A stretch of 46,738 nt of DNA, taken from a virus (lineage: Duplodnaviria > Heunggongvirae > Uroviricota > Caudoviricetes). Below are positions 1 to 46,738 of this stretch, one piece after another (within the stretch, counting starts at the first letter, position 1; the number at the start of each line of letters is the position of its first letter). Location of the stretch: IMG/VR virus record IMGVR_UViG_2563366826_000001. One strand, written 5' to 3'. The position numbers were made by a program, and so were the translations under genes. The notes beneath the pieces were generated by a model, which was not told the DNA's origin, ran no database searches, and worked only from the letters and a program-made list of their open reading frames with translations.

Positions 1-1284
1 TTACTTCTTCGCCTCTGCAACCACTTTACTACCCACGCCGCGGTTATTGTATTCCCACATGCGGTTGTAGTTAGTGTCATTCAGATTGCGCTGTATTTCG
101 TCGTTATCATCTACGCTGCCGGTATTACCCGCAAACGGACGATTAGAGATCACCGCATCGGCCCACGGTTTAGCCGTGTTAAAACCTTCGTTGATGGCGC
201 TATCACGGATCACCACCTGACCGTTGGTATTGGCATCAACATCCAGCGAGCGGCCCAGTTGCGCCACACCATCACCGAAAGCATTGAAACGGCTGTTTAC
301 GGCGAGGAAACCGTAGTAAATGTTGGACAGCGTAGCCGGTGCAAACACATACGCTTCTTGCTGAGTACGTGAGTTCACCACGCGGAATTCGGTGTTATCG
401 AACACCACTGCGCCGCGACCAGAAACGATATCCACATCCCCTTCAATGTAGCTGTTGGTCACCAGCGTACGCGGCTGACGGTTGGTTTCCAGACGGTTCT
501 GCACACCGCTGTTGGTGACAAAGAAGGTGTTCTGACGACCGAGAATGTTAACGTTGTTAATCTGTACCTGGTCACCATCAGTACGCAGTGCCACCGCCGG
601 ATGGTTACCTGCATCTACGCTATCGCCCAGCGTGTTTTCGATGGTCAGATTTTGCAGTTGCAGGCCATTGTTTTGTGACCAGAAGACCGCAGAGCAGAGA
701 ACACCGATACTGTCGCTGCGTTTGCTCTGGCAGCTATCGTACATATACCACGCTGGTTTACCTGGCATATATTTGCCGCGCGGGTTGACGTCGTGACGCC
801 AGTCGGCAGGGCTCATGCCCCCATCAAGGGAAAGCCCAATCTTCACATCAATCGGTTTTTCACCTGTACCGTACAGAGTAATTCCACCCGGAGCAGCAGG
901 GACATACACCGTTCCCTGATACTCACCAGGCATCACGGCAATATACTGGCGCTTGTTAGTGCGCTTGATAATTGCCGCATCTACCGCCGCCTGAATCGTG
1001 GTATGCGTTACACCTTGAGTACCCGCCGGGCCGACAACAAAGTCAGGTTGCGCAGGCAGGGTAATCGGGGAAGGATTCCACGCTGCAGCACCTGGTGTCA
1101 GGGATGCAAAATAGTGTTGAGCATCGAAATTCTGCGCTTCTTTTGCCGACAGAATCGGGCGAGAAGAGGTACCAGGCGCGGTTTGATCAGAAGGACGTTG
1201 ATCGGGTGGTGTTGAGCTACAGGCGGTCAGCGTCACGCCAAAAGCCAATGCCAGCGCCAGACGGGAAACTGAAAATGTGTTCAC
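1..1284 (-). CDS. ybhC: Host outer-membrane lipoprotein YbhC (pectinesterase-family), full length 427 aa
   Basis: 427-aa ORF with signal peptide and lipobox (LTAC); recognised as the E. coli gene that flanks the lambda attachment site. Confidence 0.85.
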   Translation of the reverse strand: MNTFSVSRLALALAFGVTLTACSSTPPDQRPSDQTAPGTSSRPILSAKEAQNFDAQHYFASLTPGAAAWNPSPITLPAQPDFVVGPAGTQGVTHTTIQAAVDAAIIKRTNKRQYIAVMPGEYQGTVYVPAAPGGITLYGTGEKPIDVKIGLSLDGGMSPADWRHDVNPRGKYMPGKPAWYMYDSCQSKRSDSIGVLCSAVFWSQNNGLQLQNLTIENTLGDSVDAGNHPAVALRTDGDQVQINNVNILGRQNTFFVTNSGVQNRLETNRQPRTLVTNSYIEGDVDIVSGRGAVVFDNTEFRVVNSRTQQEAYVFAPATLSNIYYGFLAVNSRFNAFGDGVAQLGRSLDVDANTNGQVVIRDSAINEGFNTAKPWADAVISNRPFAGNTGSVDDNDEIQRNLNDTNYNRMWEYNNRGVGSKVVAEAKK

Positions 1285-1320
1285 AGGTTGCTCCGGGCTA
1301 TGAAATAGAAAAATGAATCC

Positions 1321-1440
1321 GTTGAAGCCTGCTTTTTTATACTAAGTTGGCATTATAAAAAAGCATTGCTTATCAATTTGTTGCAACGAACAGGTCACTA
1401 TCAGTCAAAATAAAATCATTATTTGATTTCAATTTTGTCC
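1321..1440. other. attL: Prophage attL (B-O-P'), core GCTTTTTTATACTAA at 1331-1345 followed by lambda P' arm
   Basis: Exact lambda core followed by P'-arm-like sequence (gttggcattataaaaaagcattgcttatcaatttgttgcaacgaacaggtcactatcagtcaaaataaaatcattatttg), directly adjacent to int. Confidence 0.88.
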
Positions 1441-2489
1441 CACTCCCTGCCTCTGTCATCACGATACTGTGATGCCATGGTGTCCGACTTATGCCCGAGA
1501 AGATGTTGAGCAAACTTATCGCTTATCTGCTTCTCATAGAGTCTTGCAGACAAACTGCGCAACTCGTGAAAGGTAGGCGGATCCCCTTCGAAGGAAAGAC
1601 CTGATGCTTTTCGTGCGCGCATAAAATACCTTGATACTGTGCCGGATGAAAGCGGTTCGCGACGAGTAGATGCAATTATGGTTTCTCCGCCAAGAATCTC
1701 TTTGCATTTATCAAGTGTTTCCTTCATTGATATTCCGAGAGCATCAACATGCAATGCTGTTGGGATGGCAATTTTTACGCCTGTTTTGCTTTGCTCGACA
1801 TAAAGATATCCATCTACGATATCAGACCACTTCATTTCGCATAAATCACCAACTCGTTGCCCGGTAACAACAGCCAGTTCCATTGCAAGTCTGAGCCAAC
1901 ATGGTGATGATTCTGCTGCTTGATAAATTTTCAGGTATTCGTCAGCCGTAAGTCTTGATCTCCTTACCTCTGATTTTGCTGCGCGAGTGGCAGCGACAGG
2001 GTTTGTTGTTATATGGCCTTCAGCTATTGCCTCTCGGAATGCATCGCTCAGTGTTGATCTGATTAACTTGGCTGACGCCGCCTTGCCCTCGTCTATGTAT
2101 CCATTGAGCATTGCCGCAATTTCTTTTGTGGTGATGTCTTCAAGTGGAGCATCAGGCAGACCCCTCCTTATTGCTTTAATTTTGCTCATGTAATTTATGA
2201 GTGTCTTCTGCTTGATTCCTCTGCTGGCCAGGATTTTTTCGTAGCGATCAAGCCATGAATGTAACGTAACGGAATTATCACTGTTGATTCTCGCTGTCAG
2301 AGGCTTGTGTTTGTGTCCTGAAAATAACTCAATGTTGGCCTGTATAGCTTCAGTGATTGCGATTCGCCTGTCTCTGCCTAATCCAAACTCTTTACCCGTC
2401 CTTGGGTCCCTGTAGCAGTAATATCCATTGTTTCTTATATAAAGGTTAGGGGGTAAATCCCGGCGCTCATGACTTCGCCTTCTTCCCAT
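1419..2489 (-). CDS. int: Tyrosine integrase Int (356 aa)
   Basis: N-terminus MGRRRSHERRDLPPNLYIRNNGYYCYRDPRTGKEF matches lambda Int; same length; adjacent to attL. Confidence 0.97.
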   Translation of the reverse strand: MGRRRSHERRDLPPNLYIRNNGYYCYRDPRTGKEFGLGRDRRIAITEAIQANIELFSGHKHKPLTARINSDNSVTLHSWLDRYEKILASRGIKQKTLINYMSKIKAIRRGLPDAPLEDITTKEIAAMLNGYIDEGKAASAKLIRSTLSDAFREAIAEGHITTNPVAATRAAKSEVRRSRLTADEYLKIYQAAESSPCWLRLAMELAVVTGQRVGDLCEMKWSDIVDGYLYVEQSKTGVKIAIPTALHVDALGISMKETLDKCKEILGGETIIASTRREPLSSGTVSRYFMRARKASGLSFEGDPPTFHELRSLSARLYEKQISDKFAQHLLGHKSDTMASQYRDDRGREWDKIEIK

Positions 2490-2685
2490 TTCTGATCCTC
2501 TTCAAAAGGCTACCTGTTACTGGTCGATTTAAGTCAACCTTTACCGCTGATTCGTGGAACAGATACTCTCTTCCATCCTTAACCGGAGGAGGGAATATCC
2601 TGCACTCGCGTACCCATCGACGAACTGTTTCAAGGCTTCTTGGGCGTCGCTGGCGTGCGTTCCACTCCTGAAGTGTCAAGTACAT
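2467..2685 (-). CDS. xis: Excisionase Xis (72 aa)
   Basis: MYLTLQEWNARQRRPRSLETVRRWVRECRIFPPP matches lambda Xis; overlaps int 5' end as in lambda. Confidence 0.95.
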   Translation of the reverse strand: MYLTLQEWNARQRRPRSLETVRRWVRECRIFPPPVKDGREYLFHESAVKVDLNRPVTGSLLKRIRNGKKAKS

Positions 2686-2703
2686 CGCAAAGTCTCCGCA
2701 ATT

Positions 2704-2732
2704 ACACGCAAGAAAAAACCGCCATCAGGCGG
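2704..2732 (-). terminator. Candidate rho-independent terminator (ccgcc-tgat-ggcgg + T6) overlapping stop of the small ORF
   Basis: Minus-strand hairpin gccgcctgatggcgg followed by tttttt. Confidence 0.4.
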
Positions 2733-2892
2733 CTTGGTGTTCTTTCAGTTCTTCAATTCGAATATTGGTTACGTCTGCATGTGCTATCTGCGCCCACAGC
2801 ATCCAGTGGTCATAGCAGTCGCTGATGTTCTCGGCTTCGATAACTCTGTTGAATGGTTCTCCATTCCATTCACCTGTGACTCGGAAGTGCAT
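2725..2892 (-). CDS. Small hypothetical protein (55 aa, MHFRVTGEWNGEPFNRV...)
   Basis: Manually translated ATG-to-TGA ORF below the 60-aa cutoff of the ORF track; position equivalent to lambda ea8.5 region. Confidence 0.4.
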   Translation of the reverse strand: MHFRVTGEWNGEPFNRVIEAENISDCYDHWMLWAQIAHADVTNIRIEELKEHQAA

Positions 2893-2974
2893 TTATCATC
2901 TCCATAAAAAAAACTCGCCGTAGCGAGTTCAGATATAATTTTCACCAAAGGCAGTAGTTGCTTTATGCTAAGAA

Positions 2975-3403
2975 TTATTCAATATCTATTCCTGTAATAT
3001 CTTTTATTTTTTTTCTTGCAAAGCCTTTTGCTAGTGATTTTGAAACACTCATAAGAGTACCAATTCCCTCATCCTTAAAGTTTGTTTTTATAGCTTGCCA
3101 GACCTCCTTTTGACGTAAGTCAGCAATAAAATCATGCCCTCTTGCTGTCAACCTCAGTGGTACTTCGAGCCAACTATATTCAACACCTTCCCCTAACTCG
3201 TTGGACATTATATGACCGAACCCAGGTTTTCCATCAACCCTAACTATTAATTCGTAGTCACATAATAATCGCATATGGAAAATAAAATTTTGGTCATATC
3301 TATTAAAGCCATTATCCTCTAGTTCACTAAGCATCGTGTCAGGGCCATAAGTTTTTTCGAATGCGATAAGTAGATCTTTTAGATATTGCTGGTCTAATTT
3401 CAT
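2975..3403 (-). CDS. Hypothetical protein (142 aa), AT-rich accessory gene
   Basis: ORF with GGAGG RBS 8 nt upstream; low GC relative to flanking lambda genes. Confidence 0.6.
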   Translation of the reverse strand: MKLDQQYLKDLLIAFEKTYGPDTMLSELEDNGFNRYDQNFIFHMRLLCDYELIVRVDGKPGFGHIMSNELGEGVEYSWLEVPLRLTARGHDFIADLRQKEVWQAIKTNFKDEGIGTLMSVSKSLAKGFARKKIKDITGIDIE

Positions 3404-3431
3404 TGCCGCCTCCGTGACATGTCACAGAGAT

Positions 3432-3770
3432 TTATATCATTAATTTTGTTTCGTGCCAGCCTTTGGTCACCCAGTATTGTGAGTCACCATTACACGGGCA
3501 TGAATTAACAGGAACTCTCTCGCCGCACTTACGGCAACGTTTTCTGCTAATCGATTTTATACGCCAGCGCACACGTGCATCATCCTGGCGGCTCAGTAAC
3601 GCTATGTACTCACCAAACTCGTAAGGCGCACGCCTGAAGCGGCGCGTGGCTCAGTTACGCTCCAGCATTTCAATTTCCTGAGCATCAAGTACAAGCTCCA
3701 GCTTACGCATACCGGATGATGCTTGCTTGGCTCTCTGATCGGCTTTGCGCTCTGCTGCTGATTTAGTCAT
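3432..3770 (-). pseudogene. Small zinc-ribbon-like ORF interrupted by an in-frame TGA (39 aa + TGA at 3651-3653 + 72 aa); pseudogene or opal read-through candidate
   Basis: Manual translation MTKSAAERKADQRAKQASSGMRKLELVLDAQEIEMLERN-TGA-ATRRF...CRKCGERVPVNSCPCNG...; single frame throughout. Confidence 0.35.
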
Positions 3771-4063
3771 TCTGCTTTTCCTGCATCAGGAGAAAGACAA
3801 TCATGGCGGCGCGGATACTTCCGGTATCTTTTTACGCGATATTACCCTTCAATGACACATACAAGAAGACAGCCATCAGCAGGAATGAGTGAGGAATCGA
3901 CAACCAGTAACGCTTAATTATCTATAGTGTCGTATTTGCTTCATAAAATATGGCGAATAACACAAAGCCCGCAGCAGCTCATTGTGCGGACTTTTCTTAT
4001 ACTTACTTCCTAGAGATAATTCTATGGAGGCATTAAATTAATGCTGTCATTGGTAATATCATA

Positions 4064-4678
4064 TTATCTAAAAGTCTTTCCACTTTTAACGTCTAGATAT
4101 ATTCTGTTCGACAACGTCATTCCTCCGCAATATGTGAAATAGATGTTTTCACCCTTATTGCTTGATGCCATCCACCCTCCAACTTCCTTAAAATCGCTCT
4201 CCGTGCAGACACCTTCACTTATTAACTTCCTAGCTGCCGAAGAAAACTCTTTTTTGTATATACGGTAGTCATCAGATCCTTTGATTAAGGTATCATTTCT
4301 GCTCGCATTTTCAGCAGGATCTGATGGCCTTTCACTGCTAAGATCACTAAGTTTAACCCATTCTGAAAACTTGCCATTAACGATTCCGTTTTTTCTTGTG
4401 CAGGATTTATTACCTTCTTTAATATATTCGCTTTCCCCTCCCACACATGAGGCTGAATATGGCTCAGTTATACGAACCCATTCACCTTTTTTTTCTAGAA
4501 AATCTACGCCTTCCCTGAAAAATAGTTTCCCAGCCACTCCACATTTACTTGAAGGGCAGGTATGTCTTTCCGTTCGATCAACAACAACCCAAAGTTTTGA
4601 TTCATTTTTTGCCATTGCCGATGGTATTTGAGATGAGAAAATTAACGTAAGCCCTAAAATTAGTGTTGATTTTTTCAT
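4064..4678 (-). CDS. Secreted Cys-rich hypothetical protein (204 aa) with N-terminal signal peptide
   Basis: MKKSTLILGLTLIFSSQIPSAMA signal-peptide-like N-terminus, multiple Cys; strongly AT-rich. Confidence 0.65.
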   Translation of the reverse strand: MKKSTLILGLTLIFSSQIPSAMAKNESKLWVVVDRTERHTCPSSKCGVAGKLFFREGVDFLEKKGEWVRITEPYSASCVGGESEYIKEGNKSCTRKNGIVNGKFSEWVKLSDLSSERPSDPAENASRNDTLIKGSDDYRIYKKEFSSAARKLISEGVCTESDFKEVGGWMASSNKGENIYFTYCGGMTLSNRIYLDVKSGKTFR

Positions 4679-4928
4679 TGTAATTTCCTTTTACTTTTTA
4701 CAAAGCATTTAATCATGACTGATTATCTCTAAGCGTAGTAACAGCCTTGTGCGAAACATGTTACCAAATCGCCATTTCAGTGTATCCACAGTTAGGCTGC
4801 CACTTCAAGGATTCCTAGTTACATGGTACGTAAGCGTAATATCCCGTTGGTTGGCAGGTAATAACTCTGATCAATTCTCCCTTGTCTTTTGCTCTTACGT
4901 ATGCAAATCTTGTACATTCAACCTAGGC

Positions 4929-5231
4929 CTACAGTTCAGCAATACGCTTACTTCCATCCGAGATAACACCTTCGTAATATTCACGCTGCTCGTTGAGTTT
5001 TGATTTTGCTGCTTCCAGCTCAACGCGCAGCTTTCCTACCGTTAGCGCAATTTCCTCGTTCTCCTGGTCGCGGCGTTTGATGTATTGCTGGTTTCTTTCC
5101 CGCTCATCCAGCAGTTCCAGCACAATCGATGGTGTTACCAATTCATGGAAAAGGTCTGCGTCAAATCCCCAGTCGTCATGCATTGCCTGCTCTGCCGCTT
5201 CACGCAGTGCCTGAGAGTTAATTTCGCTCAC
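4929..5231 (-). CDS. Hypothetical coiled-coil protein (100 aa), possibly Ead/Ea22-like
   Basis: ORF overlapping the next gene by 4 nt; acidic/coiled-coil composition; family assignment tentative. Confidence 0.5.
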   Translation of the reverse strand: MSEINSQALREAAEQAMHDDWGFDADLFHELVTPSIVLELLDERERNQQYIKRRDQENEEIALTVGKLRVELEAAKSKLNEQREYYEGVISDGSKRIAEL

Positions 5232-5449
5232 TTCGAACCTCTCTGTTTACTGATAAGCTCCAGATCTTCCTGGCAACTTGCACAAGTCCGACAACCCTGA
5301 ACGACCAGGCGTCTTCGTTCATCTATCGGATCGCCACACTCACAACAATGAGTGGCAGATATAGCCTGGTGGTTCAGGCGGCGCATTTTTATTGCTGTGT
5401 TGCGCTGTAATTCTTCAATTTCTGATGCTGAATCAATGATGTCTGCCAT
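5228..5449 (-). CDS. TraR/DksA-family C4 zinc-finger protein (73 aa)
   Basis: CCECGDPI...CRTCASC four-cysteine motif with size typical of phage TraR-like proteins. Confidence 0.7.
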   Translation of the reverse strand: MADIIDSASEIEELQRNTAIKMRRLNHQAISATHCCECGDPIDERRRLVVQGCRTCASCQEDLELISKQRGSK

Positions 5450-5547
5450 CTTCCATTAATCCCTGAATTGTTGGTTAATACGCTTGAGGGTGAATGCGAA
5501 TAATAAAAAAGGAGCCTGTAGCTCCCTGATGATTTTGCTTTTCATGT

Positions 5548-5763
5548 TCATCGTTCCTTAAAGACGCCGTTTAACATGCCGATTGCCAGGCTTAAATGAG
5601 TCGGTGTGAATCCCATCAGCGTTACCGTTTCGCGGTGCTTCTTCAGTACGCTACGGCAAATGTCATCGACGTTTTTATCCGGAAACTGCTGTCTGGCTTT
5701 TTTGATTTCAGAATTAGCCTGACGGGCAATGCTGTGAAGGGCGTTATTATGTTCTATTGTCAT
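5548..5763 (-). CDS. Hypothetical protein (71 aa, MTIEHNNALHSIARQ...)
   Basis: ATG-initiated version of the 5548-5901 ORF; the longer form would overlap the upstream gene. Confidence 0.45.
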   Translation of the reverse strand: MTIEHNNALHSIARQANSEIKKARQQFPDKNVDDICRSVLKKHRETVTLMGFTPTHLSLAIGMLNGVFKER

Positions 5764-5770
5764 ATTGGCC

Positions 5771-6523
5771 TCACACTTCGAATGCCAGTTGAGGGGTAAA
5801 GACGTCCCGTTCAGCGTTGTAATTAAGTGAACTGGCACTGTTGAATGATTCAATGCGTTCCACAAGAACTTGCGTACGGGTTTCTTTACTTGCGGGAGCA
5901 TATGGCGAACCTACCCAGGATTTGTCGATGCCTATATTTCTTGCGACGTTCGTGCTGTCTGCAGACGAAAGCGGTACATGAGTAAAAATGTCTTTATTTA
6001 ACATCCGTAACCCATGAATCTTGGTGATTGGGTAGCCGTACTGATCTACAACATGACGTATAAGATCGCGTAGTTTAGCCCGACACGCTCTCGGTCGTTT
6101 TGCATCGTATTCCCCCATCGAGCCGATGCAGACGCGGGGAAACTCATGGCACAGACGAATAAATCGCTCATCTGGTTCGTTCATGTGCCACACCGGAGCA
6201 CCAATAAATTTACCGTGAGGCCATGCCGCAATCAGGGCGTCATTCTCTTCACTGGTTCCGCCGATAACATCCGGGATAACCGCGAATGAGAAACGAGGGT
6301 GATTACCCCAGCGTTCAACAAATCTGTAATATTCATTCCAGTCTACGGCCTTGTTTTTTGTCCAGAATGTGAATGCACCATTATCAAGAGCAAATGATTG
6401 GGTGACTTCGGAAGCCAGATCAATCTGAGCTGGATTAGCAAAACTGATGAATGCGTGTCTGCCTTTCCAGGCTTTCAACGCACAGGTATCGGGAGTTATT
6501 GGACCACCGTGAAAATGAATCAT
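5771..6523 (-). CDS. Hypothetical protein (250 aa)
   Basis: ORF translationally coupled (ATGA) to the upstream small ORF; function not recognised. Confidence 0.6.
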   Translation of the reverse strand: MIHFHGGPITPDTCALKAWKGRHAFISFANPAQIDLASEVTQSFALDNGAFTFWTKNKAVDWNEYYRFVERWGNHPRFSFAVIPDVIGGTSEENDALIAAWPHGKFIGAPVWHMNEPDERFIRLCHEFPRVCIGSMGEYDAKRPRACRAKLRDLIRHVVDQYGYPITKIHGLRMLNKDIFTHVPLSSADSTNVARNIGIDKSWVGSPYAPASKETRTQVLVERIESFNSASSLNYNAERDVFTPQLAFEV

Positions 6524-6678
6524 ACACTCTCCCGTTTATTATTTATCTCCTCAGCCAGCCGCTGTGCTTTCAGTGGATTTCTGATAACAGAAAGGCCGGG
6601 AAATACCCAGCCTCGCTTTGTAATGGAGTAGACGAAAGTGATCGCGCCTACCCGGATATTATCGTGAGGATGTTTCAT
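6520..6678 (-). CDS. Small protein resembling lambda orf60a (52 aa, [24 protein letters not shown]...)
   Basis: Manual translation; ATGA overlap with exo stop and with downstream start; resembles lambda orf60a from memory. Confidence 0.5.
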
Positions 6679-7355
6679 CGCCATTGCTCCCCAAATACAA
6701 AACCAATTTCAGCCAGTGCCTCGTCCATTTTTTCGATGAACTCCGGCACCATCTCGTCAAAACTCGCCATGTACTTTTCATCCCGCTCAACCACGACATA
6801 ATGCAGTCCTTCACGCTTCATACGCGGGTCATAGTTGGCAAAGTACCAGGCATCTTTTCGCGTCACCCACATGCTGTACTGCACCTGGGCCATGTAAGCC
6901 GACTTTATGGCCTCGAAACCACCGAGCCGGAATTTCATGAAATCCCGGGAGGTAAACGGGCATTTCAGTTCAAGGCCGTTGCCGTCACTGCATAAACCAT
7001 CGGGAGAGCAGGCGGTGCGCATATTTTCGTCGCGATAGATGATCGGGGATTCAGTAACATTCACGCCGGAAGTGAATTCAAACAGGGTTCTGGCGTCGTT
7101 CTCGTACTGTTTTCCCCAGGCCAGCGCTTTAGCGTTAACTTCCGGAGCCACACCGGTGCAAACCTCAGCTAGCAGGGTGTGGAAGTAGGACATTTTCATG
7201 TCAGGCCACTTCTTTCCTGATCGGGGCTTTGCTATCACGTTGTGAACTTCTGAAGCGGTGATGACGCCGAGCCGTAATTTGTGCCATGCATCATCCCCCT
7301 GTTCGACAGCTCTCACGTCGATCCCGGTACGCTGCAGGATAATGTCCGGTGTCAT
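6675..7355 (-). CDS. exo: Lambda exonuclease (Red-alpha), 226 aa
   Basis: [43 protein letters not shown] matches lambda Exo. Confidence 0.96.
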
Positions 7356-8137
7356 GCTGCCACCTTCTGCTCAGTGGATTTCTGTTTCAGGAATCCAAGA
7401 GCTTTCACTGCTTCGGCCTGTGTCAGTTCTGACGATGCGCGAATGTCGCGGCGAAATATCTGGGAACAGAGCGGCAATAAGTCGTCATCCCATGTTTTAT
7501 CCAGGGCGATCAGCAGAGTGTTAATCTCCTGCATGGTTTCATCGTTAACCGGAGTGATGTCGCGTTCCGGCTGACGTTCTGCAGTGTATGCAGTATTTTC
7601 GACAATGCGCTCGGCTTCATCCTTGTCATAGATACCAGCAAATCCGAAGGCCAGACGGGCACACTGAATCATGGCTTTATGCCGTAACATCCGTTTGGGA
7701 TGCGACTGCCACGGTCCGGTGATTTCTCTGCCTTCGCGGGTTTTGAATGGTTCGCGGCGGCATTCATCCATCCACTCGGTAACGCAGATCGGATGATTGC
7801 GGTCTTTGCGGTAAATCCGGCATGTGCAGGATTCGTTATCCTGTTCAAAGTCCATGCCGTCAAACTGCTGGTTTTCGTTGATGATGCGGGACCAGCCATC
7901 AACGCCCACCACCGGAACGATGCCGTTCTGCTTATCAGGGAAGGCGTAAATTTCTTTCGTCCACGGATTAAGACCGTACTGGTTGGCGACGATCAGCAAT
8001 GCGATGAACTGCGCATCGCTGGCATCACCTTTAAATGCCGTCTGGCGAAGAGTGGTGATCAGTTCCTGTGGGTCGACAGAATCCATGCCGACTCGTTCAG
8101 CCAGCTTCCCAGCCAGCGTTGCGAGTGCTGTACTCAT
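7352..8137 (-). CDS. bet: Recombination protein Bet (Red-beta), 261 aa
   Basis: [48 protein letters not shown] matches lambda Bet. Confidence 0.96.
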
Positions 8138-8142
8138 CCGTT

Positions 8143-8439
8143 TTATACCTCTGAATCAATATCAACCTGGTGGTGAGCAATGGTTTCAACCATGTACCGG
8201 ATGTGTTCTGCCATGCGCTCCTGAAACTCAACATCGTCATCAAACGCACGGGTAATGGCTTTTTTGCTGGCCCCGTGGCGTTGCAAATGATCGATGCATA
8301 GCGATTCAAACAGGTGCTGGGGCAGGCCTTTTTCCATGTCTTCTGCCAGTTCTGCCTCTTTCTCTTCACGGGCGATCTGCTGGTAGTGACGCGCCCAGCT
8401 CTGAGCCTCAAGACGATCCTGAATGTAATAAGCGTTCAT
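8143..8439 (-). CDS. gam: RecBCD inhibitor Gam, short (98-aa) form only
   Basis: [32 protein letters not shown]... matches lambda GamS; upstream frame has an in-frame TAA so the long form cannot be made. Confidence 0.9.
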
Positions 8440-8515
8440 GGCTGAACTCCTGAAAATGGCTGTGAAAATAGCGCCCGCGAAATGCCAGGCTGATTAGGAA
8501 AACAGGAAAGGGGGG

Positions 8516-8806
8516 TTAGTGATTCAGGCCGTTACCGCGTCCGTCGAGAAAAACTTCCACGAGCAAATCACGGGTATAAGTGCGCTCGATGCCGCGATGC
8601 AGATAAAGCCGTCCGCGTAAATTAGCTGATGCAGTCCAGGTACCATCTTTGTGTTTGACCAGCATTCCTGGCATGACCGCGCCGCGATTAACGGTCTGCG
8701 TTCCGTAATGTTGATGAACCATAAAAACTCCTGCCCGTAAGCTGGGCTGCTGAACATATAGAGACTTCTGCGCGTATTCAGGCGGTGGATGGCCGCCGGT
8801 TGTCAT
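8516..8806 (-). CDS. Hypothetical early-left operon protein (96 aa, MTTGGHPPPEYAQKS...)
   Basis: ATG with GAGG RBS; the 136-aa form in the ORF track starts at a TTG; position corresponds to lambda kil/cIII/N region. Confidence 0.5.
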   Translation of the reverse strand: MTTGGHPPPEYAQKSLYVQQPSLRAGVFMVHQHYGTQTVNRGAVMPGMLVKHKDGTWTASANLRGRLYLHRGIERTYTRDLLVEVFLDGRGNGLNH

Positions 8807-9004
8807 AACTAAGCCGCCTCGTTGAAGCGACTGAGGTATAAAGTGTTGTGTTGATTTCAGCTGGTCACACCGACGTTCACGCGTCCGCTTCACCCCTCGC
8901 ACTCCCCGGAGCCTGCTGAAATTCAAGCTGCGGATCTAAGCGGTCATCGCAACGGTGAATCAGGTGGTTGCCGTATCGTTGTGTTGTTGCGATATGGTGA
9001 TAAT

Positions 9005-9050
9005 AGCTATTGCTATTGGTGATATCAATACTTATTGCTATTGGTTAATG
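9005..9050. promoter_or_regulatory. Candidate oL operators/pL region: two direct copies of TATTGCTATTGGT (9008-9020, 9033-9046) flanking a TGATATCA palindrome
   Basis: Repeat seen in sequence; related copies occur in the cI-cro intergenic region. Confidence 0.45.
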
Positions 9051-9169
9051 TGTTTTGATATTAAATGTTTGATAGCAAAAAGAATTAATTTTGTGACTTG
9101 CATCGCATAGCGATAACTGAAGCAGTAGTGTGGTGGTTTTTTGAGCGGTGTGTGATGAGAGGAGGGGAC

Positions 9170-9200
9170 AAAAGAAAACCCGGCACGGTGGCCGGGTTAT
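9170..9200 (-). terminator. Rho-independent terminator downstream of the two-gene module
   Basis: Hairpin cccggc-acggtg-gccggg; on the minus strand followed by ttttcttttg. Confidence 0.55.
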
Positions 9201-9222
9201 TAATTAAATTAGTCAGTTTTTT

Positions 9223-10029
9223 CTACTGTAACATAGAGGCAGCATTCAGCATCTTTTCGTAATATGAACGCATGTCTTCTTTGCTATATGCGTTGATAAG
9301 ATTATCAGCGTGTTTTTCCAGTAGATTTAGCTGCTGTTTTGCTGACTTTTCTTGTGCTGTCGTTTCAGCGGCAAAAATTACAAATGAATCAATATTTGAA
9401 TTGTATAATTCGTAGGCTTTAGTAATTGTTAAAACACTTATCGCAGCTTCACCCATTTGTTTTTTTATATTTTCAGAACGAAAATCTAATGTTTCTGTAA
9501 GATGGTATTTGCCATTTTTTAACAAAAAATCTGCAACTAACCCTTCTTCATTACTAATTGGATAATTAGCTACGATTTTATGTTGGGAAAGATCTTCAAA
9601 ATACTTACTGAAAATTCCATGTTGTATAAAGGTGGATTTTAATTCAGAAAAAACCTTTTTTTTCAACTGCTTATGTGGTTGTTTTTGTGGGTTTACTAAC
9701 CGATTCATTAGATCAGTAACTTTAGCTTCGTAATCTTCGTTGGCTTGAAGAGTGAACATGCCAAATGACGATAACGATAATGCTCCCTTAAAAAGACAAG
9801 GAAGAAGTTCAGCATTGTTGATTTTTTGTGACAAATCAAAAAGCGAGGTTGAAAGATCCTCTAAGTAATCTAAGGTAAGATCTTTGTCAATCGCTTTAAG
9901 TTTTGAAACTGAATTGAGCATACGTACGTCTATGTCAGAGTCATGGTAAACGATCAAACCAACGTTAATCGTTTCACCTTTCTCTAAGTTCGGTGTAACT
10001 CTGATTAAGCTGTATTTGAAAGTTTTCAA
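9223..10029 (-). CDS. DUF3037-like protein (268 aa), second gene of the cI-downstream module
   Basis: N-terminus MKTFKYSLIRVTPNLEKGETINVGLIVY resembles the DUF3037 N-terminal signature (from memory); TTG start overlapping upstream TGA (TTGA); AT-rich. Confidence 0.55.
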   Translation of the reverse strand: MKTFKYSLIRVTPNLEKGETINVGLIVYHDSDIDVRMLNSVSKLKAIDKDLTLDYLEDLSTSLFDLSQKINNAELLPCLFKGALSLSSFGMFTLQANEDYEAKVTDLMNRLVNPQKQPHKQLKKKVFSELKSTFIQHGIFSKYFEDLSQHKIVANYPISNEEGLVADFLLKNGKYHLTETLDFRSENIKKQMGEAAISVLTITKAYELYNSNIDSFVIFAAETTAQEKSAKQQLNLLEKHADNLINAYSKEDMRSYYEKMLNAASMLQ

Positions 10030-10874
10030 GATGTTATCTCCAGTCTTATGGCATTTAGCCTATCGATTCGCTCCTCGCTGTCCCACCACTTCAAAAAATA
10101 CTCCTTATGCATTGGTGGCATCCATGCTTCAGGCATAGAGTTAAGTATATCAGATATAGTCTCAACTCCAATTTTTTCAATTTTGTCAAGGACAGATAAT
10201 GCGCACTTTCTCAGATCATCAGTGTCGCCAATGAATTGTTTAGCAATCGTCCAGTTTGTTGTTGTACTGGAGTCTGTTGGTAGTATATGAGGGGTATTTC
10301 GTGGCCAGCCTATAACAAAAGAGCTTAGACTAAAATCGAATGTTTTAACTATAACATTGCCTCGGGTGTTTTCCATGTATAAGTAGTTGTTGAGGTGTCT
10401 GTCAATGTTATATACAAATTGATCAAATGCATAAATTGCCCAGAGTTGCTTCTTTAAGGATTCAGAAGCATTTGAGAGCAAATTTATCCATTGAGGACTA
10501 TTGAGACCAGATTTCCAGGCTGAAAACTCTATGCGAGAGCCAAAAACATACTCCCCATTAGCAATACACTTGAGAATTTTGCACACAGGTGTAGCGATGC
10601 CGCATTTTTCAGCTAAATTTGTGCAAAACCATTCCGCTGCCGGTACTTGAGTTGGGTTTTGTACAGGAAAAGGTGGGGTGGAACGCATGCTTTTAACTGC
10701 ATATTCCATTTCATCAGTGGCAATAGCGAAACCAGAAAGGTGTGCAGTGCCTAAGCTTGAAGGTGTATATTCATGAAATTCTAATTCAAACAAACTTCCT
10801 TGCTCTGGTTTCACTTCATCAGTGTTTGGCTCTTGTTCTTTCGTCATCAACTTTTTTCCCCAAATCGAAGACAT
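10026..10874 (-). CDS. Atypical kinase-like protein (282 aa) with PI3/4-kinase/HipA-type catalytic loop
   Basis: YNIDRHLNN (D158-R-H-x-x-N) followed 22 residues later by TFDFS, matching catalytic-loop/DFG-like spacing; AAGAGG RBS; AT-rich; 47 nt downstream of cI. Confidence 0.6.
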   Translation of the reverse strand: MSSIWGKKLMTKEQEPNTDEVKPEQGSLFELEFHEYTPSSLGTAHLSGFAIATDEMEYAVKSMRSTPPFPVQNPTQVPAAEWFCTNLAEKCGIATPVCKILKCIANGEYVFGSRIEFSAWKSGLNSPQWINLLSNASESLKKQLWAIYAFDQFVYNIDRHLNNYLYMENTRGNVIVKTFDFSLSSFVIGWPRNTPHILPTDSSTTTNWTIAKQFIGDTDDLRKCALSVLDKIEKIGVETISDILNSMPEAWMPPMHKEYFLKWWDSEERIDRLNAIRLEITS

Positions 10875-10920
10875 GCGGACCTCTTAAATTTGAACAACAT
10901 CATAATGATTAGCTAATCCG

Positions 10921-11613
10921 CTACCCATGCTTCCTATACGTCTGCGGCATGCTCCCAATAACCTTACCGAAGATGAACACCCGGTTCATCTCGTCTTTCT
11001 CGATCGGGTCCCACGGTGAGTAGCTCTTGTTATCAGAGATAACCAGCAGCTTATCCTTCATCATTTGCAGACGCTTTACATGGGCTGTGTCGTCGTACAG
11101 AAACGCATAGATACCATCACCGTCGAAAGATTTAACCGTGATATCAACGAACAGCAGATCACCTGGTTCGATCGTTCCTGACATGCTGTCACCACGCACG
11201 TTAATGATGCGGATATTTTCCGCCTTCCTGCCATCGAACATGTGACGAGCATCGTCAAACGAGTACTCAACCGAGCGTAGAACTTCTACAAACTCACGGT
11301 TGATTACACCCGGCCCGGCACTGACTTCTATATCAAGAACGTCAATTTTGAAGTATTTGGAATGGCTGACAGCAGGCTTCCCTGATTGTTGACCGTCATT
11401 TCTCATCGGGCCTATGCCTGATGAGAGCCATTCTGTTCGAACACCCAATGCATTAGCTATTTCAACAATTTTTGTTGAGCCGCGCGCGTTGCCGCTTGTC
11501 AGTCTCCAGATTGTGGGTTGAGCTACGCCAGACGCCTTTGCAAGAGCGCCTTGAGACATTCCAGATTGTTCCATCGCTAGGTTTAAGCGATCAGCAAGAG
11601 TTTCTTTTTTCAT
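10921..11613 (-). CDS. cI: CI-type prophage repressor (HTH + S24 LexA-like peptidase), about 230 aa from the ATG at 11613
   Basis: N-terminal HTH (LSQGALAKASGVAQPTIWRL), Ala-Gly cleavage site (SAGPG), GDSM serine and KR lysine motifs; divergent from cro; not lambda cI sequence. Confidence 0.85.
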   Translation of the reverse strand: MKKETLADRLNLAMEQSGMSQGALAKASGVAQPTIWRLTSGNARGSTKIVEIANALGVRTEWLSSGIGPMRNDGQQSGKPAVSHSKYFKIDVLDIEVSAGPGVINREFVEVLRSVEYSFDDARHMFDGRKAENIRIINVRGDSMSGTIEPGDLLFVDITVKSFDGDGIYAFLYDDTAHVKRLQMMKDKLLVISDNKSYSPWDPIEKDEMNRVFIFGKVIGSMPQTYRKHG

Positions 11614-11655
11614 AAGTTTTAATTTATACGCTTGCGTATTGATGGTCAAAACACG

Positions 11656-11715
11656 TTTTGCTATTGCTTGGGTTAATACGCATTGCTATTATTCATTCAT
11701 TGCAATACCAATAGG
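11656..11715. promoter_or_regulatory. Candidate oR operators with pRM/pR region (TTGCTATTG-type repeats)
   Basis: ttgctattgcttgg, cattgctattatt and caataccaatagg repeats between divergent cI and cro-like genes. Confidence 0.5.
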
Positions 11716-11723
11716 AATTGATA

Positions 11724-11951
11724 ATGACAAATCAAACCATTCAACTCGCAATCAGTATTACAGGTAGTCAAAAACGACTGGCAGATCTATGCGGTGTAGC
11801 CCAACCCACAGTTTGGCGTTGGCTACACGGTGGCGGAATTGATGCCCGCTATGTAATGAAAATTGTCTCAGCCACTGGTGGAAAGATTAAACCAGCAGAT
11901 ATTCGTCCCGACCTCGCACCATTGTTTAACGCGAGTAATTCTGCCGCCTAA
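11724..11951 (+). CDS. Cro-like HTH regulator (YdaS family), 75 aa
   Basis: MTNQTIQLAISITGSQKRLADLCGVAQPTVWRW; AGGAA RBS 6 nt upstream; the ORF-track start at 11718 is a TTG. Confidence 0.8.
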   Translation: MTNQTIQLAISITGSQKRLADLCGVAQPTVWRWLHGGGIDARYVMKIVSATGGKIKPADIRPDLAPLFNASNSAA

Positions 11952-11975
11952 ACTGCGGCGTTAACTGATAAGGCA

Positions 11976-12521
11976 ATGACTATGCAACCACTTACATACC
12001 AACAGACTAGCGGATTTAGCCCGACTGCGGTGATAAATCGTTCTCAAACAAAACAGGCGCCAGGCCACGAAAAAATCCGTGATGCCGTTCGCGCCTGGTC
12101 GGCTGCAGATAATCAGGATGTTGTTGCCGCACTCATTGTGAATGAGTATCGGGAGCAGGGCGGCGGCACCATCGATTTCCCTGATGATGTCAGTCGTGCA
12201 CGCCAGAAGCTGTTCCGCTTCCTCGATAACAAATTCGATTCTGAAAAATACCGAAATAACGTGCGTGAACTGACCCCGGCAATTCTGGCGGTACTACCGC
12301 TGGAATATCGCGGCCACCTGGTTGAGCAGGATAGCTACATGGCTCGGCTGGCTGAAATGGAAAAGGAACTCAGTGAGGCAAAACAGGCTGTCATTCTCAA
12401 CGCACCACGCCACCAGAAACTGAAGGAGATGAGTGAAGGCATTGTGTCGATGTTTCGTGTGGACCCGGATCTGGCTGGTCCACTGATGGCGATGGTCACC
12501 ACCATGCTGGGGGCAATATGA
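11976..12521 (+). CDS. YdaT-like protein in the cII position (181 aa), putative lysis-lysogeny regulator
   Basis: Position between cro-like gene and O; YdaT-like assignment from memory, tentative. Confidence 0.5.
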   Translation: MTMQPLTYQQTSGFSPTAVINRSQTKQAPGHEKIRDAVRAWSAADNQDVVAALIVNEYREQGGGTIDFPDDVSRARQKLFRFLDNKFDSEKYRNNVRELTPAILAVLPLEYRGHLVEQDSYMARLAEMEKELSEAKQAVILNAPRHQKLKEMSEGIVSMFRVDPDLAGPLMAMVTTMLGAI

Positions 12522-12607
12522 CAGGTTCGGAAATGGCGAAAGCCGGTCTGCGCGAACAGAACCGACTTTCAGGTGCAAATCGTAACACACTCATTGCGGG
12601 AGGAATT

Positions 12608-13537
12608 ATGGCAAACACTGCTGAGATATTCAATTTTCCAGTGCCGGATGAGGCACAAAAGGAGCGGCGCGTGGCAGATCTCGATGATGGTTATACGCGC
12701 ATTGCAAATGAGTTGCTGGAAGCTGTGATGCTGGCCGGATTAACACAGCACCAGCTTCTGGTCTTTCTGGCTGTCATGCGCAAAACATATGGCTTTAATA
12801 AAAAACAGGATTGGGTTAGCAACGAGCAACTTTCCGAATTAACCGGGATATTGCCGCACAAGTGTTCTGCTGCAAAAAGTGTTCTGGTAAAGCGTGGGAT
12901 TTTTATTCAGAGCGGGCGGAATATCGGCATTAATAATGTGGTCAGTGAATGGTCAACATTACCCGAATCAGGTAAGAAAAATAAAGTTTACCTGAAAGAG
13001 GTAAATTTACCTGAATCAGGTAAGAAAAGTTTACCCAAATCAGGTAAAGGCGTTTACCCGAATCAGGTAAACACAAAAGACAAACTAACAAAAGACAATA
13101 TAAAACCTTTTTCGTCCGAGAATTCTGGCGAATCCTCTGACCAACCAGAAAACGATCTTCCTGTGGTGAAACCAGATGCTGCAATTCAGAGCGGCAGCAA
13201 GTGGGGGACAGCAGAAGACCTGACCGCCGCAGAGTGGATGTTTGACATGGTGAAGACCATCGCGCCATCAGCCAGAAAACCGAATTTTGCAGGATGGGCT
13301 AACGATATCCGCCTGATGCGTGAACGTGACGGACGTAACCACCGCGACATGTGCGTGCTGTTCCGCTGGGCATGCCAGGACAACTTTTGGTCTGGTAACG
13401 TGCTGAGCCCGGCCAAACTTCGCGACAAGTGGACCCAACTCGAAATCAACCGTAACAAACAACAGGCTGGCGTGACAGCCGGAAAATCAAAACTCGACCT
13501 GACAAACACAGACTGGATTTACGGGGTGGATCTATGA
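12608..13537 (+). CDS. O: Replication initiator O (lambda O family), about 309 aa from ATG at 12608
   Basis: VADLDDGYTRIANELLEA...LAVMRKTYGFNK resembles lambda O N-domain; C-terminal P-interaction domain conserved; contains ori iterons. Confidence 0.9.
   Translation: MANTAEIFNFPVPDEAQKERRVADLDDGYTRIANELLEAVMLAGLTQHQLLVFLAVMRKTYGFNKKQDWVSNEQLSELTGILPHKCSAAKSVLVKRGIFIQSGRNIGINNVVSEWSTLPESGKKNKVYLKEVNLPESGKKSLPKSGKGVYPNQVNTKDKLTKDNIKPFSSENSGESSDQPENDLPVVKPDAAIQSGSKWGTAEDLTAAEWMFDMVKTIAPSARKPNFAGWANDIRLMRERDGRNHRDMCVLFRWACQDNFWSGNVLSPAKLRDKWTQLEINRNKQQAGVTAGKSKLDLTNTDWIYGVDL
12958..13110. repeat. ori: Replication origin inside O: five about 19-bp iterons (TTTACCNGAATCAGGTAAA type) followed by an A/T-rich tract
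   Basis: Direct repeats at about 12958-13071 then an AT-rich stretch, same architecture as lambda ori but different iteron sequence. Confidence 0.75.
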
Positions 13538-14235
13538 AAAACATCGCCGCACAGATGATTAACTTTGACCGTGAGCAGATGCGTCGGATCGCCAACAACA
13601 TGCCGGAACAGTACGACGAAAAGCCGCAGGTACAGCAGGTAGCGCAGATCATCAACGGTGTATTCAGCCAGTTGCTGGCAACTTTCCCTGCGAGCCTGGC
13701 TAACCGTGACCAGAACGAACTGAACGAAATTCGCCGCCAGTGGGTTCTGGCTTTCCGGGAAAACGGGATCACCACAATGGAACAGGTTAACGCTGGAATG
13801 CGCGTAGCCCGTCGGCAGAATCGACCATTCCTGCCATCACCCGGGCAGTTTGTCGCCTGGTGCCGGGAAGAAGCATCCGTTACCGCCGGGCTGCCAAACG
13901 CCAGCGAGCTGGTTGATATGGTTTACGAGTATTGCCGGAAGCGCGGGCTGTATCCGGATGCAGAGTCTTATCCGTGGAAATCAAACGCGCACTACTGGCT
14001 GGTTACCAACCTGTATCAGAACATGCGGGCCAATGCGTTGACTGACGCGGAATTACGGCGCAAGGCTGCCGATGAACTGTCCTGTATGACCGCACGAATT
14101 AACCGTGGTGAGGCTATACCTGAACCAGTAAAACAACTTCCTGTCATGGGCGGTAGACCACTTAACCGGGCTCAGGCTCTGGCGAAGATCGCAGAAATCA
14201 AAGCTAAGTTCGGACTGAAAGGAGCCAGTGTATGA
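13534..14235 (+). CDS. P: Replication protein P (DnaB helicase loader), 233 aa
   Basis: MKNIAAQMINFDREQMRRIANNMPEQYDEKPQVQQVAQIINGVF matches lambda P. Confidence 0.96.
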   Translation: MKNIAAQMINFDREQMRRIANNMPEQYDEKPQVQQVAQIINGVFSQLLATFPASLANRDQNELNEIRRQWVLAFRENGITTMEQVNAGMRVARRQNRPFLPSPGQFVAWCREEASVTAGLPNASELVDMVYEYCRKRGLYPDAESYPWKSNAHYWLVTNLYQNMRANALTDAELRRKAADELSCMTARINRGEAIPEPVKQLPVMGGRPLNRAQALAKIAEIKAKFGLKGASV

Positions 14236-14525
14236 CAGGCAAAGAGGCAATTCTTCACTACCTGAAAACGCACCGGACTTTCTGCGCGCCGGATGTAGCT
14301 GCGGCAACAGGCGTGACTGTAACCAGCATCAATCAGGCAGCAGCCAAAATGGCACGGGCAGGAATCCTGGTCGTTGATGGCAAGGTCTGGCGAAAGGTGT
14401 ATTACCGGTTCGCTACCAGGGAGGAGCGGGAAGGAAAGGTGAGCACGAACCTGATTTTCAAGGAGTGTCGCCAGAGTGCCGTGATGAAACGGGTATTGAT
14501 GTTTTTGGGGGGGGTAGGGGTATAA
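14232..14525 (+). CDS. ren: Ren (97 aa)
   Basis: MTGKEAILHYLKTHRTFCAPDVAAATGVTVTSINQAAAKMARAGILVV matches lambda Ren. Confidence 0.9.
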   Translation: MTGKEAILHYLKTHRTFCAPDVAAATGVTVTSINQAAAKMARAGILVVDGKVWRKVYYRFATREEREGKVSTNLIFKECRQSAVMKRVLMFLGGVGV

Positions 14526-14813
14526 GCGAAACGTTATGAGTGTGTGGGTATTCGTGCCATTGCGATGTGGTAGAGAGTGCTGAGGGCGTCATGGTTGTGT
14601 TGCGAAGACTACGTTGCACTTGAGCAGGATCTTGCAGAATTTGAGCGCGAGTTCCGTGTTGCTGATGCGACTATACCCTCGATGTAGAGGAACTTAATTA
14701 GCTGATTGTAATTCAATATGCCTACTAAGACCGGTTGGGTATGAACTAGTAAAGGCTGCAAAATCCTATAGAGTGTTAACGCAACCAAAAACGTTAAGCA
14801 CGGAGAAAAAAAC

Positions 14814-15566
14814 ATGGATCCTAAATTACTGTATGCCACGTTTAAACGAAATGACGCACCAGCTTGGCGCTGCCCGAACTGTATGAATGAAACACTGGAG
14901 ATTGTCGCTGATAGTTTTGTAGAAACTGATTCAAGCGCAACAACTCAGTTTAGAGATGAAGTATGGTTTGATGAGGAAATGTCGGGAGGAGTATTCAGTT
15001 GCGTGCTGCGCTGTACCCGCCAAGCCTGTCAGGAGAATGTTGCTTTGTCTGGGCAGGTTGTTGCTGTAGAATGCTTCAATGACGAAATGACGGAGCGTTG
15101 GTATGTTTCTGGTTTCCGTCCTAAGTATTTCTATCCACCACTTCCTCTATTCCTGTTTCCTGAAAAGTGCCCTGAAGATATAGCTGATCTCTTGGCGGAA
15201 GTATCAGCTCTGATCCCCTCGCACCCAGCTTCAGCGGTGAACACCATGAGAACCATACTGGAGATGATGCTTGATAGTCTTGATGTACCAAGAGAGAAAA
15301 CAGTTAAAGGCAAGATAATACGTCTTTCTACGCATGAAAGAATCACAAATTATTCAGATAAACTGGGATCAAATAAAGATGCATTCATGGCGTTAAAGTG
15401 GTTGGGGAATCACGGCAGTCATGGAGGGATTAAAGTCACAAGGTCCTCTATTAATGATGCCTGTATTCTCATTGGTCATTTGATTGACTTCTTATTCTTA
15501 GAAAGCCCGGATGTAACTATTCATATTGAACGGATAAACAACGTGTATGCACCCAAAAAGGAGTAA
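14814..15566 (+). CDS. Zinc-ribbon protein with C-terminal DUF4145/HEPN-like domain (250 aa)
   Basis: Cys clusters C20-x2-C23 and C63/C67-x3-C71; C-terminal LKWLGNHGSHGG motif (GNxxxHG); AT-rich insertion between ren and ninB. Confidence 0.55.
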   Translation: MDPKLLYATFKRNDAPAWRCPNCMNETLEIVADSFVETDSSATTQFRDEVWFDEEMSGGVFSCVLRCTRQACQENVALSGQVVAVECFNDEMTERWYVSGFRPKYFYPPLPLFLFPEKCPEDIADLLAEVSALIPSHPASAVNTMRTILEMMLDSLDVPREKTVKGKIIRLSTHERITNYSDKLGSNKDAFMALKWLGNHGSHGGIKVTRSSINDACILIGHLIDFLFLESPDVTIHIERINNVYAPKKE

Positions 15567-15577
15567 AACGTAACGCC

Positions 15578-15826
15578 ATGTCGAAGCGGAATATTGCCGC
15601 TAAAACACAAGAAGAGCGCGAGAAGGTTAACGTTGACCTTGCTGTCTCCTGAGTTACCTACAAAGAGCGCCTTAATATACCGGTTATTGCCGAAGCGGTG
15701 ATGCGTGAGCAGCCTGAGCATTTGCGGGACTATTTTTTGGAGCGGCCACGACATTACCGCGAGCAGAGCATCGCGCTGCCCAAGGCATCCGCTCCTCGAC
15801 ATCTTAAGCAGGAAGGTGAAAAATGA
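15578..15826 (+). pseudogene. Small ORF interrupted by in-frame TGA (24 aa + TGA at 15650-15652 + 57 aa); alternatively a 41-aa protein from ATG 15701; ATGA-coupled to downstream gene
   Basis: Manual translation [84 protein letters not shown]. Confidence 0.3.
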
Positions 15827-16305
15827 TAAGTGCAGAAGGACTGCAGCGGTTACTTAATTTATCGGAGCCTCCATCTGATGAACTGATTGATGTTTATCTT
15901 CAATTCTGCATGATTTTTCCTAGGGTCGAGCAAAGTTTTTTTGGTGGCTTTGCTAAGGGGGAAGACAGTTTAAATTATGCGCGAACGTTACTTGACGCCG
16001 GGATAAAGGTGCCCAACGAACTTTTTCACGATTTTAAGCAGAGATACATTTTGAACGGGGATGCGCAGGAAAGACTTGACGCCCTCTGTGTCGGTCGAGA
16101 GAGAGATAGGCGGGGAATAGTTAATGGACTTCAAAATGACGCAGCAACAGATCTAAACACCATGTCTACAGTATTAAAGATAGTTATAAGGATAAGAAAT
16201 AACCTTTTCCACGGAAATAAAGACGCTTATCTTTTTGTTGATTCTCAAGAGCAAGCGCAACTATTGAGGTGGTGCGTGAGATTTCTCCAAGGATTATTAA
16301 ATTAA
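15823..16305 (+). CDS. HEPN-motif protein (160 aa), putative RNase/toxin
   Basis: R125-NNLF-H130-G (RIRNNLFHG, nt about 16189-16215) matches the Rx4-6H HEPN signature; start overlaps upstream ORF stop. Confidence 0.6.
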
Positions 16306-16494
16306 TCTACCTTTGATTTTCCATAATCAACCAGCAATAATAATGTCACCGGAGCCTGAACAACATCGGTGACTTCTGCGCTAAACGGGGACGTTTATGC
16401 GCACATACAATCTAAACTCTCTTTTGCTGTCACAGATGCAGAAATGCACCTGCGATTTTTTGCATCCAGCGTTTGACCTCTGCGGAGGTGAAGC

Positions 16495-16950
16495 GTGAAC
16501 CTCCCACAAGACGGCATCAAATTACATCGCGGCAACTTCACCGCTATCGGCCAGCAGATCCAGCCTTATCTGGAGGAAGGCAAATGCTTTCGCATGGTGC
16601 TTAAACCGTGGCGCGAGAGACGCAGTCTTTCCCAGAATGCACTCAGCCACATGTGGTACAGCGAAATCAGTGAATACCTCATCAGCAGGGGTAAAACGTT
16701 CGCCACTCCAGCTTGGGTAAAAGATGCTCTCAAACACACATATCTCGGTTATGAAACCAAAGACCTGGTTGATGTCGTAACCGGTGATATCACCACTATC
16801 CAGTCGTTACGCCATACCTCCGATCTTGATACCGGAGAGATGTATGTCTTCCTGTGTAAGGTTGAAGCCTGGGCGATGAATATTGGCTGCCACCTGACTA
16901 TTCCGCCGAGCTGCGAGTTCCAGCTGCTGCGCGATAAGCAGGAGGCGTAA
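16495..16950 (+). CDS. ninB: NinB-family recombination protein (151 aa), GTG start
   Basis: [20 protein letters not shown] matches the NinB RSLxQN signature; GGAGG RBS; precedes ninE. Confidence 0.75.
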
Positions 16951-17120
16951 TGGCTACACCGCTTATTCGTGTCATGAACGGGCACATTTACAGAGTACCA
17001 AATCGTCGTAAGCGTAAACCTGAGCTGAAGCCTTCCGAAATACCAACACTGCTCGGATATACCGCCAGCCTGGTTGATAAAAAATGGTTGCGACTGGCAG
17101 CAAGGAGGAATCATGGCTGA
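16950..17120 (+). CDS. ninE: NinE-like small protein (56 aa)
   Basis: Manual translation [56 protein letters not shown]; basic, NinE-sized, at the NinE position. Confidence 0.65.
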   Translation: MATPLIRVMNGHIYRVPNRRKRKPELKPSEIPTLLGYTASLVDKKWLRLAARRNHG

Positions 17121-17403
17121 TTTGAGAAAAGCAGCGCGTGGTCGGGAATGCCAGGTAAGAATCCCTGGCGTATGTAATGGCAACCCTGAAACGTCTGTAC
17201 TGGCACATATCCGGCTGACTGGATTGTGCGGCACCGGTACCAAACCGCCAGACCTGATTGCCACCATTGCATGTTCTGCCTGCCACGACGAAATCGACCG
17301 CCGCACACATTTTGTCGATGCTGCATATGCAAAAGAATGCGCGCTGGAAGGTATGGCGAGAACACAGGTTATCTGGCTGAAAGAGGGGGTTATTAAGGCG
17401 TGA
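17113..17403 (+). CDS. ybcO: DLP12 YbcO-like putative nuclease (DUF1364), 96 aa
   Basis: [37 protein letters not shown]... matches DLP12 ybcO from memory. Confidence 0.8.
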
Positions 17404-17762
17404 ATACCTACAGCATCACATTACCCTGGCCTCCGAGCAATAATCGCTATTACCGCCATAATCGCGGGCGCACGCACGTCAGCGCAGAGGGGCAGGCATA
17501 CCGCGATAACGTCGCCCGAATCATTAAAAACGCAATGCTGGATATCGGCCTGGCTATGCCTGTGAAAATCCGCATTGAGTGCCACATGCCGGATCGCCGT
17601 CGCCGTGACCTGGATAATCTGCAAAAAGCCGCTTTTGACGCACTCACTAAAGCAGGTTTCTGGCTGGATGATGCTCAGGTCGTTGATTACCGCGTTGTGA
17701 AGATGCCTGTTACCAAAGGTGGGAGGCTGGAACTGACCATCACCGAAATGGGGAATGAATGA
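17400..17762 (+). CDS. rusA: Holliday-junction resolvase RusA (120 aa), GTG start
   Basis: [38 protein letters not shown] matches E. coli DLP12 RusA. Confidence 0.92.
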
Positions 17763-17899
17763 TGTTTGAGTTTAATATGGCAGAACGTCTTCGCCACCGC
17801 TGGGGGCGTCTGCGCTTATATCGTTTCCCCGGTTCTGTTTTGACCGATTACCGAATACTGAAGAATTACGCCAAAACCCTGACAGGAGCAGGAGTATGA
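17759..17899 (+). CDS. ylcG: YlcG-like small protein (46 aa)
   Basis: Manual translation [46 protein letters not shown]; overlaps rusA stop. Confidence 0.6.
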
Positions 17900-17984
17900 A
17901 GTCAGAGATAACAATCAACTAATACTGTTTCGTTGATTTTTGCTTGTAATTGGCGTTCTGGTCTGATTTTTGTGGAGTAAGTTG

Positions 17985-18368
17985 ATGCGTGATATTCAGA
18001 TGGTTCTTGAGCGTTGGGGAGCGTGGGCGGCTAATAATCATGAAGATGTGACCTGGTCGTCCATTGCCGCCGGTTTTAAGGGATTAATTACTTCAAAAGT
18101 AAAATCTCGCCCGCAATGTTGTGACGATGACGCGATGATCATTTGCGGGTGCATGGCCCGTCTGAAAAAGAACAACAGCGATTTGCACGATTTATTAGTA
18201 GATTATTATGTAGTCGGTATGACATTCATGTCACTGGCAGGTAAGCATTGCTGCTCTGATGGTTATATCGGGAAAAGGTTACAGAAGGCTGAGGGCATAA
18301 TTGAAGGGATGTTAATGGCATTAGATATCCGGTTAGAGATGGATATCGTTGTTAATAACTCTAATTAA
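17985..18368 (+). CDS. Q: Late-gene antiterminator Q (DLP12 QuuD / phage-82 type), 127 aa
   Basis: [34 protein letters not shown]... matches DLP12 QuuD; GGAG RBS; the ORF-track start at 17970 is a TTG. Confidence 0.85.
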
Positions 18369-18402
18369 TACGCCAATTATTTACTAAAAGTTATTAAAAA
18401 TG

Positions 18403-18545
18403 GGGCGTTGAAACGCCCCCAAAAATAAAGGGTAATATATAACAGAAGGTTTGTATAGTTAGAAGCAAGGTTGTGCTTCTAAAGGAAGTGGCTTGAGGGA
18501 GCCACTTATATGTTGGGGAGGCAAAGCCTCCCACAACATATCTTT
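18403..18545 (-). terminator. Cluster of strong hairpins downstream of the porin gene (ggggcgtt-gaa-acgcccc at 18403-18420; agtggct/agccact and tatgttgggaggc/gcctcccacaacata at 18490-18545)
   Basis: Inverted repeats seen in sequence; the 18403-18420 hairpin has a T-run on the minus-strand side. Confidence 0.45.
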
Positions 18546-18556
18546 TAGTAATCAAA

Positions 18557-19654
18557 TTAGAACTGGTAAACCAGACCTACAGCAACGATGTCATCAGTGC
18601 TTACACCGAGTGCTTTAGTGAAGTCATTTTTGTCAAGCAGGTTGATTTTGTAATCAACGAAAGTAGACATATTTTTGTTGAAGTAATAGGTTGCACCTAC
18701 ATCAACATATTTGACTAAGTCCTGATCGCCCCATACTCCAAGATCCTTACCTTTAGATTGCAGGTAAGCAACGGACGGACGCAGACCGAAATCGAACTGA
18801 TATTGTGCAACAGCTTCGAAGTTTTGGGCTTTATTAGCAACGAAGTGATCAGCAAATACAGTCATATTCTGGGTTTCAGAATAGGTAGTGGCCAGGTAAA
18901 TGTTGTTAGCGTCATATTTCAGACCTGCGGCCCAAACTTCTGCATTTTTACCGGAAGCAAATACTTCAGGAAGAACTTTCCCTGCATTAACTTGAGTGTC
19001 GGTACGATCAGATTTTGCATAAGTTGCACCGATACCGAATCCTTCGTATTCATAGGTAGCAGAGAAACCGAAGCCATCACCGTTACCTTCGGTGTAGTTA
19101 TCGAAATCGCTACGATCGTTTTTGCCTTGGTACTGAGCAGCAAAGTTCAGACCATCAACCAGGCCAAAGAAGTCGTTGTTACGATAGGTTGCAACACCAG
19201 TGGTGCGACCAGTCATGAACACATCTGTTTGGGTCCAGGTATCGCCACCGAATTCTGGCAGAACGTCAGTCCACGCACCGATGTCGTATGCTACACCGTA
19301 GTTACGGCCGTAATCGATGGAGCCGTAGTCACCGAATTTCAGGCCAGCGAAGGCAAGACGGGTTTTATCTTTGGAGGAACCTTGAGATTCAGCGCGGTTG
19401 CCTTTGAATTCATATTCCCACTGACCGAAACCAGTCAGTTGATCGTTGATTTGGGTTTCACCTTTGAAGCCAAGACGGGCATAAGTAGTATCACCATCAT
19501 CTGCATCATTAGAGGAGAAGTAGTGCTTAGCATTAACTTTCCCGTACAGATCCAGCTTGTTACTGTCTTTATTATAAATTTCAGCTGCCTGAGCAGACAT
19601 CGCCATCAGTACTGATGCAGCTACAGCAGAAATTGCCACTGTTAATTTTTTCAT
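18557..19654 (-). CDS. nmpC: Outer-membrane general porin, OmpC/NmpC/Lc family (365 aa), intact
   Basis: Signal peptide [39 protein letters not shown]..., C-terminal YQF; matches porin family; located between Q and holin as in DLP12. Confidence 0.9.
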
Positions 19655-20083
19655 CGTGAGCCCTTTTTTTTGAACTATTATTAAAAAATGATGTCACTGC
19701 GCGATAAATATTCATCTAATCAATATGATTATTTCAAGATGTAAGTTTTGGTTTCTCGTTTGATTTGTGAAGTAGATCTCTATTTTTATCTGAACTTTTT
19801 TCTATCGAATCCTATTCATGGCTCTTGGCTGAATAAAAATAAATCTATTAGCCAATTTATATTAACGTTTGTTATTTATAAGTGCTCTATGATTTGAAGG
19901 TTCAATTTAAATCGGCTAAAAATAACACTAGAAATTATTTGTTGGTTATTTGTTGAGATTTGCTTATGTATTTGTAGTGGTGTTTTCAATACTCGGTAGC
20001 ATTCTCGCAAATATCATTTAGTGGTTTACGTACGTAAAAAATTGGTTATGCTGTTAAGAGTGGTTACTTCGTCACACAGCTTA

Positions 20084-20108
20084 AACCCGCCGTCGAGCGG
20101 GTTTTTCC
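20084..20108 (+). terminator. Candidate rho-independent terminator upstream of the lysis cassette (cccgc-cgtcga-gcggg + T5)
   Basis: Hairpin plus T-run seen in sequence. Confidence 0.4.
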
Positions 20109-20227
20109 ATTTTTTGAGTCTCGATATTAGCTGATAACCCAATACCTGAGTTATTCACTGACTCCGAGTCTGTTACGTTTCGTAGTATTCCCTCAATTTA
20201 CACCCGCTTTGTCTGCGAGGTGGGGTT

Positions 20228-20443
20228 ATGAAATCCATGGATAAGTTAACAACGGGTGTCGCCTATGGCACCTCAGCAGGTAGTGCCGGTTACTGGTTTT
20301 TACAGCTGCTCGATAAAGTCACGCCCTCACAGTGGGCAGCAATAGGTGTGCTGGGTAGCCTGGTATTTGGCCTGCTGACGTACCTGACAAACCTTTATTT
20401 CAAGATTAAAGAAGATAAGCGCAAGGCTGCGAGAGGTGAATAA
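20228..20443 (+). CDS. S: Class II holin (pinholin S21-like) with dual-start motif MKSM (71/68 aa)
   Basis: [29 protein letters not shown]... two TM segments; resembles phage 21 S / DLP12 EssD. Confidence 0.88.
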
Positions 20444-20940
20444 TGCCTCCATCATTACGAAAAGCCGTTGCTGCTGCTATTGGTGGCGGAGCAATTGCTA
20501 TAGCATCAGTGTTAATTACTGGCCCAAGTGGTAACGATGGTCTGGAAGGTGTCAGCTACATACCATACAAAGATATTGTTGGTGTATGGACTGTATGTCA
20601 CGGGCATACAGGAAAAGACATCATGCTCGGTAAAACGTATACCAAAGCAGAATGCAAAGCCCTCCTGAATAAAGACCTTGCCACGGTCGCCAGACAAATT
20701 AACCCGTACATCAAAGTCGATATACCGGAAACAATGCGCGGCGCTCTTTACTCATTCGTTTACAACGTGGGTGCTGGCAATTTCAGAACATCGACGCTTC
20801 TTCGCAAAATAAACCAGGGCGATATCAAAGGCGCATGTGATCAGCTACGTCGCTGGACATATGCTGGCGGTAAGCAATGGAAAGGTCTCATGACTCGTCG
20901 TGAGATTGAGCGTGAAATCTGTTTGTGGGGTCAGCAATGA
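20443..20940 (+). CDS. R: SAR endolysin (lysozyme R21-like), 165 aa
   Basis: N-terminal Gly/Ala-rich SAR domain ([20 protein letters not shown]), T4-lysozyme-like core; ATGA overlap with holin. Confidence 0.9.
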
Positions 20941-21374
20941 ACAGAGTAACCGCGATTATCTCCGCTCTGGTTATCTGCATCATCGTCTGCCTGTCATGGG
21001 CTGTTAATCATTACCGTGATAACGCCACGACCTACAAAGAACAGCGCGACAAAGCCACATCCATCATCGCTGACATGCAGAAGCGTCAACGTGACGTAGC
21101 AGAACTCGATGCCAGATATACAAAGGAGCTTGCTGATGCTAACGCGACTATCGAAAGTCTCCGTGATGATGTTTCTGCTGGGCGTAAGCGGCTGCAAGTC
21201 GCCGCCTCCTGTGCAAAGTCAAAGACCGGAGCCAGCAGCATGGGCGATGGAGAAAGCCCAAGACTTACAGCAGATGCTGAACTCAATTATTACCGTCTCC
21301 GAAGTGGAATCGACAGGATAACCGCGCAGGTTAACTACCTGCAGGAGTGCATCAGGACGCAATGTCTGAAATAA
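20937..21374 (+). CDS. Rz: i-spanin Rz (145 aa)
   Basis: N-terminal TM helix, coiled-coil body; overlaps R stop; contains embedded Rz1. Confidence 0.8.
21166..21321 (+). CDS. Rz1: o-spanin Rz1 lipoprotein embedded in +1 frame of Rz (51 aa)
   Basis: [17 protein letters not shown]... lipobox LLGVSGC followed by Pro-rich segment. Confidence 0.7.
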
Positions 21375-21406
21375 TTTTTTTGCAAATCACAAAGTCCATT
21401 TAATGA

Positions 21407-21431
21407 GCCTCGCGATGCGGGGCTTTTTTGC
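21407..21431 (+). terminator. Candidate rho-independent terminator after Rz
   Basis: agcctcgc-gat-gcggggct hairpin followed by tttttt. Confidence 0.4.
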
Positions 21432-21578
21432 AATAAATGCGTACCGCAACGCATGTTTTTTTTACACCGAACCTGCCCCTTTGGAATGGGCCTTTGAGGA
21501 TACCAGTTAGTGCTGGCGAGCCTCGGTGGGCTGGTTTCCTGTGCGGCAAAGGTTCATTTCAAATGGTAGGTAAACGTT

Positions 21579-22100
21579 ATGAATATCGTGCCACTTAATT
21601 ACAAAGGTGAAATTGTCAGTTTCAACACTGATGGTTGGATCAACGTCACAGGTGTTGCTGAGAGATTTGGGAAACGCATTGATAACTGGATGCGTTTGGC
21701 AGAAACGCTTGAATACGTTCGTGCTTTAGACGAAGCGTTGACCGGGAAAGAATCTCAAATTTTACATCCCTCACAATCGAGGTATGTAAAAACCAGCAAG
21801 GCACGAAAGGACAGGGGTGGTGGTACGTGGCTACATCCAAAACTTTCAGTTGCATTTGCCCGTTGGTGTGATGCTCGTTTTGCTGTGTGGTGCGACCTGC
21901 ACATTGATAGTCTGCTTCGCGGTGAACTGACTGAGCAGCAGAAATATGAGCAAGCATGTCGCATTCGCGATGACCGGGAATCAAAAGCCAGCAATGGGGC
22001 AAGAGAGATGGCTCGCTGGCGATGGGATAAGCCGGTTATTGAAGCAAATGTTGAGTACTGGCGCGAGCAACTGCAGTTGACTCTCGATATCGCGTGCTGA
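21579..22100 (+). CDS. KilA-N domain-like protein (173 aa)
   Basis: N-terminal GEIVSFNTDGWINVTGVAERFGKRIDNWMR resembles the KilA-N/Bro-N pattern; assignment tentative. Confidence 0.5.
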   Translation: MNIVPLNYKGEIVSFNTDGWINVTGVAERFGKRIDNWMRLAETLEYVRALDEALTGKESQILHPSQSRYVKTSKARKDRGGGTWLHPKLSVAFARWCDARFAVWCDLHIDSLLRGELTEQQKYEQACRIRDDRESKASNGAREMARWRWDKPVIEANVEYWREQLQLTLDIAC

Positions 22101-22239
22101 TGGCAAACGCAAAACTGCGTTATCGAAAAAATCAAAGCATTACTAGAACTGAGCAACGGCTATCCATTACAAAGCCCATCTACGGGTGGGCTTGATAATG
22201 GCTTATACCCTGCACGGGATAACTTAACTGATATCCCTT

Positions 22240-22404
22240 TTAACGGATAAAGGCATTCAAGCCTGACACATCATGCGCTGTATCGTCGCCGTATTCCCGT
22301 ATTAACAGAGACCGTAGCCCGACGGGGAACTCCTTCTGCGCGAGTGTGCGGGAATAATCAAAAACGATGCACACCGGGGTTACCGGGTACACATATTTCA
22401 TCAT
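22240..22404 (-). CDS. Small hypothetical protein (54 aa, MMKYVYPVTPVCIVFDYSR...)
   Basis: Manual translation only; no family recognised. Confidence 0.25.
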   Translation of the reverse strand: MMKYVYPVTPVCIVFDYSRTLAQKEFPVGLRSLLIREYGDDTAHDVSGLNAFIR

Positions 22405-22449
22405 GCCAGCGAGTCCGGTTCTGGCACGGAAGAAACCGGACGTTATGAT

Positions 22450-22875
22450 TTAGTGCGGAAATATTTGTGTAGTGTTCTGAATGTTCTCAGTAAAGAGTAA
22501 TGAATTATCAAAGGTATAGTAATACCTTTTGTTTTCGTGGATATTTGTAATCCATCTGAAAACCCCTGCTGTAGCAAGATTTTTTCTGTATTCGTAAAAT
22601 GATAACTCTCCTGATTTGAATCCTTTTAAGGTGGCTTCTATAAGGCATTTATTTTTTGAAAATCTTACATTTACAACCTTACCCTGTCCTTTTATTAAAA
22701 CCGTATTATCGTTTTCAAGAACAAGATGAATATTCTCTGTAGCTAAATAGTAAATGTAATGTGAGACATTGTGACGTTTTAGTTCAGAATAAAACCAGTG
22801 ATAGTTTAAATTATTTCGCACTTTATCGAATATTTGTTTAAAAATGGCAACCTGAGCCATTGTAGTACCTTCCAT
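22450..22875 (-). CDS. Hypothetical protein (141 aa), AT-rich
   Basis: ORF in a strongly AT-rich block just left of cos; function unknown. Confidence 0.5.
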
Positions 22876-22916
22876 GTGATATGAGGGGCGTAGTCTGCAC
22901 GATTATCTAAATTGCT

Positions 22917-23150
22917 TCAATCTGGTCTGATCTGTTTTCTGAGCAATTCAGTAATGTCACTCTTTTCTTTGTTTGCTTCAGGAGAAACTCTTTTTTCTGA
23001 GCACAGTCTCCGGCGGCAGGCTTCAATGACCCAGGCTGAGAAATTCCCGGACCCTTTTTGATCAAGAGCGATGTTAATTTGTTCAATCATTTGGTTAGGA
23101 AAGCGGATGTTGCGGATTGTTGTTCTGCGGGTTCTGTTCTTCGTTGACAT
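22917..23150 (-). CDS. Hypothetical small basic protein (77 aa)
   Basis: ORF in the region matching the lambda right end; function unknown. Confidence 0.4.
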   Translation of the reverse strand: MSTKNRTRRTTIRNIRFPNQMIEQINIALDQKGSGNFSAWVIEACRRRLCSEKRVSPEANKEKSDITELLRKQIRPD

Positions 23151-23349
23151 GAGGTTGTCCCGTATTTAGTGTCGCTGATTTGTATTGTCTGAAGTTGTTT
23201 TTACGTTAAGTTGATGCAGATCAATTAATATGATACCTGCGTCATAATTGATTATTTGACGTGGTTTGATGGCGTAGATGCACGTTGTGACATGCAGATG
23301 ATAATCATTATCATTTTGCGGGTCCTTTCCGGCGATCCGACAGGTTACG

Positions 23350-23361
23350 GGGCGGCGACCT
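23350..23361. other. cos: cosN cohesive-end site (GGGCGGCGACCT) flanked by lambda cosQ/cosB sequence
   Basis: cgttgtgacatgcagatgataatcattatcattttgcgggtcctttccggcgatccgacaggttacg|gggcggcgacctcgcgggttttcgctatttatgaaaattttccgg matches the lambda genome termini. Confidence 0.9.
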
Positions 23362-23538
23362 CGCGGGTTTTCGCTATTTATGAAAATTTTCCGGTTTAAG
23401 GCGTTTCCGTTCTTCTTCGTCATAACTTAATGTTTTTATTTAAAATACCCTCTGAAAAGAAAGGAAGCGACAGGTGCTGAAAGCGAGCTTTTTGGCCTCT
23501 GTCGTTTCCTTTCTCTGTTTTTGTCCGTGGAATGAACA

Positions 23539-24058
23539 ATGGAAGTCAACAAAAAGCAGCTGGCTGACATTTTCGGTGCGAGTATCCGTACCATTCAGAA
23601 CTGGCAGGAACAGGGAATGCCCGTTCTGCGAGGCGGTGGCAAGGGTAATGAGGTGCTTTATGACTCTGCCGCCGTCATAAAATGGTATGCCGAAAGGGAT
23701 GCTGAAATTGAGAACGAAAAGCTGCGCCGGGAGGTTGAAGAACTGCGGCAGGCCAGCGAGGCAGATCTCCAGCCAGGGACTATTGAGTACGAACGCCATC
23801 GACTTACGCGTGCGCAGGCCGACGCACAGGAACTGAAGAATGCCAGAGACTCCGCTGAAGTGGTGGAAACCGCATTCTGTACTTTCGTGTTGTCGCGGAT
23901 CGCAGGTGAAATTGCCAGTATTCTCGACGGGATCCCCCTGTCGGTGCAGCGGCGTTTTCCGGAACTGGAAAACCGACATGTTGATTTCCTGAAACGGGAT
24001 ATCATCAAAGCCATGAACAAAGCAGCCGCGCTGGATGAACTGATACCGGGGTTGCTGA

Positions 24059-24084
<26 letters not shown>
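23539..24084 (+). CDS. nu1: Terminase small subunit Nu1 (181 aa)
   Basis: MEVNKKQLADIFGASIRTIQNWQEQGMPVLRGGGKGNEVLYDSAAVIKWYAERD matches lambda Nu1. Confidence 0.97.
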
Positions 24085-27765
<3,681 letters not shown>

Positions 27766-27785
<20 letters not shown>

Positions 27786-29085
27786 TCTCCCGCATATTGC
27801 CAGTATGGCCTTTAATGAGCCGCTGATGCTTGAACCCGCCTATGCGCGGGTTTTCTTTTGTGCGCTTGCAGGCCAGCTTGGGATCAGCCGCCTGACGGAT
27901 GCGGTGTCCGGCGACAGCCTGACTGCCGGAGAGGCACCCGCGGCGCTGGCGTTATCCGTTGATGATGACGGACCACGACAGGCCCGCAGTTATCAGGTCA
28001 TGAACGGCATCGCCGTGCTGCCGGTGTCCGGCACGCTGGTCAGCCGGACGCGGGCGCTGCAGCCGTATTCGGGGATGACCGGTTACAACGGCATTATCGC
28101 CCGTCTGCAACAGGCTGCCAGCGATCCGATGGTGGACGGCATTCTGCTGGATATGGACACACCGGGCGGGATGGTGGCGGGAGCATTTGACTGTGCTGAC
28201 ATCATCGCCCGTGTGCGAGACATAAAACCGGTATGGGCGCTGGCCAACGACATGAACTGCAGTGCAGGTCAGCTGCTTGCCAGCGCCGCCTCCCGGCGTC
28301 TGGTCACGCAGACCGCCCGGACAGGCTCCATCGGCGTCATGATGGCTCACAGTAATTACGGTGCTGCGCTGGAGAAACAGGGCGTGGAAATCACGCTGAT
28401 TTACAGCGGCAGCCATAAGGTGGATGGCAACCCCTACAGCCATCTACCGGATGATGTCCGGGAAACACTGCAGTCCCGGATGGATGCAACCCGCCGGATG
28501 TTTGCACAGAAGGTGTCGGCATATACCGGCCTGTCCGTGCAGGCTGTGCTGGATACCGAGGCTGCAGTGTACAGCGGTCAGGAGGCCATTGATGCCGGAC
28601 TGGCTGATGAACTTGTGAACAGTACCGATGCGATCACCGTCATGCGTGATGCACTGGATGCACGTAAATCCCGTCTCTCAGGAGGGCGAATGACCAAAGA
28701 GACTCAATCAACAACTGTTTCAGCCACTGCTTCGCAGGCTGACGTTACTGGCGTGGTGCAAGCGACGGAGGGCGAGAACGCCAGCGCTGCGCAGCCGGAC
28801 GTGAACGCGCAGATCACCGCAGCGGTTGCGGCAGAAAACAGTCGCATTATGGGGATCCTCAACTGTGAGGAGGCTCACGGACGCGAAGAACAGGCATGCG
28901 TGCTGGCCGAAACCCCCGGTATGACCGTGGAAACGGCCCGCCGTATTCTGGCCGCAGCACCACAGAGTGCACAGGCGCGCAGTGACACTGCGCTGGATCG
29001 TCTGATGCAGGGGGCACCGGCACCGCTGGCTGCAGGTAACCCGGCATCTGATGCCGTTAACGATTTGCTGAACACACCAGTGTAA
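27766..29085 (+). CDS. C: Capsid protease/scaffold C (439 aa), GTG start
   Basis: VTAELRNLPHIASMAFNEPLMLEPAYARVFF matches lambda gpC; the ORF-track start at 27631 is an upstream in-frame ATG inside B. Confidence 0.93.
28480..29085 (+). CDS. nu3: Scaffolding protein Nu3 (in-frame internal start within C)
   Basis: Internal ATG 606 nt from the C stop, same arrangement as lambda Nu3. Confidence 0.75.
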   Translation: MDATRRMFAQKVSAYTGLSVQAVLDTEAAVYSGQEAIDAGLADELVNSTDAITVMRDALDARKSRLSGGRMTKETQSTTVSATASQADVTGVVQATEGENASAAQPDVNAQITAAVAAENSRIMGILNCEEAHGREEQACVLAETPGMTVETARRILAAAPQSAQARSDTALDRLMQGAPAPLAAGNPASDAVNDLLNTPV

Positions 29086-29094
29086 GGGATGTTT

Positions 29095-29427
29095 ATGACG
29101 AGCAAAGAAACCTTTACCCATTACCAGCCGCTGGGCAACAGTGACCCGGCTCATACCGCAACCGCGCCCGGCGGGTTGAGTGCGAAAGCGCCTGCAATGA
29201 CCCCGCTGATGCTGGACACCTCCACCCGTAAGCTGGTTGCGTGGGATGGCACCACCGACGGTGCTGCCGTTGGCATTCTTGCAGTTGCTGCTGACCAGAC
29301 CAGCACCACACTGACGTTCTACAAGTCCGGCACGTTCCGTTATGAGGATGTGCTCTGGCCGGAGGCTGCCAGCGACGAGACGAAAAAACGGACCGCGTTT
29401 GCCGGAACGGCAATCAGCATCGTTTAA
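29095..29427 (+). CDS. D: Head decoration protein D (110 aa)
   Basis: [39 protein letters not shown] matches lambda gpD. Confidence 0.96.
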
Positions 29428-29437
29428 CCTGACCCTT

Positions 29438-29468
29438 CATCACTAAAGGCCGCCTGTGCGGCTTTTTT
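29438..29468 (+). other. Stem-loop between D and E (gccgc-ctgt-gcggc + T-run)
   Basis: Hairpin with U-tract in the D-E intergenic region. Confidence 0.4.
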
Positions 29469-29482
29469 TACGGGATTTTTTT

Positions 29483-30508
29483 ATGTCGATGTACACAACC
29501 GCCCAGCTGCTGGCGGCAAATGAGCAGAAATTTAAGTTTGATCCGCTGTTTCTGCGTCTCTTTTTCCGTGAGAGCTATCCCTTCACCACGGAGAAAGTCT
29601 ATCTCTCACAAATTCCTGGACTGGTAAACATGGCGCTGTACGTTTCGCCAATTGTTTCCGGTGAGGTTATCCGTTCCCGTGGCGGCTCCACCTCTGAATT
29701 TACGCCGGGTTATGTCAAGCCGAAGCATGAGGTGAATCCGCAGATGACCCTGCGTCGCCTGCCGGATGAAGATCCGCAGAATCTGGCGGACCCGGCTTAC
29801 CGCCGCCGTCGCATCATCCTGCAGAACATGCGTGACGAAGAGCTGGCCATTGCTCAGGTCGAAGAGATGCAGGCAGTTTCTGCCGTGCTCAAGGGCAAAT
29901 ACACCATGACCGGTGAAGCCTTCGATCCGGTTGAGGTGGATATGGGCCGCAGTGCGGCGAACAACATCACGCAGTCCGGCGGCACGGAGTGGAGCAAGCG
30001 TGACAAGTCCACGTATGACCCGACCGACGATATCGAAGCCTACGCGCTGAACGCCAGCGGCGTGGTGAATATCATCGTGTTTGATCCGAAAGGCTGGGCG
30101 CTGTTCCGTTCCTTCAAAGCCGTCAAGGAGAAGCTGGATACCCGTCGCGGCTCTAATTCCGAGCTGGAGACAGCGGTAAAAGACCTGGGCGAAGCGGTGT
30201 CCTATAAGGGGATGTATGGCGATACGGCGATCGTCGTGTATTCCGGACAGTACGTGGAAAACGACGTCAAAAAGAACTTCCTGCCGGACAACACGATGGT
30301 GCTGGGGAACACTCAGGCACGCGGTCTGCGCACCTATGGCTGCATTCAGGATGCGGACGCACAGCGCGAAGGTATTAACGCCTCTGCCCGCTACCCGAAA
30401 AACTGGGTGACCACCGGCGATCCGGCGCGTGAGTTCACCATGATTCAGTCAGCACCGCTGATGCTGCTGGCTGATCCTGATGCGTTCGTGTCCGTACAAC
30501 TGGCGTAA
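29483..30508 (+). CDS. E: Major capsid protein E (341 aa)
   Basis: MSMYTTAQLLAANEQKFKFDPLFLRLFFRESYPFTTEK matches lambda gpE. Confidence 0.97.
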   Translation: MSMYTTAQLLAANEQKFKFDPLFLRLFFRESYPFTTEKVYLSQIPGLVNMALYVSPIVSGEVIRSRGGSTSEFTPGYVKPKHEVNPQMTLRRLPDEDPQNLADPAYRRRRIILQNMRDEELAIAQVEEMQAVSAVLKGKYTMTGEAFDPVEVDMGRSAANNITQSGGTEWSKRDKSTYDPTDDIEAYALNASGVVNIIVFDPKGWALFRSFKAVKEKLDTRRGSNSELETAVKDLGEAVSYKGMYGDTAIVVYSGQYVENDVKKNFLPDNTMVLGNTQARGLRTYGCIQDADAQREGINASARYPKNWVTTGDPAREFTMIQSAPLMLLADPDAFVSVQLA

Positions 30509-30549
30509 TCATGGCCCTTCGGGGCCATTTTCTCTCTGTGGAGGAGTCC

Positions 30550-30945
30550 ATGACGAAAGATGAACTGATTGCCCGTCTTCAGGTGCTGGGTGAGCAACTG
30601 AACCGTGATGTCAGCCTGACGGGGACGAAAGAAGAACTGGTGCTCCGTGTGGCAGAGCTGGAAGAGGAGCTTGATGACACGGATGACGCTGCCGGTCAGG
30701 ACACATCTGTCAGCCCGGAAAATGCGCTGACCGGACATGAAAATGAGGTGGTATCAGCGCAGCCGGATACCGTGATTGATACGGCTGCTCTGGTCACGGT
30801 CGTGGCACTGGTGACGCTGCATACTGATGCACTTCACGCCACGCGGGATGAGCTTGTGGCATTTGTGCTGCCGGGAACGGCGTTTCGTGTCTCTGCCGGT
30901 GTGGCAGCCGAAATGACAGAACATGGCCTGGCCAGAATGCAATAA
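30550..30945 (+). CDS. FI: DNA packaging protein FI (131 aa)
   Basis: MTKDELIARLQVLGEQLNRDVSLTGTKEEL matches lambda FI with some substitutions. Confidence 0.92.
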   Translation: MTKDELIARLQVLGEQLNRDVSLTGTKEELVLRVAELEEELDDTDDAAGQDTSVSPENALTGHENEVVSAQPDTVIDTAALVTVVALVTLHTDALHATRDELVAFVLPGTAFRVSAGVAAEMTEHGLARMQ

Positions 30946-30956
30946 CGGGAGGCGCT

Positions 30957-31310
30957 GTGGCTGATTCCGATAACCTGTTCGATGCTGCCATTGCCCGCGC
31001 CGATGAAACGATACGCGGGTACATGGGAACGTCAGCCACCATGACATCCGGTGAGCTGTCCGGTGCTGTGATACGTGGTGTTTTTGATGACCCTGAAAAT
31101 ATCAGCTATGCCGGACAGGGGGTGCGCGTTGAAGGCTCCAGCCCGTCCCTGTTTGTCCGGACTGATGATGTGCGGCAGCTGCGGCGTGGAGACACACTGA
31201 CCATCGGCGAGGAAAACTTCTGGGTGGACCGGATTTCGCCGGATGATGGCGGAAGCTGTCATCTCTGGCTTGGGCGTGGCGTGCCGCCTGCCGTTAACCG
31301 TCGCCGCTGA
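30957..31310 (+). CDS. FII: Head completion protein FII (117 aa)
   Basis: MADSDNLFDAAIARADETIRGYMGTSATMTSGE matches lambda FII. Confidence 0.95.
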   Translation: MADSDNLFDAAIARADETIRGYMGTSATMTSGELSGAVIRGVFDDPENISYAGQGVRVEGSSPSLFVRTDDVRQLRRGDTLTIGEENFWVDRISPDDGGSCHLWLGRGVPPAVNRRR

Positions 31311-31321
31311 AAGGGGGATGT

Positions 31322-31900
31322 ATGGCCATAAAAGGCCTTGAGCAGGCCGTTGAAAACCTCAGCCGTATCAGCAAAACGGCGGTGCCTGGTGCCGCCGCAA
31401 TGGCCATTAACCGCGTTGCGTCATCCGCGATATCGCAGTCTGCGTCACAGGTTGCCCGTGAGACAAAGGTACGCCGGAAACTGGTAAAGGAAAGGGCCAG
31501 GCTGAAAAGGGCCACGGTCAAAAATCCGCAGGCCAGAATCAGGGTTAACCGGGGGGATTTGCCCGTAATCAAGCTGGGTAACGCGCGGGTTGTCCTTTCC
31601 CGCCGCAGACGTCGTAAAAAGGGGCAGCGTTCATCCCTGAAAGGTGGCGGCAGCGTGCTTGTGGTGGGAAACCGTCGTATTCCCGGCGCGTTTATTCAGC
31701 AACTGAAAAATGGCCGGTGGCATGTCATGCAGCGTGTGGCCGGGAAAAACCGTTACCCCATTGATGTGGTGAAAATCCCGATGGCGGTGCCGCTTACCAC
31801 GGCGTTTAAACAGAATATTGAACGGATACGGCGTGAACGTCTTCCGAAAGAGCTGGGCTATGCGCTGCAGCATCAACTGAGAATGGTAATAAAGCGATGA
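31322..31900 (+). CDS. Z: Tail completion protein Z (192 aa)
   Basis: Matches lambda gpZ in sequence and length. Confidence 0.95.
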   Translation: MAIKGLEQAVENLSRISKTAVPGAAAMAINRVASSAISQSASQVARETKVRRKLVKERARLKRATVKNPQARIRVNRGDLPVIKLGNARVVLSRRRRRKKGQRSSLKGGGSVLVVGNRRIPGAFIQQLKNGRWHVMQRVAGKNRYPIDVVKIPMAVPLTTAFKQNIERIRRERLPKELGYALQHQLRMVIKR

Positions 31901-32292
31901 AACATACTGAACTCCGTGCAGCCGTACTGGATGCACTGGAGAAGCATGACACCGGGGCGACGCTTTTTGATGGTCGCCCCGCTGTTTTTGATGAGGCGGA
32001 TTTTCCGGCAATTGCCGTTTATCTCACCGGCGCTGAATACACGGGCGAAGAGCTGGACAGTGATACCTGGCAGGCGGAGCTGCATATTGAAGTTTTCCTG
32101 CCTGCTCAGGTGCCGGATTCAGAGCTGGATTCGTGGATGGAGTCCCGGATTTATCCGGTGATGAGCGATGTCCCGGCACTGTCAGATTTGATCACCAGTA
32201 TGGTGGCCAGTGGCTATGACTACCGGCGCGACGATGATGCGGGCCTGTGGAGTTCAGCCGATCTGACTTATGTCATTACCTATGAAATGTGA
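31897..32292 (+). CDS. U: Tail terminator protein U (131 aa)
   Basis: [52 protein letters not shown] matches lambda gpU. Confidence 0.96.
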
Positions 32293-32299
32293 GGACGAT

Positions 32300-33040
32300 A
32301 TGCCTGTACCAAATCCAGTAATGCCGGTGAAAGGGGCCGGGACCACACTGTGGGTTTATAAGGGGAACGGTGACCCTTATGCGAACCCGCTTTCAGACGT
32401 TGACTGGTCGCGTCTGGCTAAAGTTAAAGACCTGACGCCCGGCGAACTGACCGCTGAGTCCTATGACGACAGCTATCTCGATGATGAAGATGCGGACTGG
32501 ACTGCGACCGGGCAGGGGCAGAAATCTGCCGGAGATACCAGCTTCACGCTGGCGTGGATGCCCGGAGAGCAGGGGCAGCAGGCGCTGCTGGCGTGGTTTA
32601 ATGAAGGGGATACCCGTGCCTATAAAATCCGCTTCCCGAACGGCACGGTCGATGTGTTCCGCGGCTGGGTCAGCAGTATCGGTAAGGCGGTGACGGCGAA
32701 GGAAGTGATCACCCGCACGGTGAAAGTCACCAACGTGAGACGTCCGTCGATGGCAGAAGATCGCAGCACGGTAACAGCGGCAACCGGCATGACCGTGACG
32801 CCTGCCAGCACTTCGGTGGTGAAAGGGCAGAGCACCACGCTGACCGTGGCATTCCAGCCGGAAGGCGCAACCGACAAGAGCTTCCGTGCGGTGTCTGCGG
32901 ATAAAACAAAAGCCACCGTGTCGGTCAGTGGTATGACCATCACCGTGAAAGGTGTTGCTGCAGGCAAGGTCAACATTCCGGTTGTATCCGGTAATGGTGA
33001 ACTTGCTGTGGTTGCAGAAATCACCGTCACCGACAGTTAA
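32300..33040 (+). CDS. V: Major tail tube protein V (246 aa)
   Basis: [36 protein letters not shown] matches lambda gpV including C-terminal Ig-like domain. Confidence 0.96.
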
Positions 33041-33055
33041 TCCGGAGAGTCAGCG

Positions 33056-33478
33056 ATGTTCCTGAAAACCGAATCATTTGAATATAACGGTGTGAGCGTC
33101 ACGCTTTCTGAACTGTCAGCCCTGCAGCGAATTGAGCATCTCGCCCTGCTGAAACGACAGGCAGAACAGGCGGGATCCAGTCTCAATCGACAGGTGAGCG
33201 TGGAAGATCTCGTCAGAACCGGTGCTTTTCTGGTGGCGATGTCCCTGTGGCATAGCCATCCGCAGAAGACAAAGATGCCGTCCATGAATGAAGCCGTTAA
33301 ACAAATTGAGCAGGAAGTGCTTACCACCTGGCCCACAGAGGCAATTGCTCAGGCTGAAAATGTGGTAATGCGTCTGTCCGGTATGTCTGAGTTTGTTGTG
33401 AATGATGCACCTGAACAGGCAGATGACGCCGGGCCAGCAGAGCCTGTTTCTGCGGGAAAGTGTTCGACGGTGAGCTGA
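33056..33478 (+). CDS. G: Tail assembly chaperone G (140 aa)
   Basis: MFLKTESFEYNGVSVTLSELSALQRIEHLALLKRQ matches lambda gpG. Confidence 0.95.
   Translation: MFLKTESFEYNGVSVTLSELSALQRIEHLALLKRQAEQAGSSLNRQVSVEDLVRTGAFLVAMSLWHSHPQKTKMPSMNEAVKQIEQEVLTTWPTEAIAQAENVVMRLSGMSEFVVNDAPEQADDAGPAEPVSAGKCSTVS
33454..33460 (+). promoter_or_regulatory. Programmed -1 ribosomal frameshift slippery site G GGA AAG producing the G-T fusion
   Basis: Heptamer gggaaag located 16 nt before the G stop codon, G zero-frame codons GGA AAG; T ORF is in the -1 frame. Confidence 0.85.
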
Positions 33479-33894
33479 GTTTTGCCCTGAAACTGGCGCG
33501 TGAGATGGGGCGACCCGACTGGCGCGCCATGCTTGCCGGGATGTCATCCACGGAGTATGCCGACTGGCACCGCTTTTACAGTACCCATTATTTTCATGAT
33601 GTTCTGCTGGATATGCACTTTTCCGGGCTGACGTACACCGTACTCAGCCTGTTTTTCAGCGATCCGGATATGCATCCGCTGGATTTCAGTCTGCTGAACC
33701 GGCGCGAGGCTGACGAAGAGCCTGAAGATGATGTGCTGATGCAGAAAGCGGCAGGGCTTGCCGGAGGCGTCCGCTTTGGCCCGGACGGGAATGAAGTTAT
33801 CCCCGCTTCCCCGGATGTGGCGGACATGACGGAGGATGACGTAATGCTGATGACAGTATCAGAAGGGATCGCAGGAGGAGTCCGGTATGGCTGA
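33460..33894 (+). CDS. T: Tail assembly protein T (made as G-T fusion via -1 frameshift)
   Basis: -1 frame ORF ...FDGELSFALKLAREMGRPDWRAMLAGMSSTEYADWHRF matches lambda gpT; no independent start expected. Confidence 0.9.
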   Translation: MFDGELSFALKLAREMGRPDWRAMLAGMSSTEYADWHRFYSTHYFHDVLLDMHFSGLTYTVLSLFFSDPDMHPLDFSLLNRREADEEPEDDVLMQKAAGLAGGVRFGPDGNEVIPASPDVADMTEDDVMLMTVSEGIAGGVRYG

Positions 33895-36448
33895 ACCGGT
33901 AGGCGATCTGGTCGTTGATTTGAGTCTGGATGCGGCCAGATTTGACGAGCAGATGGCCAGAGTCAGGCGTCATTTTTCCGGTACGGAAAGTGATGCGAAA
34001 AAAACAGCGGCAGTCGTTGAACAGTCGATGAACCGGCAGGCGCTGGCTGCACAGAAAGCGGGAATTTCCGTCGGGCAGTATAAAGCCGCCATGCGTATGC
34101 TGCCTGCGCAGTTCACTGACGTGGCCACGCAGCTTGCAGGCGGGCAAAGTCCGTGGCTGATCCTGCTGCAACAGGGGGGTCAGGTGAAGGACTCCTTCGG
34201 CGGGATGATCCCCATGTTCCGGGGGCTTGCCGGTGCGATCACCCTGCCGATGGTGGGGGCTACCTCGCTGGCGGTGGCGACCGGAGCGCTGGCGTATGCC
34301 TGGTATCAGGGCAACTCAACCCTGTCCGATTTCAACAAAACGCTGGTCCTTTCCGGCAATCAGGCGGGACTGACGGCAGATCGTATGCTGGTCCTGTCCA
34401 GAGCCGGGCAGGCGGCAGGGCTGACGTTTAACCAGACCAGCGAGTCACTCAGCGCACTGGTTAAGGCGGGGGTAAGCGGTGAGGCTCAGATTGCGTCCAT
34501 CAGCCAGAGTGTGGCGCGTTTCTCCTCTGCATCCGGCGTGGAGGTGGACAAGGTCGCTGAAGCCTTCGGGAAGCTGACCACAGACCCGACGTCGGGGCTG
34601 ACGGCGATGGCACGCCAGTTCCATAACGTGACGGCGGAGCAGATTGCGTATGTTGCTCAGTTGCAGCGTTCCGGCGATGAAGCCGGGGCATTGCAGGCGG
34701 CGAACGAGGCCGCAACGAAAGGGTTTGATGACCAGACCCGACGCTTGAAAGAGAACATGGGCACGCTGGAAACCTGGGCAGACAGGACAGCACGGGCATT
34801 CAAATCCATGTGGGATGCGGTGCTGGATATTGGTCGTCCTGATACCGCGCAGGAGATGCTGATTAAGGCAGAGGCCGCGTTTAAGAAAGCGGACGATATC
34901 TGGAATCTGCGCAAGGATGATTATTTTGTTAACGATGAAGCGCGGGCGCGTTACTGGGATGATCGTGAAAAGGCCCGTCTTGCGCTTGAAGTCGCCCGAA
35001 AGAAGGCTGAGCAGCAGAGTCAACAGGACAAAAATGCGCAGCAGCAGAGCGATACCGAAGCGTCACGGCTGAAATATACCGAAGAGGCGCAGAAGGCTTA
35101 CGAACGGCTGCAGACGCCGCTGGAGAAATATACCGCCCGTCAGGAAGAACTGAACAAGGCACTGAAAGACGGGAAAATCCTGCAGGCGGATTACAACACG
35201 CTGATGGCGGCGGCGAAAAAGGATTATGAAGCGACGCTGAAAAAGCCGAAACAGTCCGGCGTGAAGGTGTCTGCGGGCGATCGTCAGGAAGACAGTGCTC
35301 ATGCTGCCCTGCTGACGCTTCAGGCAGAACTCCGGACGCTGGAGAAGCATGCCGGAGCAAATGAGAAAATCAGCCAGCAGCGCCGGGATTTGTGGAAGGC
35401 GGAGAGTCAGTTCGCGGTACTGGAGGAGGCGGCGCAACGTCGCCAGCTGTCTGCACAGGAGAAATCCCTGCTGGCGCATAAAGATGAGACGCTGGAGTAC
35501 AAACGCCAGCTGGCTGCACTTGGCGACAAGGTTACGTATCAGGAGCGCCTGAACGCGCTGGCGCAGCAGGCGGATAAATTCGCACAGCAGCAACGGGCAA
35601 AACGGGCCGCCATTGATGCGAAAAGCCGGGGGCTGACTGACCGGCAGGCAGAACGGGAAGCCACGGAACAGCGCCTGAAGGAACAGTATGGCGATAATCC
35701 GCTGGCGCTGAATAACGTCATGTCAGAGCAGAAAAAGACCTGGGCGGCTGAAGACCAGCTTCGCGGGAGCTGGATGGCAGGCCTGAAGTCCGGCTGGAGT
35801 GAGTGGGAAGAGAGCGCCACGGACAGTATGTCGCAGGTAAAAAGTGCAGCCACGCAGACCTTTGATGGTATTGCACAGAATATGGCGGCGATGCTGACCG
35901 GCAGTGAGCAGAACTGGCGCAGCTTCACCCGTTCCGTGCTGTCCATGATGACAGAAATTCTGCTTAAGCAGGCAATGGTGGGGATTGTCGGGAGTATCGG
36001 CAGCGCCATTGGCGGGGCTGTTGGTGGCGGCGCATCCGCGTCAGGCGGTACAGCCATTCAGGCCGCTGCGGCGAAATTCCATTTTGCAACCGGAGGATTT
36101 ACGGGAACCGGCGGCAAATATGAGCCAGCGGGGATTGTTCACCGTGGTGAATTTGTCTTCACGAAGGAGGCAACCAGCCGGATTGGCGTGGGGAATCTTT
36201 ACCGGCTGATGCGCGGCTATGCCACCGGCGGTTATGTCGGTACACCGGGCAGCATGGCAGACAGCCGGTCGCAGGCGTCCGGGACGTTTGAGCAGAATAA
36301 CCATGTGGTGATTAACAACGACGGCACGAACGGGCAGATAGGTCCGGCTGCTCTGAAGGCGGTGTATGACATGGCCCGCAAGGGTGCCCGTGATGAAATT
36401 CAGACACAGATGCGTGATGGTGGCCTGTTCTCCGGAGGTGGACGATGA
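33887..36448 (+). CDS. H: Tail tape measure protein H (853 aa)
   Basis: Matches lambda gpH in sequence and length. Confidence 0.97.
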   Translation: MAEPVGDLVVDLSLDAARFDEQMARVRRHFSGTESDAKKTAAVVEQSMNRQALAAQKAGISVGQYKAAMRMLPAQFTDVATQLAGGQSPWLILLQQGGQVKDSFGGMIPMFRGLAGAITLPMVGATSLAVATGALAYAWYQGNSTLSDFNKTLVLSGNQAGLTADRMLVLSRAGQAAGLTFNQTSESLSALVKAGVSGEAQIASISQSVARFSSASGVEVDKVAEAFGKLTTDPTSGLTAMARQFHNVTAEQIAYVAQLQRSGDEAGALQAANEAATKGFDDQTRRLKENMGTLETWADRTARAFKSMWDAVLDIGRPDTAQEMLIKAEAAFKKADDIWNLRKDDYFVNDEARARYWDDREKARLALEVARKKAEQQSQQDKNAQQQSDTEASRLKYTEEAQKAYERLQTPLEKYTARQEELNKALKDGKILQADYNTLMAAAKKDYEATLKKPKQSGVKVSAGDRQEDSAHAALLTLQAELRTLEKHAGANEKISQQRRDLWKAESQFAVLEEAAQRRQLSAQEKSLLAHKDETLEYKRQLAALGDKVTYQERLNALAQQADKFAQQQRAKRAAIDAKSRGLTDRQAEREATEQRLKEQYGDNPLALNNVMSEQKKTWAAEDQLRGSWMAGLKSGWSEWEESATDSMSQVKSAATQTFDGIAQNMAAMLTGSEQNWRSFTRSVLSMMTEILLKQAMVGIVGSIGSAIGGAVGGGASASGGTAIQAAAAKFHFATGGFTGTGGKYEPAGIVHRGEFVFTKEATSRIGVGNLYRLMRGYATGGYVGTPGSMADSRSQASGTFEQNNHVVINNDGTNGQIGPAALKAVYDMARKGARDEIQTQMRDGGLFSGGGR

Positions 36449-36774
36449 AGACCTTCCGCTGGAAAGTGAAACCCGGTATGGATGTGGCTTCGGTCCCTTC
36501 TGTAAGAAAGGTGCGCTTTGGTGATGGCTATTCTCAGCGAGCGCCTGCCGGGCTGAATGCCAACCTGAAAACGTACAGCGTGACGCTTTCTGTCCCCCGT
36601 GAGGAGGCCACGGTACTGGAGTCGTTTCTGGAAGAGCACGGGGGCTGGAAATCCTTTCTGTGGACGCCGCCTTATGAGTGGCGGCAGATAAAGGTGACCT
36701 GCGCAAAATGGTCGTCGCGGGTCAGTATGTTGCGTGTTGAGTTCAGCGCAGAGTTTGAACAGGTGGTGAACTGA
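36445..36774 (+). CDS. M: Tail tip protein M (109 aa)
   Basis: MKTFRWKVKPGMDVASVPSVRKVRFGDGYSQRAPAGLNANLKTYSVT matches lambda gpM. Confidence 0.96.
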   Translation: MKTFRWKVKPGMDVASVPSVRKVRFGDGYSQRAPAGLNANLKTYSVTLSVPREEATVLESFLEEHGGWKSFLWTPPYEWRQIKVTCAKWSSRVSMLRVEFSAEFEQVVN

Positions 36775-37472
36775 TGCAGGATATCCGGCAGGAAACACTG
36801 AATGAATGCACCCGTGCGGAGCAGTCGGCCAGCGTGGTGCTCTGGGAAATCGACCTGACAGAGGTCGGTGGAGAACGTTATTTTTTCTGTAATGAGAAGA
36901 ACGAAAAAGGTGAGCCGGTCACCTGGCAGGGGCGACAGTATCAGCCGTATCCCATTCAGGGGAGCGGTTTTGAACTGAATGGCAAAGGCACCAGTACGCG
37001 CCCCACGCTGACGGTTTCTAACCTGTACGGTATGGTCACCGGGATGGCGGAAGATATGCAGAGTCTGGTCGGCGGAACGGTGGTCCGGCGTAAGGTTTAC
37101 GCCCGTTTTCTGGATGCGGTGAACTTCGTCAACGGAAACAGTTACGCCGATCCGGAGCAGGAGGTGATCAGCCGCTGGCGCATTGAGCAGTGCAGCGAAC
37201 TGAGCGCGGTGAGTGCCTCCTTTGTACTGTCCACGCCGACGGAAACGGATGGCGCTGTTTTTCCGGGACGTATCATGCTGGCCAACACCTGCACCTGGAC
37301 CTATCGCGGTGACGAGTGCGGTTATAGCGGTCCGGCTGTCGCGGATGAATATGACCAGCCAACGTCCGATATCACGAAGGATAAATGCAGCAAATGCCTG
37401 AGCGGTTGTAAGTTCCGCAATAACGTCGGCAACTTTGGCGGCTTCCTTTCCATTAACAAACTTTCGCAGTAA
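36774..37472 (+). CDS. L: Tail tip protein L (232 aa)
   Basis: Matches lambda gpL in sequence and length. Confidence 0.96.
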   Translation: MQDIRQETLNECTRAEQSASVVLWEIDLTEVGGERYFFCNEKNEKGEPVTWQGRQYQPYPIQGSGFELNGKGTSTRPTLTVSNLYGMVTGMAEDMQSLVGGTVVRRKVYARFLDAVNFVNGNSYADPEQEVISRWRIEQCSELSAVSASFVLSTPTETDGAVFPGRIMLANTCTWTYRGDECGYSGPAVADEYDQPTSDITKDKCSKCLSGCKFRNNVGNFGGFLSINKLSQ

Positions 37473-37477
37473 ATCCC

Positions 37478-38221
37478 ATGACACAGACAGAATCAGCGAT
37501 TCTGGCGCACGCCCGGCGATGTGCGCCAGCGGAGTCGTGCGGCTTCGTGGTAAGCACGCCGGAGGGGGAAAGATATTTTCCCTGCGTGAATATCTCCGGT
37601 GAGCCGGAGGCGTATTTCCGTATGTCGCCGGAAGACTGGCTGCAGGCAGAAATGCAGGGTGAGATTGTGGCGCTGGTCCACAGCCACCCCGGTGGTCTGC
37701 CCTGGCTGAGTGAGGCCGACCGGCGGCTGCAGGTGCAGAGTGATTTGCCGTGGTGGCTGGTCTGCCGGGGGACGATTCATAAGTTCCGCTGTGTGCCGCA
37801 TCTCACCGGGCGGCGCTTTGAGCACGGTGTGACGGACTGTTACACACTGTTCCGGGATGCTTATCATCTGGCGGGGATTGAGATGCCGGACTTTTATCGT
37901 GAGGATGACTGGTGGCGTAACGGCCAGAATCTCTATCTGGATAATCTGGAGGCGACGGGGCTGTATCAGGTGCCGTTGTCAGCGGCACAGCCGGGCGATG
38001 TGCTGCTGTGCTGTTTTGGTTCATCAGTGCCGAATCACGCCGCAATTTACTGCGGCGACGGCGAGCTGCTGCACCATATTCCTGAACAACTGAGCAAACG
38101 AGAGAGGTACACCGACAAATGGCAGCGACGCACACACTCCCTCTGGCGTCACCGGGCATGGCGCGCATCTGCCTTTACGGGGATTTACAACGATTTGGTC
38201 GCCGCATCGACCTTCGTGTGA
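37478..38221 (+). CDS. K: Tail tip assembly protein K (MPN/JAB + NlpC/P60 domains)
   Basis: MTQTESAILAHARRCAPAESCGFVV... HSHPGG motif; matches lambda gpK; 3' end overlaps I. Confidence 0.93.
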   Translation: MTQTESAILAHARRCAPAESCGFVVSTPEGERYFPCVNISGEPEAYFRMSPEDWLQAEMQGEIVALVHSHPGGLPWLSEADRRLQVQSDLPWWLVCRGTIHKFRCVPHLTGRRFEHGVTDCYTLFRDAYHLAGIEMPDFYREDDWWRNGQNLYLDNLEATGLYQVPLSAAQPGDVLLCCFGSSVPNHAAIYCGDGELLHHIPEQLSKRERYTDKWQRRTHSLWRHRAWRASAFTGIYNDLVAASTFV

Positions 38222-38790
38222 AAACGGGGGCTGAAGCCATCCGGGCACTGGCCACACAGCTCCCGGCGTTTCGTCAGAAACTAAGCGACGGCTGGTATCA
38301 GGTACGGATTGCCGGGCGGGACGTCAGCACGTCCGGGTTAACGGCGCAGTTACATGAGACTCTGCCTGATGGCGCTGTGATTCATATTGTTCCCAGAGTC
38401 GCCGGGGCCAAGTCAGGTGGCGTATTCCAGATTGTCCTGGGGGCTGCCGCCATTGCCGGATCATTCTTTACCGCCGGAGCCACCCTTGCAGCATGGGGGG
38501 CAGCCATTGGGACCGGTGGTATGACCGGCATCCTGTTTTCTCTCGGTGCCAGTATGGTGCTCGGTGGTGTGGCGCAGATGCTGGCACCGAAAGCCAGAAC
38601 TCCCCGTACACAGACAACGGATAACGGTAAGCAGAACACCTATTTCTCCTCACTGGATAACATGGTTGCCCAGGGCAATGTTCTGCCTGTTCTGTACGGG
38701 GAAATGCGCGTGGGGTCTCGCGTGGTTTCTCAGGAGATCAGCACGGCAGACGAAGGGGACGGTGGTCAGGTTGTGGTGATTGGTCGCTGA
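38119..38790 (+). CDS. I: Tail tip assembly protein I (223 aa)
   Basis: MAATHTLPLASPGMARICLYGDLQRFGRRIDLRVKTG matches lambda gpI. Confidence 0.93.
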   Translation: MAATHTLPLASPGMARICLYGDLQRFGRRIDLRVKTGAEAIRALATQLPAFRQKLSDGWYQVRIAGRDVSTSGLTAQLHETLPDGAVIHIVPRVAGAKSGGVFQIVLGAAAIAGSFFTAGATLAAWGAAIGTGGMTGILFSLGASMVLGGVAQMLAPKARTPRTQTTDNGKQNTYFSSLDNMVAQGNVLPVLYGEMRVGSRVVSQEISTADEGDGGQVVVIGR

Positions 38791-38850
38791 TGCAAAATGT
38801 TTTATGTGAAACCGCCTGCGGGCGGTTTTGTCATTTATGGAGCGTGAGGA

Positions 38851-41800
38851 ATGGGTAAAGGCAGCAGTAAGGGGCATACCCCGCGCGAAGCGAAGGACAA
38901 CCTGAAGTCCACGCAGCTGCTGAGTGTGATCGATGCCATCAGCGAAGGGCCGGTTGAAGGTCCGGTGGATGGATTAAAAAGCGTGCTGCTGAACAGTACG
39001 CCGGTGCTGGACACTGAGGGGAATACCAACATCTCCGGTGTCACGGTGGTGTTCCGTGCCGGTGAGCAGGAGCAGACACCGCCGGAGGGGTTTGAATCCT
39101 CCGGCTCCGAGACGGTGCTGGGTACGGAAGTGAAATATGACACGCCGATCACCCGCACCATTACGTCTGCAAACATCGACCGTCTGCGCTTTACCTTCGG
39201 CGTGCAGGCACTGGTGGAAACCACCTCAAAGGGGGACCGGAATCCGTCGGAAGTCCGCCTGCTGGTTCAGATCCAGCGTAATGGTGGCTGGGTGACGGAA
39301 AAAGACATCACCATTAAGGGCAAAACCACCTCGCAGTATCTGGCCTCGGTGGTGGTGGGTAACCTGCCGCCGCGCCCGTTCAATATACGGATGCGCAGGA
39401 TGACGCCGGACAGCACCACAGACCAGCTGCAGAACAAAACACTCTGGTCGTCATACACCGAAATCATCGATGTGAAACAGTGCTACCCGAACACGGCACT
39501 GGTCGGCGTGCAGGTGGATTCGGAGCAGTTCGGCAGCCAGCAGGTGAGCCGTAATTATCATCTGCGCGGGCGCATTCTGCAGGTGCCGTCGAACTATAAC
39601 CCGCAGACGCGGCAATACAGCGGTATCTGGGACGGAACGTTTAAACCGGCATACAGCAACAACCCGGCCTGGTGTCTGTGGGATATGCTGACCCATCCGC
39701 GCTACGGCATGGGAAAACGTCTTGGTGCGGCGGACGTGGATAAATGGGCGCTGTATGTCATCGGCCAGTACTGCGACCAGTCAGTGCCGGACGGCTTTGG
39801 CGGCACGGAGCCGCGCATCACCTGTAATGCGTACCTGACCACACAGCGCAAGGCGTGGGATGTGCTCAGTGATTTCTGCTCGGCGATGCGCTGTATGCCG
39901 GTATGGAACGGGCAGACGCTGACGTTCGTGCAGGACCGACCATCAGATAAGGTGTGGACCTATAACCGCAGTAATGTGGTGATGCCGGATGATGGCGCGC
40001 CGTTCCGCTACAGCTTCAGCGCCCTGAAGGACCGCCATAATGCCGTTGAGGTGAACTGGATTGACCCGAATAACGGCTGGGAGACGGCGACAGAGCTTGT
40101 GGAGGACACGCAGGCCATTGCCCGTTACGGTCGTAACGTCACGAAGATGGATGCCTTTGGCTGTACCAGCCGGGGGCAGGCACATCGCGCCGGGCTGTGG
40201 CTGATTAAAACGGAGCTGCTGGAAACGCAGACCGTGGACTTCAGCGTGGGGGCTGAAGGGCTTCGCCATGTACCGGGCGATGTCATTGAAATCTGCGATG
40301 ATGACTATGCCGGTATCAGCACCGGCGGGCGCGTGCTGGCGGTGAACAGCCAGAGCCGGACGCTGACGCTCGACCGTGAAATCACGCTGCCATCCTCCGG
40401 TACCACGCTGATAAGCCTGGTTGACGGAAGTGGCAATCCGGTCAGCGTGGAGGTCCAGTCCGTCACCGACGGCGTGAAGGTAAAAGTGAGCCGTGTTCCT
40501 GACGGCGTTGCCGGATACAGCGTATGGGGGCTGAAGTTGCCGACGTTGCGCCAGCGCCTGTTCCGCTGTGTGAGTATCCGTGAGAACGATGACGGCACGT
40601 ATGCCATCACTGCCGTGCAGCATGTACCGGAAAAAGAAGCCATCGTGGATAACGGGGCGCACTTTGACGGCGACCAGAGCGGCACGGTGAATGGTGTCAC
40701 GCCGCCAGCGGTGCAGCACCTGACTGCCGAAGTCACCGCAGACAGCGGGGAGTATCAGATACTGGCCCGCTGGGACACGCCGAAGGTGGTGAAGGGCGTG
40801 AGCTTTATGCTTCGCCTGACCGTGGCAGCGGATGACGGCCGTGAGCGGCTGGTCAGCACGGCCCGGACGACGGAAACCACTTACCGCTTCACACAACTGG
40901 CTCTGGGGAACTACAGGCTGACAGTCCGGGCAGTAAATGCGTGGGGGCAGCAGGGCGATCCGGCGTCGGTATCGTTCCGGATTGCCGCACCGGCAGCGCC
41001 GTCGCGGATTGAGCTGACGCCGGGCTATTTTCAGATAACCGCCACGCCGCATCTTGCGGTTTATGACCCGACGGTACAGTTTGAGTTCTGGTTCTCGGAA
41101 AAACGGATTGCGGATATCAGGCAGGTTGAAACCAGCGCGCGTTATCTTGGTACGGCACTGTACTGGATAGCCGCCAGTATCAATATCAAACCGGGCCATG
41201 ATTATTATTTTTACGTTCGCAGTGTGAACACCGTTGGCAAATCGGCATTCGTGGAGGCTGTCGGTCAGCCGAGTGATGATGCATCAGGCTATCTGGATTT
41301 TTTCAAAGGCGAGATAGGGAAAACCCATCTGGCTCAGGAGCTGTGGACGCAGATTGATAACGGTCAGCTTGCGCCTGACCTGACTGAAATCAGGACGTCC
41401 ATAACGGATGTCAGCAATGAAATAACACAGACCGTCAATAAGAAACTGGAAGACCAGAGTGCAGCGATCCAGCAGATACAGAAGGTTCAGGTTGATACAA
41501 ATAATAACCTGAACAGCATGTGGGCAGTGAAGCTGCAGCAGATGCAGGACGGACGCCTTTATATTGCGGGTATCGGTGCCGGTATTGAGAACACCCCTGA
41601 CGGCATGCAGAGTCAGGTGCTGCTGGCAGCAGACAGGATTGCGATGATTAATCCTGCGAATGGCAACACAAAGCCGATGTTTGTTGGTCAGGGCGATCAG
41701 ATATTCATGAATGAAGTGTTCCTGAAACGCCTGACGGCCCCCACCATTACCAGCGGCGGTAATCCTCCGGCATTTTCCCTGACATCAGACGGGAGACTGA

Positions 41801-42348
41801 CGGCGAAAAATGTGGATATCAGTGGCAGTGTGAATGCGAACTCAGGAACGCTCAACAATGTCACGATTAACCAGAACTGTACGATTAAGGGCATGCTGGA
41901 GGCGACCCAGGTCAGAGGAGATTTCGTTAAAGCTGTATCAAAAGCCTTCCCGAAAAAAGTCGGTACGTGGGGTAACACGGAAACACCAAACGGTACGGTT
42001 ACAGTCACCATCAGCGATGATCATAACTTTGACCGCCAGATTATTATTCCGCCCATTATTTTTAACGGTATAGCGTATGACGATCCGGGGAGCGGAAATA
42101 ACCCAGGAGGCACGCGATACACGGGTTATGGTTTTGAAGTTCGCAAAAACGGCGTATTAATCGCATCCAGAGAAACTAAAGGGGCCATTCCCGGTAGTTA
42201 CAGTGCAGTTATTGATATGCCGAGTGGCAGGGGAAGCGTCACTCTGGAGTTTAAGATTTTCCAGAAAGGCAATCAGGGGGCAGGCAATATCACCGACTGT
42301 ACGGTGATTGTGACCAAAAAAGCCGCTTCCGGCATCAGTATTCGTTGA
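38851..42348 (+). CDS. J: Central tail fibre / host-specificity protein J (1165 aa) with divergent C-terminal receptor-binding region
   Basis: N-terminal about 1000 residues match lambda gpJ; last about 150 residues differ from lambda and the protein is 33 aa longer. Confidence 0.93.
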
Positions 42349-42368
42349 AATATTTATAACCCCAATAA

Positions 42369-42396
42369 AGGGCGTCAGGAATGACGCCTTTTTTAT
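42369..42396 (+). terminator. Rho-independent terminator after J
   Basis: ggcgtca-ggaa-tgacgcc hairpin followed by ttttttatt. Confidence 0.7.
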
Positions 42397-42418
42397 TGCA
42401 GAAAAGCGAGAGGTAATT

Positions 42419-43018
42419 ATGCGTAAACTTTATGCCGCCATTTTGTCCGCAGCCATCTGTCTGGCCGTATCCGGTGCGCCTGCATGGGCGTCTGAACATC
42501 AGTCCACGCTGAGCGCGGGCTATCTTCATGCCTCGACGAACGTTCCCGGCAGTGATGATCTGAACGGGATTAACGTGAAATACCGTTATGAGTTTACGGA
42601 CACACTGGGGCTGGAGACGTCGTTCAGCTATGCAGGAGACAAGAATCGCCAGCTGACCCGTTACAGCGATACCCGCTGGCATGAAGATTCCGTGCGTAAT
42701 CGCTGGTTCAGCGTGATGGCGGGGCCGTCTGTGCGCGTGAATGAATGGTTCAGCGCGTATGCGATGGCGGGTATGGCTTACAGCCGTGTGTCGACTTTCT
42801 CCGGGGATTATCTCCGCGTAACTGACAACAAGGGGAAAAAGCACGATGTGCTGACCGGAAGTGATGACGGTCGCCACAACAACACGTCTCTGGCGTGGGG
42901 AGCTGGCGTGCAGTTTAACCCGACCGAATCCGTGGCCATTGATGTCGCTTATGAAGGCTCCGGCAGTGGTGACTGGCGCACTGACGGGTTCATCGTGGGT
43001 GTTGGTTATAAATTCTGA
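42419..43018 (+). CDS. lom: Outer-membrane protein Lom (Ail/Lom family), 199 aa
   Basis: MRKLYAAILSAAICLAVSGAPAWASEHQSTLSAGYLHAST...GVGYKF matches lambda Lom. Confidence 0.93.
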   Translation: MRKLYAAILSAAICLAVSGAPAWASEHQSTLSAGYLHASTNVPGSDDLNGINVKYRYEFTDTLGLETSFSYAGDKNRQLTRYSDTRWHEDSVRNRWFSVMAGPSVRVNEWFSAYAMAGMAYSRVSTFSGDYLRVTDNKGKKHDVLTGSDDGRHNNTSLAWGAGVQFNPTESVAIDVAYEGSGSGDWRTDGFIVGVGYKF

Positions 43019-43044
43019 TTAGCCAGGTAACACAGTGTTATGAC

Positions 43045-43072
43045 AGCCCGCCGGTTCAGGCGGGCTTTTTTG
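43045..43072 (+). terminator. Rho-independent terminator after lom
   Basis: agcccgcc-ggttcag-gcgggct hairpin followed by tttttt. Confidence 0.7.
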
Positions 43073-43082
43073 TGGGGTGAAT

Positions 43083-46000
43083 ATGGCAGTAAAAATTTCA
43101 GGTGTACTGAAAGACGGCACAGGAAAACCGGTACAGAACTGCACAATCCAGCTGAAAGCAAAACGTAACAGTACCACGGTGGTGGTGAACACGCTGGCAT
43201 CTGAAAATCCGGATGAAGCCGGGCGTTACAGTATGGACGTTGAGTACGGTCAGTACAGCGTTATTCTGTTGGTGGAAGGATTCCCGCCGTCACATGCCGG
43301 GACCATCACCGTGTATGAAGATTCCCGACCCGGTACGCTGAATGATTTTCTCGGTGCCATGACGGAGGATGATGCCCGTCCGGAGGCACTGCGCCGTTTT
43401 GAACTGATGGTGGAAGAGGTGGCGCGTAACGCGTCCGCGGTGGCACAGAACACGGCAGCCGCGAAGAAGTCAGCCAGCGATGCCGGCACATCAGCACGTG
43501 AGGCGGCAACCCATGCGACTGATGCTGCAGGCTCAGCACGCGCAGCCAGCACATCAGCCGGGCAGGCCGCGACGTCGGCTCAGTCAGCGTCTTCCAGCGC
43601 AGGAACGGCATCAACAAAGGCTACTGAAGCATCAAAAAGTGCTGCCGCTGCAGAGTCCTCAAAAAGCGCGGCAGCTACCAGTGCCGGTGCGGCGAAAACG
43701 TCAGAAACGAATGCGGCAGCGTCACAAAAATCTGCAGCCACTTCTGCATCCGCAGCGACCACAAAGGCGTCAGAAGCTGCCACCTCAGCCCGGGATGCGG
43801 CGGCCTCAAAAGAGGCAGCGAAATCATCAGAAACGAACGCATCATCAAGCGCCAGTAGTGCCGCTTCCTCGGCAACGGCGGCAGGAAATTCCGCGAAGGC
43901 GGCAAAGACGTCTGAGACGAACGCCAGGTCTTCTGAAACGGCAGCGGGACAGAGTGCCTCAGCTGCGGCAGGCTCAAAAACAGCGGCTGCATCATCTGCC
44001 AGTGCCGCCTCAACAAGTGCCGGGCAGGCCTCAGCCAGTGCCACCGCTGCCGGAAAGTCGGCAGAAAGTGCCGCCTCGTCTGCTTCAACAGCCACAACGA
44101 AGGCTGGCGAAGCCACTGAACAGGCCAGTGCAGCAGCGAGGTCTGCTTCCGCAGCGAAGACATCCGAGACGAACGCGAAAGCGTCGGAAACCAGCGCAGA
44201 ATCCTCAAAAACGGCTGCCGCATCGTCCGCCAGTTCGGCGGCTTCATCGGCATCATCGGCGTCAGCTTCAAAAGATGAGGCGACCAGACAGGCGTCAGCA
44301 GCGAAGGGCAGCGCCACGACAGCATCCACGAAGGCGACAGAGGCTGCTGGCAGTGCGACAGCGGCAGCACAGAGCAAAAGTACGGCAGAAACCGCGGCAA
44401 CGCGCGCCGAGACAGCGGCAAAACGGGCAGAGGATATTGCATCCGCTGTGGCGCTTGAGGATGCGAGCACGACGAAAAAGGGGATAGTACAGCTCAGTAG
44501 TGCGACTAACAGCACTTCCGAGTCACTGGCGGCAACACCAAAAGCCGTTAAGGCCGCGTATGACCTGGCTAACGGGAAATACACCGCACAGGATGCAACG
44601 ACAGCACAGAAAGGGATAATCCAGCTAAGCAGCGCGACCAACAGCACGTCTGAAACGCTTGCCGCGACACCAAAGGCAGTAAAAACAGCCTATGACAATG
44701 CTGAGAAACGTCTGCAGAAAGATCAGAACGGTGCGGATATCCCTGGCAAAGACACCTTTACGAAAAATATTGGTGCCTGCCGTGCCTTTGGTGGGTCAGT
44801 AAGCACAATAACAGGAAACTGGACGACTGCACAGTTTATCGAGTGGCTGGATTCTCAGGGAGCATTTAACCATCCCTACTGGATGTGCAAGGGTTCCTGG
44901 TCTTATGGCAATAATAAAATCATTACTGATACTGACTGCGGTAATATTCATCTCGCCGGAGCTGTCATTGAAGTAATGGGGATAAAGTCAGCGATGACGA
45001 TCCGCATTACCACACCGACCACCTCCACTGGTGGTGGAACAACTAACGCCCAGTTTACCTATATTAATCACGGAACATATTATTCACCTGGCTGGCGAAG
45101 GGACTATAACTCCAGAAATAAGCCAACGGCATCAGAGATCGGGGCGTTACCGTCAGGTGGAACAGCAGTATCATCAGTTAATCTGTCTTCAAAAGGTCGG
45201 GTAACCGCGCTGACAGACAATACGCAGGGGGCAACAGGTCTTGAGTTATACGAGGTGTATAACAACGGATATCCAACAGCGTATGGAAATATCATTCACC
45301 TGAAAGGGATGACAGCCGTTGGCGAAGGTGAGTTACTCATCGGCTGGAGTGGTACAAGCGGTGCTCATGCTCCGGCATTTATTCGTTCACGACGGGATAC
45401 GACCGACGCAAACTGGTCGCCGTGGGCGCAGCTTTACACCTCGGCTCATCCTCCTGCAGAGTTTTATCCAGTCGGTGCACCAATCCCGTGGCCATCAGAT
45501 ACCGTTCCGTCTGGCTATGCCCTGATGCAGGGGCAGACTTTTGACAAATCTGCATACCCGAAACTTGCAGCGGCTTATCCGTCAGGCGTGATCCCTGATA
45601 TGCGTGGCTGGACGATTAAGGGCAAACCTACCAGTGGTCGGGCCGTATTGTCTCAGGAACAGGACGGCATTAAATCGCATACCCACAGCGCCAGCGCATC
45701 CAGTACGGATTTGGGGACGAAAACCACATCGTCGTTTGATTACGGCACTAAATCCACGAATAACACTGGTGCGCATACCCATAGTTTAAGTGGCAGCACG
45801 AATGCAGCTGGTAATCACAGCCATAGAGATGGCCGTCGATTTAACCCCAGTGTTTTTAAAGATACTTATCAATATGGTTATACAAGCTCAGGTCAAAATA
45901 CCTGGGGTGTACAAGGCTCAGTAGGTATGTCTACGGGGTGGTTAGCTAATACCAGTACAGATGGTAATCATAGCCACTCACTGTCCGGCACAGCAGCATC

Positions 46001-46154
46001 TGCAGGTGCACACGCGCATACTGTCGGTATTGGTGCTCATACGCACTCCGTTGCGATTGGTTCACATGGACACACCATCACCGTTAACGCTGCTGGTAAC
46101 GCGGAAAACACCGTCAAAAACATCGCATTTAACTATATTGTGAGGCTTGCATAA
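43083..46154 (+). CDS. stf: Side tail fibre Stf (about 1023 aa) with expanded Ala/Ser/Thr-rich repeat shaft and His-rich C-terminal domain
   Basis: [50 protein letters not shown] matches lambda Stf N-terminus; C-terminus contains HxH motifs ([30 protein letters not shown]). Confidence 0.9.
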
Positions 46155-46738
46155 TGGCATTCAGAATGAGTGAACAACCACGGACCATAAAAATTTATAA
46201 TCTGCTGGCCGGAACTAATGAATTTATTGGTGAAGGTGATGCATATATTCCGCCTCATACAGGTCTGCCAGCAAACAGTACCGATATTGCACCGCCAGAT
46301 ATTCCGGCTGGCTTCGTGGCTGTTTTCAACAGTGATGAGTCATCGTGGCATCTCGTTGAAGATCATCGGGGTAAAACGGTTTATGACGTGGCTTCCGGCG
46401 ACGCGTTATTTATTTCTGAACTCGGTCCGTTACCGGAAAATGTTACCTGGTTATCGCCGGAAGGGGAGTTTCAGAAGTGGAACGGCACAGCCTGGGTGAA
46501 GGATACGGAAGCAGAAAAACTGTTCCGGATCCGGGAGGCGGAAGAAACAAAAAACAACCTGATGCAGGTAGCCAGTGAGCATATTGCGCCGCTTCAGGAT
46601 GCTGCAGATCTGGAAATTGCAACGGAGGAAGAAATCTCGTTGCTGGAAGCATGGAAAAAGTATCGGGTATTGCTGAACCGTGTTGATACATCAACTGCAC
46701 CGGATATTGAATGGCCAACAGGACCCATTATCGAATAG
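46154..46738 (+). CDS. tfa: Tail fibre assembly chaperone Tfa (194 aa)
   Basis: [54 protein letters not shown] matches lambda Tfa; stop codon is the last triplet of the window. Confidence 0.93.

Follow-up and report, generated by a model that had tools for sequence, protein, structure and literature searches.

Organization of the exo-xis interval

The interval lies in a 46,738-nucleotide stretch of viral DNA (the window; IMG/VR record IMGVR_UViG_2563366826_000001) and is the exo-xis ("ea") accessory segment of a lambda-like prophage, within its early-left operon; the prophage is integrated beside ybhC, at the att site of lambda. Its bounds, given in an earlier note as 2686-6520, were exact, running from the stop codon of xis to that of the right-hand boundary gene, an orf60a homolog (DUF1317; 6520..6684; PF07026, E 5e-33; 93% amino acid identity to lambda orf60a). 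The ORFs were said there to share one strand; every plausible gene of the interval was on the minus strand, and this holds for all genes and remnants described below. The seven or more ORFs counted earlier proved to be 10 ORFs or ORF pieces, corresponding to eight genes and one split pseudogene.

Comparison with lambda by blastn placed junctions at 2939/2940, 4931/4932, 5745/5746, and 6520/6521, which defined two separate substitution cassettes in place of the single island proposed earlier. Cassette 1 (2940..4931; 1,992 bp, 35-40% GC) stood in for 762 bp of lambda, comprising ea8.5 and the 3' 82 codons of ea22. Cassette 2 (5746..6520; 775 bp, ~47% GC) stood in for 283 bp that covered orf63 and a 5' portion of orf61, a replacement missing from the earlier account. 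The 814 bp between them was lambda-like (97.8% identity by blastn). The AT-richness claimed for the region held for cassette 1, where the ORFs at 2975-3403 and 4064-4678 contained 35.4% and 38.4% GC against 51.1% for the whole window, but not for cassette 2, whose 250-aa gene had 47.3% GC. On the basis of where blastn placed the junctions against phages lambda, SfI, and Chlobot and against two E. coli genomes, the tblastn identities of each ORF, and the PGAP annotation of near-identical loci, the interval is very probably a recombinational mosaic of small lambda genes and two independently acquired, unrelated cassettes.

[quoted passage not shown] The interval shared with it the position between exo and xis, the pL strand, and orf60a, Orf73, the 31-aa peptide, orf55, and N-terminal Ea22 at 93-100% amino acid identity; it differed in carrying a DpdA-like gene where lambda has orf63 and a 5' portion of orf61, and a 2-kb AT-rich cassette in place of ea8.5 and the Ea22 C-terminal domain. 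The earlier view of an early-left, pL-transcribed accessory region with candidates for host takeover or anti-defence was retained, but the discrete AT-rich island gave way to this long-known variable region (PMC8614690).

Genes shared with lambda

Lambda's own genes here were orf55, truncated ea22, Orf73/TraR, the 31-aa peptide, an orf61-like ORF, and orf60a. The 55-aa orf55 (2725..2892; lambdap35 of lambda; phrog_676, E 5.5e-40; 96% amino acid identity to the lambda frame) sat within the lambda-homologous block 2400-2939 found by blastn. The earlier note held that both ea8.5 and ea22 were replaced; ea8.5 was, whereas ea22 (4929..5231; PF13935, E 2.9e-29) kept the N-terminal 100 of its 182 lambda codons, with 97% amino acid identity to lambda Ea22 residues 1-100 and homology ending at 4932. 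The lost 82 codons included the C-terminal dimeric domain, and PGAP labeled the gene "incomplete; missing C-terminus".

The TraR/DksA-family C4 zinc finger noticed previously was found at 5228..5449 (PF01258, E 1.6e-8; TIGR02419, E 1.1e-14), and is not additional cargo; it was 100% identical in amino acid sequence to lambda Orf73, for which RNA polymerase binding and host reprogramming have been proven experimentally (PMC9239242). The ORF at 5456..5551 encoded 31 aa with 100% identity to lambda and is, judging from size and position, probably the 31-aa peptide (orf2313) of the same block, whose expression is reported from ribosome profiling (PMC8614690). The orf61-like ORF (5548..5763; 71 aa, phrog_303) was called by PGAP in this 216-bp version, and its residues 21-71 matched a lambda frame with 100% identity. 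The program-made list gives it instead as a 117-aa ORF, which over-extends into the upstream gene; the phrog_303 match covered only residues 45-117 of that longer version (E 7e-34).

Genes carried by cassette 1

Cassette 1 contained a gene for a DUF2513 protein, a nonsense-inactivated gene, a umuD fragment, and a gene for a secreted SH3b-domain protein, and no flanking repeats of the cassette were found. The DUF2513 protein (2975..3403; 142 aa) matched PF10711 (E 1.3e-10; 41.9 bits, cutoff 29.6) and phrog_585 (E 6.7e-33). Its 113 homolog clusters were from Enterobacterales without exception, and the Serratia homologs lay two to three genes away from a prophage integrase. Sequence and profile searches of the PDB gave no match.

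Two ORFs previously counted separately, 3651-3770 and 3432-3572, shared one reading frame and were pieces of a single 112-codon Cys-rich gene (3432..3770; phrog_536, "transcriptional regulator") broken by an in-frame TGA at 3651-3653. The intact copy WP_001129736 has TGT (Cys) at codon 40, where the present gene has TGA; relative to that copy, codons 50 and 99 also carried Cys-to-Tyr changes. PGAP labeled a 99.9%-identical copy "internal stop". Next to it, at approximately 3804..3914 (a position transferred from related records), was a non-coding remnant of a umuD-like DNA-repair gene with stops in all three frames of the window. For the same place in E. coli locus L009, which is 97% identical, the PGAP annotation was "DNA repair protein, incomplete, missing N- and C-terminus", and the Chlobot annotation there was "UmuD-like protein".

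The SH3b protein (4064..4678; 204 aa) had a Sec signal peptide with predicted cleavage after AMA at residue 23, and, behind it, a bacterial SH3 (SH3b) domain in the N-terminal part; its C-terminal part was an alpha/beta domain without a known fold. This predicted Sec-exported protein may bind the cell wall in the periplasm. For both it and the DUF2513 protein, resemblance of fold or domain is what suggests a role.

The DpdA-like gene of cassette 2

Cassette 2 amounted to one gene (5771..6523; phrog_887, E 4e-99) for the 250-aa protein noticed earlier, a putative DNA-guanine transglycosylase of the DpdA family (TGT superfamily), without 7-deazaguanine synthesis genes of its own. Its start overlapped the orf60a stop (ATGA). 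The earlier statement that no function could be assigned did not stand for Orf73, nor for this protein, which was 100% identical to SfI gp34 (YP_009147480), listed as a DpdA-only (singleton) member by Hutinet et al. 2019 (PMC6884629, Suppl. Data 1). Their gamma-proteobacterial singleton set comprises SfI gp34, HK106, BTP1, SEN1, PEAT2, and 7-11 (PMC6884629). Identity to the BTP1 and 7-11 members was 68% and 36% (7-11: YP_004782407, E 1e-36), and the set shared a length of ~250 aa, the same motifs, the lack of linked preQ0 genes, and, where the phage is lambdoid or P22-like, a place in this early-left ea region. The protein itself showed no difference; what set the present case apart was the flanking mosaic alone, with a Chlobot-type cassette 1 here.

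Homology to the DpdA family is highly probable from sequence. Family alignment with the 9g DpdA (DpdA1), which has been shown to insert preQ0/G+ into DNA, gave a profile match of 98.2% over 153 columns (E 4.6e-14, hhalign), and pairwise BLASTP gave E 6e-8. The aligned motifs of the DpdA-like protein and 9g DpdA were LDNGAF/LDSGAF, WHxxEP/FHxxEP, KIHGL/KVHGF, and SADST/SCDSS, the spacing of 19 residues between His and Asp was identical, and neither had a CxCxxC Zn motif. The two differed in that identity was ~21%, that 9g DpdA, at 317 aa, is extended at both termini, and that its gene adjoins folE, queD, gat-queC, and queE whereas the present gene stands alone. The base-recognition Asp was three residues off in both the hhalign and BLASTP alignments.

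The invariant residues of the family, D47, H170, S187, D189, and S190, fell on the C-terminal ends of successive predicted β-strands or immediately beyond them, as expected of a TIM-barrel active site. In comparison with bacterial DpdA (PDB 7UI4), the acid/base Asp and the Phe four residues on (D47/F51 here, D95/F99 there) and the nucleophile Asp (D189 here, D256 there) were alike. Unlike bacterial DpdA and TGT/ArcTGT, the protein had no structural Zn site, large Ins8 insertion, or N-terminal lid. Bacterial DpdA requires the ATPase DpdB, and no such partner was evident here. No sequence similarity to E. coli Tgt was detectable by hhalign. Searches of Pfam, NCBIfam, PADLOC, and PDB sequences gave no match, Pfam likewise giving none for the validated 9g DpdA, and Foldseek against the PDB returned only generic TIM barrels, none at E <= 0.001.

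Homologs retained 84-91% protein identity with only 72-77% DNA identity (dN 0.07-0.13, synonymous sites saturated), and this strong purifying selection indicates a functional gene, as do the 6,182 homolog clusters of the family, mostly of ~250 aa. Across 80 related IMG/VR loci, the usual direct neighbours were orf60a and the orf61-like ORF, and homologs of FolE, QueD, QueE, or QueC were found within 10 kb in none.

Proposed mechanism and alternative explanations

The most informative gene of the interval is predicted to encode a stand-alone DpdA-type enzyme that swaps guanine for a host-made 7-deazaguanine. After infection or induction, N-antiterminated transcription from pL would lead to its expression. 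Asp189, placed by His170, would serve as the nucleophile and Asp47 as the general acid/base; guanine would be excised from phage DNA at some sequence motif, and preQ0, or one of its derivatives (for example ADG), would be inserted from the host FolE-QueD-QueE-QueC pathway. The outcome would be a low-density modification that blunts the restriction enzymes of the next host, while Orf73 would bind RNA polymerase and divert host transcription, as shown for lambda. Insertion of host-made preQ0 as anti-restriction appears the most likely mechanism, and the activity, substrate, target motif, and benefit are inferred. Validated members of the DpdA family protect phage DNA from restriction (PMC6884629). 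Host supply of the precursor is feasible because 9g DpdA alone in E. coli yielded dPreQ0 in plasmid DNA at 0.3% of G, and because phage 7-11, whose sole deazaguanine gene is the 36%-identical member, contains dADG at 50 per 10^6 nt, only ~0.02% of G (PMC6884629). Another singleton-DpdA phage, Orion, showed no modification; it belongs to a separate Mycobacterium cluster, with a host that lacks preQ0 synthesis. According to Hutinet et al. 2019 (PMC6884629), it is difficult to foretell whether the DNA of a DpdA-only phage is modified. For the whole explanation, mosaic and DNA modification together, we estimate a probability of about 0.55.

It is rather unlikely that the protein, though a genuine DpdA/TGT homolog, has moved on to a different substrate or role and leaves phage DNA unmodified, acting on tRNA, on protein-linked 7-deazaguanine as CBASS Cap10 does, or by guanine excision without insertion. 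Functional divergence was raised for exactly the gamma-proteobacterial singleton cluster (Hutinet et al. 2019, PMC6884629), and the compact family without a Zn subdomain, never linked to preQ0 genes, is consistent with it, as is the barely modified DNA of 7-11 (PMC6884629). The type IV CBASS protein Cap10 (PDB 9NTN) also has a His-Asp pair at similar spacing (catalytic H226/D248 there, H170/D189 here), but identity was 10%, and the resemblance may only reflect common barrel compactness. Cap10 acts with Cap9 and a CD-NTase; the present gene belongs to the early operon of a phage, and a Cap9/QueC-like or CD-NTase partner was absent from every context examined. Profile similarity points instead to the DNA-acting phage DpdA, and a location next to the recombination genes of the early operon would fit a protein that acts on DNA. 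It is considerably less probable that the region is mostly evolutionary baggage, decaying remnants left by lambdoid recombination with no useful cargo beyond lambda exo-xis genes. The nonsense-inactivated gene with its further Cys losses, the truncated ea22, and the umuD fragment fit such decay, and so do an IS100 splitting the DpdA-like gene in one genome, the deleted, defective prophage that holds cassette 1 in E. coli F1005, and a search of the coding strand that found no sigma-70-like promoter. Against this, the DUF2513, SH3b, and DpdA-like ORFs were intact, of full family length, and conserved across genera, and the DpdA-like gene kept all invariant residues under purifying selection.

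For cassette 1, a lysogenic-conversion "moron" in place of an early lytic anti-defence factor is possible but doubtful. The SH3b protein made by the lysogen would act on the periplasmic cell wall or envelope, for example by excluding superinfecting phage or by modulating lysis or peptidoglycan turnover. Its Sec signal peptide, six invariant Cys residues, and SH3b fold typical of peptidoglycan-binding modules are in keeping with this role, as are the AT-rich composition, the non-coding flanks of 250 bp and 290 bp, and the Pseudomonas homologs that adjoin integrases. However, no promoter-like site was found on the coding strand of the upstream gap, the downstream side showed only a weak hairpin as judged by eye, and the C-terminal domain had no informative structural match.

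Distribution of the modules

Most of the interval is not new, and its modules are already known from many E. coli prophages. They recurred at 98-100% identity in SfI, Chlobot (96.7% for cassette 1), and ~100-130 complete E. coli genomes each; each cassette was present in ~2% of such genomes. A match of every ORF to well-characterised housekeeping proteins, the outcome named earlier as speaking against an accessory island, was not observed: no function could be given to the DUF2513 and SH3b proteins, orf55, or the orf61-like ORF. The stretch 5254-7400 was 98.0% identical to phage SfI, and cassette 1 was 99.9% identical to copies in E. coli F1005 and others. Among 5,426 complete genomes of E. 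coli, 130 contained cassette 1, counted as present when at least 80% of its length was found, and 100 contained the DpdA-like gene; the cassette 2 gene and a Chlobot-type cassette 1 occurred together in one of the 5,426.

Mosaic structure of the exo-xis region

The window carries a lambda-like prophage that occupies the lambda attachment site. At the left end of the window, ybhC (1-1284, minus strand) preceded a lambda-type int (1419-2489) and xis (2467-2685), and exo (6675-7355), then bet and gam, lay past the interval studied here (2686-6520). This interval, from the xis stop to the orf60a-like stop, is the exo-xis region of the lambda literature and is transcribed early from pL (PMC8614690). 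The ORF list contained every ORF reported in the earlier note, all on the minus strand, and the AT-richness described for two of them was also found (35.4% GC for 2975-3403 and 38.4% for 4064-4678 versus 51.1% for the window); the gene of the 250-aa protein (5771-6523, minus strand) had a GC content of 47.3%. The earlier note had proposed one island replacing ea8.5 and ea22. Comparison with lambda by blastn showed that ea8.5 and the 3' part of ea22 were indeed replaced, but the island resolved into two separate substitutions set among lambda-homologous blocks at 2400-2939 (97.0% identity), 4932-5745 (97.8%), and 6521-7400 (96.9%). Cassette 1 (2940-4931, 1,992 bp) replaced 762 bp of lambda containing ea8.5 and the final 82 ea22 codons, and cassette 2 (5746-6520, 775 bp) replaced 283 bp containing orf63 and the 5' portion of orf61. 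Sequence identity of the left part (2400-5745) was 99.9% with E. coli F1005 and 96.7% with phage Chlobot, and that of the right part (5254-7400) was 98.0% with phage SfI.

A transposon-like island was rejected because neither cassette was flanked by terminal repeats; the repeat search found only short two-copy matches at chance level. No RNA family was detected in the interval by Rfam on either strand at E ≤ 0.1. The promoter scan detected nothing resembling a sigma-70 site on the coding strand, so a promoter of their own was not supported for the AT-rich genes, and a promoter-like site was also absent from the strand of the gene at 4064-4678. The interval is ordinary lambdoid module shuffling, and we consider this mosaic anatomy very likely to be correct. 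All of its parts had been sequenced and annotated before, with the DpdA prediction published in 2019 and Orf73 characterised, and the interval combines known modules in a new way within a region of a known type.

Genes shared with lambda

The conserved block of the lambda exo-xis region (orf60a, orf63, orf61, orf73, and ea22) was incomplete: orf60a and orf73 were present, but ea22 was shortened, orf61 was represented only by a 71-aa ORF, and orf63 was absent. The block had the expected position, flanked by exo and xis, and the expected pL strand. At the two edges of the interval, orf55 (2725-2892, minus strand) had 96% identity to lambda orf55, and orf60a (6520-6684, minus strand) encoded a DUF1317 protein. 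The Ead/Ea22-family ORF (4929-5231, minus strand; PF13935, E 2.9e-29) was 97% identical to residues 1-100 of lambda Ea22 and stopped where the lambda homology stopped, so that only the first 100 codons were kept. Because the ORF ends at this point, the C-terminal dimeric domain, a published feature of Ea22, is missing. The equivalent ea22 copy was labelled “incomplete” by PGAP.

The TraR/DksA C4 zinc finger protein encoded at 5228-5449 (minus strand) had 100% amino acid identity to the lambda Orf73 frame and matched PF01258 with an E-value of 1.6e-8 (34.8 bits, cutoff 24.9). Judged from these matches, it belongs to the TraR/DksA family, as does the RNA polymerase-binding lambda Orf73. Lambda Orf73 binds RNA polymerase and inhibits rRNA and ribosomal protein promoters, with slower host growth and larger burst size (PMC9239242). 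A 31-aa ORF (5456-5551, minus strand) was 100% identical to a lambda frame and probably corresponds to the lambda 31-aa peptide detected by ribosome profiling. The orf61-like gene (5548-5763, minus strand) encoded 71 aa from a start at 5763. Residues 21-71 were 100% identical to a frame at 4137-4350 of the lambda locus (L003) that is unannotated in NC_001416, and the N-terminus showed a 71% match to another lambda frame. The longer 117-aa ORF 5548-5901 was rejected as a real gene since similarity to the family was confined to its last 73 residues and codons 1-44 overlapped the DpdA-like gene. The annotated lambda orf61 may belong to the phrog_303 family in a frame-shifted form or with different boundaries.

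Genes of cassette 1

The 142-aa protein encoded at 2975-3403 (minus strand) passed the gathering threshold of the DUF2513 model PF10711 (41.9 bits, cutoff 29.6) and covered profile positions 1-99 of 100. Its homologues formed 113 clusters in Enterobacterales, and a Serratia homologue was also located a few genes away from a prophage integrase. No solved structure was found for it in the PDB by sequence or profile, and a literature search for DUF2513 turned up no publication. The 204-aa putative SH3b protein (4064-4678, minus strand) is interpreted as an exported and probably peptidoglycan-binding cargo. Both proteins recur as prophage cargo and would be sensible, though unremarkable, choices for screening.

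The ORFs 3651-3770 and 3432-3572 shared one frame and matched the N- and C-terminal parts of phrog_536, and a umuD-like remnant followed this split gene. Codon 40 (3651-3653) was TGA, versus TGT (Cys) in the intact allele, and two further Cys codons were changed to Tyr. Selenocysteine or programmed read-through was considered at this position, where the intact allele encodes Cys; it was rejected on the two additional Cys-to-Tyr changes and on the PGAP “internal stop” call in a 99.9%-identical copy (E. coli F1005, locus L008, 3247-3585). The split Cys-rich gene is a pseudogene. The TGA allele is not private to the window, as it was also present in E. coli F1005, with the intact allele in strain 09A19CPO009, and the dead gene seems to travel with the otherwise conserved cassette.

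Assignment of the 250-aa protein to the DpdA family

The product of cassette 2 had no match in Pfam, NCBIfam, or PADLOC scans, none of the 51 sequences in a diverse family alignment had a Pfam hit, and PDB sequence searches with the single protein or the profile returned spurious hits only. Pfam likewise misses the validated 9g DpdA. In PHROGs, the protein matched phrog_887, “queuine tRNA-ribosyltransferase”, with an E-value of 4e-99. It was 100% identical to SfI gp34 (YP_009147480), which is listed as DpdA-only in Supplementary Data 1 of Hutinet et al. 2019, together with proteins of HK106, BTP1, SEN1, PEAT2, and 7-11 (PMC6884629); a tblastn search with the 250-aa protein recovered those same phages. 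A literature search combining DpdA with lambdoid found no publication. At 90% identity the family comprised 6,182 clusters, and at 50% it was covered by 894 representatives; most were about 250 aa long. Among the matches listed, homologues were named “hypothetical protein” in RefSeq/PGAP, and phage records with PHROG-derived names carried “queuine tRNA-ribosyltransferase”, the name of the tRNA enzyme and not of the DNA one. A curated DpdA-like model would improve annotation.

Alignment of the 51-sequence family against 9g DpdA by hhalign gave a probability of 98.2% and an E-value of 4.6e-14 over 153 columns, and pairwise BLASTP gave an E-value of 6e-8. The motifs LDNGAF, WHxxEP, KIHGL, and SADST of the family were paired by hhalign with LDSGAF, FHxxEP, KVHGF, and SCDSS of 9g. 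These alignments point to significant similarity to an experimentally validated DpdA, and we hold homology of the 250-aa protein to the DpdA family with high confidence. A TGT-like (β/α)8 barrel fold was predicted; TGTs were not recovered by Foldseek with the 250-aa protein. An hhalign comparison of the family with a single E. coli Tgt sequence gave no match (probability 0.5%), a result that is uninformative with a one-sequence template.

Residues D47, H170, S187, D189, and S190 were invariant, and D85 nearly so, in the 51 sequences, which extended down to 31% identity. In both the hhalign and BLASTP alignments, D47 (LDNGAF) and D189 (SADST) were aligned with D72 and D215 of 9g. Bacterial DpdA uses D95 as general acid/base and D256 as nucleophile, and its F99 stacks on the base; activity is lost when the two catalytic aspartates are replaced by alanine. 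On this analogy, D47, together with F51, would serve as general acid/base in the 250-aa protein, and D189 would act as nucleophile. Residue D85 (IPDVI) was at least 90% conserved and directly followed a predicted strand; in both alignments it was paired with S111 of 9g, three residues ahead of D114. H170 was located 19 residues before D189, a spacing also found in 9g DpdA, and the pair resembled H226/D248 of Cap10. The structural Zn2+ site (CxCxxC...H) was absent, as the 250-aa protein had no Cys cluster and ended 61 residues past D189 with a tail devoid of cysteine. Because the validated 9g DpdA likewise has no CxCxxC motif, the Zn site marks TGT and bacterial DpdA, not phage DpdA.

Neighbourhood, selection and distribution

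None of 80 related IMG/VR loci (84-100% amino acid identity) carried a homologue of 9g FolE, QueD, QueE, or Gat-QueC within ±10 kb, and no preQ0/G+ synthesis genes (folE, queD, queE, queC/gat-queC) were found in the studied interval. Without such linked genes, the 250-aa gene falls in the published “DpdA-only” group. The DpdA-like gene was directly preceded upstream by orf60a in 37 of the 80 loci and directly followed downstream by the orf61-like ORF in 32, and the P22-like phage BTP1 carried it in the equivalent ea region. The DUF2513 or SH3b gene was found in 0/80 loci, which argues that cassettes 1 and 2 travel independently. Homologues at 84-91% protein identity had just 72-77% DNA identity. 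The synonymous sites were saturated, which precludes dN/dS, and selection was shown as this contrast of protein and DNA identity; it indicates that the DpdA-like gene is under strong purifying selection.

Among 5,426 complete E. coli genomes, the DpdA-like gene was present in 100 (at least 99% identity) and cassette 1 in 130 (at least 80% coverage). Only one complete genome, that of strain 09A19CPO009 (locus L009, 5096-6897), contained both cassettes, and there the DpdA-like gene was split by IS100 (istA/istB). In E. coli F1005 (locus L008, 5819-8060), orf60a was frameshifted, and beyond it the segment of int, xis, and cassette 1 joined P/ren, emrE, and ybcK sequences, which are characteristic of the DLP12 region; the F1005 element is a deleted, defective prophage. 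Two phage records (MW057783.1/OR850331.1) had unexpected labels. “Campylobacter phage CJLB-4” (48 kb) equalled genuine lambda records in lambda coverage and identity, and “Staphylococcus phage SA 1298 Kay” (1.7 kb) encoded a Salmonella-type DpdA homologue, so both look like mislabelled or contaminant records.

Proposed modification of DNA with host preQ0

The most likely role of the enzyme is modification of DNA with host preQ0. Once pL transcription started, it would exchange guanines at some motif in the phage DNA for preQ0 made by the host, or for a derivative of it, and the outcome would be partial protection against restriction. We give a probability of about 0.5 to modification of DNA that depends on the DpdA-like gene. 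This role is plausible because 9g DpdA expressed alone in E. coli puts preQ0 into DNA using host preQ0 (PMC6884629), because a full queuosine pathway has been reported in the hosts of DpdA-only gamma-proteobacterial phages, and because phage 7-11, whose sole deazaguanine gene is DpdA, contains dADG in its DNA at 50 per 10^6 nt, a very low level reported with no knockout control (PMC6884629). The 7-11 protein was 36% identical to the 250-aa protein. Against this role, the 2019 authors noted that the status of singleton phages is difficult to predict and that this cluster may have diverged (PMC6884629).

The compact lambdoid singleton “DpdA” might instead act on some other substrate bearing 7-deazaguanine, as a phage counter-measure or regulator, and not as a DNA modifier. 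It could remove or hijack the deazaguanine conjugate needed by type IV CBASS (Cap9/Cap10), or it could drain or redirect the host preQ0/CDG pool of QueC-like defence systems. The support for such a role is confined to the closest solved structure, which was Cap10 rather than DpdA, and to the possible functional divergence of this cluster raised in 2019 (PMC6884629). We consider the counter-measure role very improbable.

If these enzymes mark phage DNA from host preQ0, 7-deazaguanine anti-restriction, so far demonstrated only in phages with their own preQ0 synthesis genes, would extend to temperate phages of E. coli, Shigella, and Salmonella, and prophage DNA would behave differently in restriction digests and nanopore base-calling. 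The present case adds one more intact stand-alone DpdA in a temperate lambdoid phage, and its practical value is small.

A gene pair in the rexAB slot

Two overlapping, strongly AT-rich genes (30-40% GC) occupied the lambda rexAB slot of the window (9223-10874, minus strand), directly downstream of a cI-like S24/HTH repressor (10921-11649). Their products are a 268-aa DUF3037 protein (PF11236, E 1.6e-9) and a 282-aa HipA-like kinase (PF20613, E 1.3e-6), and together they look like a candidate prophage defence or abortive-infection pair.

Follow-up and report, generated by a model that had tools for sequence, protein, structure and literature searches.

A HipA-like kinase and DUF3037 gene pair behind the cI repressor of a lambda-like prophage, a putative divergent member of the HipAD class

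What is the function of two AT-rich genes that follow the repressor gene of a lambda-like Escherichia coli prophage, and has a system of this composition been described before? We analyzed the 46,738-nucleotide virus record IMGVR_UViG_2563366826_000001 (this whole stretch of DNA is called the window here), for which a sequence-only reading had flagged the pair as a candidate for an undescribed anti-phage or toxin-type system. The defense part of that reading gains support, by analogy, from the homologous DS-6 and Retron-Sda1-linked pairs, both of which protect. Its statement that no named system has such a composition proved wrong, as the same composition is already represented by PDC-M66, by DS-6/HipAD, by the pair at the Sda1 locus, and by the HipA/HipD pair of phage PhiR5_1. 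The claim of novelty therefore fails, on the very point that the reading itself had named as decisive for it.

The slot between cI and the t-imm hairpin

On the minus strand, the gene order is cI, kinase, DUF3037 protein, and hairpin terminator. The cI-type repressor (10921..11649, −, 242 aa) carries HTH_3 and Peptidase_S24 domains (Pfam, 1.5e-6 and 1.5e-18, respectively). It is followed by a 46-nt spacer (10875..10920, −) that contains the Shine-Dalgarno sequence of the kinase gene, AAGAGG, 5 nt upstream of an ATG start, and in which a sequence scan of the minus strand found neither a promoter-like nor a terminator-like site. The kinase ORF (10026..10874, −, 282 aa) and the partner ORF (9223..10029, −, 268 aa) are, as had been noted, coupled on the cI strand, the TTG start of the second overlapping the TGA stop of the first as TTGA. 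A site at 10375..10348 (−) was considered as an internal promoter for the partner gene and rejected, as the region has fewer promoter-like matches than shuffled controls (5 vs 7.1). The clean hairpin described at the end of the cassette was recovered by the terminator scan at 9198..9177 (−), with an 8-bp stem containing six G-C pairs, followed by TTCTTTTG; this intrinsic terminator is the equivalent of t-imm and marks the conserved right-hand end of the cargo slot.

The whole cassette lies between the operator clusters oR and oL, which is the position of cI-rexA-rexB in lambda. A 49-nt operator-rich repeat with TTGCTATTG motifs occurs at 8994-9042 and 11642-11690, and its two copies are oL and oR. 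The oR cluster, with the divergent pRM/pR region, spans 11642..11727 between cI and a cro-like gene, and is underlain in the repeat analysis by inverted repeats I5, I9, and I10 and repeat family D1. On the other side, the oL operators and a pL-like promoter span 8994..9050 (−); the promoter itself (9028..9000, −; TTGATA-17-TATTAT, 10/12 matches) would drive the leftward early genes kil, gam, bet, and exo. With the repeat, the pL-like promoter, and the terminator all located, the proposed rexA-rexB slot architecture holds. Lambda RexAB shares this layout (pRM-cI, two genes, terminator, oL) and, similar to the window's pair, is presumed to be an exclusion function expressed in the lysogen. Genomic position alone is common to the two, since a PADLOC scan gave zero matches to the Rex models even at E ≤ 1, in agreement with the earlier remark that neither protein resembles RexA or RexB. 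RexA and RexB are a sensor and membrane ion-channel pair, whereas the window's pair combines a kinase with a nuclease-like protein.

The cassette had been called strongly AT-rich. Indeed, its GC content is 0.366 (36.6%) against 0.511 (51.1%) for the window, with values of 0.31-0.40 across 9200-10800 and about 0.52 in the flanks, which points to imported cargo. The cI DNA is 95-98% identical to that of phages PhiR30_1, PhiR68_2, and 4A7, and similarity to the sibling phages ends at the cI stop codon, the spacer being part of the swapped cassette. Sibling phages with the same cI have the PADLOC candidates PDC-M63 or PDC-M11 in the slot instead. In PhiR5_1 (PV340545), genes annotated in GenBank as “HipA toxin” and “HipD antitoxin” occupy this slot immediately behind cI, and an identical 21-nt hairpin is found behind hipD in this phage and behind the PDC-M63 cassette in PhiR30_1. 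In about 950 E. coli genomes, the match to the window is confined to 9150-9204. By these comparisons, the interval from the cI stop codon to the t-imm hairpin is a cassette-exchange hotspot. A repressor gene is found directly upstream of the pair in 59 of 67 related loci; these repressors are of the S24 type in 20 clusters, and a short HTH type also occurs.

The predicted kinase and its DUF3037 partner

The first gene encodes a small HipA-like Ser/Thr kinase according to Pfam HipA_2 (28.3 bits, cut-off 27), PHROG 3162 (1e-66), and the AlphaFold2 fold. The kinase motif that had been read from the translation, YNIDRHLNN (D158, H160, and N163) and then TFDFS (D180) 22 residues past D158, is borne out by conservation: together with K61, these four are the predicted catalytic residues, and all five are invariant among 27 kinase homologs with identity down to 32%. 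Residues 1-26 are disordered and variable. A profile search of PDB sequences gave no significant match for the kinase, the solved HipA/HipT chains scoring E ~0.9. The AlphaFold2 model (pLDDT 86, pTM 0.83) matched CtkA (1e-7) and HipA (1e-6) in Foldseek, and HipT and PI4KII as well, so that both the HMM and the structural checks agree with the proposed HipA-type kinase.

The second protein, whose N-terminus reads MKTFKYSLIRVTPNLEKGETINVGLIVY, was rightly recognized as DUF3037-like, with Pfam DUF3037 at E = 1.6e-9 and matches in 26/26 family members tested. This domain covers residues 1-112, and residues ~125-268 are assigned to a PD-(D/E)xK restriction-endonuclease-like domain. The alpha/beta core of that fold is present, although the fold comparison supports it weakly (best Foldseek match against the PDB, E = 1.6e-3). 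The N-terminal DUF3037 domain had no match in that search, and the partner matched no PDB sequence significantly in a profile search. Pfam gave no HTH family match among the 26 family members. The family is large (783 clusters at 50% identity), and conservation was scored on 144 representatives sharing under 50% identity. The C-terminal domain contains a cluster of near-universal residues, namely, D/E167 (143/144), N172 (142/144), D182 (139/144), and K/R171 (132/144), which lie outside the canonical D...(D/E)xK arrangement; at position 179, about one third have Q, A, or S in place of E. Given this acidic/basic cluster, the domain may be enzymatic and not simply regulatory.

The pairing of the two genes is real and conserved and is not due to chance. 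In 70 of 72 related loci, the DUF3037 gene comes immediately after the kinase gene, with a 4-nt overlap in 55 of these 70, and the pairwise-identity matrices of kinase and partner correlate at r = 0.97. Where dS was estimable, dN/dS was 0.03-0.09, indicating strong purifying selection on both genes. One apparent 541-aa kinase-DUF3037 fusion (P0188) was not counted as Rosetta-stone evidence, because its inter-domain segment looks like a frameshifted read-through. Neither of the window proteins had a tblastn match in 50,697 phage records, and the subfamily of the window's pair was seen solely in prophages and IMG/VR contigs.

Relation to HipAD and other kinase-containing systems

A HipA-like kinase with a DUF3037 protein is the composition given for the PADLOC candidate PDC-M66 (PMC12548924). 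DS-6 of E. coli was validated as anti-phage and renamed HipAD (PMC13092281, citing Brenes and Laub 2025; also DeWeirdt, Mahoney and Laub 2026). DS-6 gives strong protection against phage Bas1, for which the catalytic Asp is needed, as D139A loses defense (PMC13092281). Like the window's pair, DS-6 combines a small HipA-like kinase (~250-280 aa) with a DUF3037 protein of ~270 aa encoded after it; the two genes, at 2415-3164 and 1591-2418, share 4 nt, and that of the kinase comes first. The HipAD-type pair of PhiR5_1 is also like that of the window in its cI-downstream slot in a lambdoid phage and its identical 21-nt terminator hairpin.

Pairwise BLASTP between the two systems is marginal, with about 21% identity over 117 residues (E = 0.014) for the kinase and DS-6A, and E = 0.004 for the partner and DS-6B, so the homology is shown by profiles. 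In hhalign, the kinase family matches DS-6A with 96.8% probability (E = 2.9e-10), and DS-6A D139 aligns with D158 of the window kinase. Only the N-terminal DUF3037 domain and the linker of the partner profile align with DS-6B (18 bits, ending near residue 139). The two systems also differ in the catalytic loop, which is the canonical HipA-type D-R-H-x-x-N in the window kinase and NADRTLTDKGGNVN in DS-6A. An HHpred match to DUF1829 (78%) was reported for the DS-6B C-terminus, whereas DUF1829 is absent from 26/26 partner members of the window's subfamily. On PADLOC-DB v2, compared here by model scores apart from the pipeline thresholds, the DS-6 proteins reach 6e-15 and 4e-16 with the PDC-M66 models, whereas the window's kinase matches PDC-M66A weakly (1.5e-3; PDC-M03A is better, at 8e-7) and PDC-M66B aligns with residues 1-190 of its partner at 2.6e-8; with such low scores, PADLOC may not call the locus. 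WP_000846934 (the window's RefSeq accession) and WP_231217097 have no entry in the DefensePredictor supplements (Tables S3, S4, S5, S10 in part). By homology, then, the window's pair is placed as a divergent member of the known class of HipA-like kinase and DUF3037 systems (PDC-M66, DS-6/HipAD).

At the Retron-Sda1 locus, a HipA/DUF3037 pair acts as a standalone defense, in which deletion of the kinase abolishes defense and deletion of the DUF3037 gene is toxic (PMC12548924). The likeness to the window's pair is one of description: the Sda1-linked pair is found in a retron context and that of the window after a prophage repressor, and the Sda1 DUF3037 protein reportedly has a C-terminus similar to a retron DNA-binding protein (PMC12548924), whereas the C-terminus of the window's partner has the restriction-endonuclease-like fold. 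HipBA, HipBST, and Helicobacter pylori CtkA have the kinase fold in common with the window (Foldseek 1e-7 to 1e-5; 3akk, 3dnt, 3tpv, 7vkb, and 8ezr). The catalytic Asp, the Asn, and the Mg-binding Asp of the window kinase are found at HipA-like spacing, their HipA counterparts being D309, N314, and D332. However, the window kinase lacks the HipA N-terminal domain; as with HipT or CtkA, it is a short protein, and the catalytic core alone matches. In canonical HipBA, the HTH antitoxin HipB is encoded upstream, whereas the window's partner gene lies downstream of the kinase gene and its product matches no HTH family. HipBST has HipS, whereas the window locus has neither HipS nor a HipB-type HTH antitoxin, its DUF3037 and nuclease-like partner being unrelated to HipB and HipS. 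Finally, a system combining a nuclease and a kinase, “Bandua”, is known from P4 hotspots (PMC13586616).

Proposed function and its alternatives

We propose, with a probability of roughly 0.68, that the pair is a prophage-borne, two-gene anti-phage module of the toxin/antitoxin type, acting in superinfection exclusion or abortive infection as a divergent HipAD-class member and swappable cargo. By analogy with the homologous systems, its function is likely an abortive-infection defense with the kinase as toxin and the partner as antitoxin. In the lysogen, the pair would be co-transcribed with cI, as the 46-nt gap has no promoter or terminator signal, and the visible TTGA overlap would couple translation of the two genes. 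The kinase, with its catalytic residues intact, would be the growth-arresting effector, as the toxicity of its homologs suggests. The DUF3037 protein would bind the kinase and keep it inactive, because loss of the corresponding gene causes toxicity in homologous systems. From its fold, the restriction-endonuclease-like domain of the partner probably binds nucleic acid and would be the sensing or regulatory part. Infection by another phage would free the kinase, which would then phosphorylate either a phage protein or an essential protein of the host and abort the infection; for a target in the host, the obvious precedent is set by HipA and HipT, which act on an aminoacyl-tRNA synthetase. A more specific version, in which the partner is a nucleic-acid-recognizing or catalytic PD-(D/E)xK protein that detects phage DNA and either releases the kinase or is licensed by it, is a tentative idea that we hold to be unlikely but worth keeping in mind.

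A simpler explanation would be a plain toxin-antitoxin or addiction module that stabilizes the prophage or induces host dormancy or persistence, like classical HipBA, and has no anti-phage role. The HipA-family fold and catalytic site of the kinase, the toxic loss of the DUF3037 gene in the homologous system, and the toxin and antitoxin annotations in PhiR5_1 would all fit. However, the two homologous systems that have been tested give kinase-dependent protection against phage, sibling phages keep other defense candidates in the slot, post-segregational killing would be of little gain to an integrated prophage, and a HipB-like HTH domain is absent from the partner; we therefore regard pure addiction as unlikely. 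The roles could also be reversed, with the PD-(D/E)xK-like domain as a nuclease effector on phage or host nucleic acid and the kinase sensing infection or licensing the nuclease by phosphorylation. The near-universal D/E167, K/R171, N172, and D182 across the 144 representatives speak for such an activity, but a canonical D...(D/E)xK arrangement is not readable, E179 is replaced in about a third, and the Foldseek support is weak (best E = 1.6e-3). In addition, the toxic loss of the DUF3037 gene in Sda1 fits an antitoxin better than an effector, and AlphaFold3 modeling of DS-6 suggested DNA binding and not cleavage (PMC13092281), which makes this arrangement decidedly improbable.

The position of the pair directly after the repressor in 59/67 loci, with many immunity types, could instead reflect a role in the prophage lysis-lysogeny switch or induction, for example through phosphorylation of cI, RecA-pathway proteins, or host factors, and not in exclusion. 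Yet sibling phages that share the cI and the flanks function with unrelated cassettes in the slot, which means that the switch does not need this cargo, and the low GC content (0.366 vs 0.511) marks the pair as imported. We give this explanation very little credence.

From a biological perspective, the window's pair adds a sizeable and distinct subfamily to the HipAD class, one that the 2023 PDC-M66A model matches weakly, and its analysis removes a false lead of novelty, since the flagged architecture is that of the published HipAD/DS-6/PDC-M66 class and is present in the same slot of a sibling phage. The restriction-endonuclease-like fold at the C-terminus of the partner is a testable handle on this class. 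If the partner does recognize or cleave phage DNA, the pair would be a kinase-nuclease immune circuit with a sensing logic unlike that assumed for HipAD, and the subfamily would be a dedicated “after-cI” exclusion module behind at least 20 S24-type repressor clusters. Finally, near-identical phages carry HipAD, the window's pair, PDC-M63, or PDC-M11 in this slot, and the interval between the cI stop and the t-imm hairpin offers a simple route for mining lysogen-expressed defense candidates.

Organization of the immunity region

The window, a lambdoid prophage of E. coli, has on its minus strand a cI-type repressor (11649..10921, HTH_3 and Peptidase_S24 domains). Next, beyond a spacer of 46 nt that includes an AAGAGG ribosome-binding site, come a kinase ORF of 282 aa (10874..10026) and a DUF3037 partner ORF of 268 aa (10029..9223), whose TTG start overlaps the kinase TGA stop in the tetranucleotide TTGA. 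A G+C-rich hairpin with a T-run (9198..9177) lies 25 nt past the partner ORF, and a pL-like promoter follows at 9028..9000. An operator-rich 49-nt repeat with TTGCTATTG motifs is found in two copies, at 8994-9042 and 11642-11690. Because of the positions of these repeats and of the pL-like promoter, the order reads oR/pRM, cI, kinase, partner, terminator, oL/pL, as in lambda (cI-rexA-rexB-t(imm)-oL). Over the two genes, GC drops to 0.31-0.40, versus ~0.52 in both flanks (0.366 for the cassette versus 0.511 for the whole window). The ORFs, the overlap, the GC drop, and the hairpin bear out the sequence-only reading, which had described a coupled, AT-rich, terminated operon on the same strand downstream of cI, and the gene order agrees with its placement in the rexA-rexB slot. 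The motifs it quoted and their numbering (D158, H160, D180 22 residues on, and the partner N-terminus) were all right.

Of 5426 complete E. coli genomes, 24 carry the pair at an identity of at least 99%; in one of them, strain ST69, the prophage has inserted beside tRNA-Thr. Between the pL-like promoter (~9000) and kil (8516-8722), the stretch 8722-8990 is unannotated in RefSeq, and no ORF in it is annotated as, or clearly looks like, an N-type antiterminator. The cII position (11976-12521, plus strand) is occupied by a 181-aa YdaT_toxin-domain protein, named "toxin YdaT domain-containing protein" in RefSeq, and not by a lambda-type CII.

A HipA-like kinase and its DUF3037 partner

The assignment of the first protein (PHROG 3162) as a HipA-like kinase, already suspected from its motifs, is well supported because of its Pfam score, its fold matches, and its invariant residues. 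It scores 28.3 bits against HipA_2, above the gathering score of 27, and matches HipA_C below threshold. Its AlphaFold2 model, built from 27 homologs (pLDDT 86, pTM 0.83, disorder confined to residues 1-26), was matched by Foldseek in the PDB to H. pylori CtkA (1e-7) and E. coli HipA (about 1e-6), as well as to Legionella HipT, CotH, and type II PI4-kinases. Homologs down to 32% identity all retain the residues expected for catalysis: K61 in EYAVK, D180 in FDFS, and D158, R159, H160, and N163 of the D-R-H-x-x-N loop.

The DUF3037-like call for the second protein (PHROG 5137) was confirmed by Pfam over residues 6-64, in this protein and in all 26 family members tested. The partner model has two domains (pLDDT 86.5), the N-terminal of which, the DUF3037 domain, is without counterpart in the PDB by Foldseek. 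An exhaustive profile search returned 783 clusters at 50% identity; almost all have 260-300 aa and match over their full length. Among 144 clusters, D/E167, K/R171, N172, and D182 are near-universal and E179 is not; this set looks like a functional site, and it departs from the canonical D...(D/E)xK motif.

The two genes form one unit, as shown by translational coupling, co-inheritance, and strong purifying selection. In the partner-profile search set (9 bacterial genome loci, from several Enterobacterales genera, Haemophilus felis, and Oceanospirillum, and 63 IMG/VR viral contigs), the kinase gene lies directly upstream of the partner on the same strand in 70/72 loci, with a 4-nt overlap in 55 of these 70. 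Pairwise identities among the kinases track those among the partners (matrix correlation r = 0.97), dN/dS is 0.03-0.09 where dS is unsaturated, and a hairpin with a T-run lies 3′ of 49 of the 55 distinct pairs. The representative search also returned P0188, a 541-aa ORF in which the N-terminal part of a kinase, matching the kinase family at 99.3% by hhalign, precedes a complete DUF3037 partner. It was rejected as a true fusion: the intervening segment resembles out-of-frame read-through, and P0188 is probably a frameshift or assembly artifact in a high-GC organism.

Cassettes of the cI-downstream slot and the relation to HipAD

A prophage repressor lies immediately upstream of the pair in 59/67 loci, of the HTH + S24 type in 45 (20 clusters at 60% identity) and of the short HTH_3/Phage_CI_repr type in 14. 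At locus L034, the upstream gene (2414-3067) encodes an SRAP (SOS-response-associated peptidase) protein, and at L041 and L042 (2005-2550) a 181-aa protein without a Pfam family; the link of the pair to cI is thus not strict. Other phages share essentially the same cI and flanks but hold different cassettes in the interval from the cI stop codon to the shared terminator: PDC-M63A (DUF6932) and PDC-M63B in PhiR30_1 (L002, 2607-3961), and PDC-M11A and PDC-M11B (an ASCH domain protein) in 4A7 (L003, 2597-4013), both ranked by PADLOC as "candidate" defense systems only. The t(imm)-like 21-nt hairpin ACCCGGCCACCGTGCCGGGTT is identical 3′ of three cargoes, namely, the pair (window 9177-9198), PDC-M63 (L002, 2579-2599), and HipAD of phage PhiR5_1 (L076, 4363-4383), and ~950 of the 5426 E. 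coli genomes match the query solely at 9150-9204, 55 nt with the terminator. This hairpin marks the right-hand recombination boundary of the slot, the left one being the cI stop codon. The swaps and the identical hairpin after different cargoes thus make the slot a cassette-exchange hotspot.

The sequence-only reading knew of no named defense system of this composition, and here it did not hold. DUF3037 and HipA-like kinases are reported to occur in strong association, PDC-M66 being the PADLOC name for the pair; such a pair, within the Retron-Sda1 operon, gives standalone defense against phage Bas51, kinase deletion abolishes this defense, and deletion of the DUF3037 gene is toxic (PMC12548924). 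The DefensePredictor study validated DS-6 (kinase DS-6A and DUF3037 protein DS-6B), whose catalytic mutant D139A loses defense and whose A-B complex with DNA was predicted (PMC13092281). PMC13092281 states that Brenes and Laub 2025 found DS-6 independently and gave it the new name HipAD. The "HipD antitoxin" of Escherichia phage PhiR5_1 matches DS-6B at 100% identity. Its gene comes after cI and the HipA toxin gene and is itself followed by the same terminator hairpin and by kil-gam-bet-exo, so that a named, validated system of the same composition fills exactly the same slot in a sibling lambdoid phage. This refutes the novelty claim with regard to the system type.

By sequence comparison, the relation of the window pair to HipAD is real yet distant. 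The kinase profile aligns with DS-6A (hhalign 96.8%, E = 2.9e-10, 172 columns) with D158 opposite D139, but BLASTP identity is just 21%, and the canonical HipA-type D-R-H-x-x-N loop of the window kinase is replaced by NADRTLTDKGGNVN in DS-6A. The alignment of the partner profile with DS-6B (18 bits) covers just the DUF3037 domain and linker and stops near residue 139; DS-6B would fall outside the 783-cluster family. The DUF1829 match reported for the DS-6B C-terminus was found in 0/26 partner family members, and the partner C-terminal domain may be a true variant. The PDC-M66 models score DS-6 at 6e-15 and 4e-16 versus 1.5e-3 and 2.6e-8 for the window proteins, and the window kinase is closer to PDC-M03A than to PDC-M66A. 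We therefore place the pair in a known class, as a divergent member that represents a distinct subfamily; tblastn found this subfamily in none of 50,697 deposited phage records.

Proposed function and other cargo

The HipA-type catalytic site is intact in the kinase sequence, and the pair recurs after a repressor and before a terminator. By analogy with homologous systems, the kinase would be a toxic effector neutralized by the DUF3037 protein, and infection would release it, leading to abortive infection; judging from its fold, the partner C-terminal domain probably binds nucleic acid and may provide sensing. It is unlikely that the pair is a pure addiction module, and somewhat less likely still that the partner is a nuclease effector regulated by the kinase. 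It is very improbable that the pair acts in the switch of its own prophage: sibling phages replace the cassette with unrelated ones, which counts against such a role.

Other genes of the window include a 250-aa DUF4145 protein (14814-15566, plus strand) in the nin region after ren, without a PADLOC match; GC is locally low here (0.42-0.48 at 14400-15000), and this may be another cargo gene. What seems to be the late-regulatory part of the prophage encodes, on the opposite strand, a 365-aa Gram-negative porin (18557-19654, minus strand; Pfam Porin_1, 1e-156); a phage-borne outer-membrane porin could alter receptor availability. Two small cargo-like genes on the minus strand encode DUF2513 (2975-3403, 142 aa) and DUF1398 (22450-22875, 141 aa) proteins, neither with a PADLOC match.

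For the HipA-like kinase/DUF3037 class, the remaining interest is modest and lies in the predicted restriction-endonuclease-like C-terminal domain of the partner, in a widespread subfamily weakly matched by the 2023 PADLOC PDC-M66A kinase model, and in a sharply delimited defense-cassette hotspot downstream of cI.

Follow-up and report, generated by a model that had tools for sequence, protein, structure and literature searches.

What is encoded by the AT-rich DNA that separates ren from ninB in this lambdoid prophage: one HEPN-based system, or several genes with separate histories? The initial annotation had described an AT-rich insert of about 1.8 kb at this junction, and had proposed that its three open reading frames (ORFs) form a single module. 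We analysed this segment within the window, that is the whole stretch of 46,738 nucleotides. The insert is indeed present: positions 14526-16305 have a GC content of 0.441 vs 0.511 for positions 12518-14525 and 0.519 for positions 16495-17762, and both borders could be identified by phrog and PGAP assignments. ORFs for proteins of 250 and 160 amino acids lie on the same strand, separated by a small ORF that contains an in-frame TGA and overlaps the gene for the 160-aa protein by ATGA, all as previously described. The features of the segment and its borders are as follows:

14232-14525, plus strand: ren homologue, left border of the insert (phrog_142 Ren-like, E 1.7e-39; PGAP 'protein ren')
14526-14813, no strand: non-coding leader of 288 bp, 5' of the DUF4145 gene, GC 0.45, no ORF with homologues
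14814-15566, plus strand: gene for a zinc-finger-like / DUF4145 (HEPN) protein of 250 aa (PF13643 match)
15578-15826, plus strand: Hot/theta homologue, pseudogene with an in-frame TGA at 15650-15652 (phmmer; PGAP 'DNA polymerase III subunit theta, internal stop')
15823-16305, plus strand: gene for a small, all-helical, HEPN-like protein of 160 aa, WP_000622057.1 (phrog_27260)
16495-16950, plus strand: NinB/YbcN homologue, right border of the insert (phrog_72, E 1.9e-51; PF05772; PGAP ybcN)

The GC content is low in the two outer genes, with values of 0.43 for the DUF4145 gene and 0.41 for the 160-aa gene, vs 0.514 for the theta remnant between them. A scan of the segment for promoters and terminators gave no signal above the shuffled expectation, and an Rfam scan of the leader (14526-14813) gave no match above threshold. 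A run of eight G residues is located at the 3' end of ren. The stop codon of the theta ORF and the start codon of the 160-aa gene share the ATGA at 15823-15826. Overlaps of the same type are found elsewhere in the window, between P and ren, ybcN and ninE, ybcO and rusA, and rusA and ylcG; as the genes of the nin region overlap by ATGA as a rule, the overlap between theta and the 160-aa gene tells us little about function.

The middle ORF, which had been left unidentified, could be assigned to the Hot/theta family by phmmer and PGAP. It aligns along its whole length with the P1 protein Hot (1se7; E 2.7e-30) and with the E. coli theta subunit (E 1.5e-17, phmmer), but the reading frame is not open: a TGA replaces Gly25, a residue that is invariant in eight homologues. 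Judged by its sequence, the ORF is a pseudogene and no functional member of the family. The lesion was present in every E. coli copy examined, sublineages of the pseudogene carry an additional frameshift or deletion, and an Enterobacter copy has acquired a stop of independent origin. We also considered programmed read-through or recoding of the TGA, and rejected it in view of the replaced invariant glycine, the frameshift and deletion in sublineages and the independent stop in Enterobacter.

For the 250-aa protein, the profile search confirmed the suspected DUF4145/HEPN assignment (PF13643, residues 132-216, E 5.2e-12, 46.1 bits where the gathering score is 23.1), and PF13643 is annotated in all 15 homologues. 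The protein consists of an N-terminal β-rich domain (approximately residues 1-110) and a C-terminal HEPN helical domain (residues 121-250). The former contains cysteines at positions 20, 23, 63, 67 and 72, so that four positions of the cysteine cluster given in the initial annotation are correct and the fifth, given as C71, is C72; the domain probably binds zinc. The C-terminal motif without arginine was found as described, with the sequence LKWLGNHGSHGG at residues 194-205 and Lys195 in the basic position. [quoted passage not shown] It departs from the Rx4-6H consensus: His203 is invariant, but so is Lys195, and the spacing is seven residues. The Rx4-6H motif is kept in approximately 80% of the DUF4145 members (PMC3710099). 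All five cysteines as well as K195, G198, N199 and H203 are invariant among the 15 homologues, the identity of which goes down to 32%. The replacement of the catalytic arginine by a lysine could mean that the HEPN domain is inactive or not an RNase. The protein has no NCBIfam match, and the PADLOC comparison, proposed earlier as a check, yielded no match at E<=1 for either HEPN protein. Sequence and profile searches of its family against the PDB returned chance-level matches only.

The 160-aa protein of the window has no match in Pfam, NCBIfam or PADLOC. It belongs to a family of approximately 174 clusters at 50% identity, which is spread over many phyla and has no Pfam model. The R125-NNLF-H130-G motif reported for the protein is present, and is part of a longer family signature, E36...R74-Y75...R123-x-R125-N-N127-x-x-H130-G-x-K133, in which 60 + 48 aligned relatives (20-41% identity) share E36, R74, R123, R125, N127, H130 and K133 without exception. 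R125-N126-N127-L-F-H130 thus contains all the elements of a HEPN motif, an Rx4-6H spacing with a polar residue after the arginine, together with an upstream acidic residue, E36. Weak, sub-threshold Pfam matches were obtained with HEPN_RiboL-PSP for three members (best E 1e-4), with DUF3644 for four, and with DUF4209 and SWT1_3rd for one each; those that recur are all to HEPN-superfamily models, and DUF3644 and DUF4209 are HEPN families (PMC3710099). The published HHblits probability for the cluster of the 160-aa protein against PD-T4-2_B is only 59.5, a profile search of the family against the PDB gave chance-level matches only, and an AF2 model (pLDDT 44, from a shallow alignment of nine sequences) was not used. 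The earlier proposal that the protein is a HEPN protein is therefore upheld as far as the family-wide invariant Rx4H-type motif is concerned, but profile support stays below threshold. From the motif, the sub-threshold matches and the HHblits comparison, we regard the assignment as weak though convergent. The cluster is listed as a predicted defence gene in DefensePredictor Table S10, with a mean log-odds score of 12.9 (cutoff 4), and distant family members have subunits of type I R-M systems and a TIR protein as neighbours.

Do these genes belong together? The initial annotation had treated the three ORFs as one module, and had suggested that the arginine-less protein could be an inactive or partner subunit. 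Such an operonic HEPN system, in which the DUF4145 protein would complete or regulate the Rx4H site of the 160-aa RNase, could draw on the tight packing of three genes on one strand with the ATGA overlap, on the AT-richness of both outer genes, on the fact that HEPN domains act in dimeric form (PMC13017515, PMC3710099) and on the presence of the complete trio in approximately 50 E. coli genomes. These copies are 95-100% identical, and hence represent one recent lineage rather than independent conservation. Among the loci examined beyond this lineage, the DUF4145 gene and the 160-aa gene were never found together: homologues of the 160-aa protein with 74-80% identity occur in Klebsiella, Salmonella and Enterobacter prophages that lack the DUF4145 gene, and DUF4145 homologues (39-69% identity) are solitary in a P2-like prophage and in integrase-linked islands, one of them, in a P2-like prophage of Serratia, adjoining a Septu-like AAA_15/21+HNH pair. 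Strain A3024 of E. coli keeps the 160-aa gene but has a PRTase+NADAR pair at the position of the DUF4145 gene; the NADAR protein shares 82% identity with DS-32B, a component of a system validated by experiment. In addition, the small ORF between the outer genes is a defunct theta gene, and an hhalign comparison of the 160-aa and DUF4145 families revealed no relationship (probability 0.2). As the three genes travel independently, the heterodimer or partner-subunit idea is not supported; the one-system model is largely refuted by the gene distribution and we consider it very unlikely. What did hold was the description of the ren-nin junction as a variable region: it is an accessory slot, which is occupied by other defence genes in related prophages.

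A pairing of theta with the 160-aa protein deserves separate consideration, as gene order and size are those of a type II toxin-antitoxin system and the two genes overlap by 4 bp. A theta gene is located within approximately 400 bp in 29 of the 57 IMG/VR loci carrying a member of the 160-aa family, and the adjacency persists for family members with 24-41% identity (six loci). Where theta adjoins the family gene, it is often fragmentary. One might speculate that the antitoxin has been crippled in E. coli and that the toxin is now losing its function by nonsense mutations: in the E. coli 160-aa gene, 3 of the 15 segregating sites are nonsense changes and one frameshift occurs in addition, vs no nonsense mutation at 201 sites in seven flanking genes, and this is the species in which theta is dead. 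The repeated nonsense mutations suggest that the 160-aa gene carries a cost. However, obligate co-occurrence and an intact antitoxin, as expected for type II systems, were not observed. Theta is stopped at codon 25, and yet the 160-aa ORF is intact in most of the sampled E. coli copies; theta is absent from 28 of the 57 phage-borne and all 43 genomic, non-enterobacterial family members; and it is located downstream of the 160-aa family gene in four loci. Viewed from the other side, the 80 best theta loci contain no family member within 1.5 kb, and theta is followed in them by at least 10 unrelated genes. Moreover, the partner of Hot/theta is already known and is a different one, the Pol III epsilon subunit (PDB 2ido, 2ae9). 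A role of theta as obligate partner or antitoxin, raised by the adjacency at 33-41% identity, was thus weakened by the reverse sampling of theta loci, and a toxin-antitoxin-like pair appears quite improbable to us. We give a similarly slim chance to the idea that the link between Hot/theta and the 160-aa family (24-100% identity) is functional, with a theta-like protein or a mimicked epsilon-theta interaction restraining or licensing the HEPN-like RNase. On this view, the nonsense excess in E. coli would result from the loss of such restraint, and a replisome-subunit mimic would be coupled to an RNase toxin or defence effector in a manner not known before.

Two further explanations concern the segment as a whole. 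The genes could serve the lytic programme of the phage, through shut-off of host RNA or RNA processing by HEPN RNases and through theta-based support of replication, and be transcribed only after induction, from pR through the nin region. This would fit their location in the early right operon, where they follow the replication genes and precede the nin genes on one strand, with no distinct promoter or terminator, and theta homologues are common at this site in lambdoid prophages. But the HEPN genes are AT-rich and patchy in distribution, a validated defence system can take their place, relatives outside phages are found in defence contexts (R-M, TIR and Septu-like neighbours), DefensePredictor gives a high score, and the 50,697 deposited phage genomes contain no DNA or protein homologue of them; we therefore think a lytic role unlikely. 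Alternatively, the segment could be functionless cargo decaying in a largely defective prophage. Defective DLP12-like prophages make up many of the carriers, all E. coli copies of theta that were examined are pseudogenes, public assemblies often contain truncated ORF fragments, and in some strains insertion sequences break the DUF4145 gene or the 160-aa gene has nonsense or frameshift alleles, a breakage that is also compatible with simple decay. However, the dN/dS values of 0.10-0.16 for the 160-aa gene between genera indicate purifying selection, catalytic-type residues have stayed invariant over a divergence time of hundreds of millions of years, both HEPN ORFs are intact in the window, and the nonsense excess concerns the 160-aa gene specifically, the flanking genes being free of it. 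General decay is in our view a poor candidate. The reading that we favour, with some reservation, is that of an accessory ("moron" or defence) slot of an E. coli lambdoid prophage, which holds three independently inherited genes and not one system.

Within such an accessory slot, the 250-aa protein might act as a single-gene sensor-effector of the RAZR/PD-T7-4 type. Its N-terminal Cys-rich β domain would recognise a phage protein, upon which the DUF4145 HEPN domain could dimerise or oligomerise and cut RNA, so that the infection by a superinfecting phage is aborted. In the 160-aa protein, the invariant E36 and R125-N-N-x-x-H130 would fit a metal-independent HEPN RNase site that forms on homodimerisation, and the protein is probably an abortive-infection or toxin-type effector. 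The dead theta gene has a backbone-like GC content, and is best regarded as a conserved anchor next to which cargo genes come and go, and not as a partner of its neighbours. If these predictions hold, the prophage-borne immunity repertoire of E. coli would gain two uncharacterised single-gene HEPN effectors, and the 160-aa protein would represent a minimal, widespread HEPN-like family that is ranked high by a machine-learning defence screen. The theta (hot) gene upstream of ninB marks, as a conserved anchor, a cargo-exchange hotspot in lambdoid prophages, and is useful for the mining of more defence or counter-defence genes.

How do these genes compare with known systems? The middle ORF resembles P1 Hot and E. 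coli HolE along its full length, and differs from both by the TGA at the invariant Gly25. The arrangement of a small putative HEPN RNase behind a small overlapping gene is reminiscent of HepT-MntA and other HEPN toxin-antitoxin systems, but the upstream gene is here no nucleotidyltransferase, not constantly associated and not intact. Closer to the 160-aa family are RiboL-PSP-HEPN (PF18735; PD-T4-2_B), DUF3644/EC042_2821 and ApeA-like HEPN families (Anantharaman et al. 2013, PMC3710099), with which it shares an R-[N]-x3-H motif in which a polar residue follows the arginine, an upstream invariant glutamate, a small all-helical architecture and an occurrence in R-M neighbourhoods and prophages; one relative carries the UniRef name 'Apea-like HEPN'. 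No member of the 160-aa family reaches a Pfam gathering score, however, and R74-Y75, R123, N127, K133 and Q144 are also invariant, which sets it apart as a separate family, phrog_27260.

The 250-aa protein shares with DS-38 (WP_001313577.1), an E. coli single-gene system that was itself validated through DefensePredictor and is experimentally defensive, the combination of HEPN and zinc finger. DS-38 has 366 aa and the opposite domain order, an N-terminal HEPN domain with RNRVVH followed by C-terminal multi-Cys fingers, and we could rule out that the two proteins are the same. A better comparison is provided by RAZR, the ring-activated zinc-finger RNase (Nature 2026, PMC13017515), a single-gene abortive-infection RNase composed of a zinc finger and a DUF4145 HEPN domain, which is switched on by phage ring proteins and has a HEPN spacing of seven residues, with an arginine (PMC13017515). 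Beyond the Pfam domain, a sequence relationship is undetectable: neither the PD-T7-4 model nor the chains 9Y9C/9Y6U matched the 250-aa protein, which is no close relative of RAZR since it has no PADLOC match and matches no solved structure by sequence. The Cys4 ribbon of approximately 65 aa in RAZR contrasts with a β-rich domain of approximately 110 aa with five invariant cysteines here, and the catalytic arginine of RAZR with a lysine in the 250-aa protein. The architecture is nevertheless the same, with an N-terminal Cys-containing domain and a C-terminal DUF4145-type HEPN domain in one polypeptide, encoded on mobile elements, adjoining integrases or within prophages, and the penultimate HEPN helix ends in a basic-x7-His motif in both (K195...H203 in the 250-aa protein, R146...H154 in RAZR). 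The invariant K195 might serve as the basic catalytic residue at the position of R146 in RAZR R146-x7-H154. If so, the protein would be a sensor-RNase akin to RAZR, but with another sensing domain and a lysine at the catalytic position, which would help us probe the need for the HEPN arginine and the diversification of zinc-finger sensors. Taken together, this is no new kind of system, and both proteins fall within the well-known theme of HEPN abortive-infection and toxin proteins.

The window is a lambdoid prophage of E. coli whose sequence over the segment region matches E. coli O15:H18 ST69 at 100% identity. The segment was found in 56 of 5,426 complete E. coli genomes, at 95-100% identity, and has a GC content of 0.441 (14526-16305) compared with 0.511 and 0.519 in its flanks. 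Its layout is as follows:

14232-14525: ren, the left flank of the segment
14814-15566: ORF for the 250-aa DUF4145 protein, with Cys at positions 20, 23, 63, 67 and 72 and LKWLGNHGSHGG at residues 194-205
15578-15826: small ORF, a theta homologue, with an in-frame TGA at 15650-15652
15823-16305: ORF for the 160-aa protein, with the motif R125-NNLF-H130-G
16495-16950: NinB/YbcN, the right flank of the segment

The ORFs, motifs, TGA and AT-richness described in the initial annotation were all found in the window, as was the ATGA overlap that joins the small ORF and the 160-aa ORF; the sole slip concerned the Cys cluster of the 250-aa protein, which is present but includes C72 rather than C71. 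Overlaps of the ATGA type are the norm across the whole operon. The 3' end of ren contains a run of eight G (14505-14520), and alignments of ren between the window and two otherwise identical loci (L001 and L003) show indels (3 and 1 bases) that alter the C-terminus of ren or its length, annotated as 294, 297 or 309 nt. These indels may lie inside the G run and may reflect slippage-prone sequence or a sequencing error.

On balance, we favour the view that the segment is an accessory slot of the prophage, in which two candidate superinfection-immunity genes, each a stand-alone HEPN-type gene unrelated to the other, flank a dead hot/theta gene. We infer that these candidates would have RNase activity and a defence function, that the Cys domain would sense phage and that expression would take place in the lysogen. 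Such candidates are variations on a familiar theme, and published computational work had already singled out the 160-aa gene.

The three ORFs had initially been regarded as one module, but the distribution of the genes speaks against this. Homologues of the 160-aa protein (74-80% identity) are encoded in Klebsiella, Salmonella and Enterobacter prophages with theta upstream and without a DUF4145 gene, and solitary DUF4145 homologues are found in a Serratia P2-like prophage and in other islands beside integrases. The Serratia marcescens homologue (L057/L058, 4001-6813), which is 69% identical, lies on the opposite strand, flanked by the tail genes gpV and gpS, and adjoins a Septu-like AAA_15/AAA_21 ATPase and HNH pair; this region looks like a defence hotspot inside the P2 tail gene cluster. 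In E. coli A3024 (L011), a PRTase-like and NADAR pair, which is also present in the IMG/VR loci L082-L084, occupies the DUF4145 position (1761-3394), and the 160-aa gene is retained beside a deleted theta remnant. The gap between P/ren and theta is therefore an exchangeable defence slot. The A3024 NADAR protein shares 82% identity with DS-32B, a component of a defence system that has been validated experimentally. A profile comparison of the DUF4145 and 160-aa families revealed no similarity. The three genes are inherited independently and, on this evidence, do not constitute one system. In an Enterobacter mori prophage (L010, 4756-7776), the 160-aa homologue is followed by a gene for a 633-aa NACHT-domain protein, which is further defence-like cargo at the same junction, with a DinI gene farther on.

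The small ORF is homologous to P1 Hot (1se7, E 2.7e-30) and to E. coli theta (E 1.5e-17), and is labelled by PGAP as a pseudogene with an internal stop. The 52 E. coli theta copies found represent two alleles: 34 exactly match an 81-bp probe spanning the TGA and therefore carry it, and in the second allele (18 copies) the TGA is accompanied by a frameshift in 6/6 examined. Recoding of the TGA is ruled out by its position in place of Gly25, a residue invariant in eight theta homologues, by this further frameshift, by an internal deletion in a third theta lineage and by an independent premature stop at codon 63 in the Enterobacter mori theta (L010). Theta is a pseudogene in these E. coli prophages, and its TGA is a mark of decay.

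Theta adjoins members of the 160-aa family at 33% (L070) and 41% (L066) identity and is adjacent in 29 of the 57 IMG/VR loci that encode such a member, in some cases at 24-30% identity; these theta copies are often fragmentary. Theta/Hot homologues of phages are very common in IMG/VR, at more than 560 loci. An obligate pair of theta and the 160-aa protein is argued against by this reverse sample: in the best 80 of these loci (L141-L220, theta at about 1501-1740 of each), no member of the 160-aa family lies within 1.5 kb. In these best 80 loci, at least ten unrelated small gene families succeed theta, which therefore borders a hypervariable cargo region lying upstream of ninB. Theta is absent beside all 43 family members from outside the enterobacteria; their neighbours include subunits of type I R-M systems, a TIR protein and other genes. 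The GC content of theta (0.51) is backbone-like, and both neighbouring genes are AT-rich. On the simplest reading, theta serves as a conserved anchor at the border of a slot for cargo exchange immediately upstream of ninB, with the 160-aa family among the recurrent cargoes of this slot; we regard a functional link between theta and the family as improbable. In some divergent IMG/VR loci (L127, 2644-3318; L125, 2722-3393), the C-terminal half of theta meets the start of the HEPN-like gene, and junctions of this type, which are in-frame fusions or out-of-frame overlaps, suggest recombination inside theta.

The 160-aa protein has no match in Pfam, NCBIfam or PADLOC, and its only match is the uncharacterised phrog_27260. 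An exhaustive profile search yielded 174 clusters, mostly stand-alone proteins of 150-190 aa. In two independent alignments (60 and 48 sequences, 20-41% identity), E36, R74, R123, R125, N127, H130 and K133 are invariant, with the motif consensus RLRNNLFHGxK. The HEPN signature proposed for this protein is borne out, as the invariant motif fits the published hallmark of Rx4-6H with a polar residue following the Arg and an acidic residue upstream (PMC3710099). Pfam matches of the family are all sub-threshold, and the recurrent ones (HEPN_RiboL-PSP, DUF3644, DUF4209 and SWT1_3rd) are all HEPN-superfamily models. A profile search against the PDB gave no match and the AF2 model is poor. Direct fold evidence is weak, and the protein appears HEPN-like from its motif. 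Comparison between genera shows purifying selection on the gene (dN/dS 0.10-0.16). The DefensePredictor paper (Table S10) lists the WP_000622057.1 cluster, to which the protein belongs, as a "predicted novel defense gene" (mean log-odds 12.9; cutoff 4), with an HHblits probability of 59.5 to PD-T4-2_B, a RiboL-PSP-HEPN protein. Distant family members in two Rhodobacterales genomes (L029 and L019, about 900-4400) directly follow polA, the gene for DNA polymerase I, and overlap its 3' end, which associates them with a replication or repair gene.

Among 28 gap-free full-length E. coli-type copies of the 160-aa gene, 15 sites segregate (7 synonymous, 5 missense and 3 nonsense: K45*, E93* and K133*), and one frameshift allele was found besides; seven flanking genes pooled have 201 segregating sites and 0 nonsense. 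A hypergeometric estimate for this excess is ~3e-4, with phylogeny ignored and a modest sample. K45* is present in NCTC9038 and A11, the latter with K133* as a second stop, and broken fragments of the gene are common in public assemblies. The excess fits a costly or toxic product, as is often the case for abortive-infection effectors, and is also compatible with decay in defective DLP12-like prophages.

A further gene pair is present in the window, at a rexAB-like position beside the repressor:

9220-10844, minus strand: two overlapping genes, coding for a 272-aa HipA-like kinase (PF20613, E 1e-6) and a 267-aa DUF3037 protein
about 10918-11610: the adjacent cI-like XRE repressor

Both proteins have weak PADLOC PDC-M66A/B matches, and the architecture matches that of DS-6, a HipA-like kinase with DUF3037/DUF1829 validated in the DefensePredictor paper.

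The 250-aa protein matches Pfam DUF4145 over threshold (E 5.2e-12), which belongs to the HEPN families (PMC3710099). Residues C20, C23, C63, C67, C72, K195, G198, N199, S202 and H203 are invariant in 15 homologues, with identity down to 32%. In the AF2 model (pLDDT 86), a beta-rich N-terminal domain (~1-110) is followed by a helical C-terminal domain, in which helix 181-203 terminates at H203. The Pfam match, the conservation and the model therefore place the protein among HEPN proteins, as had been suggested, although an invariant Lys takes the place of the canonical Arg. In two strains, E. coli D9 (L132, 1-855) and NCTC9038 (L136, 2-855), IS3-family insertions interrupt the DUF4145 gene and truncate its N-terminal Cys domain, each at a different position. 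Identity with DS-38 is ruled out by the reversed domain order of that system, and close kinship with RAZR (PD-T7-4) by the absence of a match in PADLOC and in PDB sequence and profile searches. RAZR is a single-gene abortive-infection RNase composed of a zinc finger and a DUF4145 HEPN domain, with catalytic residues R146 and H154, and is activated by assembly around phage portal or ring proteins (PMC13017515). The 250-aa protein has the same architecture, and the spacing of seven residues between R146 and H154 of RAZR is the same between its K195 and H203.

Follow-up and report, generated by a model that had tools for sequence, protein, structure and literature searches.

The J gene of the lambda-like prophage analyzed here ends, with near certainty, in the classical h434 allele of the lambda-family receptor-binding domain, and judging from this sequence the receptor of the phage is very probably OmpC. 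OmpC is expected because the tip of J is ~97% identical to that of phage 434, which has OmpC as its receptor; a lambda given the 434 tail fiber gene likewise binds OmpC, and host specificity is set by the C-terminus of J (PMC3509688; PMC11101478). The initial annotation of this DNA had proposed a receptor other than LamB, and the comparison supports such a receptor, the tip being 38.6% identical to lambda J and 97.0% identical to J of the OmpC-using 434.

The window, as we call the whole 46,738-nucleotide stretch that was analyzed (IMG/VR record IMGVR_UViG_2563366826_000001), is an integrated lambda-like E. coli prophage. Its left end (1-2489) holds part of a ybhC-like gene of the host (pectinesterase family) and, after it, the gene for a lambda-type integrase with an arm-binding domain (1419-2489), and a near-identical prophage in strain ZH193 adjoins ybhB and bioA. 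We take the ybhB/bioA neighborhood, in the gal-bio region, to be the lambda attachment site. The ybhC-like gene in the window, together with ybhB and bioA beside the ZH193 prophage, suggests integration at this site. The immunity region (10921-12521) is unlike that of lambda; a gene for a CI-like repressor (HTH and S24 peptidase) on the minus strand (10921-11649) faces a divergent plus-strand gene with a YdaT_toxin domain (11976-12521).

J and the genes that follow it

The plus-strand ORF at 38851..42348, read from the ORF list and Pfam, encodes 1165 residues followed by a stop codon, and by its domain series and gene position it is a lambda-type J, the tip attachment protein or central tail fiber. 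Its Pfam matches are, in order, Phage-tail_3, FNIII-A_GpJ, Ig_J, Ig_J_second, Phage_Tail_Tip and Ig_GpJ_C, all six above their curated cut-offs, and they make up the full lambda-type series of hub, FNIII-A, two Ig/FNIII domains, tail-tip fiber and C-terminal Ig-like receptor-binding domain. Sequence matches in the PDB to lambda gpJ (8xcj/8xck, E 1.2e-107) and to A8 gpJ (9wca, E 2.1e-115) both reach the C-terminus of J. The ORF is intact, the gene order L-K-I-J-lom-stf-tfa is normal, and the near-identical ZH193 prophage is annotated likewise. ORFs that overlap J in other frames or on the opposite strand, such as 41697-42011 (minus strand) and 41834-42073, were treated as by-products of the coding strand.

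J was aligned with the J proteins of lambda (1132 aa), 434 (1137 aa) and mEp332 (1165 aa). That J is like lambda gpJ over most of its length, as first annotated, proved correct: residues 1-811 (38851..41283, plus strand), which form the hub and two FNIII/Ig domains, are 97.8% identical to lambda J (793/811), 97.7% to 434 J and 97.5% to mEp332 J. The DNA of this part is 93-99% identical to lambda, save for one 100-nt bin (40751-40850) at 85%. The divergence that had been placed at about residue 1000 starts at residue 1001 (nt 41851), directly after a conserved motif. The annotation had, however, described one divergence point, and while the C-terminal break stands, it is not the only one, as a second replaced block lies at residues 812-931 (41284..41643, plus strand). 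J is, as had been noted, 33 residues longer than lambda J, but 28 of these 33 extra residues fall in the 812-931 block and the C-terminal domain accounts for a net gain of five only.

Residues 812-931 correspond to the alpha-helical shaft and the top of the central straight fiber, with shaft and fiber domain names taken from the lambda structure paper (PMC11101478). The block is 36.7% identical to lambda (44/120, with 28 gap columns), 37.5% to 434 and 99.2% to mEp332, and its DNA identity to lambda is 18-61%. This "long shaft" variant is 28 aa longer than the shaft of lambda and 434, and 65 phage records, Stx2 phages and mEp460-type phages among them, have the block at 95% identity or more. 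A third shaft variant, ~60% identical, occurs in phi330 and Stx1a phages. The long shaft showed no clear heptad register when a/d hydrophobicity was simply counted. A single-sequence AlphaFold2 model of J 806-1165, with a mean pLDDT of 42.3, weakly suggested helices at J 812-877.

Between the two replaced blocks, residues 932-1000 (41644..41850, plus strand), the lower part of the central straight fiber, are conserved, with 85.5% identity to lambda (59/69), 84.1% to 434 and 98.6% to mEp332, and with DNA 83-89% identical to lambda. This segment probably serves as a recombination bridge. At its end the close DNA match to lambda breaks off: 41651-41850 is 83-88% identical, the sequence from 41851 on 39-59%, and the G+C content changes from ~0.60 before 41851 to 0.46-0.51 after it. 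So sharp a step in identity within an otherwise 98%-identical gene marks a mosaic junction, not chance drift.

The 434-like DNA forms one stretch of ~1.1 kb (41851-42960) that comprises the J tip, an intergenic hairpin and lom. From 41851 through lom the DNA is 95-99% identical to 434, except in the bin 42328-42426 around the J-lom intergenic region (90%), and about 35-62% identical to lambda; beyond ~42960 lambda and 434 DNA are again similar to each other. The h434 tip would have been acquired through homologous recombination between lambdoid phages, with a left junction at nt 41851, just past the conserved motif, and 434-like DNA entering as far as ~42960, through lom. Between J and lom, we read from the sequence a terminator-like hairpin, GGCGTCA-GGAA-TGACGCC, followed by the T-run TTTTTTATT (42371..42398, plus strand). 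The same stem was found on the minus strand by a scan, and the 434 record has an annotated terminator in the corresponding position. The lom gene (42419..43018, plus strand) encodes an Ail/Lom outer-membrane beta-barrel protein (Pfam Ail_Lom, E 4.9e-119) of the 434-type allele, 97.0% identical to 434 Lom and 45.5% identical to lambda Lom.

Further downstream, stf (43077..46154, plus strand; Pfam phage_tail_N, Phage_fiber_2 and Collar) encodes a side tail fiber of 1025 aa and is intact, unlike in laboratory lambda. The N-terminus of Stf is 80% identical to lambda orf-401, and over its last ~230 aa the protein shares 71% of residues with lambda orf-314. The Ala/Ser-rich center of stf (~43400-44500) shows an AT skew of up to 0.41 and long spurious ORFs in the other frames and on the opposite strand; no tandem repeats were found in this Ala/Ser-rich part. 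The last gene, tfa (46154..46738, plus strand), encodes a tail fiber assembly chaperone of 194 aa (Pfam Caudo_TAP, E 1.3e-43) that is 93.8% identical to lambda Tfa. Adsorption probably uses both J and the side fiber, because the prophage encodes an intact Ur-lambda-like Stf together with Tfa. Ur-lambda Stf binds OmpC (PMC12617516), and the Stf tip of the window is 71% identical to that of lambda.

The receptor-binding tip and its expected receptor

Residues 1001-1165 and the stop codon (41851..42348, plus strand) make up a receptor-binding domain of the 434 type, assigned by Pfam and by identity to 434 J. The Pfam family Ig_GpJ_C (Tip attachment protein J, C-terminal receptor binding domain) matches J 1029-1164 with E 4.2e-25 and 88.8 bits, against a cut-off of 26.2. 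The tip is identical to that of mEp332 J (165/165, 100%). With the 434 J tip it shares 160/165 residues (97.0%) in an ungapped alignment, and length and indel pattern also agree. Five residues set it apart from 434, namely N1047D, R1127G, I1136V, Q1138H and G1143R (the window residue stands before the position, the 434 residue after it); the 12 nucleotide differences amount to six synonymous and five non-synonymous codon changes. A sequenced lambda h434 imm21 hybrid has 434-type J and lom as well. Over the last 232 aa of J, nine phage records reach 99% identity or more and 74 reach 90% or more, and phages at 99.6% over this length have E. coli K-12 MG1655 or ECOR13 as their recorded propagation host.

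Other assignments of the tip were considered. The LamB-type tip of lambda (J residues 973-1132) was rejected at 38.6% identity (66/171, with 17 gap columns; 38.8% by BLASTP). The A8/phi330 allele class, taken as at least 80% identity, was also rejected, the last 165-200 residues being ~44% identical by BLASTP to A8 gpJ of PDB 9wca, the entry from which the A8 tip sequence was recovered. With the same last 165-200 residues, BLASTP against J of HK97, phi80 and N15 gave nothing better than E = 0.46. Nor is J in the window followed by a cor gene; lom stands in that place. The alignment with J of lambda, 434, HK97 and phi80 that had been suggested for the C-terminus thus returned a 434-type tip, with no detectable similarity to HK97 or phi80, and identity to lambda J lay far below 90%, being 38.6% for residues 1001-1165 and 47.8% when the last 200 are taken.

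That the divergent C-terminus still binds LamB is very hard to credit: the two tips share a fold family (Pfam Ig_GpJ_C), and OmpC, like LamB, is a trimeric porin, but the tip is only 38.6% identical to lambda, has indels in all three predicted loop regions, and in its near-identical 434 form gives use of OmpC and not LamB (PMC3509688).

OmpC also serves some of the lambdoid mEp phages as receptor (PMC11893012, citing Hernandez-Sanchez 2008). For the phages with an identical tip (mEp332, the PhiR phages and phiSTEC1575-Stx2k), no published receptor was found in the literature searched.

The lambda J trimer is made up of a pair of FNIII domains, an alpha-helical shaft, the central straight fiber, which is a beta-sheet prism, and an Ig-like receptor-binding domain. 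Its trigger begins when the tip loops enter the porin, upon which the three domain bases open, the prism twists, the shaft flips and the tube opens (PMC11101478). Since the window J has all the parts of lambda J, by analogy the same series of events most likely takes place on an OmpC trimer. The central tail fiber would be built from three J chains, and the loops of the three Ig-like C-terminal domains would dock into the trimeric porin, here OmpC in place of LamB. Docking would spread the domains and a twist would move up the beta-prism fiber, after which the alpha-helical shaft would flip and the tail tube open for DNA ejection.

In AlphaFold3 models, two hairpins of the phi330 tip contact OmpC, and a third loop does so in the 434 tip only (PMC12502783). 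By alignment, the counterparts of these predicted contact loops in the window are residues 1077-1087 (an insertion relative to lambda), 1141-1143 and 1036-1045, and indels relative to the lambda tip occur in all three regions. The loop positions were taken solely from the alignment, since the single-sequence model was poor (pLDDT 42). As mapped in this way, loops 1036-1045 and 1077-1087, the latter the long hairpin, are identical to 434, and loop 1141-1143 reads NQG in the window vs NQR in 434; N1047D adjoins the first predicted loop and G1143R falls within a predicted loop. When 14 distinct 434-type tips, taken from phage records and IMG/VR, were compared, variation was concentrated at 1006-1009, 1028-1047, 1074-1078 and 1127-1143, and no variable position fell in 1079-1126 or 1144-1165. 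This clustering in the aligned tips is compatible with fine-tuning of the contact surface, though it is no proof of it.

Since the J tips A8 and 1A2 are not alike in the OmpC variants they recognize (PMC11338833), the window phage may accept another range of these variants than 434 does. More tentatively, the clusters at 1028-1047, 1074-1078 and 1127-1143 might be adaptive and track polymorphic OmpC loops, such that the window allele (N1047, R1127, I1136, Q1138, G1143) sees OmpC variants other than those seen by 434, and the reassorting shafts might tune fiber length or the ejection trigger; we regard this as possible but doubtful.

A rival reading is that the tip is 434-like but that its five substitutions have shifted its specificity, either to a porin other than OmpC, for instance OmpF, or to some OmpC variant that 434 does not recognize. 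Residue 1047 beside the predicted contact loops, residue 1143 inside them and the same three clusters of variable positions would fit such a shift, as would the few point mutations by which lambda J reaches OmpF (PMC11101478) and the differing OmpC variants of A8 and 1A2 (PMC11338833). We nevertheless consider it improbable, as the tip is 97% identical to 434 without indels, the long hairpin 1077-1087 is the same, and six synonymous beside five non-synonymous codons look like ordinary allelic variation.

A defective relic, in which the tip has no present function, is less probable still. Many E. coli genomes do carry several J copies, and a 771-nt query, which spans also conserved fiber sequence and the start of lom, matched a median of two and up to 13 places per genome. 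The window, however, has long intact ORFs from the lambda-type integrase (1419-2489) through tfa; none of J, lom, stf and tfa is truncated, and the late region matches isolated, plaque-forming phages such as PhiR42_1, Kati and mEp332 at 96-98% identity across 92-98% of its length. The reading we favor remains a 434-type tip directed at OmpC.

Exchange of modules and prevalence of tip types

From IMG/VR, 80 loci with the conserved middle of J were recovered, 61 of them with a complete distal J, in a sample biased to close relatives of the window J. Among these 61 loci the tip is of the 434 type in 25, of the A8/phi330 type in 14 and of a third type in 22; the lambda type was seen in none. Long and short shafts were each found with all three tip types, and a 434-type lom likewise follows all three. 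The idea that lom and the J tip form a receptor-matched pair was rejected on this last count. The free combinations of shaft, tip and lom indicate that these parts are exchanged independently. The distal part of J therefore consists of at least two independently exchanged modules, shaft and tip, which is relevant to the engineering of J chimeras for DNA delivery. The third tip type, at 5198-5677 of IMG/VR locus L016 and in 21 other loci, shares 65% identity with the A8/phi330 type and may or may not be the engineered "1A2" tip of PMC11338833.

The same types were sought in complete E. coli genomes. The 434-type tip (498 nt, at least 80% coverage) is present in 2092 of the 5426 genomes (~39%), with 563 records at least 99% identical. 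At 90% identity or more, the A8/phi330 type gave ~1676 records and the third type, the commonest, ~3254. The lambda LamB-type tip (3425-3904 of locus L001) was found in 96/5426 at 80% coverage or more; all 98 matching genomes were at least 99% identical to it, and the five listed among these matches are all laboratory K-12, B or DE3 strains. With the lambda tip this rare in natural E. coli, to differ from lambda is the normal state of J. Prophages with a 434-type tip would be better annotated as OmpC-type than as LamB-type. The h434 tip and its arrangement are already known and common, and as the tip is already present residue for residue in sequenced phages, it carries little weight as a discovery.

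Comparison with known phages

The complex of lambda gpJ with LamB (PDB 8XCJ/8XCK; PMC11101478) shares with the window the domain family and the J architecture, and the trigger is probably the same; it differs in its receptor, LamB, and in its tip (38.6%). The A8 gpJ chimera (PDB 9wca/9wcb) and the phi330 tip belong to the same domain family and are both OmpC-dependent but represent a separate allele class, ~44% identical to the window tip. In this class the loops at 1036-1045 are shorter than in the window, and the hairpin at 1141-1143 is not the same. Phage phi330 carries the A8-type tip, and its use of OmpC was established with a delta-ompC strain and complementation (PMC12502783), that of A8 by delivery assays (PMC11338833).

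Closer to the window are 434 J and the classical lambda h434 hybrids (OL657226, OM418627), which have the same tip (160/165), the same lom allele (97.0%) and the same left junction relative to lambda. Phage 434 keeps the short shaft of lambda in a J of 1137 aa, whereas the shaft of the window is 28 aa longer, and the two tips differ at five residues. Its Stf also has 437 aa vs 1025 aa in the window.

The closest relatives are mEp332, PhiR34_1, PhiR42_1, PhiR68_2, ev243, Kati and phiSTEC1575-Stx2k, in which the last 232 aa of J are 99.6% identical to those of the window. Phages of this group differ from the window only slightly, by scattered substitutions in J and by their Stf tips (76% to mEp332). 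Phage mEp332 has an identical tip (100%), the same long shaft and a J of equal length (1165 aa), and in PhiR42_1 the DNA of the late region is 97.4% identical over 98%.
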